NCBI GenBank assembly: GCA_964016885.1
Contig: OZ024745.1
Span: 109,430,001 to 109,494,000 of the forward strand
Direction of reading: 5' to 3'
Length of the DNA stretch: 64,000 bases
Source of the DNA: Eledone cirrhosa
Taxonomy: Eukaryota
Below, piece after piece: positions 1 through 64,000 of the stretch. Below the pieces are notes generated by a model that was not told the DNA's origin, did no database searches, and saw nothing but the letters and a program-made list of their open reading frames with translations. Every line of letters begins with the position of its first letter. Within the stretch, counting starts at the first letter, position 1. The translations under genes and the position numbers were made by a program.

Positions 1-194
1 TAGTGGTAGTGGCAGTAATGGTTGTATAGGTGAAAGGAGTCACGGCTATGCTGTAAAGCTTGATACATTTGTTAGGTAGGACTGCATGTATTTGTGGGTG
101 GGAGTGTAGATAATAAAGGGTAGATGTAGCTGAAGTGGTGGGAATAGACGTGGATAGAATACTGCAAAAGATTTGAGCCTAGCTATATATATAG

Positions 195-630
195 GGTCTT
201 TGCATAACCATCTGTCAGTCGTTCAGTTGACCTTTTTGGTCCAGATCAAAGTTTTTCTCATCAGAGAAAATTCAACGCATTCCAAGCTCTTGATGTTTTT
301 ACCTGCCCAACAAGCACTTTGACTGGACAGGACAGTTTTCTTTTTTCTCTGCAGACATGAATTGGCCTCTCTGCATCACATATGACTTGTATTGAATGTC
401 CTCAAGTTCAATTTTTCTGATAGTATGCTTTGAAACCTTGAGCTCCTTAGCAATGGCACTAACTGACTTTCTGGATTTCTTATTGATAATTTTCTGCATC
501 TTTCATACATTTTGGGTGTTCTGATTGTATTAAGGCCCTTAGCAGGCATTTTACATTTGGCTACTGTTGTAGAGCCCCATCAGTGGTTTCCAGCTCTTTA
601 TGAACTTTGACAGCAAACGTCTGTGCTGTG
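195..630 (-). mobile_element. Tc1/mariner-superfamily transposase remnant (HTH plus first catalytic D motif), frameshifted
   Basis: ORF 299-499 reads KSVSAIAKELKVSKHTIRKI (HTH-like); further along the - strand FSDEKNFDLDQK...DRWLCKDP, the first-Asp motif of DDD/E transposases. Confidence 0.75.
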
Positions 631-644
631 AAAGCAAGCAAATC

Positions 645-885
645 ATAGAGTAATGGAAGATACCTGATAGAGTAGTGGAAGATAGCTGATGGAGTAATGG
701 AAGATAGCTGATAGAGTAATGGAAGATAGCTGATGGAGTAATGGAAGATAGCTGATAGAGTAATGGAAGATATCAGGAGTAATGGAAGATATCTGATGGA
801 GTAATGGAAGATATCTGATGGAGTAATGGAAGATATCTGATTGAATAATGGAAGATATCTGATGGAATAATGGAAGATATCTGCA
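645..885. repeat. 21-bp minisatellite (GATAGCTGATGGAGTAATGGAA-like), about 11 units
   Basis: Direct tandem units visible; accounts for the repetitive part of ORF 643-1143. Confidence 0.9.
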
Positions 886-964
886 GTGATAGAATGGGGA
901 AGGGTGGAATGGAGTAGTGTAGTGATGAAGGATGGAGAGTGGAATATGAAATGACTGACTCACA

Positions 965-1348
965 TCAGTCCGTCTATGAGAGATGATGGTGTAGCATCCA
1001 GAAATGTGTTCATCTGCACTTTTGTGAATGACTGAATAGTCCAATATACAAATGGCTGTCCCTACTGCATTTGTGGCAGATAAATGATGATACCTGTTAA
1101 GGCTGTTGTTGTCGATCCTTCCTTCTTGCGCTTTTGTCAGCAAGGTCCCTGTTCCTTATATGCTCTGCAGTCTGTACACCCTTTCTGACAATGAGGGACC
1201 AAGCTGCAATGTCAACTGTGCACCATTACCAGGGTTTGATGTTAATGTTGCACAGTTTCATGTCTTTCTTTTCAGACATCTTTGTAGCGTAGGCATGGCC
1301 ATCCTACTAATTCTGAAGCCTCAGTCAGTTCACCATACAATATGTCTT
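965..1348 (-). mobile_element. RTE LINE 3' fragment (ORF2 C-terminus with zinc finger and 3' UTR), degenerate
   Basis: - strand reads KDILYGELTEASELVGWPCLRYKDV*...DMKLCNINIKPW, then FICHKCSRDSHLYIGLFSHSQKCR*, typical of RTE C-termini. Confidence 0.8.
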
Positions 1349-1541
1349 CAGACCTGTCAACTCTCCCCATTCGACGGGGAGATCTCCTTCCCACTTTGGG
1401 GTGGGTGAGAAATATCTTCACTTGTGAAAATGGGTATAGCTTTCATTATGTAAAATCTCCCCATTTTGCCTCATTTCTCCCCGTTTTGGGGCACTTTTTT
1501 TCATGGTACTCCCTATTTAGGGTTTTAGAGGTTGGCAGGCC
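1349..1541. mobile_element. hAT-type MITE inserted into the RTE fragment
   Basis: TIRs CAGACCTGTCAAC / GTTGGCAGGCC; 8-bp direct repeat TATGTCTT at 1341-1348 and 1542-1549. Confidence 0.75.
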
Positions 1542-2381
1542 TATGTCTTTGTGAAATGATAGTGATGGAAAACAGAAAGACGTAACAGTAAAAGTGGAAT
1601 TTGAAATAATAGAAAGTCTATATTAAACAGTGTGTAATTTCCATGATGTTGTTATTGTTGTTTAACACCAGGTCAGCCTTGATTGAGTAGATCTATGTTC
1701 CAAGAAAACTCTGTTTACCTACGACTGTTTTATCTAAAACAGTTCCAAGGGTGTAATTTGATGGATATTTGATGGAGATTTGACTGCTATTTCATGTAGG
1801 TCAAGCACCCACAAAGACATTCCCTCCTTGGAGACTGGCTTATGCTGGCAATTTCTATAAGAAGTGAGGAGTGGCATGACTTACTTCTCCTTCAACGTTA
1901 GAGAGTAGATAGAAGTCTGTGGGGGAAAGTATTTTTTTCTTTTATTTCCTCACTGCCATCTTGTCACTACCCCCTTTGAGGGACAGGAGAGAGGTTAGTG
2001 TAGTTAGGTGGGTGGGAAAGCGTCTCTTTGTCTCCAACTAGTTAAAATAGATATACACTTAAACAGACACACATCTGTACACATACACATACAAACATAC
2101 AATATACATAACATACATGCTTTTACACACATGCATATAGAACAAACAAAGAAATGTTTACACATATATATATACACACACTTACAATGCAAATATAGAT
2201 GCTTACACACATACATATACATATCCACACACACACACCTACACACAACCACACAACACACTGATTACATCCATTCTGATATCACACACATGGCACACTC
2301 CCTTATAATAGCTGATGGGGGGGGGGCGGGAGGGGGTAGCTGTGGTGGAGGTCTCCCAGCTTTCCCTTCCCCCCCACCTTG

Positions 2382-2581
2382 NNNNNNNNNNNNNNNNNNN
2401 NNNNNNNNNNNNNNNNNNNNNNNNNNNNNNNNNNNNNNNNNNNNNNNNNNNNNNNNNNNNNNNNNNNNNNNNNNNNNNNNNNNNNNNNNNNNNNNNNNNN
2501 NNNNNNNNNNNNNNNNNNNNNNNNNNNNNNNNNNNNNNNNNNNNNNNNNNNNNNNNNNNNNNNNNNNNNNNNNNNNNNNNN
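2382..2581. other. Assembly gap (200 N)
   Basis: Run of n. Confidence 1.
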
Positions 2582-2800
2582 GGAGAGAGTGGGTGTGAGA
2601 GTGAGAGAGAGGGAGAGAGAGAGAGAGAGACGGGGTGTGGGAGAGAGTGGGTGTGAGAGTGAGAGAGAGGGAGAGAGAGAGAGATAGAGACGGGGAGTGG
2701 GAGAGAGTGGGTGTGAGAGAGAGGGAGAGAGGGAGAGAGAGAGAGAGACGGGGAGTGGGAGAGAGTGGATGTGAGAGAGAGGGAGAGAGAGACGGGGAAT

Positions 2801-2833
<33 letters not shown>

Positions 2834-2918
2834 GGGGAGTGGGAGAGAGTGGGTGTGAGAGTGAGAGAGAGGGAGAGAGAGAGAGAGAGACGGGGAGTGG
2901 CAGAGAGTGGGTGTGAGA

Positions 2919-2949
<31 letters not shown>

Positions 2950-3064
2950 AGAGACGGGGAGTGGGAGAGAGTGGGTGTGAGAGAGAGGGAGAGAGGGAGA
3001 GAGAGAGAGAGACGGGGAGTGGGAGAGAGTGGATGTGAGAGAGAGGGAGAGAGAGACGGGGAAT

Positions 3065-3101
<37 letters not shown>

Positions 3102-3180
3102 GGGGAGTGGGAGAGAGTGGGTGTGAGAGTGAGAGAGAGGGAGAGAGAGAGAGAGAGACGGGGAGTGGCAGAGAGTGGGT
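2582..3180. repeat. GA-rich compound minisatellite, unit about 55-60 bp (GACGGGGAGTGGGAGAGAGTGGGTGTGAGA..(GA)n)
   Basis: About ten recurring units with variable (GA)n. Confidence 0.9.
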
Positions 3181-3364
3181 GTTTTGTGGTTTTTTCTCTT
3201 TCTATTTGTTTGTTTATTTATATATTTGATGGTGATGATAGTGATGGTGATGATAGTGATGGTGATGATAGTGATGGTGATGATAGTGATGATAGTGATG
3301 ATGGTGGTGATGGTGATGGTGATGATATGATTTCTTAATATCAAACATCATAAGAATTATCGTT

Positions 3365-3500
3365 ATAATAATAATAATTGTTTCTACTTTTGGCACAAGG
3401 CCAGCAATTACCCAGTGCATTACTGGTACTTTATTTTATCGACCCCGTAAGGATGAAAGGCAAAGTTAACCTCGGCGGGATTTGAACTCAGACTGTAAAG
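3365..3500 (-). mobile_element. tRNA-headed SINE family C, partial
   Basis: TTGTTTCTACTTTTGGCACAAGGCCAGCAATT...TTATCGACCCCGTAAGGATGAAAGGCAAAG...GGGATTTGAACTCAG recurs at 9950-10130, 26345-26500, 37385-37840, 42650-42810, 51180-51355 (+), 60670-61112 and 61780-61990; B-box GAGTTCAAATCC on the - strand. Confidence 0.8.
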
Positions 3501-3652
3501 AAGAAGAAGAAGAAGAAGTAGAAACAGAAGTGCGAGGAATATATGATCCCAAGCCATTCCTCTCCCCCTTCCTATCTCTACTCACACCATCACCATTACT
3601 ATAATCACTTCGTCTTGGTAATATTTGCTTTTATTTTTGTCATTGTGAAGTT

Positions 3653-5660
<2,008 letters not shown>

Positions 5661-5801
5661 TTGATAAATCTAGGAGAGTGTACAAATATTTCTAACACCA
5701 CTTCAACTCCCCACCCACACACACATCTTTGTTCCTTCATTCCTACACCCCTCCCTCCTCTCAGACACACACCCAACTCCAATGGGCACACTTCTTTATC
5801 T

Positions 5802-5927
5802 CCCACCACCACCACCACCACCACCACCAGCACGACCACCACCAGCACCACCACCACCAGCACCACCACCACCGCCACCACCACCACCACCACCAACACC
5901 ACCACCACCACCACCACCACCACCACC

Positions 5928-5958
<31 letters not shown>

Positions 5959-6554
5959 GCACCAGCACCACCAGCACCACCACCACCACCACCACCAGCA
6001 CCACCACCACCAGCACCACCACCACCGCCACCACCACCACCACCACCAACACCACCAACACCACCACCACCACCACCAGCACCACCACCAGCACCACCAC
6101 TACCACCACCACCACTACCACCACCACCACCACCAGCACCACCACTACCACCACCACCACTACCACCACCACCACCACCACCACCACCACCACCACCAGC
6201 ACCACCACCAGCACCACCACTACCACCACCACCACCACCAGCACCACCACCACCAGCACCACCACCAGCACCACCAGCACCACCACCAGCACCACCACCA
6301 GCACCACCAGCACCAGCACCACCACCACCACCACCACCGCCACCACCAGCACCACCAGCACCACCACCACCACCACCACCACAAGCACCACCACCACCAC
6401 CACCACCAACGCCACCACCACCAGCACCACCACCACCACCACCATCACCACCACCACCACCACCACCACAAGCACCACCACCACCACCACCACCACCACC
6501 ACCAGCACCACCACCACCACCAGCACCACCACCAGCACCACCACCACCAACACC

Positions 6555-6585
<31 letters not shown>

Positions 6586-6599
6586 CCACCAGCACCACC

Positions 6600-6630
<31 letters not shown>

Positions 6631-6761
6631 CCACCACCACCACCACCACTACCACCACCACCACCACCACCACCACCACCAGCACCACCACCAGCACCAC
6701 CACCACCAACACCACCACCACCAACGCCACCACCACCAGCACCATCACCACCACCACCACC

Positions 6762-6792
<31 letters not shown>

Positions 6793-6923
6793 CCACCACC
6801 ACCAACGCCACCACCACCACCACCATCACCACCACCACCACCATCACCACCACCACCACCACCAGCACCACCACCACCACCAGCACCACCACCAGCACCA
6901 CCACCACCAACACCACCACCACC
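5802..6923. repeat. Imperfect (CAC)n trinucleotide array of about 1.1 kb
   Basis: ACC repeat with AGC/AAC/ACT variants; source of the poly-T/H/P/V ORFs. Confidence 0.97.
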
Positions 6924-7082
6924 ATAATTGTTATCTCTTGTTGCATTTCAAGGAAGTGCTTGGGCTTTAGCAGAGGCAAGGGTAGGGGCCGGGGCGTTTT
7001 GTTGGTTTCACATATGCAATAACTGTAAGCTTCTGTGAGTGTATGTATACTTGTGTGTGTGTTTGGGCTTGTCTGTGTGTGT

Positions 7083-7113
<31 letters not shown>

Positions 7114-7372
7114 CTTGTGTGTGTGTGTATGTGTGTTTCTATGTATGAATATATGTATGCATGCATAAAGCCTGTTTCCTGTAAGTAATTCTGTTACTAC
7201 CATCTCTGCCAACACCATCTCTGTACCACAATACTGCCAGCACCACCACCACCATCACCACCACGACTACCACCACCAACACCAATGACAACAACATCAA
7301 CATTATCACCACCACAATACCACTACTAACATCACCATTCCTTGTGGGTGGCAAGGGGAGGAGGGAAAATAT

Positions 7373-7403
<31 letters not shown>

Positions 7404-8403
7404 AAGGGATAAGATGGGACCCACCCCTTTCTTTTTCTGAGATCAATTAGTCCAGCTGGGCAAGCACACTCCTCTTCTTACCAGAAGCAACAAATCTGTT
7501 TTCACTCTCAAGTCAGTTGTCCCCTAATCAACCACAATAACAATAACAATAACAACAACAACAAGCAAGCGAGCAGCAACAAATGACCTTTGATTTACTA
7601 AGAAGTTAGAAAGGTAAAACAGCCTTCTCAGAAGATAATATGAATAGGTTGTGAGTATTTATTTCAACCCCTACAGAATCAGAAAGAAGCCAGCTTGAAG
7701 ATCACCTAAATGAGAGAAGGGGGGGGGGGGGGGTGAGGAAGAGAGAGAGAGGAAGAAAGAGGAAGGAGGCAGAGACAGTAAAAAAGGAAGGGAAAAAAGT
7801 TTAGAAAGAAAGACAAAGACTAAATAGAAATATCTCAACTCCTTTATCTTATAAATATGTATATATGTTTATATATATATATATATATATATATAAGTAA
7901 TAGACAAAATTAAAAGATATTTAATTAAAAACATATTTGGTAAAATTATAAAGTAGTGGTTTTGATTATGTATTCGTTCTCGTAGTGGTACCTGGCATTG
8001 CCTGAGTGCTAAATATGTTTACAAACATTTTTGGGGGCTTAAATTAAATTACTAAACTTATAGCAACCCTATACATAATTATGTAGCTCTTTATATATAC
8101 ACTGATAAACAAACATACACTTACAGTCTGGAGTGTTGTACACACTTACACATTTACATACATGTGCTTCACAATGAGAGTCAGAAGTAAAAGTACACAC
8201 AGTCACATAAAAACATGTAATATATGTATATATGAATCTATCCACATATCTATATAGACATATATGCACAATATCCAATATCCAATCATGTAATGTGTAT
8301 ATATGAAATCATGCACACACATTCACAAACATAGAAAATCAGAGATGAAAAAGATAGTGAGCGTAAGTGCATGTGTGTGTAATACACACATGCACACACA
8401 CAC

Positions 8404-8849
<446 letters not shown>

Positions 8850-9106
8850 TAAAGAGAGATTGAATGAGTAAGAAGAAAGACAGTTTGACATCACAAATAT
8901 ATTTTAGAATATTTCTGAATATTTTAAAAGTCTTTGTAAGTTAGCACACTTCTTACACTTCTCAACCATCTGTGTATATCTTCTTTCTTCTACTCTCATT
9001 ATATTAGAACTTTAAATCTTTTTACATCTCTTTCCTTGAATCCTCCCTGTTGTATCCAAAGGTTCATCAGACGTGTAATGTCTTTCTTTGGGATTATTCT
9101 GGGATG

Positions 9107-9460
9107 GTGAAGGCGCATGGCTTAGTGCTTAGAGCATTATGCTTGCAATCGGAAGGTTGTGAATTCGATTCTCAGACCAGGTGATGTGTTGTGTCCTTGA
9201 GCAAGACACTTTATTTCACGTTGCTCCACTTTACTCAGCTGTAGAAATGAGTTGCGACGTCACTGGTATCAAGCTGTATCGGCCATAGCCTTTCCCTTGG
9301 ACATCATCAGTGGCATAGAGAGAAGAGGCTGGTATGTATGGGCAACTGCAGGTTTTCCACAAACAACTTTGCCCAGACTTGTGCCTCAGAGGGAAACTTT
9401 CTAGGTGCAAATCCCGTGGACATTCATGACCGAAGGGAATCTTTACCGTACCTTTACCTA
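9107..9460 (+). mobile_element. tRNA-headed SINE family B (head and core as in A, different tail ending in TTTACC repeats)
   Basis: A-box TGGCTTAGTGC, B-box-like AATTCGATTC, core CCTTGAGCAAGACACTTTATTTCAC; other copies at 51702-52030 and 61113-61380 (-). Confidence 0.85.
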
Positions 9461-9949
9461 TTCTGGGATGAATCTAGATCTCTGTACCAATTTTTGTTAT
9501 GGTTCTTTTGGAAATGGCAATGTTGTTTGAAGGACAAACTGACAAACTTTCAGGCTTATCATAGAGAGGAGGAGAGAAAGACTAATTTATAATTTCACAC
9601 AACACAACACAAATATACCATAATTAGACAGATTAAAGAAAGACCTCATCAAAACACTCAAATACTATAAAGTTTACAATAACAATAATCACTAAACTTT
9701 ACATTGTAAACTTCAAAGATATCATTTCTGACCTTGGAAAAAACATATATTATCCATAAAAAGCATGTTTTAAACTAATGATAAAATATAATACATCAAT
9801 GTCAGTTATAACCTTATCAAAAATGCTAGCTTATGTCTGATCAATTCTTCATATATAATCTAAACTATAATAAAGGAAGGTCTGCGGGATTGCGTACGGT
9901 TTATTTTTTTTTATGCCGTTTGTAAAATAAGTTGGATTACTTTGAATAA

Positions 9950-10130
9950 ATAATTGTTTCTACTTTTGGCACAAGGCCAGCAATTATCAGTACATTACTG
10001 GTACTTTATTTTATCGACCCCGTAAGGATGAAAGGCAAAGTTAACCTTAGAGGGATTTGAACTCAGATCATAAAGGAACGTAACTATGCTGGAAAGCATG
10101 TCCGACCCTCTACCGATACTGCCAATTCAC
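9950..10130 (-). mobile_element. SINE family C
   Basis: High identity to 37460-37640; head TGGCAGTATCGGTAGAG on the - strand. Confidence 0.8.
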
Positions 10131-11223
10131 CTTACTTTGAATAAATAATGAATGCATATTACATAATTTATCTACTCAATTTCGTAAACAAATATAATTT
10201 CGTAAAATTAAATAATTTAAAATCTACTTCTTTTCAAATTTACACTTCCGGTATATCGTCGCCACCACTACTACTTCAACAAACCATATATATAGAAAGA
10301 GAGAGTGTGTGATGTCAACACTTTCGGTGGCGATCGCTTAAATAAACATACTAATTTTCTCCTAATGCAGTTTATATATAATATCGTCATTTTTAATGTA
10401 TCATGGATTACGTTACTGATTACATAAGACAGTGTAACGTAGTCTTCGTTCAATTTCTATGTATATTGTTATTTACGATTTTATTTGATGTATCATATCT
10501 ACATGTATATATACCTGCGTATAATATCAATATACACACTACACATGCTAGCAGAAAACCACCCGAAGCATTAGTACTTAGTGGCTTAAAATACAAAATA
10601 CACTATACATAGGTCCTCTCAATCAAGAAGCAATCCCTTGGCCCATCTGAGGGGTCAGTAACCCGTCTTGAGTACTGACTTAGTCTGTCAAGACCCATCC
10701 AACCCTTTCTAGCAGGAAAAACATACGTTTGATGATGATGGTGATGATGATATATATTACATGCATGTATATATATCTGCATGCTGTTCTTTGTAACATA
10801 TATATACACAAACTCACATATGTGTATATATGTGAAATTTAATACAACTATCTACATTAATGTTAATCCAAACAATAAAAAGGAGAAGCTGCTTCTACTG
10901 CTGCAAATGGTGATGATGATGATGATGATATTGGTGAGAATATTGCTGATGATGATGGTGATGGTGATCGTGATGATATTGGTGAGGATATTGCTGATGA
11001 TGATGGTGATGGTGATCGTGATGATGATCATATTGGTGGTGATGATGATGATGATCATGGTGGTGATGATGATGATTGTCATGATGGTGATGATGATGAT
11101 GATGATGATGAAACAAAAATATTGACATTGATGACAACAATGACAGCATCAACAAAGAATAACAAAAGGACAATTCCAATAAGGGTATTGGCAGTGGTGG
11201 TAGTGGTAGTAGTAGTGGTAATG

Positions 11224-11255
<32 letters not shown>

Positions 11256-11812
11256 TGTAGTAGTAGTGTTGGTGGTAGTGTGGTAGTGACAGTAGTAGTA
11301 GTAGTAGTAATAATAATAGTAGTAGTAGTGGTGGTGGAGGTAGTAGTAGTAGTTTTTGTTGTAGCGGTGGTAGTAGTAGTAATAGTAGTAGTAGTAGTAG
11401 TAGTAGTAGTCTCGGCATCTCTAAATATCTACTTGGTGTGATTGAAAAATTGCACGAACTGTGCAATAAAAAACAAACAAAAACAAACACACGCACAAAC
11501 AAAATCATCATAAACAGGTAAACAAACAAACAAACAATCACAACAACAGCATCAACAACAACGACAACAACAACAACAGCAACAACACCTACATAACAAA
11601 AAATATTGCCACCTCTAACAAAGGAAAGAATACAACAATGAGAAACAAAAATGGTCTCAACCTGCCAACTTGATTTTAAGTGAAGAGCTCTGTTAAAAAA
11701 AATAAGTCTCTTGTCTTTTTCTGTCTCGTTATTTAACATGTTTGTGTGTACGTTTGTTTGTTTGTCTGTATGTATATCTAAGTATATATATGTGTGTGTG
11801 TGTGGGGTCTAA

Positions 11813-11853
<41 letters not shown>

Positions 11854-12148
11854 TATAAGTATATATATATAAATATATGTATATATGTATATATATGTAT
11901 ATATGTATATATGTATATATATATGTATATATGTATATATATATGTATATATGTATATATATATGTATATATGTATGTATACATATATATATATATGTAT
12001 ATATGTGTATATATATGTATATATGTATGTATATATATATATATATGTATATATGTATATATATATATATGTATATATGTATGTATATATGTATATATAT
12101 ATGTATATATGTATATATATATGTATATGTATATATATATATAATATA

Positions 12149-12339
<191 letters not shown>

Positions 12340-12340
12340 G

Positions 12341-12444
<104 letters not shown>

Positions 12445-12470
12445 TGTATATACATATATGTATATATATG

Positions 12471-12546
<76 letters not shown>

Positions 12547-12631
12547 TGTATATACATATATGTATATATATGTATATATAAATATATGTATATATATATG
12601 TATATATGTATATATATAAATATATATATAC

Positions 12632-12671
<40 letters not shown>

Positions 12672-13663
12672 TTATACACATCTATGCACACACACACATG
12701 TATATATATATATTTATATATATATATAAATATATATACACTTACACACACACATACATATACACGCGCACATGTATTTAATTGTAAATATTGACACATA
12801 CACAGATATAATTCTCATACATACATATATCCATACATTCACATACATAAACACACACATACACACATACACACTTAATAAACACTCACAGCTGTATACA
12901 TGCACACTTCTGAACTAGGTGTACATGCATGCATGCATGCAAACAGATAAAATAAAATATGCTGAGCAGGGCTGATGACATATTACATTGTCTTGTCTTT
13001 GGGTGAAAGAAGAAGGCAAAGCACTTGGAAGATGGCAGACATTAGAAAAATTAGATTGTCTGTGACTATTCATGGCAAAAGGATTACAGAAATAGATTAA
13101 AAATAAACAAATAAAATAAAGTGAAAACACAAAAAAATATATGAAAAAAAAACAAATAAAATAAAGGGAAAAACAAAAACATATAAAATAAAATTAAACA
13201 AATAAAATAAAGTGAAAAACAAAAAAAATAAAAATAAAATATAAATAAACTAATAAATAAAGTGAAAAAATATATAAAATAAAAATAATAAAAAAAATGA
13301 GTTCGACGACAAGAACAACGACAACAACAACAACAATGATGGAAACTGCATCAATAACCACAACAGAAATGAAATATATAAAGCAAAAAAAAAAAAGTAC
13401 CAAAAAAGAAAAAGAAAACAAATTTTATGAATAAAAAAGTAAGAGTGATATAAAAAAAATAGGCAAAAAAAAAAGGAAAAGACATATTGTAGTTGGATTA
13501 AACATAAATTACTTAAGTGGTCGTCCAGAAAATGGCTGCGAGAAATAGATGAAAATGGTTTGGTCGTGAAATAACTTGCTAAGGAAATTGCTCTGTAGAA
13601 ATGGAGGGGCATTACTGACTTCTTTCTGCCAGGGCATATTTATATATGTGTTTGTGTATGTGC

Positions 13664-14035
<372 letters not shown>

Positions 14036-14058
14036 GTGTATATATATATATATATATG

Positions 14059-14131
<73 letters not shown>

Positions 14132-14300
14132 ATATATATATTTATGTATATAAAACACATGCGAGCATGGAAAAATGGACATGAAAAAAAGGATGATGAT
14201 GATGATTATTTATATGTTATTGTCCTCGATATATGTATATCTGTGTGGTGCATGTGTTCTTGTATGTTATATTGTGTTTGTTTTATTTGTTCATTGTTTT

Positions 14301-14401
<101 letters not shown>

Positions 14402-15626
14402 TATATACACATATTCACACACTATAGGAATGACACATGATGACTCCTTGCAGAATTGAAAAAAAATATATATTTTATGTGTTTTTCTCTGTGGTTTCTT
14501 TCCTATAACAGTTTGATAAACAGTGTTTCCCTATATTTATAAGTGGTATGAAAACAAGGTGATGGCTCAGTGATAGAGAATGAAATTTAAAGAACATTAA
14601 CACAATGTTTTGTGTTAGAGTTCCCCAAGCATTGAATTCAGAATAGTAAAACTTCTTCTATTTTGTATTATGGAAGGCAATAAGTGAAATGAGGATAGGT
14701 TTTATGATGACTCTATTTTCTAAAACCCACTCGTTTTGCTACCATTTCCAAAAAGTGATGATTGACACTCACCATCCCATGAACATATTCTTGATTAAAT
14801 AAACTCCCCAATGTGTTTTGAATCAATTTTAAAAATAACTAAGTATTTACAGGAATTTAGTGAAATAACAAACTCTTTCGTTATTAAGTCAGTATTCTGG
14901 GTGATGCTTAGAAACGATTATTGGAGTGTGACAAAGGACCTTGTCATTTTTAGTTACAACCTTTTACATTCTGAATTCAAATCCAACCTAGGTTGACTTT
15001 GCCTTTCATCTCTCAACCTTTGATATGCCTGTCAACCATTGGTTCCATATAATTGACGTCTTATGCCTTTGACACAACCAAAATGTCCTCCCTATTAATT
15101 CTTTGGCAAGTTTTCTATAACTGGATACTCTTCCTATCCTCAACATTACAAGGTATACTGGGTGTGTTTGTCATGGCACCAGCCCTAGAGATGTTGTCTG
15201 TGCTGTGATTGAAGGGTCCCCTCAACTATTCTTGGCATGGCTTCTACGACTGAATGCCATTCTCAACACTAACCACTTTCCTGAGTGTACTGGGTGTGTT
15301 TTACCATGGTACAAGCACTATGGAGGCAGCCATCATTGACTCAACTGAAGAAAATGGAAGCAAATGTTCTTAAAGGTGGCACTTGTATCTGCTGGTTGTC
15401 TATAATTTATAATAAACACTTGGCTTGCTTTAGATCAGTGCACTGAGCTTTCTTCATCTGTATTTAGTAGAGAATAGTACACCAATCAGTTTAGAATAGT
15501 ACACTGTATCCCTGTACATAACAGGAGACTAAAAAGTGCTTCTGATGACAGTCTTGACTCAAAAAGAGACCTCATTATAGACATGAAGCCTGTCATGGAG
15601 CTTGCAAGGTTCAACTCTACTGTAGT

Positions 15627-15796
15627 CAGTGCCGGATTTAGGACAACTAAAGCCCTATGCTAATTAATTTATGAGGCCCCTTACTTGGACTTTGAAGGAG
15701 ATAAAAAATTTGGGAGGCAGAAATATGGGCCCCCACTCCCTGGCCAATGAGGCCTTGTGCTTAAGCACACCTAAGCCAATGGTAAATCAGGCACTG
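15627..15796. mobile_element. hAT-type MITE, 170 bp
   Basis: TIRs CAGTGCCGGATTTA / TAAATCAGGCACTG; 8-bp TSD ACTGTAGT / ACTGTAGC. Confidence 0.85.
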
Positions 15797-15825
15797 ACTG
15801 TAGCACTGTAGCAGGGAAAATTAAC

Positions 15826-16091
15826 TTAACCCTTTTGATACCAAAACACATGAAACCATTTTGGATTCATGATACAAAACTCTTGATTTTGAAATATGCA
15901 TCCTTATATTAAAACCTTCCATCATAATTTGATTTAAGACATTTTTCTCAAGTAATGTTCTATGTATCAGTTTACCTATGAAAAAACCTAATTATTTTAT
16001 TAAATTTCTCCAAATGTTTGGTTATTTTTTCAAATTAATTGAACCACAGAGGCAGTTTATTTCCTTAGAAATATGTTAATGAAATTGTTAA
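15826..16091 (+). mobile_element. Old TTAA-flanked (piggyBac-like) MITE family 2
   Basis: Starts TTAACCCTTTTGATACC and ends ...GAAATTGTTAA; diverged relatives at about 16966-17140, 36021-36265 and 46215-46443. Confidence 0.55.
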
Positions 16092-16557
16092 AATGCTTGT
16101 TGTTGTTACTGAGTTGTATTTTGGCATTTTTATCACCTCATTTATCCTTTTACCTAGCAACATAAATAATGGGATAAGAGGAAAAAAACTGTAGAGAACT
16201 GAATTGTGTAGAAGCAAACATGGATCTCCATATTGAAATTGAATATCCTCTTCAAATGAGATGATATAATTGCCTCCTATCTATTTAACTTCTTTATGCG
16301 ATCATACTACCTGCTAGAGATAACAGCCAAATGTCTATCAGGGAAACGAAGCATAAGATAATGTAGCTTTATAAACCCACCAAAAAACAAAAATAAAAAA
16401 ACAGAATGGTTGGAATATTTTAAATAATAACAAACTTCTATTTGGATAAATCTAAGGTTAACCCTTTGAGTGAGACATGATCACCCGACCCAACTTGCCT
16501 CTAATGGGGCAAACCCGTCTAACCCATGCTAGCATGGAAAATGGATATTAAACGATA

Positions 16558-16593
<36 letters not shown>

Positions 16594-17366
16594 ACTCTGC
16601 ATTTCACAGTAAATGCTTTACCTCACATTATCTCACAAAATATCGAATCTATGAGATTTTGATATTTATTTTGATACCAATACCTTAACGTCAGTATGAG
16701 TGGCTGGTTATGGATGGGTTGTCAGTATGAGTGGCTGGTTATGGATGAGAGAATTCTGGCCAGATATGGCTGGTTTAAATGCTAAAGAGTTGAACAACAT
16801 CAAAAACAACTTTCCTTATATCCTCAAAATGGTATTGGTTATATGCCAAAAGAAAGGATGGTCACTACTAGAATACATTTGATCAAAAGTCTCTCCTATC
16901 TGAATTGTTGAGGCTGGGGCTCAACAACAACAGAGACTTCCCTTAAGTGCACCAAATGGTATTGCTAAACCTTTTTGATATGAAATTGTTTGAAACCACT
17001 CCTGGTTCTGTGATACAAAGCTCCTTATTTTAAAGTATTTATTCTTATCTAAAAAAATGTTCCCATCATAATTTTATGTAAGAATCTTTATGTTCCAAAC
17101 ATCAGCTTAATTATGAGGAAGTTAATTATATTACTAAAATCCCTTGAAATAGGAACCACTAGATGTTATGTCACAGTGTATCCTAATATCAATAAATTTA
17201 TATAATTTTGTTTTAAATGACACATTATTATTTGATAGTCATTGGGAACTAATTACTTTTCATATCAAAATACTGAAAGATATTACTCCACTGCCCACAT
17301 AATTTACACAATTATAATAATTTTTCAAAACTCCTTTCCCACTTAAAAAAAAAAATTACTACTACT

Positions 17367-18076
17367 ACTGGCAGTGCTACCGAGGAGCTTTGCCAGTTTG
17401 GGATAAACTCTACAGGCATGGAAGTGCCATCAGCCGGGCATGTTCGAGATGCGCGCAGGGCGACAAAACCGTCCTGCATGCACTCGTCCAGTGTCTGAGC
17501 ATTACTGACTTGTGGGTTTATGTCGAACACCTGCTGTCGCGTGTAGAACGGATCTGACTATCAGCTGAGTCCATCGTGAGGATTGCCCCGCGCCCTTCCT
17601 TTAGCCTGGAAGAGCAGGCAGTTTTTATCTGTCTGGTGGCCATGGCGAAAGAGATAGTATGGTGGACACGTCTGAAAGGGTTGAAGACGAGCACTTACCT
17701 CTTCAGTGATGCCCTGATTAACTTTTTCAAATTTCATTTGAAAAGGAAAATCAGGGTAGAGAGGGAAGTGCTCTCTTCCCAGCATTTTGTTGAAAGATGG
17801 GTGAGAGAAGCAATTATGGCCCGAGTGAATGGACCTACTCTGAGTATATGCCTGTAAATTGAAGGTGGAAAACTGGGAGAGGGCACTTGCCCTAGTGGTC
17901 AGGGTCACCGTGGCTTTTTTTTTAATGGGCGTTCTCCACGATGGCTCTCGGAAGTCTCCCCCCTATTGGGGAATTTTTCATTGTTCTTTTTTTGTTACAT
18001 CCTCTGTTTTTTTGTTTTTTTCCTGTACTGTCCTTAATGTCTACTTTATGTAAACCCTTGTGGTTAATAAAGAAAG
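17367..18076 (+). mobile_element. L1/Tx1-clade LINE 3' fragment (zf-RVT CCHC knuckle, ORF2 end, 3' UTR)
   Basis: Reads WQCYRGALPVWDKLYRHGSAISRACSRCAQGDKTVLHALVQC, continues into ORF 17576-17857; T-rich UTR ending TGTGGTTAATAAAGAAA. Confidence 0.8.
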
Positions 18077-18116
<40 letters not shown>

Positions 18117-18146
18117 TTTTCTGCTGTTGATATTTAATGTTAACAA

Positions 18147-18177
<31 letters not shown>

Positions 18178-18398
18178 TTCTATTCTTTTTGGAATTATCA
18201 AGCTGGAACACCTCTAGCATTTTTCTTCAACTTAACAGGTTATTCATAGAATTTGTTGAAAATTTCTTTGCCATAATTTCCAATAGTTTTATTATTTATC
18301 TTCAATTCTGAAAGATAATTTATTGGAATAAAATAAAAACAAAATGCATCAACAAATATATTTTAAATGTTTATATATATATATGTAATGAGTGTGTG

Positions 18399-18433
<35 letters not shown>

Positions 18434-18585
18434 ATGTGTGTGTGCATCTGTGTGTGTACGTATATATATATATATATATATATATAATGTGTATGTATAC
18501 TTTAGAAAGCTAAATCCAATTAGCAAAGAAGTATTCAATGAATATGTGATAAGGTTTCTTACCATGAGCCTTTCAGAATGAGAAC

Positions 18586-18625
<40 letters not shown>

Positions 18626-19130
18626 CAACTTCTGGAAGGAATTACTAAGAAAATGAAAGAAAAAAAGGGCCTAAAAAGTAAAGAGGAAAAGTATAGTTTT
18701 ATTTTTATTCATTGCTATACAAAGAAAGAATTTAAAGGAAATAAATATCTTTATTTATGTTTATGTAGTTCTTGTTATTGCTAAGGTTGTAGTGACGGTG
18801 GTGATGGTGGTGGTGATGGTAGTGGTGATGGTGGTTAATGGCTGCTGAGGTGTTAAATAATAAGAGATAAGGAGGAATGTCTGTTTGAGGAGGGAGGAAA
18901 AAGAGGAGGAAGGCGGAAAACAGCTTGCTGTTTTCTAAACCTTATGTAACCCCTCTCCACCTGCTGTTGACAAAAAAGGGGACTTGCTGAAGAAGACTTC
19001 TGGCAATATATTAGACTAAATTAAATCATTGTTTCAAATAGCTACTTATTTTCTGATGACACACTGTATTCTGAGTGTCATAGGTAACCACTTTTGGTAT
19101 GATTTATTAGAATGTTTTATCACACATGTA

Positions 19131-19234
19131 CAAGGTGTCCCCAAAAAATGTATACACACTTTGATTACCTGCACAGGCAATATTTATTAGAATGCTGTTG
19201 AAATGTGTATATATATATATTTTGGGACACCCTG
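19131..19234. mobile_element. Tc1/mariner-type MITE, 104 bp
   Basis: TA|CAAGGTGTCCCCAAAAAATGTATA ... TATATATTTTGGGACACCCTG|TA. Confidence 0.8.
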
Positions 19235-19362
19235 TATGTGTGTGTTTGTGTCTGTTCATGTGCACACGTGTGAAGTGCGTGGTTTACTGGTTAAGGTTTT
19301 CGGGTTATGTTTGTAAGGTTGATAGTTCAATTTATAGGCCAGGTAGAACACTGTGTGTGTAC

Positions 19363-19398
<36 letters not shown>

Positions 19399-19596
19399 TT
19401 ACATATATATATATAAAGTAGTTGTGTAGGTGACATGACAAAAAGCACCCAGTTGCCACTGTAAAGAGAGAGAGAGAGTGAGAGAGAGAGATAGAGATAG
19501 AGAGAGAGAGAGCATATGTAAAGACATGAAGCTTAATGGTTGGAGTTTTGGGCTCATATTTGTGAGGTTGATATTTCAATTTACAGAGCAGGCAAA

Positions 19597-19641
<45 letters not shown>

Positions 19642-20095
19642 AGCAACAAGGGTGTCTTCTTGACGACACTCATTTGTCACAAGATTGCATAGTACAGGTC
19701 CAGCACGCTAGGCCTTCAAGAGAATACACACACTCATGCACACACACACACATATATATATATATTTTGTTTACATTGGATAGTTTACCTAATAGATAGA
19801 TGCAGTCAATCTGATTTCCAGATCTTGATGCAATAAGCGAAAGCACTCAACGTTATGTGTATCTTCCATCAGGTATGTCATATCTCATGATTGGTGCAGG
19901 AATGGAGTTAAATACTTCAATAAACATACAGGAAGGCTGAATTCCAATATCTTCCTTTAATGTTGTACAATTACATAATACATATTTCTATGAACAGCTT
20001 ACATCAAGAACAAGCCGGGTCCACGATTGTAAGCTCAATGCACTTACCACTAAGTCATGTGCCTTCATATATATATTATATATATCATTTTTATT

Positions 20096-20350
20096 TCATC
20101 ATTTTATGTCCGCTTTTCCATGCTTGCAAGGGTGGGACGGGAACTGATTCTGGCTTGATTTCTACAGCTGGATGCCCTTCCTAACACCAACCTCATTTAC
20201 AGTGAGTGCTGGGTGCTTTTTTGCCGTGGCACCTCCACGACCACTTTGTAGTGGAATGATAGGGACCCCAGTCCTATCATCTCATTTCTATGGCTGAGTA
20301 AACTGGAGCAATGTGAAATAAAGTGTCTTGCTCAAGGAAACAACACATCA
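20096..20350 (-). mobile_element. SINE family A, head truncated
   Basis: Reverse complement of the adjacent copy at 20379-20718. Confidence 0.9.
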
Positions 20351-20378
20351 TATATATATACATCATATATATATATAT

Positions 20379-20715
20379 GGAGGCACATGGCTTAGTGTTT
20401 AGAGCATTGGCCTTGCAATCGAAAGGTTGTGAGTTCAATTCTCAGACCGGGTGATGTGTTGTTTCCTTGAGCAAGACACTTTATTTCAAATTGCTCCAAT
20501 TTACTCAGCTGTAGAAATGAGATGATAGAGAATGGGGTGCCTATCATTCCACTACAAAGTGGTCGTGGAGGTGCCACGGAAAAAAACACCCAGCACTCAC
20601 TGTAAATGAAGGTGGTGTTAGGAAGGGCATCCAGCTGTAGAAATCAAGCCAGAATCAGTTCCCGTCCCACCCTTGCAAGCAGGGAAAAGTGGACGTAAAA
20701 TGATGATGATGATGA

Positions 20716-20718
<3 letters not shown>
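20379..20718 (+). mobile_element. SINE family A, full length (tRNA head, core, RTE-type tail, (GAT)n)
   Basis: A-box TGGCTTAGTG, B-box GAGTTCAATTC; tail GGTGTTAGGAAGGGCATCCAGCTGTAGAAA...GGACGTAAAA(TGA)n shared with the RTE 3' end at 32760-32913. Confidence 0.9.
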
Positions 20719-20752
<34 letters not shown>

Positions 20753-20886
20753 CAATGAGTTATTTAATTTGTTGATTATTCAACAAATTTAGTTTATAAC
20801 AGATTAGAAGTACTCAACAGTTTTTCTTCTGGAGTATAATATCAATGATATTAAATAAATGGAAACTATCTTTATAAAACCATATT

Positions 20887-20947
20887 TATTTTATTATATA
20901 TATTTCAAGGGTACCAAAGTTTTGGTACGCGCTCATCAGATAAAATA
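20887..20947 (-). ncRNA. Minimal type-I hammerhead ribozyme motif
   Basis: TATTTTAT-CTGATGA-GCGCGTACCAAAACTTTGGTACCCTT-GAAA-T-ATAT-A-TA^-ATAAAATA; 8-bp stem I. Confidence 0.8.
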
Positions 20948-21063
20948 CAAAAGTTGGTTTACAGATAGTGACATATTCAGACAAGAACTTAATGTTGTAT
21001 TAAATAGAACTCACAACATTAAGTTCTTGTCTGAATATGTCACTATCTGTAAACCAACTTTTG

Positions 21064-21124
21064 TATTTTATCTGATGAGAGCGTACCAAAATGTTGGTAC
21101 CTTTGAAATATATATAATATAATA
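21064..21124 (+). ncRNA. Minimal type-I hammerhead ribozyme motif
   Basis: TATTTTAT-CTGATGA-GAGCGTACCAA-AATG-TTGGTACCTTT-GAAA-T-ATAT-A-TA^-ATATAATA; predicted cut after 21116. Confidence 0.8.
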
Positions 21125-21167
21125 AATATGGTTTTATAAAGATAGTTTCCATTTATTGATATTATTG

Positions 21168-21207
<40 letters not shown>

Positions 21208-21306
21208 TCCAAAAAGTTAAGACCCTCTTCCTGCTATTTCAAGCGTTAACCTAATATATTCCTTTCATATACTGTACCGATTGTGTTGTTATTTCTGTTT
21301 ACCTTT

Positions 21307-21338
<32 letters not shown>

Positions 21339-21399
21339 CGCGCGTGTGTGTGTGTGTGTGTTTATGTGTGTGTGTATTTACATATATATATATATAATA

Positions 21400-21603
21400 A
21401 AGTGGTCATGAAGGAGACCTCAGCCCACACTGTAAAAATGGCTGGTGTTAGGAAGGGCATCCAGGTGTAGAAAACCTGCCAGAAACAGTTCTGTACGAAC
21501 GAGACATGGTCACATGACCAATCTTGCCTCAAGTGGGACAAACCCGTCCAATACATACTAGCATAGAAGATGGACGTTAAACGATGATGATGATGATGAT
21601 GAT
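21400..21603 (+). mobile_element. RTE-type 3' tail fragment
   Basis: GGTGTTAGGAAGGGCATCCAG...TCTTGCCTCAAGTGGGA...GGACGTTAAACG(ATG)n, matching 32740-32913. Confidence 0.8.
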
Positions 21604-22141
21604 TATATAAGTATATGCACATACATGTATGAACTTCCAAACACATTCACATATGTGTATAAATATATCACATGGTAGTTGTTAGTGGAGGGCAGTCTAC
21701 AATATACAACTGTTTCTGCCAGGTGTACAAAGCTCAGCATTACGAAATATGGAGATGTTTACCTAAATAAGATATTTTAGAGTATTCGATCTGAAAGAGA
21801 ATGAAAAATAAAACAAAAGAAAAGATTGTAAAAAAGCAGTTTATAAACATAATGACAGTTTTATGAGATAAACTAACTCTACTAATAAGGTTAAACTGAA
21901 AGGAAACTACATAAAGGAAAGAAAAAAAACGAACAGATAAGACAAAATTGAGATTATAATTTTACAACAGAACTGAAAGATAATGAAAAAAAAAAAGGAA
22001 AGTGAACAGACGAAACAAAAAACGCCATGATAATCTTACAGAATTAGCTAATTTACAGATAAAATGGTATCTAACGGATTTTATTAATGTAGGTAGCTTT
22101 ACTAAAGTCCACCAGAGAAAATTAAATGTATTTAATGTGAT

Positions 22142-22191
<50 letters not shown>

Positions 22192-22406
22192 GTATGGGGT
22201 TAACTGAATAAGGATGTGCAGATCACATTATGCTCTGTCGGTTGTGAAACAGATAAAAAGAAGCGCTCAACGACCTGCATAAATGGTACGAATGGCCGCC
22301 GATTTTTTATATATATATATAAGGAAGGAATTGTGGTAAGGAACCAGATGGACCATAACGAACCAGAGTACTCAATACTTAGGGTAGTAGAGTGGAAAAT
22401 AGGAAA

Positions 22407-22513
22407 AAGTATGACCCCGACGGCAGAGCTCAAGCTGTTTCGACGGCTATTTCTTGACTAAATTAGAATTTTTAGCCTGGTGAATAAATAGCCGAACTTG
22501 TCAAGGGGTACTT
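22407..22513 (-). ncRNA. Type-I hammerhead motif in the Penelope pLTR with U3/A8 variant core
   Basis: AAGTA-CCCC-TTGACAA-G..CGGCTATTT..AAATAGCCG.C-GAAAC..GTC^-GGGG-TCA-TACTT. Confidence 0.7.
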
Positions 22514-23281
22514 CCTTATATGGGAAGATTGTAGTTGTCAAGAGGATTGGTTAAAATTTGTTGTAAACACAAATAAGTCTATCATGGCATTTGGTGGGAG
22601 GTAGGGGTGGCTGAACTTGCCTGTAGAACAATAGGGGAGTGAGTGGAGCCGGTCAAGCGTTGAAAGTGATATGTATACAGCAGATTCTAAGGATAGTGTA
22701 TGAAATGGAGGAGGGAGGTTATAGAATAGGTAATTCGAATGAGAGTAGGAGACAATAAAAGATAATAGAAAGAAATAAAAAAAATATATAAAATTAGAAA
22801 GTGAGAAATGAAGCTATCTTACAATTACAGGTTAATAAGTTGAGAATAGAAAAACATTGTAGAAATGGAGTAGTAACAAAAATGATACAAAATTAAAGGG
22901 GTCTAACACATCTGCTATAAATAGTTAGTAAAACGTATTCGGCCAATTCTATCTTAAAATTACAGGGGTGGGGGAACTGATGCTACATAGGCCCGATGAG
23001 CTGCATCGAGGTACGCGAAAGGGGAAAAGCAGACGAGGAAGAAAATAGGGGGTGGAAGGGAGTGATAGGATGAGACAGGGGGAAGAAGAAGACATAGAGG
23101 AAAAGAAAAGAGATACATCTACCTATGTAAGCTGGGATTTCCCTAACTTATTCGGCAAGTGTGTGTGTGTGGGGGGGGATATCAGCCCTTGTCTATCCAC
23201 CCGGGTCGTTATGGAGTTTGAGGGCGAGGTAAGTCCTACGCAATCTGTGTTTGCATACGGTTACCAGTTCGTCTTTCTTGT

Positions 23282-24546
23282 TTAGGAGTTGGTCCTTCGA
23301 AAACAACATTGTAATGTTTCCTCCGAGCATAAGTTACACGGACGGCGTCCTCCTGTGTAAGAGTTAGCTCTGGACAGTAAGCTCCAAGTGAGATTGTAGG
23401 TTATATTATTATCTTGGAGGGCCCAGATGTAGCCCGAAAGTGTAGTGACATGTCGCCGGACCGGGTTTCGGAAAGTATGTCGGTGATGGTAGAGCCGGGT
23501 CTTGAAGTCACAAGCGGTTAATCCTATATAAGCTTTGTTGGAGGTGTCCGTCCTCACGTTGCACTGGTAGATCACGTTACGTTCTCAGAATTTGTTGTTG
23601 AGGGGGCACGTAGATCTATCAAGGCAGTTACACCTCCTGGTCGGCTCTCCACTGATGTCTAGGTTGTTTCTTCCATAAGGGTTGAGTTTTTTGTTGTTTG
23701 AGGAGACGATGTTTTGTGCGAAGTTAGGTGTGGTGCTGTAGGAGAGTTAGATGGTGTTTTTGTAGATTCTGTTATGGTAGCGGTGTTGTAGTGGGAAGTG
23801 TTTTTCGAGGAGCCTAAAGAAGATTTTTCCGATAGGTGTTGGCACCTCGGCATTATGGGGAGGATTGAACCACGTTACGTTGCGTGAGCGGCGGTGTCGC
23901 CTGCTGGTTCCGTTAAGGGAAGCTGGATAAAAGGAAGTCACTCCGCTTGAGGGCTTGGTTGTAATGAGGCGCATATTCGTCGAATATCTGCTCATTAGCG
24001 GACAAACGAGATATGCGGAGGGAGATGTTTTTAACCAGGTTATTCGTGATGTTTCTAGGATGGTTAGAGCGGCGGTGGATGTAATGCAGGTTGTCGTTTG
24101 GTTTCCTGTATGTGTAGTACAGATCATTTTCGAGGTTAAGGGTAACGTCCAGGAAATTGACTCGGGTTAGGGACGTTTGTGAGGTGATTTTAAATCCCCA
24201 GTCCCGGAAGAAGTTGTTTACGGACCCGGTCTGTACTGCTGGGGTTCTACCCTTTGAGGATGAGGAGCCCATCATCCCGGTACAATCCACATTTCGGTGA
24301 GTTTAAATAGTAGGAATAATCCTATAAGATCTGTGACCTCGGCCGAATCCATCGGGCCCATACTGACGTCGAAGGGGGAGTCTGGAGCTCTCTTTATCTA
24401 CTTGGAGTTGTCGAAAAGTAGGACTGTCTTCCTGGCGTAGAGAATGATATTTCTTTCCTGGTCAGTGATGGGTGTGAGTGTTTCGGCAAAGACCAAGGCG
24501 GCCGTAAGGAACGGTAAGGTAATAGATGCATAGTAACTCTCTATGT
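23282..24546 (-). pseudogene. Disrupted PLE RT/GIY-YIG ORF with several frameshifts and stops
   Basis: Spread over ORF-track pieces 24398-24580, 23913-24290, 23747-24127 and 23282-23575. Confidence 0.9.
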
Positions 24547-24550
24547 GCAT

Positions 24551-24960
24551 AACACTCCCTGAAACATAAGTAATACACATGTAAAATTTGAAAAAGGTCG
24601 GTTGGGTTCTTCTCGAGTTTTAGGGATTCAAACTCACAGACACACACAGACACACAGACAGACATCCTCAGAGAAGTGACCTAGTGGGGACAGTCAGACA
24701 TACAGACAGATATTATAAGGGCGCGACGTTATATGTATGTATCTATCTAAAAAGAGAAAGACTAAGAATTATAGAGAGAGATCGCTAAATCACCTAATGC
24801 GGTCCCTAGGGAATTGAAAATTTAAAATTGTTTTTGCACAGAAAACACTCCCTGAAACATAAGTATTACATGTGTAAAGTTTGAAAACAGTCGGTTGGGT
24901 TCTTTTCGAGTTTTAGGGATTCAAACTCACACACACACAGACAGACATCCTCAGTTTTAT
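24551..24960. repeat. Duplicated unit of about 115 bp (24551-24670 / 24843-24955), possibly the end of a non-autonomous Helitron-like element
   Basis: AACACTCCCTGAAACATAAG...TCAAACTCACA(CAGA)nCATCCTCAG occurs twice, the second followed by TTTTATATATA; a similar end at about 25640-25730. Confidence 0.5.
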
Positions 24961-24963
24961 ATA

Positions 24964-25024
<61 letters not shown>

Positions 25025-25475
25025 TATATATATGAATGAAAAAATGGCGTGCTGTGTTGTTGCAAGTGTGATACATATGAATGGAAATAGAGTGAGTAAT
25101 GGGCCAGTACATCATCAGTGATCTTCTGACTATCATTGGTATTAACGAGAGAGAAAATGCATATAATTCAAAATCTGCAGTTATATTTACATAAAATTTA
25201 TCTTAAATCTTCTAATGTATGCAATGCATTGCATAAATATTTATTATTTAATATTTACACACACACATATAAACACACTGACACATACATGCTCATGAAC
25301 ATACATGCATCATCCTTTAATACCCATTATCGCTGCTACAAAATATACTCACCAGAATGTCAGAATGTATGTAAGATGCAGGCCCTGGGCCCATCTGAGA
25401 GGTCTGTGGCAGTGATTATGTGGTAGCCTTACTAGCAGGGAAAGCAAATGCGAAATGATAACACACACACACATA

Positions 25476-25547
<72 letters not shown>

Positions 25548-25871
25548 CGGTTGAGTCACAATTTCAGTTGAATGAGGATTATCTCCTGTCCCTTAAAACA
25601 ATATTGGTCCAAGTTTGAGGACAACCTATAGTTAAGTCTAAGGACCTTACATGACAAGTTTGAACATGATTGGTTTACTGGTTTTTGAGTGCATTGGTAA
25701 CAAACAAACAGAAAAGCAATTTTATATATATATATATATATATATATGTAGGAGGTGAGTTTTATTGTAGTACAATAAAGCAATGCAGATATCGGATAAG
25801 AAGCACTCTACAGTTTGTAGGACTGGAGTATACATAATATAAGATCAAAAGATGGTTAAAGGAGTTCCATG

Positions 25872-25942
25872 TATTTTATTATGCGCATTTCAAAAACAAA
25901 CATCATCATGCAATAATATTTGTGTTTTCATCAGATAAAACA
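25872..25942 (-). ncRNA. Minimal type-I hammerhead ribozyme motif
   Basis: Exact reverse complement of 26062-26132. Confidence 0.85.
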
Positions 25943-26061
25943 GGAGAACATGATATGAAGGCCAAAAAAACACTTGTGGATAGTGCAGTTGATATGTTGA
26001 TATGTTGATTTAAAACTGCACTATCCACAAGTGTTTTTTTGGCCTTCATATCATGTTCTCC

Positions 26062-26132
26062 TGTTTTATCTGATGAAAACACAAATATTATTGCATGATG
26101 ATGTTTGTTTTTGAAATGCGCATAATAAAATA
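26062..26132 (+). ncRNA. Minimal type-I hammerhead ribozyme motif with palindromic GCGC loop 3
   Basis: TGTTTTAT-CTGATGA-AAACACAAATAT..ATGTTTGTTTTT-GAAA-T-GCGC-A-TA^-ATAAAATA; predicted cut after 26124. Confidence 0.85.
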
Positions 26133-26500
26133 CATGGAACTCCTTTAACCATCTTTTGATCTTATATTATATATATATATATATATATGTATGTATGATC
26201 CCATAACTTCTGATAGAGTCGTAGGGGTTTCTTGGTCATTTTAAGCCTGGCAGAGCCCACTCCTCTCCAGGCCTGAGTACAGCAGATTTCTTCCAGGGAA
26301 AGATAGAAAGTGAGAGAGAGGAAATGAGAAAGAGATATAGAGGAAGAATCGACCCCAGTATTAGACTGGTACTTTTTTTATCAACCTTGAAGGGTTGAAA
26401 GGCGAAGTTGATGTCAGTGGGACTTGAACTCAGCGACCAGCGAGCTGGAATGAATACCATAAAGTATTCTATCTGACATTCTAATGACCCTGCCAATTTA

Positions 26501-26630
26501 CCGTCGAAACAGCTTGAGCTCTGCCGTCGGGGTAAAACAAACATTTTCCTATTACCCACTTTACTACCCTAAGTATTGAGTACTCTGGTGCGTTATGGTC
26601 CACCTGGTTCTTTACCACATTTCCTTCGTT
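26501..26630 (+). mobile_element. Solo 3' piece of the Neptune pLTR (3' half of the hammerhead only)
   Basis: CCGTCGAAACAGCTTGAGCTCTGCCGTCGGGG...GTATTGAGTACTCTGG...TTCCTTCGT(TA)n, reverse complement of 22321-22446. Confidence 0.85.
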
Positions 26631-26631
26631 A

Positions 26632-26677
<46 letters not shown>

Positions 26678-26864
26678 GAAGTTATATTTAATTTGTTGGG
26701 ATACAACAAGCAAATATTTTTATAACTGATATAAAGCACTCAACACATTTTTGGAGTAAAAATACAATATATTAACAAATGGAAACTATCCGGGAGCTTC
26801 CAACCGACATGGTCGCATTCTTTAAGGGTATGTCAATATTTGTTTATAAAACTGATCTATATTA

Positions 26865-26929
26865 TATTTTATCTGATGAAAGCGCACCATAATTTGCTTT
26901 GGTGTCCTTGAAATATGTATAATGAAATA
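26865..26929 (+). ncRNA. Minimal type-I hammerhead ribozyme motif
   Basis: TATTTTAT-CTGATGA-AAGCGCACCA..TGGTGTCCTT-GAAA-T-ATGT-A-TA^-ATGAAATA. Confidence 0.8.
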
Positions 26930-26967
26930 AATTTGGTTTTATAAATAAAGTTTCCATTTGTTACTAT

Positions 26968-27007
<40 letters not shown>

Positions 27008-27134
27008 AAAGTTCTATTTAAATTGTTGGGATACAACAAGCAAATATTTTTATAACTGATATAAAGCACTCAACAAATATTTGGAGTAAAAATACGATAT
27101 TAACAAATGGAAACTATATTTATAAAACCATATT

Positions 27135-27199
27135 TATTTGATTATACATATTTCAAGGACACCAAGTTAAATTATGGTGTGCTTTCATCAGATAAAATA
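27135..27199 (-). ncRNA. Minimal type-I hammerhead ribozyme motif
   Basis: TATTTTAT-CTGATGA-AAGCACACCA..TGGTGTCCTT-GAAA-T-ATGT-A-TA^-ATCAAATA. Confidence 0.75.
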
Positions 27200-27264
27200 T
27201 AGATCAGTTTTATAAATAAATATTGACATACCCTTAAAGAATGCAACCATTACTGTTGGAAGTA

Positions 27265-27295
<31 letters not shown>

Positions 27296-27476
27296 CCCTG
27301 TCAATTCACCTTATATATATATACATATAGGAAAAGAGTCAGGACCTTGATGGCTGAGCTCTGGCCATTTTGACAGCTAGAGAGAGAGACAGCTAGAGAG
27401 AGAGAGATAGATAGAGAGAGAGAGAGACTGGGAGTTACCAGCTTAGTACTCGATACAATATATCTATATAGATACA

Positions 27477-27523
<47 letters not shown>

Positions 27524-28009
27524 CGTGTATGCGTGTGTGTGTATGTGTGTATGTGTGTGTGTGTGTGTGCACATTTGGATGCACTCACACAAAATATTTT
27601 AAAAAAAGAAAGTAAGGAAAAGAAAAGAGAAAAAAAAAAAAACGTCCCATCCTTGCAAGCAGGGAAAAGCGGACGTAAAATGATGATGATGATGATGATG
27701 ATGATTAGGGTGGGAGAAAGAACTCTTCATATATATATCACCACAGAAATTTGCTAAAGGTGGCTCTTGCTTGTACTCACGACAGCAGGGGAACTCTACA
27801 ATTCAATGCCCAGAGAGAGAGAGAGAGAGAGAGAGGGGTAGGGAGGGATCAAGTCAAGTGAACATATAGTAAGCTTGAACCCAATAACTAAAGCTGTTGA
27901 ATCACAATGTTGGGGTGTACTGATGGTGATATGTAATGATAACAGTGTTTGATGACAGGTGTGGTGTTGATGGTGGAGTGGAGATAGCATGGTTCCATGA
28001 CAGGAATCG

Positions 28010-28476
28010 TGGCGGCAGTGGTGGTGGTGGTGGCAGTGGTGGTGGTGGTGATTGTGGTGGTGGTGGTGGTGGCAGTGGTGATTGTGGTGGTGGTGGTGGC
28101 AGTGGTGATTGTGGTGGTGGTGGTGGCAGTGGTGATTGTGGTGGTGGCAGTGGTGATTGTGGTGGTGGCAGTGGTGGTGGTGGTGGTGGTGGTGGTGTGA
28201 TGATGGCAATGATAATGATGATGATGGTGGTGCTGGTGCTGGGGATGGTGGTGGTGGGGCTGATGATGATGATGGTGGTGGTGGTGGTGGTGGTGGTGGT
28301 GGTGGTGATGATGGTGGTGGGGATGATGATAATGATGATGATAGGGGTGGTGATGATGATGCTGGTGGTGGTGGGGGTGGGGGGTGGGGGGCTGATGATG
28401 ACTATGATGATGATGGTAATGATGTTGATGATGAGGAGGAATATGTGTAGGCAGAGAATATAGTGGTTGCCATATC

Positions 28477-28514
<38 letters not shown>

Positions 28515-28960
28515 AAGTAGTAGTACTAGTAGTAGTAGTAGTAGTAGTTGTAGTACTAGTAGTTGTAGCAGCAGCAGTAGTAGTAATAATAGTAGTAGTA
28601 GTAGTAATAGAAGTCGTAGTAGTAGTAGTAGTAGTAGCAGCAGCAGTAGCAGTAGTAGTAGTAGTAGCTGTAATAGTAGTAATGGTAGTAGTAGTAGTAG
28701 TAGCAGCAGTAGTAGTAGTAGTAATAGTAGTAGTAGTACTAGTAGTAGTAGTAGTAGTTGTAGTACTAGTAGTTGTAGTAGTAGCAGCAGCAGTAGTAGT
28801 AATAATAGTAGTAGTAGTAGTAGTAATAGAAGTCGTAGTAGTAGTAGTAGTAGCAGCAGCAGTAGCAGTAGTAGTAGTAGTAGTAGCTGTAATAGTAGTA
28901 ATGGTAGTAGTAGTAGTAGTAGTAGTAGTAATAGTAGTAGCATTAGCAGCAGTAGTGGTG

Positions 28961-28993
<33 letters not shown>

Positions 28994-29035
28994 TTGGTAG
29001 TAGTAGTAGTAGTGGTGGTGGTGGCAGCTGTAGTA
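28010..29035. repeat. Compound (GGT)n/(GAT)n/(TAG)n tract with an internal duplication of about 210 bp
   Basis: Seen directly; GTACTAG...GAAGTCGTAG...GCTGTAATAG landmarks occur twice. Confidence 0.9.
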
Positions 29036-29514
29036 GCTAATGGGAATGTTTATCAAAGATGAAAGCCTGCAACCCTAGTCTGGATTGTTTAACTAAATTA
29101 CTAAATCTGCGATAATTACCATTGAATGTCTTATAATTAGTGGGGGGGGGTAGGAGTGGAGAGGATTGGTGGGAGTTGAGGATAGACAGGAGGTGGGCAA
29201 GAACACACACCTATACACACACACATACACCTATACACATACACACACACACACACACCTATACACACACACACCCCTATATACACACATACACCCCTAT
29301 ACACACACACACCTACACACACACACACACACAAATGGGGAGGCGTGGGAGAATATGAGGGAGTATAAAGAGGAATAAAAAAGACATAGAGAAAGAAAAG
29401 AAGTAAGAGAGTTATATGTAGAGAAGGAAAAGATATATAGAGAAGAATTGATATATAGAGAAGAGATATAGAAAGGGTAATATATATATATATATATATG
29501 ATGATATATATATA

Positions 29515-29852
29515 TCATCATCATCATCATCATCATTTTACGTCCGCTTTCCCTGCTTGCAAGGGTGGGACGGGAACTGATTCTGGCTTGATTTCTACAG
29601 CTGGATGCCCTTCCTAACACCAACCTCATTTACAGTGAGTGCTGGGTGCTTTTTTTCCGTGGCACCTCCACGACCACTTTGCAGTGGAATGATAGGGACC
29701 CCAGTCCCTATCATCTCATTTCTACAGCTGAGTAAACTGGAGAATGTGAAATAAAGTGTCTTGCTCAAGGAAACAACACATCACCCAGTCTGAGAATTGA
29801 ACTCACAATCTTTCGATTGCAAGGCCAATGCTCTAACCACTAAGCCATGTCA
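29515..29852 (-). mobile_element. SINE family A, full length
   Basis: Near-identical reverse complement of 45420-45745. Confidence 0.9.
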
Positions 29853-30040
29853 CCCGTTCCATATAACCATGTCCATTACAAGCTGAGGATCTGCTAAGGT
29901 GAAACAATTGTTCTCTGTATGGTGAACTAACTGTTGTGTAACCACTTCTACCTAACTCGTCCCATGGACTGAGTGCTCTACCACTACGGATATTACCTTC
30001 CAGTGTTCTACCACTATATATATATATATATATATATATA

Positions 30041-30946
30041 CGAGGTGGGTCAGAAAAGTTCCAGGACTGATGTCACAAAAGATTTATTTCAAACCCAAAC
30101 TTCACACTAAGAGTTTTCTCCTTCAAAGTAATCCCCCTGGAGTATGTAACTGTAATCTTAGCTCTCTGCAGCAATCAAACTTTTTTCTTCATAATTTTAT
30201 ATACATGTCTTCTGTTTCAGGTCATCAAGCAATGAAGACAGAGCAACGAACAAACTTGAAAACTCTGTCAGAAGCACTGGGATTGCTGCAGCAAGTGTAT
30301 GGAGATGAGACGATGTCACGCTCATGTGTTTTTGAGTGGTGCAAGAGGTTTAAAGAAGGACACGAGGACGTGGAAGATGACCCCAGGAGTGGAAGGCCCT
30401 CAACAACTAGGACTGAGGTCAACGTTGAGCACGTCAGGCAGATGGTGCGTAGCGATCGTCAGCTGACTGTTCGACTGGTGGCAAATGAGCTGGGCATGAA
30501 TCGGGACAGCGTCTGGAAGATTCTCACTGAAGATTTGGATATGCGGAAAGTCTGCGCGAAGATGGTGCCAAAACTGCTGAACAATGACCAGAAGGGTTGA
30601 CGCATGCAAGTGTGCCAGGACATCCTCGAGAGTCTTGAAACCGAACCAGACTTGCTAGGGACAGTCATCACCGGTGATGAGTCATGGATCTTCGAGTATG
30701 ACCTGGAAGGGACCCGTTTTGAAGACGTGGACGACATAAAAAAGGCCATGATGACGGAACTGCGGAGGATCCTGGAAGAATCCTTCCAGGAGTGCATGCA
30801 AGCGTGGCAGAAAAGGATGGAAAAATGCATTAGACTCCAGGGGATTACTTTGAAGGAGAAAACTATTAGTGTGAAGTTTGGGTTTGAAACAAATCTTTTG
30901 TGACATCAGTCCTGGCACTTTTCTGCCCCCCCCCCCCCCCCCCCCG
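30041..30946 (+). mobile_element. Mariner element, internally deleted, TIRs of about 100 bp, TA TSD
   Basis: TA|CGAGG...CG|TA; protein [55 protein letters not shown] joined directly to [13 protein letters not shown]. Confidence 0.93.
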
Positions 30947-31007
30947 TATATATATATACTTGCTATTAAGTTAGACATGATCTGGGCCTTAAAGTTAAAT
31001 ATAAATA

Positions 31008-31038
<31 letters not shown>

Positions 31039-31042
31039 TATG

Positions 31043-31130
<88 letters not shown>

Positions 31131-31136
31131 TACATA

Positions 31137-31170
<34 letters not shown>

Positions 31171-31223
31171 CATATATATACATACATACATATACATACA
31201 TACATATATATACATACATACAT

Positions 31224-31324
<101 letters not shown>

Positions 31325-31767
31325 GAGGATGGGGTGATTAAGAGGAGTTATAATTAAAGAAGTAAACATGAAAAAATGAAGAATGAAGAGAAGAAAAGAA
31401 AGAAATACTTTTTGAAATAAGGGGATATAAAACAAATGAACAGCGAGAGGGGGTGGGGGGGGGCAGACAGAGAGAGGGTGAGGGAGAGAGAAAAGGAGCT
31501 AGAGAGAGAAAGACAGAGAGACAGAGATAAATAAAAATAAGGAGAAAGATGGAGTTAAGAGGAGAGAGATATATAAAGTGAAATATAAAGAAAAAGATCT
31601 GGAATAAGAAGTGGGACGATGGATATATATGAAGTTGGAGAAACTGAGGGGAGGAAAGTAAGTCAAATCAAACAGGACAGACAAATAAAAAACACAAAAA
31701 AAAACAAAATGAGGAGAGAGAGATAATACATACATATTAATATATATGTGTATATATATATATATAT

Positions 31768-32913
31768 GAGTGTAGGAAAGGCGTAGGTAGAAATTCCATT
31801 TTGTGTCCCAAATGCAAAGTTTGGGTGCATAAAAGATGTAGTGGGATCACAGGTAAGCTAACTAAGAACATAGATTTTACATGTGGCCGGTGCTCTGGGG
31901 ATATAAGTAGCAGCAAGTGCCCACAAAATACTAGCTCTTTCAACTGCGCAGAGGGTTCTATAGAAATAGTGGACAGCTTCCGTTACCTGGGTGACAAAAT
32001 CAGCAGTGGGGGAGGGTGCTCTGAAAGTACAGTAGCTAGAGTCAGAACTGGGTGGAAAAAGTTCAGAGAGCTTATACCACTATTAGCCGCTAAAGGGTTC
32101 TCCCTAAAAATAAAAGGCAGGCTGTACGATGCCTGCATACGAACAGCAATGTTGCATGGCAGTGAGACCTGGGCATTGTGTGCAGAGGATATACGCAGAC
32201 TAGAGAGAAACGAAGCTTGCATGCTCCGCTGGATGTGTAATAGTAATATACGTGAACGACAAAGCATAAACGAACTAAGGAAAAAATTAGAAATAAGAGG
32301 GATCAGATGTTGTTTACTAGAGAGAAGGCTACGTTGGTATGGTCACGTGATGCGCATGAAGGATGATAGCTGTATAAGAAAGTGCAGGGCAATAAAGATA
32401 GACGGTAGCCACGGAATAGGCAGACCCAGAAAAACCTGGGACGAGCTGATAAACACCGACCTCACACACTTACACCTCACCAAGACAATGTCACTGGACC
32501 GAGACCTTTGGCGGTACTCAGTAATAGAGAAGACCCGCCTTGCCAGTAGGCATCTCTAACAAAATACACCCCGTCCCACCACCACCAACCCCACCCCATC
32601 CACACCGCCCGTTCTATGTAAAGTTATGTTGGTGCCGCGCCATCCAGGCCGAAACAAATGAGATCGTGTAGGTGTCACGACAAAAAAACACACAGTCCAC
32701 GCTGTAATGTGGCCGTGTAGGCAACACGGTAAAAACCTCCCAGACCCACACTGTAAATGTGGTTGGTGTTAGGAAGGGCATCCAACTGTAGAAAACCTGC
32801 CAGACAGTCCTATGCGAGCAAGAAAATCACTCTTGCCTCAAGTGGGACTACCCCCGTCCAAACCCATGCAAGCGTGGAACACGGACGTTAAACGTTGATG
32901 ATGATGATGATGA
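31768..32913 (+). mobile_element. RTE LINE, 5'-truncated; open ORF2 C-terminus with PHD-like Cys cluster and complete 3' UTR ending in (GAT)n
   Basis: CRKGVGRNSILCPKCKVWVHKRCSG..CGRC, VDSFRYLGD, AMLHGSETW, RRLRWYGHVMR, GRPRKTW; stop at 32559. Confidence 0.93.
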
Positions 32914-32930
32914 TATATATATATATATAT

Positions 32931-33140
32931 AACGAAGGAAATGTGATAAGGAACCAGATGGACCATAACGCACCAAAGTACTCAATACTTAGGGTAGTAG
33001 AGTGGGTAATAGGAACGAGTAGGACCCGACAGCTGAGCTCAAGCCGTTTTGACGGCTAATTCTGGACTAAAATATATATATTAGTCCAGAATTAGCCGTC
33101 GAAACGGCTGGAGCTCAGCCGTCGGGGATTTACCCGTTCC
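32931..33140. mobile_element. Inverted pair of Neptune pLTR 3' pieces (- 32931-33070; + 33081-33140)
   Basis: Both begin at TTAGTCCAGAATTAGCCGTC; the + copy has perfect stem III GAAACGGCT-GGAGCTC-AGCCGTC^GGGG. Confidence 0.85.
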
Positions 33141-33230
<90 letters not shown>

Positions 33231-33313
33231 TATACATACAAATATATATATATATATAGAGAGAGAGAGGGGGGGAGACATTGATAGAGATAGATAGATA
33301 AATAGATAGATAT

Positions 33314-33520
33314 ATTTCTTTATTAGCCACAGGGGCACAAAAGAAGGGGACAAATACAAAGGGGGAAGTTTACATACAATAAAAACGTGTAAAATGTTAT
33401 CACAAATGGAATTTAAAAAGTTAGTCGATTTTCCCCAATAGAGGGAGACAGTTTATATGGGTAACACATACCCCCGAAAAAAAATGTGCAACCCTCATCT
33501 CCAGGAGTACGAAGAGCTTG
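33314..33520 (-). mobile_element. L1/Tx1-like 3' UTR fragment
   Basis: - strand end CCCCTGTGGCTAATAAAGAAA matches the end of 17367-18076. Confidence 0.6.
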
Positions 33521-34100
33521 TACTCCTTTCCTCTCCTCCTCCTTTTCCTCAACCTACAGACTGATATAGAAATAGATAGATAGAGAGAGACAGAGAGAGA
33601 AAGAGTGGAGACAGAGGAGTGAGTGAGCATCATCCTTATTCTGTAGAAGTAAAAATTTGATAAAGTGGAATCTCAAGAGTCTTGTTTTGGTCCAACATCC
33701 CAACAGACTGATCCCATAAGGTTATCTTTTATGGTGTCTTTATACTTTAAACTTTGAACTACTACTGCTCTCCTGATAACAGATTATCTATGTTCAATGC
33801 AAGAATATCTGACTTCTGTTTAGGCTAGTGTTATTCATCAAAGACCCAGATGAAAAATTATTTTAGGCAAAAACTGCTCCTTTGTACTTCTCATTACTGG
33901 CAGAGCTAGTCATTTATTTGAGAAGAATATTTGGAGAATAAAATCTTAATGTCTCTTTAAGACAAAGCTTTGCTTCTTTTCTTTTTTGGTATTTTTTTTA
34001 TTTTTTATTTATTTATTTGCCATGAAAACTGTATGCACAAACGTATCTATGCATGTATGTATGTATGTGTGTATGTGTGTATGTATGTGTGTATATGTGT

Positions 34101-34136
<36 letters not shown>

Positions 34137-34429
34137 ATGTATGTGTATGTGTATGTGTGTGTGTGTATGTATGTGTTTATGTGTGTATGTGTATGTGTGT
34201 ATGTATGTATGTATGTGTGTGTATGTGTGTGTGTGTGTGTATGTGTGTGTGTGTGTATGTATGCGTGTATGTGTGTATACGTATGTGTATATGTGTATGT
34301 GTACATGTGTATGTGTGCATGTGTGTATGTGTGTATGTATGTATGCATGCATGTATGCATGCATGTATGAATGCAGTGTGTGTATGTGTATGTCTGTATG
34401 TATGTATATATATATATAAGTATATGAGA

Positions 34430-34833
34430 GATGACCCCTTAGCCTTTTTCAAGGCAGAATTCTAGGAGAAGGAAAACTCTGATATAACACCTGCAACCCT
34501 GATGGTATCCAATGATGTTGACTTGTTCTTCTTTTTGGTAAATATCATCTTGGTTAAGAGAGTGGGACTGGCTTTGTGCAGTGCCTTTGCTCACTATAAA
34601 AGCTTCACGGCACAGGCATTTCTTTATATCTGGAGATCTCTCTGCCCTTGTCGTCACATGGTACCATGGGCCCAGCACTATGTGTCAATAATTGTCACAT
34701 GTGTAGTGTTTGTACCAGAGTTTTCAAGTCGCTGGCTGGACTGAAAAGTCACACTCGTTCAGTGCATCAGTAGGGGTTCTCCTACATGGATATAAAGTAC
34801 TGGCCGTACTCGAAAACGAGTTGGCAGCCACCA
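34430..34833 (+). mobile_element. 3' part of the ~600-bp non-coding interspersed element (see 49727-50340)
   Basis: Near-identical reverse complement of 49727-50135. Confidence 0.85.
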
Positions 34834-34855
34834 TATATAAGTATACATGTGTGAG

Positions 34856-34887
<32 letters not shown>

Positions 34888-35025
34888 TAACAGATTAAAG
34901 TTTAAGCAAAGAATCGCTGCTTTCACCCTTAATGAGATCGAAGGAAATCATCACAAAAATCCTGATGATTTCCTTCGATTGAAAGAGTTCTAGTCCTGTA
35001 GAAGCCATTTCTATATCAAATTTCT

Positions 35026-35064
<39 letters not shown>

Positions 35065-35175
35065 CCATGCATATAGACTTGCATCTATCTATCTATTTAT
35101 TTATTCATCTCCTTATATATATGCATCTCTCTCTCCTCTCTCTCTTCCCCGTCTCTCTCTCTATAGCTACCTCTC

Positions 35176-35206
<31 letters not shown>

Positions 35207-36579
35207 AATTGCAGACTAAGCAGCCAAAATATACAATAAATTTATATCGATTTGGAATATTCATCATTTTTTCAATTTACATGGAAATACATAAATTTTA
35301 CATATTTACACATCTATAATATACCCAGTGTGTTATATACACATTTATATACCAATTTACAGAGTCTCAGTTAACACTATACTGTATATGTTCTAAAATG
35401 TCTGTCTTAAGCCAGTTCATCGCAAGGTTAAACCCCCAGGTATTGCTGGAATCCATTTACAGCTGAGTATAATGGAGCAATGTGAAATCAAATATTTTGC
35501 TCAAGAACACATCACACAACCTAGTCCAGGAATTAAACCCACAACATTATGATTGTAAGTTAAACAACCATACCACAATGCCCCATGCCCCCACATTTGA
35601 TGTGTGGTTGCCATGAAAGATCAGTGAATCATACAGACCCATTTATTGAAAAGAAATGTGTTTCCATTAGACTTTCCATTGCTGATATATCACCACTTTT
35701 CCAATGACATGAAGTAGAATTTGAACTCAGAATGTATATAGTCAGAATAACTGCTGCAAAGGGACCTGTTTGGCCCTTTAACAATTCTGCCAATCTACTC
35801 ACCCCTTTTTACTGGTACTTTATTTATCAACCCCAAAAGAATGAATGACAATGTTGAGCTCTGTGGGGTTTGAAATACACTGTTTATGTGTTTCAATTCA
35901 TTTTGAAAATAACTAAACATTTGGAGGAATTTAATAAAATAACTAAGTTTTTTATAAGTAATTTGATATTAAGAATATTACTTAATAAACATTTCTAAAA
36001 TATAATTGTAATGAAAGGTTTTAACCATTTGTATACCAGCCTGCCTCAAGCCACCACTGGTTCAAAGAAAAAAATAACCCATTTTAAATGGTTTCTATTG
36101 AAATAAAATATCTTCCAGCATAATTTGACATAAGAACATTTTATTAAACTATATTACAAATACTATCTTGATAATAAAATAATTAATTATTTTAGTAAAC
36201 CCCTCTAGATTCTTTATTAATTCAAATACAGTATCTCATTATAAACATAGTAATGAAAAGGTGAATATAAGGATAAACATTTAAAAATGGTCAGCTTTAT
36301 ATCATAAATTCAGGGTCATTTCAGGTGGTTTGGTATAAAAAAGGTTAAACTAATGTTTTAATGACTCTACCAATCCACTGCCTAAAGATTGTTGAAGATT
36401 CCATATAAATAAAGCAAAGAGAAAAACGATGTTAGATTCATAAATTTTACCAATGATTTCAAGTATTTAGTCATCAGACTACCTTTACTTTGGTTTGTAT
36501 GGCAACCTTTACCTGTGGTCATGAATCTTAAGTAATGATCGATTAAATACAATCATGAATACAAGTTGCCAAAATGAGG

Positions 36580-36900
36580 TTTTATCACAAAGGTCCTCAG
36601 ACTAATGTTACTTGATAAGGTAATTCTCTGAATTGAGATATCACAGCTTTAACACTACAGACATGTGGTCAGAATGTCTAAGGAAAGAATTGTTGGATAG
36701 ATTTTATGGGCAAAACCAACTGGAAGGAGACTCAGGGGTAGATCCCAAGCCAGATGGTTAGATAACATCTATGAGCTTCACTAGTCTTGCTTAGGGATAC
36801 AGCTGGAACAATTAAACACAGTTGCTTCTGAAAGGACCCATTCGAAGGTGTGCTTCAGTTCTCTGCCTACAAGACCCTCCCAGGAATAAGTGAGCAAAGA
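36580..36900 (+). mobile_element. Old RTE (Rex3/Expander-like) ORF2 C-terminal fragment
   Basis: LRIEISQL*HYRHVVRMSKERIVG*ILWAKPTGRRLRGRSQARWLDNI..LGI..LPTRP. Confidence 0.75.
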
Positions 36901-37384
36901 ACATGATCAATGATTTCATGATATTAATCTATTGCAATAATTGTATATTAATTAAATATGTCTATTTTTCAAGTCTTTTTTTTTTATATTTGTATGTAAA
37001 ATATTTTATATTTTGTTTTATTGCTGTCTATATAACTATATATCTAAAACACATTCAAATTTCTATAAGGTGTCAGTGCTGTGTGTATCTAGTTCAGAAT
37101 AAGTATACCATATTCCTATATATTGTAAGAGGTGACTTAAAGGATTAGGATGAAGAAGGGTAACCAGCTGTAAAACATTGCCCCCCAAAAGGACCCAGTG
37201 ATCAATATGATGTTTATCATAGAGCTCACAAGGTTACCTCCTGCTTTAACAGGGAAGGTGGCCTTAAAAAACTTCTTGGTTGTTGTTTTGTTGTTGTAAA
37301 GCATCAGTACTAGTGGTTTCTCTGGTACCTGTAAAAGAGTAACTTGTTCACCTTCTAGTAACAGTATTCACAATAATAATATTA

Positions 37385-37840
37385 ATAATAATAATAATTG
37401 TTTCTACTTTTGGCATAAGGCCAGCAATTACCCCAGTGCAATATTGGCGCTTTATTAATAATAATTATTTCTACTTTTGGCACAAGGCCAGCATTTAACC
37501 AATGCATTACTGGTACTTTATTTTATCGACCCCGTAAGGATGAAAGGCAAAGTAAACCTCGGCGGGATTTGAACTCAGACTGTAAAGGGACCTAACTATG
37601 CTGGAAAGCATGGTGTTCGACTCTCTACCGATACTGCCAATGGTAATTGTTTCTACTAGGCCAGCAATTTGATGGGAAAATCGATTAAATCAACCTCAAT
37701 ACTTGTCTGGTACTTATTTTTTTATTGACATCAGAAGGGTAAAAGACAAGGCTGATCTTGGAGGGATTTGGACTCAAAACATAAAGGGTCATAACTGTAT
37801 GCTATAAAGAATTTTGTCTGATGTTGCCAATTCACCACCC
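37385..37840 (-). mobile_element. Tandem SINE family C copies with a duplicated tail
   Basis: Tail motif TTTCTACTTTTGGCA.AAGGCCAGCA repeated; two bodies. Confidence 0.8.
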
Positions 37841-37876
<36 letters not shown>

Positions 37877-39690
37877 TGATGATGATGATAAAAATATGAT
37901 TGATGGATCAATGAATAGTTAAAATAGTAAAATCTTGTGCCAAAAATTTTGCAGCACTATTGGATAGGCTGTGTGTATACTAAATTTGATTAGCTGATAA
38001 AAATTGACACAGCATGGACATATGTCATGATTACAGAGAAAGTTGCAAAGGACTGTGGTACAAAATAAGATAGATAGATAGACAGGCGGACAGATATGTG
38101 TATATGTAGTAGGTAAAGGAAAAGAAAACAAAAAGATAGATCAAAGACAAAGGAATAGACAAGCTTAATTAACTTTCACTAGTCAGAGCAATACTGAAAT
38201 AAGTGATGAATATTTGCAGTGAATATCTACATTGTTTTTGATGTTGTAACTTATTCCCCAAATCAACCATAAATCATGGCTGCTGTGTCTCTAGTGTCCT
38301 TTTAGGAATATCTAGGACAAGATTATTTAATGTGTCCTTTTTTATAATTTAAGACAGATTTGGTTGCTATTTCTCACAAGACAGTCAGCTACACAAAGTC
38401 TACCTTGCTTTCTTTGGTGAAAACAGCTTTAAGCCTTTAGCATTTAAACCAGCCATATCTGGCCAGAATTATCTCACCTCTTTCTGTTCAAACCGGTCAT
38501 AACTGGCTGCTCATACTTATGTTAAGGTATTGTTCTCAAAATAAATATCAAAATCTTGTAGATTTAATATTATGTGAGATAAAGTATTATCATGAAAATA
38601 CAATAGTAAATATAGAGTACTGTAAATGCTAACAGGTTAACTCTTAATACCCTATACTGCATAAATTCACATTAGCATTCTTGATAAGAACAAAACAGCA
38701 CTATGACTAAATCAAATTAAAAATGCTGAAGTCTTTACTGTGTGTTTAGTGCAAATTTTCATCACAATCTGGTTACTAATAAAACTACTATACACATCTG
38801 AATTAACAAACTTGCATTTAGTCATTTTCTCTTAAATCGTTACAGGAGGTTAAGAGTTTACACATGTAACATGCAAAAAGCTTTAAAATAGATCTAAATA
38901 TGAAGACCAACTGTGTCAAACAATAAATCTATTTACAAAAAATTAACCTACTCAATTAGACAGTCAAGGGTTTTATTTACACAGAAGCTCCTATATTAGA
39001 TTCATTAGTCATCCCAAACCCTTGAATTTCCTCACAAAATGGCTTCTTTGTATTTGCCAATATCATGTTATACCAAGCTTATTATTGGGTTTATGTTTGA
39101 CAATAGGAAAATAGTGATCAGATTATTTTTCTTCCACAATAGGAAAATATTTGATTTATGCCTGACTATAGGAAGATATTGGGCTTGTAATGAAAACCAA
39201 TCTGAAGATATTGGACTTATTATGTTTGAAAATAAGGAAATATTAACCTGATCAAGCTTGTTTGACAATAGAGAGGAAGGGAGCCTGCTGTTATTTTGTT
39301 TGACAAGAGAATCAATAGTCATTCTTGTGTCCTCTCATATCTTGAGATTTCTACAGGATATAGAGTGACTTGTGTCTATAGTTATTACAGTGATGTAGAG
39401 TCCTCATATATGTGTGTGTGTGTGTGTATATATATATGTATGTGTGTATATATATATATGTGTGTATATATATGTGTGTGTGTGTGTATATATATATATG
39501 TATGTGTATATATATATATATATGTGTGTATTTATATGTGTGTGTGTGTATATATATATATGTATGTGTATATATATATATATATATGTGTATTTATATG
39601 TGTGTGTGTGTGTATATATATATAACCCATGCTAGCGTGGAATATGGATGTTAAATGAAGATGATGATGATGATGATGATGATGATGATA

Positions 39691-39782
<92 letters not shown>

Positions 39783-39924
39783 TGTGTGCACATATATATC
39801 ATCATTATCATCATAATCATATATATATATATATATGCACACACACACACATACAAACCGGAAAAAACACATATATATACACATATACATATATACATAT
39901 ATATATCATCATTATCATCATAAT

Positions 39925-39991
<67 letters not shown>

Positions 39992-40039
39992 TTATATATA
40001 TATATACACACACACATATATATATATATACACATATTC

Positions 40040-40093
<54 letters not shown>

Positions 40094-40427
40094 GCACACA
40101 TGTATATATACATATATATACATATATAAACTTTTTACATATGTATGTTGTGTTTGCAAGAGACATGTTATATACACTATTCATGCTTTATTAAAAGTAT
40201 ATACGGAGTTGATTAATGTCTGTGTCAGTGCTAGTTATATATGCACGTGTGTATGTGTGTGTATGTATGCGTGTCTTTGGTTATATTGATTCTTTGTGCC
40301 TGCACACACATATACACATAGATAAACATGTACACACACACACACATACACAACTGAAACTAAGTATGTATAAAACAGAATGTTGGATTAATTAGTAGTG
40401 ATACAATTCTGGTCACTTTCCAACAGT

Positions 40428-40462
<35 letters not shown>

Positions 40463-40739
40463 ATGTGTATATGTGTGTGTGTGTGTGTGTGAGTGTGTGC
40501 ATATTTGTGTGTGTGTGTGCATATATGTGTGTGTTGATTTATATATGTCTATATATATATATATGCATATTAAAATATACACGCACACATATATATGTAT
40601 ATATATATATATATATATCTACATATATATACGTATATACATATACAGAAATATATATATATAAATATACATAAATATATATGTATATATATGTATATAA
40701 ATATATATGTATATATATATGTATGTATATATATATATG

Positions 40740-40800
<61 letters not shown>

Positions 40801-40851
40801 GTTGTCATTTGATAAACCAGCAAGGCTTAATATATATGTATAATTTCTCTC

Positions 40852-40897
<46 letters not shown>

Positions 40898-41019
40898 CAC
40901 CCAACCATTTTTTAAATTTACATTCACATGCCCTCCCTCAAATATCAACTTTGTAAGAAAATTTGATAAATATTGGATGAAATTCAATAATATACTGTAA
41001 CACTGCTTGCCATGTCCAA

Positions 41020-41068
<49 letters not shown>

Positions 41069-41255
41069 AGAATATCTTATTCTCACTTTGACAACAAGAA
41101 AATGCATCAACCATAGACATACATATGCACACAGATATATATATATCTACACATACAGACATACATAAATATATATATATATGTATACACACATATATAC
41201 ATATATACATACATATATAAAATTATATATATATATATTTATTTATTTATATCAT

Positions 41256-41288
<33 letters not shown>

Positions 41289-41823
41289 GTAAATATATAT
41301 ATATATTCCACTTTTTGTGTCTTGATTTTAGAAAATTTTAAAATAACTTGGCATGTCTCTTTCTTCATTTTTATAATCTTGATTGGATTTTTGTTTTTTT
41401 ATATTCTGTTTTATATTATAATTGTTATTATTATTGTTGTTGTTTTTGTTGTTGTTTGTTTGTTTTCAATTTGGCCATGCTGTCACCTTGTGTATTAAAT
41501 ATCAAATTGTTGATGTCATTTCTCGTCTGGGGGAAAAAAGAAATATAAGTAGTGGTGATGGTATGGTGTTGGTATGATGGTGGTAGTAGTAGTGGTGGTG
41601 GTGGTGGTGGTGGTAAAAGAGGTTGGTGGGTAGTGGTGAAGGTACAGAGATATTTCCTCTATGGAATCAAATCATAAATAAATTGGTTTATATTTCAATG
41701 GAAATGGTTTTTCTCTTCTTGAGAAAGTATGTACTATGTATGTATATTTGGGAGCCTGTTATACTGTTTGCAGACCCCCTCCCCCCACATACACATGCAT
41801 ACACACACACAGACACACATGAG

Positions 41824-41857
<34 letters not shown>

Positions 41858-64000: not shown

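What the first reader, a model, noticed from the sequence alone, without database searches (positions are those of the whole stretch)
20751..27263. (TA)n-anchored fold-back mini-elements with a minimal hammerhead ribozyme on each strand
Seen: six motifs share the grammar stemI(8 bp)-CTGATGA-stemII-GAAA-T-NNNN-A-TA^-stemI' (20887-20947 -, 21064-21124 +, 25872-25942 -, 26062-26132 +, 26865-26929 +, 27135-27199 -). Stem II differs completely between families yet still pairs (GTACCAA/TTGGTAC, GCACCA/TGGTGT, ACAAATAT/ATGTTTGT) and always has a C mismatch at the fourth position. Loop 3 is ATAT, GCGC or ATGT. They occur as inverted pairs in non-coding units of about 0.4-0.6 kb between (TA)n tracts, on both sides of a Neptune-type PLE. 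Established: PLE pseudo-LTRs carry minimal type-I hammerheads whose palindromic loop 3 supports dimeric cleavage, and PLEs form inverted pLTRs. Inference: a non-autonomous, retrozyme-like PLE parasite that targets microsatellites and places a ribozyme in transcripts from either strand; a read-through transcript would form a ~160-bp hairpin that sequesters the ribozyme.
Basis: partly seen in the sequence, partly recalled or inferred. Interest (0 to 1): 0.9.

Follow-up and report, generated by a model that had tools for sequence, protein, structure and literature searches.

The report
Fold-back ends of Hydra Penelope retrotransposons
The short hairpin units with a hammerhead ribozyme motif on each strand are real, but they are the end repeats of ordinary protein-coding Penelope-like jumping genes that left tens of thousands of such copies in this genome, and their uniform ends likely record how these elements copy themselves.

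Summary
All six hammerhead motifs are present. A pattern built from them matches 56,514 places in the genome, against 0 for the control. They are not a separate parasite. Units A, B and C are the end repeats (pseudo-LTRs) of three Penelope-like (PLE) families. B and C lie on both sides of RT plus GIY-YIG-like ORFs in natural full-length copies; A is joined to an ORF C-terminus. Family B's motifs are those of the Hydra clade, not Neptune. Short and long copies interleave on a tree. Inverted copy, tail, (TA)n target and opposite-strand hammerheads are all in print, and the scan noted this architecture twice before in shark genomes. Corrections: only two of the three pairs are fold-backs; the PLE between them is a fourth family with its own, missed U3-A8 hammerhead; one cut site is off by one. 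Not found in the papers searched: 52 of 54 fold-backs pair one tail-plus with one tail-minus arm; either arm may be longer; short arms stop at a fixed Inr-like base, often with an extra G; 0 of 100 copies end at the ribozyme cut. This points to two cDNAs primed on uncleaved, capped RNA. Cleavage and expression are untested.

The parts
20751..20998 (-). Family A tail-plus arm (pseudo-LTR copy); sense is the - strand; outer end joined to (TA)n 20718-20750
   Evidence: linked through a 1.3-kb 3' region to a Hydra-type ORF C-terminus in L100-L102 and L104
20887..20947 (-). Type-I hammerhead, family A, loop 3 ATAT, stem I 8/8; predicted cut after 20895
   Evidence: cut position inferred from the hammerhead grammar
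21013..21176 (+). Family A tail-minus inverted arm (lacks the first 84 nt), ending in (TA)n
21064..21124 (+). Type-I hammerhead, family A, stem I 7/8; predicted cut after 21117
22308..24546 (-). 5'-truncated, decayed Hydra-type PLE of a fourth family (D); 41-48% aa identity to the family B ORF in its four long matches; same tail-plus (22308) and tail-minus (22399) ends in other copies
22414..22509 (-).
   Evidence: motif found in all 20 loci L253-L272; core variant as in PMC4209133
25748..25990 (-). Family B tail-plus arm; outer end joined to (TA)n 25723-25747
25872..25942 (-). Type-I hammerhead, family B, loop 3 GCGC; predicted cut after 25880
26001..26175 (+). Family B tail-minus arm, beginning at the fixed 5' stop (ATATG, 254 nt from the tail end), preceded by a G at 26000
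26062..26132 (+). Type-I hammerhead, family B; predicted cut after 26124
26484..26630 (+). Short 3' fragment of family D (second half of its hammerhead plus tail) ending in (TA)n
26675..26974 (.). Family C fold-back: tail-plus arm of 113 nt (no ribozyme) and tail-minus arm 88-277 starting at ACTATCC
26865..26929 (+). Type-I hammerhead, family C, loop 3 ATGT; predicted cut after 26921
27005..27262 (-). Separate solo family C tail-plus copy between two (TA)n tracts
   Evidence: full-length tandem copy with frameshifted ORF in L099
27135..27199 (-). Type-I hammerhead, family C, stem I 7/8; predicted cut after 27143

Best explanation
The units are the hammerhead-bearing end repeats (pseudo-LTRs) of protein-coding Hydra-type Penelope-like retrotransposons, and each short fold-back is likely the product of two separately primed cDNAs copied from an uncleaved, capped RNA of the element. 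Shown: the family B unit lies directly upstream of an 821-codon open frame with RT and GIY-YIG-like motifs and again at its 3' end (unit length 3686 nt). Insertions sit in (TA)n. Arms start at one of two fixed sites about 85 nt apart, one site per arm. Short arms stop at one fixed base. Inferred: the endonuclease cuts both strands of a (TA)n target; RT starts at the two internal sites, one on each strand; each cDNA runs toward the RNA 5' end, stops at the cap at the latest (adding a base opposite it), and the two cDNA ends are joined head to head by microhomology or end joining. Starting on a long RNA gives the kilobase palindromes by the same route. The hammerhead is a passenger in these copies: likely inactive as a monomer, and not used to make the template end.
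For: Full-length copies L157 and L170 with flanking B units. Family C full-length copy L099; family A linked to an ORF end. Hydra motifs RW(T), DKT, CxCX5C, CxxC-E, N..CxH present and CCHH absent. 52 of 54 inverted B pairs hold one tail-plus and one tail-minus arm. Of 27 pairs with both arms of 245 nt or more, the tail-minus arm is the longer in 7 and the tail-plus arm clearly longer in 4; in L242 the arms (1-78, 87-254) do not overlap. In the position-ordered C1 sample, 18 of 36 B arms end at 250-255 (counted by eye, two duplicate rows and two upstream pLTRs left out). G precedes the stop in 14 of 24 B arms ending exactly at 254 against 9 of 105 at other ends, and in 50 of the 100 listed of 2,059 genome-wide truncations (by eye); the template base is C. 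An extra 5' G reflects capping in L1 insertions (PMC11702581, passage). All 100 listed of 8,933 copies run through the predicted cut site (by eye). Arms of one insertion differ by 0.7% against 4.1% between loci. 17 of 19 short pairs share no private mutation. In vitro, a PLE starts RT at two adjacent internal sites, extends both strands and uses uncleaved RNA (PMC11167929).
Against: Of 93 upstream pseudo-LTRs, only 1 stops at the cap site and 2 stop within about 6 nt of it; 90 run on (by eye). One linear capped mRNA therefore cannot be the template of all copies. No RNA data were obtained, so the start site is inferred from DNA only. Some G's may belong to the other arm (which can end in ...CATATG). 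The G signature is confounded in family A, where one subfamily has a templated G, and rests on 2 of 3 arms in family C. 'Other' ends include alignment breaks, and long arms broken by indels are under-counted. Arm similarity could partly come from conversion between inverted repeats. Pfam found no domain in the ORF, so RT/GIY-YIG rests on motif reading and on conservation among 7 aligned homologues. No tree with reference Hydra sequences was built.
Confidence: 0.8

Rival explanations
1. The short class is mobilised in trans from short capped RNAs that start in the many 3' pseudo-LTRs, or in the minis themselves, making a SINE-like non-autonomous population. This is a softened form of the first reader's view.
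For: Only 1 of 93 upstream pLTRs ends at the cap site, and short arms pair with short arms (24 short-short, 26 long, 4 mixed), which suggests two RNA classes. In Penelope the 3' pseudo-LTR holds the sequences needed for transcription in the carcass (PMC2377424, Discussion). Two short pairs (L043, L058) share 3 and 5 private mutations. The short label is clustered on the tree more than in shuffles (17 vs 24.7).
Against: 17 of 19 short pairs share no private mutation. Short and long copies are identical in 6 sets and interleave. Junctions differ between loci except at short palindromes. Long copies were partly picked by identity to one ORF probe, which by itself clusters the labels.
Confidence: 0.25
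2. Fold-backs form by snap-back self-priming of a single cDNA, or on an antisense template as proposed for rotifer PLEs.
For: Several junctions are perfect palindromes centred on CATATG; arms are near-identical; the model is in print (PMC3846280, passages).
Against: A copy of a tail-plus cDNA cannot be longer than its template, yet the tail-minus arm is the longer in 7 of 27 pairs and does not overlap the other arm in L242. A tail-minus first cDNA cannot supply the tail. Junctions such as ...CAACATAT-C-AT-G-ATATG... carry an extra G on both arms, which points to a sense, capped template.
Confidence: 0.07
3. The units are animal retrozymes: hammerhead-processed circular RNAs that amplify as their own family.
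For: Size (250-430 nt), type-I hammerhead and palindromic loop 3 fit; retrozymes are related to PLE pLTRs (bioRxiv 10.64898/2026.07.22.740005).
Against: No head-to-tail repeats of the short unit were seen in the 90 loci; 0 of 100 copies end at the cut site; each strand of a mini holds one sense ribozyme, so a monomer could not be cut out.
Confidence: 0.04
4. The palindromes are assembly or library artefacts.
For: Long perfect palindromes are a known artefact class (recalled).
Against: Arms differ in sequence and end at family-specific fixed sites in dozens of loci. Separately assembled contigs from public runs show joints from arms of many lengths to 26000-26002 (the runs may be the sample the genome came from).
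Confidence: 0.02

Closest known systems
Hydra clade of C-terminal EN+ Penelope-like elements (Craig et al. 2021, PMC8557442; includes Hydra-1_Obim and Penelope-13_HM)
   Same: RW, DKT, CxCX5C linker, CxxC and CxH around the conserved E and N, no CCHH; (TA)n target; hammerhead near the 3' end. Penelope-13_HM has a 5'-truncated inverted copy and a hammerhead listed on both strands (supplement).
   Different: Unit of 3.7 kb (most Hydra are under 3 kb); RWT for RWK in family B; tail of 84-91 nt against 30-40 bp; hammerhead sequence differs from Hydra-1_Obim, with a longer stem II and a C mismatch.
Minimal hammerheads in PLE pseudo-LTRs (Cervera and de la Pena 2014, PMC4209133)
   Same: Long stem II, short palindromic stem III read as a dimer ribozyme; dual motifs 100-700 bp apart on opposite strands, ascribed to truncated PLEs; U3-A8 core variant.
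   Different: Closing pair of stem II is A-U or G-U rather than G10.1-C11.1; 2-bp stem III with a tetraloop; tens of thousands of copies.
PAc (Poseidon from Anolis) in vitro mechanism (Frangieh et al. 2024, PMC11167929)
   Same: Two internal RT start sites that define the tail; both strands cleaved and extended; AT-rich target; uncleaved RNA is the substrate.
   Different: In PAc the sites lie inside the ORF; here they lie in the 5' leader, about 50-80 nt before the first ATG codons. In the sections read, that paper does not treat the genomic pairing of the two ends or a cap stop.
Animal non-LTR retrozymes (PMC7229834; bioRxiv 10.64898/2026.07.22.740005)
   Same: Short, non-coding, type-I hammerhead, related to PLE pLTRs.
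   Different: Retrozymes are head-to-tail tandem repeats processed to circles; these are solo or head-to-head copies continuous with ORF-bearing elements.
L1 twin priming
   Same: Two RT reactions primed on opposite ends of the target break and joined by microhomology; extra G at capped 5' ends (PMC11702581, passages).
   Different: In L1 the second priming is at a variable internal site; here both starts are fixed and adjacent, so the arms are near-complete inverted repeats.

Membership tests
Hydra-clade PLE | Single ORF with RT and C-terminal GIY-YIG endonuclease | tested here: met
   821-codon open frame in L157 and L170; RT and IY..YFG motifs conserved with 7 homologues. Pfam gave no hit. 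Family C ORF is frameshifted; for A only the C-terminus was seen.
Hydra-clade PLE | DKG modified to DKT; RWK motif | tested here: met
   HSDKTNN; RLRWT in B, RIRWR in C; definition
Hydra-clade PLE | CxCX5C linker, CxxC and CxH around E and N, CCHH absent | tested here: met
   CNCRIKNKC, CNLCLNE, NRR..CLH in B; CNCRNKSNC in C and CNCLDRSTC in D
Hydra-clade PLE | Insertion into (TA)n; hammerhead near the 3' end | tested here: met
   outer flanks; motifs
Hydra-clade PLE | Placement in the Hydra clade on an RT tree | not tested
Neptune-clade PLE | CX2-5CxxC linker and CCHH motif in the endonuclease | tested here: not met
   linker is CxCX5C and no CCHH is seen in B; same linker in the window's PLE
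EN+ PLE insertion architecture | Partial tandem pLTR, adjacent inverted 5'-truncated copy, tail at one end only | tested here: met
   definition
Type-I hammerhead ribozyme | Conserved core with stems I-III | tested here: met
   (core and part of stem I are fixed by the pattern; stem II and loop 3 are not)
Type-I hammerhead ribozyme | Self-cleavage | not testable with these tools
   needs in vitro transcription
Non-LTR retrozyme | Head-to-tail tandem repeats of the short unit, one ribozyme each | tested here: not met
   none seen among 90 loci; tandem copies seen are of the whole 3.66-kb element
Non-LTR retrozyme | Own lineage without coding capacity | tested here: not met
   short and ORF-bearing copies interleave; sampling biased, so secondary amplification of some minis is not excluded
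Non-LTR retrozyme | Expressed as linear and circular monomer RNA | not testable with these tools
   no RNA run was available

The most novel reading that the evidence does not exclude
This genome records two PLE template classes. Short capped RNAs from the pseudo-LTR promoter are twin-primed in trans into head-to-head minis that can themselves be transcribed outward and re-copied, a SINE-like population with no sequence of its own. Long copies and multi-unit concatemers (one insertion holds 5.1 units that are 99.7-99.97% identical) come from read-through or hammerhead-circularised RNA. That would explain how PLE inverted pLTRs and tails form and what the ribozyme is for.
Probability: 0.2. Interest if true: 0.75.

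Novelty: new member of a known kind. Interest (0 to 1): 0.42.

Why it matters
As a class the finding is known. Its value is as a natural experiment: how PLEs form inverted pseudo-LTRs and tails, and what their hammerheads do, are stated open questions (PMC8557442, PMC11167929, PMC2377424). Here young, very abundant families give sharp predictions: two RT start sites, one used per strand; a capped start 254 nt from the tail end; no use of cleaved linear RNA. An open 821-codon frame makes these testable in vitro in a clade with no biochemistry in the papers read. Tens of thousands of perfect hairpins and pseudo-LTR promoters may also matter for double-stranded RNA, RNA editing and small RNA production in the host (inference, untested).

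Tried and rejected
Rfam scan of the window: 263 matches, the 150 shown are all microRNA-family chance hits below gathering score; no hammerhead among them. Pfam on the ORF and on four homologues: nothing above cut-off. PDB sequence search: nothing significant. Sequencing runs: no RNA holder listed, so nothing is said on expression; four contig sets were laid instead, which cannot show starts or strands. Cap-G test in family A: confounded by a templated G in one subfamily. Circular-template idea: fits the 5-unit concatemer on C6, but in L158 both outer pseudo-LTRs share a deletion that both inner ones lack, which fits a linear read-through template; left open. The window's PLE as parent of the minis: rejected, no DNA similarity. 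A protein alignment with frameshifted copies was not obtained; tblastn was used. Literature: six searches found no paper with the cap-G stop or the one-tail-per-fold-back count; the library lacks most subscription papers, and bioRxiv supplements were not seen. PMC7353768 held no usable passage. Scan notes for this genome: none.
Full report
OBSERVATION. The six motifs are at the stated places. A strict descriptor finds 3 of them and 0 in 100 shuffles; the other 3 fail on single mismatches. An exact pattern built from them has 56,514 matches in the 3.0-Gb genome and 0 for the reversed control. In 101 matches from the first 12 Mb of contig C1, the parts not fixed by the pattern behave as structure: stem II positions 5-10 pair 88% against 64% shuffled, with different pair types between families; position 4 is never paired (0 of 56 distinct sequences); loop 3 is self-complementary in 96 of 101. 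Among family B copies found by DNA search, core bases vary 1.1% and flanks 2.9%. Corrections: stem I is 7/8 in two copies; the family A cut is after 21117; the third 'pair' is two insertions facing each other across (TA)n.

WHAT THE UNITS ARE. Searches with units A, B and C return dispersed copies at about 90-99% identity (only 40 candidates scored each). Many run further inward. Longer B and C copies lead into ORFs, and L091 is a 5-kb palindrome. L157 is a 9-kb palindrome of two full-length B elements: an 821-codon open frame with the unit directly upstream and again at the 3' end, unit length 3686 nt. L099 is the same layout for C, with a frameshifted ORF; A is linked to an ORF C-terminus through 1.3 kb of shared sequence. 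The B protein has RT motifs, RWT, DKT, CxCX5C, CxxC-E, N..CxH and no CCHH, which are the Hydra-clade characters; its homologues keep them. The PLE at 22308-24546 is a fourth family (D) with the same linker, the same two outer ends (91 nt apart) and its own U3-A8 hammerhead. All four share (TA)n targets, which likely explains why they cluster. The host was not identified; one named homologue is from Argonauta (37% identity).

NOT A SEPARATE LINEAGE. On a tree of 86 B arms (51 short, 35 long or upstream; 27 intermediate arms left out) the label needs 17 changes, 9 forced by starred branches, and 6 sets of identical rows span both groups. The label is still more clustered than in shuffles (mean 24.7), which paired arms and my way of picking long copies would cause. 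17 of 19 short pairs share no private mutation; L043 and L058 share 3 and 5.

HOW IT LIKELY WORKS. Outer ends fall at position 1 or about 87 (B), 85 (A) and 88 (C). 52 of 54 inverted B pairs have one of each. Either arm may be longer, and in L242 the arms do not overlap, which a snap-back of one cDNA cannot give. Inner ends pile up at one base: 18 of 36 B arms in the position-ordered sample end at 250-255 (by eye), and A and C peak near 264 and 277. All three sites are the A of a CA step in an Inr-like context (consensus recalled; a TCACT Inr-like motif is reported in a rotifer pLTR). In B a non-templated G precedes the stop in 14 of 24 arms against 9 of 105 elsewhere and in 50 of 100 listed genome-wide cases (T 39, A 11; by eye). 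An extra G marks capping in L1 insertions. None of 100 listed copies ends at the ribozyme cut. I infer two cDNAs primed on opposite target strands from two internal start sites of an uncleaved, capped RNA, as the PAc biochemistry suggests, joined head to head. The start sites sit at the centre of a mini and face outward, so its own transcripts would be single arms; only read-through RNA would form the predicted hairpin and it would hold one sense ribozyme.

AGAINST OR UNEXPLAINED. 90 of 93 upstream pseudo-LTRs run past the cap site, and the one that stops there is not a full-length copy. Long copies therefore need another template. A 5.1-unit concatemer with 99.7-99.97% identical units fits a circle, repeated template jumps or later expansion; L158 fits a linear read-through RNA. 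No RNA evidence was obtained.

WHAT IS KNOWN. Craig 2021 (PMC8557442; passages, section 11, supplement part 2) describes the inverted 5'-truncated copy, the tail, (TA)n targeting, Hydra hammerheads, an Octopus Hydra family, and Penelope-13_HM with a ribozyme on both strands. Cervera and de la Pena 2014 (PMC4209133; parts 1-2 of 4) report dual opposite-strand motifs 100-700 bp apart and the U3-A8 variant. Frangieh 2024 (PMC11167929; parts 1-2 of 4). Li 2026 preprint (parts 1-3 of 5, supplements not seen). Cervera 2020 (PMC7229834; passages). Arkhipova 2013 (PMC3846280; passages). Schostak 2008 (PMC2377424; abstract and Discussion). PMC11702581 (passages). Two earlier scan notes describe the same architecture in shark genomes; they were seen after my reading was formed and are not support.

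VERDICT. Real feature; new families of a known clade in a known architecture. The non-autonomous parasite reading is not supported as stated. The end-mapping adds a testable mechanism that six searches did not find in print. Interest 0.42.

Noticed in passing
window 22414-22509 (-); L253-L272: Family D hammerhead with U3-A8 core and a 5-bp stem III, which might work as a monomer; the window copy has a stem III mismatch
   Followed up: partly
G000:C6:38068882-38089517 (L273-L275): One family B insertion made of a 1.9-kb tail-minus arm and an inverted arm of five full units plus 481 nt; units 99.7-99.97% identical
   Followed up: partly
L157 (G000:C1:111375800-111385799): 9-kb palindrome of two full-length family B elements; one ORF is open for 821 codons
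   Followed up: yes
L158: Both outer pseudo-LTRs share a short deletion that both inner ones lack
   Followed up: partly
L189, L176, L168: Long arms end at 3683, 3680 and about 3618, just short of the upstream RT start site; a possible second stop site
   Followed up: no
window 20096-20706 and 29548-29865: Another inverted-repeat unit (arms 127 and 77 nt, nested) of a different repeat, with a second copy 9 kb away
   Followed up: no
window 27340-27375: Short piece resembling the second half of a family D-type hammerhead with a different stem III
   Followed up: no
window 24548-24947: Direct repeat of about 106 nt just inside the 5' end of the family D copy, also present in other loci
   Followed up: no
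L162 and L170: Near-perfect 310-bp tandem array next to family B copies
   Followed up: no
L177-L247: At least two further hammerhead families of the same grammar (stem II beginning GGACGTACTG and AGGCATACCA), with Hydra-like ORF ends upstream in some copies
   Followed up: partly

Follow-up and report, generated by a model that had tools for sequence, protein, structure and literature searches.

A short Penelope-type insertion from Eledone cirrhosa, apparently recent, with two head-to-head copies of its ribozyme-bearing end in a TA repeat

Introduction

Inverted, 5′-truncated copies with a tail at one end belong to the standard anatomy of Penelope-type elements (PLEs), as set out in the parts of PMC8557442 devoted to their structure. 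In its passages on the Hydra clade, the same source describes insertion in (TA)n, lists an octopus member (Hydra-1_Obim) and, in section 11, names a CxCX5C linker and CxxC and CxH motifs flanking conserved E and N residues as clade motifs. The clade is also marked by RWK and DKT motifs and by the absence of CCHH. How tandem and inverted PLE ends arise is still described as an open problem in PMC8557442. In the in vitro work of PMC11167929, a PLE from anole cleaved both strands of its target, extended each of them and initiated at two sites, one at either limit of the tail. The anole protein is predicted there to dimerize, and ribozyme cleavage is reported to be dispensable.

Our literature search, with most subscription journals outside its coverage, returned no paper that treats twin priming by PLEs or octopus-like pLTR hairpins such as those described here. 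In L1 elements, twin priming reportedly occurs when the second target end primes internally on the RNA, which produces an inverted 5′ segment.

Here we describe an element, designated A, in a 64,000-nucleotide stretch of Eledone cirrhosa DNA that we refer to as the window. Element A is a short Penelope-type insertion in a TA repeat. It appears to be recent and carries its ribozyme-bearing end as two copies that meet head to head.

Results

The palindrome and its flanks

Element A (25748..26170, main sense strand minus) is a whole PLE insertion without an ORF and consists of a tail, a left arm, a spacer and an inverted arm. The original prediction of a 157-bp perfect palindrome was borne out. 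The left arm (25834..25990, sense on the minus strand) and the right arm (26014..26170, inverted and tail-less, sense on the plus strand) each span 157 bp and are exact reverse complements, with 157 matches, 0 mismatches and 0 gaps. The spacer between them (25991..26013) has the 23 nt and the 8-bp tandem duplication described for it, and opens with two copies of GATATGTT. Our initial inverted-repeat search of the whole window was dominated by microsatellites. With spacers limited to 100 nt or less, A is the longest perfect non-microsatellite inverted repeat in the window; the runner-up (67 bp) is the core of the element that begins at 20751.

The predicted asymmetry of the arms was also found. 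On the left side only, the element continues for 86 nt beyond the arm as a tail (25748..25833, minus strand), up to a (TA)12 tract that ends at 25747 (target tract 25723..25747). The right arm runs into (TA)n at 26170, and the right target tract (26171..26188) gives way to sequence that mirrors neither the left side nor the tail. The A tail contains a terminal hairpin (25761..25779, minus strand) with an 8-bp stem and a 3-nt loop. Copies B and D, described below, have a hairpin at the equivalent tail position with a sequence that differs from that of A. The motif GAGYRST lies 26 nt into the tail (25802..25808, minus strand) and is common to B, C, D and a second family, E.

Predicted hammerhead ribozymes

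Each arm of A contains a predicted minimal type I hammerhead. The one in the left arm spans 25872..25942 on the minus strand (core start 25934), with a predicted cut after AUA between 25880 and 25879; the one in the right arm spans 26062..26132 on the plus strand (core start 26070), with a predicted cut between 26124 and 26125. This cut lies 46 nt inside the end of the right arm and more than 100 nt from the center of the palindrome, and we rejected hammerhead cleavage as the cause of any boundary. A CUGAUGA...GAAA core is present on all six long arms of A–D, each with an AU-closed, palindromic or near-palindromic stem III of 8 nt, an AUA cleavage triplet (6/6 arms) and an A-U or G-U pair at the base of stem II. 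A had been said to carry the best-formed hammerhead pair. Its hammerheads are indeed the best formed among the six arms parsed, with a stem I of 8 bp, the longest stem II and the strongest stem III self-dimer (-10.5 kcal/mol, versus -2.2 to -3.2 for the other arms), but they lie on opposite strands and therefore cannot dimerize as a pair within one RNA.

Covariation supports the predicted fold. In an alignment of five arms, 95 of 100 cells were paired and 6 pairs had changed on both sides, a result reached by none of 500 shuffles; these are five related rows from three subfamilies, and the structure was drawn from the same sequences. Slid controls of the alignment were 39–53% paired. A type I hammerhead in the terminal repeat, a PLE trait, is thus present in A–D by its core, stems I–III and covariation, though Rfam models did not detect it. 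At the gathering threshold, Rfam reported no hammerhead in the window, its sole match being a SINE tRNA head. Allowing E-values up to 10 across 20000–28000 gave 43 matches that included no hammerhead family; we set these matches aside as mostly generic miRNA hairpin models, all under their own gathering scores. Unconstrained RNAfold of five hammerhead stretches gave z-scores from -0.75 to -1.91, so single-sequence stability provides no evidence.

Neighboring copies of the A–D family

A profile built from the arms had seven matches in the window, all within the four insertions A, B, C and D. None were in direct tandem, and the window contains no tandem of two or more units each with a hammerhead. 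Element B (20751..21167, minus strand) has the layout of A, with a 14-nt spacer (20999–21012). As had been noted for this locus, it shares the asymmetry of A and its arms are mismatched (152 matches, 7 mismatches and small indels). Three of the differences between the B arms are left-derived, three are right-derived and two are ambiguous, as expected of arms that were identical at the start and have decayed independently. Element C (26675..26971, minus strand) comprises a tail and ~30 nt on the minus strand, followed by an inverted, tail-less, full-length unit on the plus strand. Element D (27005..27263, minus strand) is a unit with a tail and without inversion. The starts of C and D are within one or two bases of each other. 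Over the unit, A is 56–57% identical to B and D, compared to ~50% for shuffled sequence, and B and D are 70% identical. No coding part or ORF is attached to A–D.

Family E and its coding remnant

Family E comprises three further insertions. E1 (22321..24500, minus strand, 5′ boundary approximate) is a broken Hydra-clade PLE, 5′-truncated within the reverse transcriptase (RT), that retains RT, thumb, CxCX5C linker, GIY-YIG endonuclease, a long 3′ UTR and a tail, and ends in (TA)n. Its frames contain the CxCX5C linker and a C-terminal endonuclease with CxxC and CxH around conserved E and N residues. An ORF combining telomerase-like RT and GIY-YIG, a further PLE trait, was seen in the window for family E only. 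Database support was slim. Pfam returned no match for three E1 pieces, and no homolog of the endonuclease piece was found among 28 candidates. The thumb piece had one homolog among 253 candidates (38% identity, unnamed), and its atlas cluster set includes PF26215. The 3′ UTR of E1 is unusually long (~0.8 kb); E1 also shows a hammerhead-like fold with a degenerate core and has no inverted arm at its 5′ end.

The 3′ end sequence of the ORF-bearing E1 recurs in E2 and E3. E2 (26501..26630, plus strand) is a short 3′ fragment with a tail and no inversion. E3 (32932..33143, minus strand) is a fragment with a head-to-head inversion, its tail on the left and a tail-less inverted arm on the right, and its center coincides with a natural apical hairpin of stem II in E1. 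Since E3 has the layout of A and the sequence of the E1 3′ end, the architecture is tied to a PLE ORF within the window, though A itself is not.

The window thus contains four inversions (A, B, C and E3) from two unrelated families, one of which is attached to a Hydra-clade ORF remnant. An origin of the palindrome in reverse transcription, by snap-back or template jump, had been proposed from A, and the recurrence of this layout, with the inverted arm ending at one element-relative site, supports it. All seven insertions have a 3′ end that abuts a TA run, the target expected for Hydra. They lie within 12.4 kb (20751–33143), and our searches found none elsewhere in the 64 kb. Six of the seven have their main arm on the minus strand, an orientation bias that is not significant (two-sided ~0.125, hand count).

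A fixed stop for the inverted arm

The end of the inverted arm falls 26 (A), 25 (B), 21 (C) and 25 (E3) nt before the GAGYRST motif, with the boundaries of B, C and E3 uncertain by a few bases. The corresponding tails are 86, 89, 87 and 76 nt long. In simulations, four stops fell within 6 nt in 34 of 400000 trials with uniform stops and in 242 of 400000 with TA-like stops only (about 1e-4 to 6e-4), figures that are optimistic in that the four stops and the motif were picked after seeing the data. The inverted arm of B passed through a 9-nt perfect TA run without stopping, which indicates that the stop is not simply the first microhomology. The right arm of A does abut (TA)n, as originally described, but its stop is a defined PLE boundary rather than a mere run into the repeat.

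Tails are present on 7/7 main arms and on 0/4 inverted arms (Fisher 0.003), which argues against two independent RNAs. All four inversions show the PLE trait of a 5′ pLTR, direct or inverted, and a single tail confined to one end.

Unit length

The 5′ ends of A–D lie 72–80 nt upstream of the ribozyme core, and the units measure 259–266 nt including spacers. This is within the size range of retrozyme monomers, which are non-coding and ~170–400 nt long. We compared tail-end sequence with the 5′ ends in six segments. It recurred in one of them, the right side of B (background fraction 0.0008), and the other five gave fractions of 0.05–0.95. Terminal redundancy was significant for B only and so does not establish a strict circular template; in A the resemblance is inexact despite perfect arms, which tells against one. 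Circular folds gave z-scores of -0.3, -2.4 and -1.3, which are not distinctive.

Surroundings

The window is AT-rich, with many microsatellites and SINEs and numerous remnants of LINEs or mariners, a repeat landscape that suggests an invertebrate and probably a cephalopod. A host-gene search covering 148 of 260 filtered frames returned only transposon domains and two weak PAP2_C matches on a tandem repeat. A head-to-head pair of a tRNA-derived SINE occupies 20096–20706, with 242 matches and 12 mismatches between the copies, a TA-rich spacer and a left copy without the tRNA head. The two arms share one variant that is missing from three other copies, and the pair could represent one event or two insertions. 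A second head-to-head SINE pair (8401–9254, ~400 bp apart, 76% alike) probably arose by independent insertions. Two copies of a short repeat that ends in a CA/CAGA microsatellite and then TA (24551–24656 and 24844–24947) are 91% identical over 106 nt.

Remnants of other transposons include a Mariner/Tc1-like element at 30044–30932, in which inverted repeats of ~100 bp (94%) enclose pieces of a transposase that include HTH domains, and a zf-RVT domain fragment of a LINE at 17321–17554 (E 6.7e-08). The 3′ part of another LINE (31741–32915), which we take to be RTE-like, has a 272-aa frame with a PHD-like zinc finger and ends in (ATG)n. This LINE is similar to the local SINE at the 3′ end, where it borders the TA tract that holds E3. 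At 63192–63680, a 112-bp unit derived from a SINE-like repeat body is repeated 4.4 times in tandem (98% matches). Very long uninterrupted microsatellite arrays (0.9–1.7 kb) at 3708–5405, 5803–6924, 11813–12738 and 52313–53274 suggest a long-read assembly.

Discussion

Identity and origin of A

Element A is very probably the non-coding 3′ end (pLTR) of an endonuclease-bearing PLE, probably one of the Hydra clade or mobilized by it, that entered (TA)n through a single integration as an inverted, head-to-head duplication. We observed the sequences, boundaries, covariation and recurrence directly, and infer the clade and the age of A. Since A lacks an ORF and shares only 56–57% identity with B and D, what connects it to Hydra is its target, its layout and short motifs. 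We would classify A as a Hydra-like PLE, short of a proven Hydra member.

Two primings on one RNA, followed by a template jump, could produce this structure. The PLE protein would nick both strands of (TA)n. One target end would prime reverse transcription at the distal start site, at the end of the tail. The other would use the same RNA but start 86 nt further upstream, at the proximal, TA-rich boundary of the unit. Each cDNA would reach the 5′ end of the RNA, with the first displacing the second; the first would then jump to the 3′ end of the second and copy it, and the imprecise joint would survive as the short spacer of 23 nt with its slipped 8-mer. The arms would be identical at birth, and would still be identical because the insertion is young. 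A single rule could cover the whole series: D, E1 and E2 would arise when no second priming occurs, C (with its ~30-nt overlap) by partial displacement, and A, B and E3 by full displacement. Strand displacement and end-to-end jumping are said to occur in R2 and L1. The activity of the anole PLE on both target strands, and its two start sites, speak for such a model. Since the two arms share a 5′ end point and a tail is present on just one of them, one RNA and one event are implied. Taken as a whole, the combination of a PLE 3′ end, an inverted duplication and this mechanism is probably the best explanation of the locus. One observation that could tell against it is C, which may have started as a complete palindrome and been shortened in the left arm afterwards.

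For the mechanism itself we tentatively favor two primings, by a slight preference over snap-back of the cDNA, which is also quite possible. In a snap-back, a cDNA primed at the tail end would fold back at its 3′ end and be extended as a hairpin. Bound protein or the endonuclease would arrest or nick the new strand at the TA-rich boundary, after which it would be joined to the other target end. Snap-back fits the shared 5′ point of both arms, to within 10–23 nt, in A, B and E3. The position of the E3 center on a natural hairpin suits such an intramolecular event at least equally well, though the same hairpin could also join two cDNAs. Others have read head-to-head junction palindromes as self-priming (PMC3846280), and the scheme in part of PMC8557442 ascribes the tail to endonuclease resolution. 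The anole PLE start site did not differ between the two strands in the in vitro assays described in part of PMC11167929, which counts against two-site priming. Snap-back, on the other hand, accounts for the fixed stop only with an additional step, and for C only with a subsequent deletion. The B spacer resembles tail-end sequence in the right-arm polarity only, the wrong one if the left arm was made first, but this objection is weak, as spacers can invert later (PMC8604942). Every enzymatic step in these accounts is one that we infer, and the sequence is compatible with two primings and with snap-back alike. Two independent, opposite insertions in one TA tract, or a MITE or foldback DNA transposon with terminal inverted repeats, are very improbable. 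(TA)n is evidently a hot target, with seven PLE insertions in 12.4 kb, and the E3 spacer is TA-like; the A and B spacers, however, are not TA, the two arms share one 5′ point, the tail is only ever on one side, un-inverted copies exist (D, E1 and E2), and family E continues into a PLE ORF.

The perfect arms of A most likely reflect its youth, which we place ahead of conversion. Finding 0 differences in 157 positions bounds the divergence of A below 1.9%, and at the divergence of B the chance of finding none would be 8.5e-4. The intact stems and tail hairpin of A also fit a young insertion. The arms had been considered either very recent or homogenized by arm-to-arm conversion; a recent insertion is the simplest reading, and conversion receives weak, indirect support from other palindromes. 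An old insertion with arms homogenized later, by template switching at a quasi-palindrome, is unlikely for A. Arm homogenization is documented in yeast in part of PMC8604942, and the inner parts of the older palindromes are cleaner, with the first difference at 68/159 in B, 21/66 in E3 and 38/249 in the SINE pair. The conservative combined p-value, with junction bases dropped and neighboring differences merged, is 0.024 for B and E3 and 0.020 for all three (raw 0.003–0.012), while the single tests are each weak (0.044, 0.083 and 0.151). Some conversion from the center outward may have occurred in the older palindromes, but B, C, E3 and the SINE pair all retain differences, and the hammerhead stems and unpaired tail hairpin of A are undamaged. 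A fold-back library chimera or an assembly or polishing artefact is highly unlikely. The perfect identity of the arms and the microsatellite on both flanks would suit one, and structures of this kind are described in part of PMC8557442 as troubling short-read assemblies. The mirror of A, however, stops at an element-defined site common to three other loci with diverged arms, its right flank does not mirror the tail, and the only N run (200 N, 2382–2581) is far away.

We also considered, as a rather doubtful reading, that A–D are non-autonomous, hammerhead-bearing units of ~250–260 nt that resemble retrozyme monomers, not random 5′ truncations. A PLE protein of the Hydra type would have copied each unit exactly once, from an RNA that was tandem or circular. 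This is suggested by the clustering of the A–D 5′ ends and by the repeat of tail-end sequence at the B center. The clustering could be accounted for equally well by a strong reverse-transcription stop inside a longer 3′ UTR. If the retrozyme-like reading were true, the series D, C, A/B would document in vivo how both target ends prime on one RNA, at two start sites set by the protein, a step that in vitro PLE work has not settled. A fixed unit length, if it holds, would connect the dispersed monomers with the proposed retrozyme cycle.

Consequences

The product of A is probably inert as a ribozyme, since folding models predict that read-through RNA zips into a 157-bp duplex and buries the sole sense hammerhead. 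The duplex of a whole-A transcript is predicted at -278 or -272 kcal/mol, depending on direction, versus -22 for one arm. If the locus were transcribed, dsRNA would follow, and the hairpins could seed small RNAs against their own family. Given the 23-nt spacer, formation of a cruciform is doubtful by analogy with yeast, in which a 9-bp spacer lowered breaks by 80% and longer spacers showed no fork arrest, according to part of PMC8053094.

A itself is one more dead transposon end. Its worth is as a specimen, with four inversions in two families, one precise stop and the tail always on the opposite arm. A genome-wide comparison of such inversions could separate twin priming from snap-back without bench work.

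Comparison with known systems

We compared A and its neighbors to inversions and ribozyme-bearing units described elsewhere. L1 twin-priming inversions reportedly have the geometry seen in copy C. They are said usually to lack duplication of the inverted part into a long palindrome and to use a variable internal priming site, in contrast to the fixed site here.

Non-LTR retrozymes, as described in parts of PMC7229834 and bioRxiv 10.64898/2026.07.22.740005, resemble A–D in their ~250-nt non-coding unit, low GC, type I hammerhead and presumed mobilization by PLEs. The copies here differ as dispersed monomers or inverted dimers in (TA)n, with no tandem array in the window and a circular fold that is not consistently stable. 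The predicted hammerheads of A–D fit the minimal, dimer-forming metazoan PLE hammerheads covered in part of PMC4209133 in their intact core, long stem II, short, dimer-suited palindromic stem III and covariation between families. They depart from these at the base of stem II (A-U/G-U versus a conserved G10.1-C11.1 pair) and in stem I (8 bp versus 4–5).

Hydra-clade PLEs, including Penelope-13_HM with its inverted 5′ copy, share with A the (TA)n target, a hammerhead near the 3′ end and a GAGYRST-like motif (PMC8557442, in part). Family E adds the Hydra protein motifs, together with the same inversion as A. Judged by eye, four of the six novel Hydra consensi published there have a GAGYRST-like motif downstream of the hammerhead. 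The Hydra-1_Ajap consensus in the supplement extends 46 nt beyond the ribozyme cut, and its start lies 21 nt ahead of the equivalent motif; by eye, this matches the arm/tail boundary of A (46 and 25 nt). The stop of the inverted arm is thus the known tail-less PLE end, a true unit end, with the tail serving as leader of the next unit. The cleavage triplets differ: GUH appears in 26/26 Hydra rows of the table in PMC8557442, versus AUA in A–D, which also lack the published Hydra hammerhead pattern (AC...GU-H stem III), a regularity of that table rather than a stated definition. A search of the supplement with the four motif strings of A–D gave no match for two of them, and for the remaining two a match outside the Hydra file; no coding sequence is attached to A–D.

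The closest match in layout is to the inverted pLTRs of endonuclease-bearing PLEs, such as Pen2a from Adineta vaga (PMC3846280; scheme in the Fig. 2 legend of PMC8557442). As in A, these consist of a head-to-head, 5′-truncated copy with a junction palindrome, a tail on one repeat only, an AT-rich target and a pLTR of ~200–250 nt. The Eledone copies differ in having no ORF between the repeats, in their longer tails (76–89 nt versus 30–40 nt) and in a target-site duplication that is unreadable in (TA)n. The architecture of A is already known for PLEs, of which A is an additional example, and several of its neighboring copies show unusually clearly where the second copy stops.

Follow-up and report, generated by a model that had tools for sequence, protein, structure and literature searches.

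A predicted pseudoknot module of RTE 5' leaders, probably captured and multiplied in the 3' UTR of a LINE of Eledone cirrhosa

The tail of an RTE-type LINE in Eledone cirrhosa carries a chain of small predicted pseudoknots. Judged from its sequence relatives, this chain is a module of the RTE 5' leader that stands at a fixed distance before the start codon and is conserved in that place across animals; bipartite SINEs carry it too, and it was probably captured, duplicated and multiplied in the 3' UTR of this one LINE. The analysis started from a stretch of 64,000 nt (contig OZ024745.1, positions 109,430,001 to 109,494,000, forward strand; hereafter the window), and positions are given within it. 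Bipartite RTE SINEs are known; the predicted pseudoknot fold, the ATG spacing and the use of the bipartite piece as the 3' UTR of a LINE are new, as far as the literature searched shows.

Results

The LINE, its tail and their copies in the window

The LINE copy and the related elements of the window are listed below.

31771..32559, + strand: RTE ORF truncated at its 5' end; encodes a PHD-like finger and a reverse transcriptase protein's C-terminal part, and ends with TAA at 32557-32559
32664..32691, + strand: PK1, a duplicate of the PK3-type module; its stem 1 is included in the PK3-type alignment
32692..32712, + strand: PK2, duplicated from the PK4-type module; could also pair with the terminal hairpin's 3' arm, to which it is complementary (rival fold)
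32713..32738, + strand: PK3, with a stem, a GG-rich loop, an A-rich linker and a short crossing stem
32741..32762, + strand: PK4, a 3-bp stem crossed by CCACA/TGTGG
32761..32801, + strand: PK5, the widely shared core (AGGAAGGGCATCC begins at 32771); 32761-69 is predicted to pair with 32780-87, and GGC 32777-79 with GCC 32799-801 as the crossing stem
32802..32814, + strand: 10-nt spacer and vestigial ATG (32812-14), the ATG 41 nt past the first A of the core
32806..32849, + strand: intermediate nested hairpin, in the LINE tail only
32855..32887, + strand: terminal stem-loop, common to SINE A
32897..32914, + strand: (GAT)6 tail, read from the sequence
43308..43758, + strand: second insertion of the LINE, the ORF end joined to the whole tail; tail 98% identical
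63192..63790, + strand: tail-only copy with the 112-nt unit (PK2-PK3-PK4-PK5) four times
21424..21603, + strand: an older copy of the tail (79% identity) that has PK4, PK5 and the terminal hairpin
45416..45750, + strand: SINE A, with a head likely derived from a tRNA, a CORE-like body (by eye), PK3-PK4-PK5 at 45603-45692 without an ATG, and the terminal hairpin
29536..29850, - strand: SINE A copy, by sequence match
20377-20700 (+), 20102-20350 (-), 59873-60133 (-) and 8409-8706 (-): other SINE A copies, by sequence match

The first-pass annotation assigned the LINE to RTE, and the upstream ORF is indeed the end of an RTE-type reverse transcriptase. Among the matches listed, its best relatives are APE+RT proteins of about 1050 aa (up to 55% identical) and its nearest named relatives are Octopus bimaculoides proteins (67-69% over about half of the query); the single-ORF APE+RT layout is read from the relatives, the window itself having the C-terminal part alone. 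The PHD-like finger was matched with an E of 2.7e-5, below the curated cut-off. We presume the label RTE from the architecture of the relatives and the short tail. The LINE ends in the hairpin at 32855-87 and (GAT)6 and SINE A ends alike; such a 3' stem-loop and microsatellite tail, common to a LINE and its partner SINE, are an RTE-LINE trait. The hairpin is present in both elements, with an A-T to T-A swap. LINE/SINE pairs share a 3' end that is recognised by the reverse transcriptase, and by analogy the terminal stem-loop is likely the recognition site. Since the junction of ORF and tail is seen again in the second insertion, the join is a trait of the family. Directly downstream of the LINE, there is a long near-perfect inverted repeat at 33040-33140. 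At about 30040-30930 lies what we take to be a broken DNA transposon with terminal inverted repeats, whose gene is mariner transposase-like by eye.

The 112-nt units of the tail-only copy are joined through a short shared word after PK5 and before PK2, and this junction also appears as a loose end in run X7. At 15080-15480 (-) and 19415-19465 lie decayed old copies, which show PK3-PK4-PK5-like units, two in tandem, and a module of the PK3 type that has wobble pairs. Part of the LINE tail is common to five SINE A copies of the window. In the head of SINE A, A/B-box-like words were read by eye at 45420-45490, and ARAGORN found no tRNAs in the window. The body carries a piece homologous to the RTE 5' UTR, as bipartite RTE-derived SINEs do, and both SINE A and the LINE tail show the known bipartite RTE form of a 5' part and a 3' end. 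In addition, the CORE-like body at 45538-45592 holds two more pseudoknot-compatible modules of PK4 shape, the first of which recurs with few informative changes in the SINE families of the window at 9100-9400, 61100-61385, 51780-52040 and 57345-57640. Conserved SINE domains may, to judge from such readings, be pseudoknot chains.

Folding of the tail

PK1 to PK4 and the terminal hairpin had been described at the positions listed above; the DNA reads exactly so, and an automatic H-type scan recovered all four modules unaided. The summed stacking energy of the four modules (stacks alone, with no loop penalty) is -63.6 kcal/mol, compared with -24.0 +/- 8.2 in dinucleotide shuffles, and 0 of 3037 shuffles were as good. 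The reverse strand of the same stretch scores -39.0. Among 2840 sliding windows (103 nt, step 45, both strands), five scored -50 or lower, every one a copy of the LINE-tail family; as none was in exact register, none reached -63.6. Each two-module unit alone, and likewise the SINE unit, was matched by 0 of 1500 shuffles. When only nested pairs are allowed, the tail forms hairpins, and PK2 pairs with the terminal hairpin in a competing long-range helix. The tail sequence permits knots without proving them, and the folds are given here as predictions.

The chain had been drawn as five back-to-back pseudoknots. The modules are non-random, but PK1+PK2 is a tandem duplicate of PK3+PK4, which leaves two independent types and PK5. 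The stretch described as a weaker PK5 at 32762-32799 proved the most widely shared of all, but its pairing was redrawn to 32761-32769 / 32780-32787 with the GGC/GCC crossing stem. An AGG/CCT crossing stem for PK5 was rejected, CCT 32796-98 being missing from SINE A. An Rfam search of 32400-33000 at E up to 10 gave one chance lncRNA match and no matching family.

Covariation of the stems

The crossing stems had been named beforehand as the place where covariation should decide for or against pseudoknots. By inspection, PK4 shows two compensated swaps between three host families, the PK3 type is suggestive, and the arm of PK5 is invariant. The PK4 crossing stem occurs in three compensated states, CACA/TGTG in the LINE, CTCA/TGAG in SINE A and CACT/AGTG in a third host family, the last from loose-end consensuses of 453 and 108 contigs with an agreement of 0.61-0.68. 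In SINE A, the variants T45639A and A45651T rise together (17% and 23% in run X1, unphased). The commonest variants within PK1-4 (C32722T, A32744C/T) and the indels lie in loops, and two common X1 variants break predicted pairs (C32689A, 9%; T32758C, 13%); the run variant tables are unphased, depth-weighted contig counts and were used as hints only. The proposal that SINE A keeps the topology with other bases held for the shared modules and their compensatory changes, but the SINE unit is colinear with PK3+PK4 and not with PK1.

Stem 1 of the PK3 type is 92% paired with double changes in three of its five pairs, a result reached in 0 of 500 shuffles (slid controls, 31-56%), in an alignment of 10 rows from the window and six loci whose kinship inflates the test, so that shuffle counts are not to be read as probabilities. 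A sequence-free descriptor of this type, with the A-run as the sole fixed letters, gave six sense matches and one antisense match in 46 loci, with 0.5 expected. The crossing stem GGTG/CACY is constant; other pairs occur in L074 and L081, where homology is by shape alone. PK3-type modules are also found in the RTE 5' UTRs of L044, L062, L067, L074 and L085.

Stem 1 of PK5 is 87% paired and without covariation, as 400 of 500 shuffles were equally high, and its invariance is partly built in because the search patterns fixed most PK5 letters. When the pattern was run without the 5' arm, the arm was still present in 12 of 13 loci, only three of which were new, two with the arm. The crossing partner GCY is not part of any pattern; in 31 of 43 loci it stands at +21..+33 (here and below, distances are counted from the core's first A), where shuffles gave a mean of 9 and a maximum of 17 and six control windows further 3' gave 4-16. 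It is missing from the tested range in the other 12 of the 43, and the crossing stem has 2-3 bp and a 5' arm that does not vary. For A32780, an alternative partner (either T at -2 or T before GCY) fits 31/31 GCY rows, of which four are informative, and no claim is made.

Relatives in other animals

In 20 of 60 distinct motif loci of other animals, the motif is followed directly on the same strand by an RTE endonuclease ORF; in none does the upstream flank of 450-700 nt contain a same-strand RT end. These counts do not agree with a chain that takes the place of poly(A) in the 3' UTR, as the tobamovirus domain does: given the 5'-UTR placement in other loci and 0/60 in a 3' UTR within that flank, the reading of the chain as a 3'-UTR invention must be reversed. 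By its sequence context, the module is native to the RTE 5' UTR and reached the tail of the window's LINE secondarily. Two published hagfish RTE consensuses agree with a module in the RTE 5' UTR at the ATG spacing described below. The order PK3-PK4-PK5-ATG-ORF is found in L062 and L067, the peptides of which are closest to P0004, P0006 and P0008; these three rank among the nearest relatives of the window's ORF among the matches listed. A 3'-end word, from a set chosen after viewing the loci, was reached within 260 nt in 23 of 62 loci, as expected of SINE-like or internally deleted elements.

The PK5 pattern was also found in 9, 27 and 13 stretches of prokaryote assemblies (three scans) and in 47 of metagenomes (one scan), which look like animal DNA carried along. 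The loci L001-L009, L013-L039 and L087-L098 include animal-type RTE and SINE sequence in several prokaryote assemblies, likely host or soil-animal contamination. Matches in viral contigs (0, 3 and 2 in three scans) were set aside: L010, L099 and L100 have no 5' arm and were judged to be chance, and L011 and L012 did not fit the scripted motif. L094 was set aside likewise. A protein-based locus search of genome contigs gave no match.

Distance to the start codon

The first in-frame ATG stands at +39..+47 in 10 of 12 loci; one of the remaining two has it at +54 and the other has none. Of the 20 loci with an RTE ORF downstream, 14 have an in-frame ATG at +38..+47 (a range set after seeing the 12-locus result), compared with a shuffle mean of 1.2 and a maximum of 6 in 1000, and six loci fall outside. 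Some of the 20 are related, and L067/L077 are near-duplicates. This spacing persists though spacer letters and N-terminal peptide lengths differ. The protein homologs listed for the window's ORF offered a check independent of the DNA pattern. A recognisable endonuclease start is present in 41 of 120, and five of these 41 are over-long gene calls that translate the motif and then a Met (P0051 at +40, P0098 at +43, P0045 at +44, P0004 and P0006 at +45), two of the five being flagged by the pattern and the others read by eye. P0055 and P0086, relatives of the over-long calls, start at that Met; P0056 (+25) and P0121 (about +52) fit more poorly.

Start positioning would call for a structured element that sits 5' of the start codon at a short and constant distance; such a predicted element is present in the relatives and vestigial in the window. 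The ATG at 32812 opens 28 codons only, is missing from SINE A and reads ATA in about 18% of contig depth (run X1); from its spacing at +41, which matches that of the true start codon of RTE 5' UTRs, we read it as a relic. ATGs occur within 100 nt upstream in 11 of 15 RTE leaders (L092 was left out, as its row read another match), so plain scanning fits poorly. The fixed spacing could be simple inheritance of a compact leader.

Sequence upstream of PK5

In five other loci, the PK4 slot is occupied by a twister-like ribozyme. The twister-P1 match ends at the start of PK5 in these 5 of 20 loci searched (E 2e-8 to 2e-3), every twister match being below the Rfam gathering score of 67 bits. The five (L015, L027, L035, L036, L072) lie at RTE 5' ends or in short bipartite elements, and their last ribozyme strand overlaps the first arm of PK5, so that cleavage could switch the fold. 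PK4 may, from its sequence, represent a twister P4/T1 in reduced form. That the window copy is itself a twister ribozyme was rejected, because P1 and P2 are absent and PK4 resembles the P4/T1 part alone.

Other loci have PK3/PK4-type modules or hairpins upstream of PK5. A PK4-type pseudoknot ends just before PK5 in 9 of 44 families, compared with 4.7 expected (P about 0.035), and the general excess of upstream pseudoknots over 42 families is small (mean z -0.45). As the upstream modules are variable, the full chain is a subfamily trait and PK5 the common core. About 45-50 nt ahead of the core, L055 and L065 have strong pseudoknot-compatible modules in which each of the two stems has 6-7 bp and whose letters differ between the loci. 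Upstream of the motif in L071 is a word similar to the 23-bp Ceph-SINE word given in PMC5786205, with a 5-bp crossing stem. The start of the conserved RTE 5'-UTR domain, as printed in the same source, parses by eye as a PK4-shaped pseudoknot.

Discussion

In the present study, with moderate confidence and on the basis of modelled folds, we propose that the segment of the RTE 5' leader about 40 nt before the start codon may serve as a start-positioning, ribosome-docking element for uncapped RTE RNA. The predicted folded element ends about 10-16 nt before the AUG and upstream ATGs oppose scanning, which together argue for a role in start positioning. The 40S subunit covers roughly 10-16 nt 5' of the AUG. 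Self-cleavage by a ribozyme would leave the RTE RNA uncapped; PK5 would stay folded just beyond the stretch that the 40S subunit covers, and the AUG would be placed without scanning. PK3/PK4-type modules or the ribozyme core upstream would then be exchangeable helpers. In SINEs and in the LINE 3' tail the AUG would be dispensable, and the module would keep the RNA near ribosomes making RTE protein. The Alu domain is thought to keep its RNA near ribosomes making L1 protein, according to the ribosome-stalling model. As to the history, an internally deleted RTE (5' leader and 3' end) would have given the SINE tail, the window's LINE would have taken the bipartite piece as its own 3' end, and PK3-4 would then have been duplicated to give PK1-2.

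More tentatively, and with some doubt, PK5 itself can be seen as a minimal (about 45 nt), animal-wide docking pseudoknot on self-cleaved uncapped RTE RNA, acting possibly via pairing of the invariant AAGGGCAUC with 18S rRNA, and captured by SINEs of many phyla and by the LINE tail. At its end, the conserved 18S region 1423-1443 (PMC3940700) is exactly complementary to the invariant AAGGGCATC, the chance of the 18S match being about 0.03 as a rough figure before allowing for the post hoc choice. For 9 nt the core at 32773-32782 complements 18S 1423-1443, and for 9 nt it has the same letters as part of 18S 1141-1161, as these are given there. The 18S-complementary bases are also predicted to pair inside PK5, and we treat the pairing as a lead from sequence. 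The 1423-1443 stretch of 18S is normally helical.

Four other explanations were considered. As the main rival, the module may be a second binding site of the RTE protein, for packaging or 5' joining, like the 5'-region pseudoknot of R2, so that SINEs would keep both RNA ends for the protein. Bipartite SINEs repeatedly retain the RTE 5' part (PMC5786205 and PMC7245038), the R2 protein binds a 5' pseudoknot (PMC6765202), SINE A retains PK3-5 and drops the ATG, and the loop letters, being invariant, would suit binding by a protein; that non-coding SINEs keep the module fits equally well. We consider this possible but unlikely, as protein binding alone leaves the fixed ATG distance unexplained, and the core is unchanged across RTE proteins with endonuclease N-termini about 40-70% identical to their nearest homologs, which makes a conserved host partner more likely. 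The same ATG spacing is left unexplained if the pseudoknots block 5'-to-3' exonucleases like viral xrRNAs, stabilising uncapped RTE/SINE RNA and, in a 3' UTR, protecting a short piece of the tail. The compact H-type shape of the predicted folds, their A-rich linkers, the tandem multiplication of whole modules and the position just 3' of the self-cleavage site would suit such a block, but there was no Rfam xrRNA match at E up to 10 and the uncapped ends of RTE/SINE RNA are poor Xrn1 substrates, so that we regard it as improbable. Xrn1 acts poorly both on the 5'-OH of ribozyme 3' products and on the triphosphate of Pol III RNAs.

The crossing stems are only 3-5 bp, nested folding accounts for much of the pairing, PK5 has no covariation and PK1-2 arose by duplication. 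The first stems alone might therefore be real and the crossing stems chance, the segment being a passenger from a captured SINE tail. This seems very unlikely to us in view of the three compensated states of the PK4 crossing stem in host families, the joint rise of T45639A and A45651T, and the position of the commonest PK1-4 variants and of the indels in loops. As for a 3'-UTR poly(A) substitute or translation enhancer like the tobamovirus domain, the view of the first-pass annotation, the family has no poly(A) tract, and in two independent insertions its chain is indeed placed in the 3' UTR, where duplication expanded it; the TMV domain binds eEF1A (PMC13564737). However, the origin in the 5' UTR, the placement in a 3' UTR in 0 of 60 other loci, the retention by non-coding SINEs and the vestigial ATG at 5'-UTR spacing make it highly improbable as the function of the module, and later co-option in the 3' UTR may have taken place.

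If the docking reading is true, there would for the first time be a mechanism for the RTE 5' pieces that recur in SINE bodies, and the retention of such a piece by SINEs would be explained by its reuse in non-coding parasites. In the literature covered, both the translation of uncapped RTE RNA and this retention have sequence-level descriptions only. A module of 45-140 nt with a defined predicted fold, a fixed AUG distance and natural variants makes both questions testable by short reporters. If it proves to be a cap-independent start element of minimal size, it would also provide a compact tool to express circular or uncapped RNA. Furthermore, the window is a natural experiment, in which the module was moved to a 3' UTR, the need for an AUG was lost and whole units were multiplied.

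Bipartite RTE-derived SINEs and a conserved RTE 5'-UTR domain have been described before (Kojima 2018, PMC5786205; hagfish SINEs, PMC7245038). In these sources, searched supplements included, the 5' piece is given without structure or function, and the word pseudoknot occurs 0 times in the text covered. The supplement text of PMC5786205 likewise has 0 matches for the motif or the word, although alignments printed as pictures or in broken lines could hide it. In the present case, a LINE of autonomous type has the bipartite piece for its 3' UTR, an arrangement of which the bipartite-SINE literature covered gave no description. In cephalopod work, a hairpin in the V domain and octopus OR2 as a CORE SINE were reported (PMC4758252), and an octopus RTE with a microsatellite 3' UTR was described with no mention of pseudoknots in the accessible text of PMC9115989. 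Across the literature covered, with most subscription papers and Repbase reports outside its scope, there was no description of the module structure or the ATG spacing, and the literal motif occurs in 0 main texts.

The chain is like the tobamovirus upstream pseudoknot domain in that consecutive small pseudoknots stand before a structured 3' end in an RNA without poly(A). Unlike that domain, its native site is the 5' UTR, it is kept in non-coding SINEs, and it has no tRNA-like structure and no Rfam match. The 5' and 3' pseudoknots of R2 are likewise parts of a non-LTR retrotransposon RNA with a possible protein-binding role, but R2 belongs to another clade, its folds are larger and it has no chain of interchangeable small modules. 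In HCV-like IRESs, a pseudoknot reportedly positions the start codon, as put forward by Berry in 2010. A pseudoknot just 5' of the AUG places the start codon in these type IV elements according to PMC12656792 also. In comparison with the type IV IRES of about 300 nt, our module has about 45-140 nt, no domain II or III, no sequence likeness and no Rfam match, and its activity is predicted.

Ribozyme-led systems come from the same clade. Some RTE, R2 and L1Tc RNAs are freed by 5' ribozymes, have no cap and are translated from the cleaved end, and cleaved twister and HDV ribozymes were reported to support translation of the retrotransposon ORF (PMC8501958 and PMC6765202). Viruses with translation from a ribozyme-cleaved uncapped end are also known (PMC13725137). 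Like the twister variants of Schistosoma Perere-3 (PMC8501958) and the HDV-like ribozymes of R2, L1Tc and RTE (PMC6765202), the module belongs to RTE-clade, uncapped RNA with a structured 5' end, and twister-like matches adjoin it in five loci. The window copy differs from ribozyme-led retrotransposons in having no ribozyme match. Moreover, where those sources credit the ribozyme, our comparison points to a separate, non-catalytic module between the ribozyme and the ATG, common to families with differing upstream parts.
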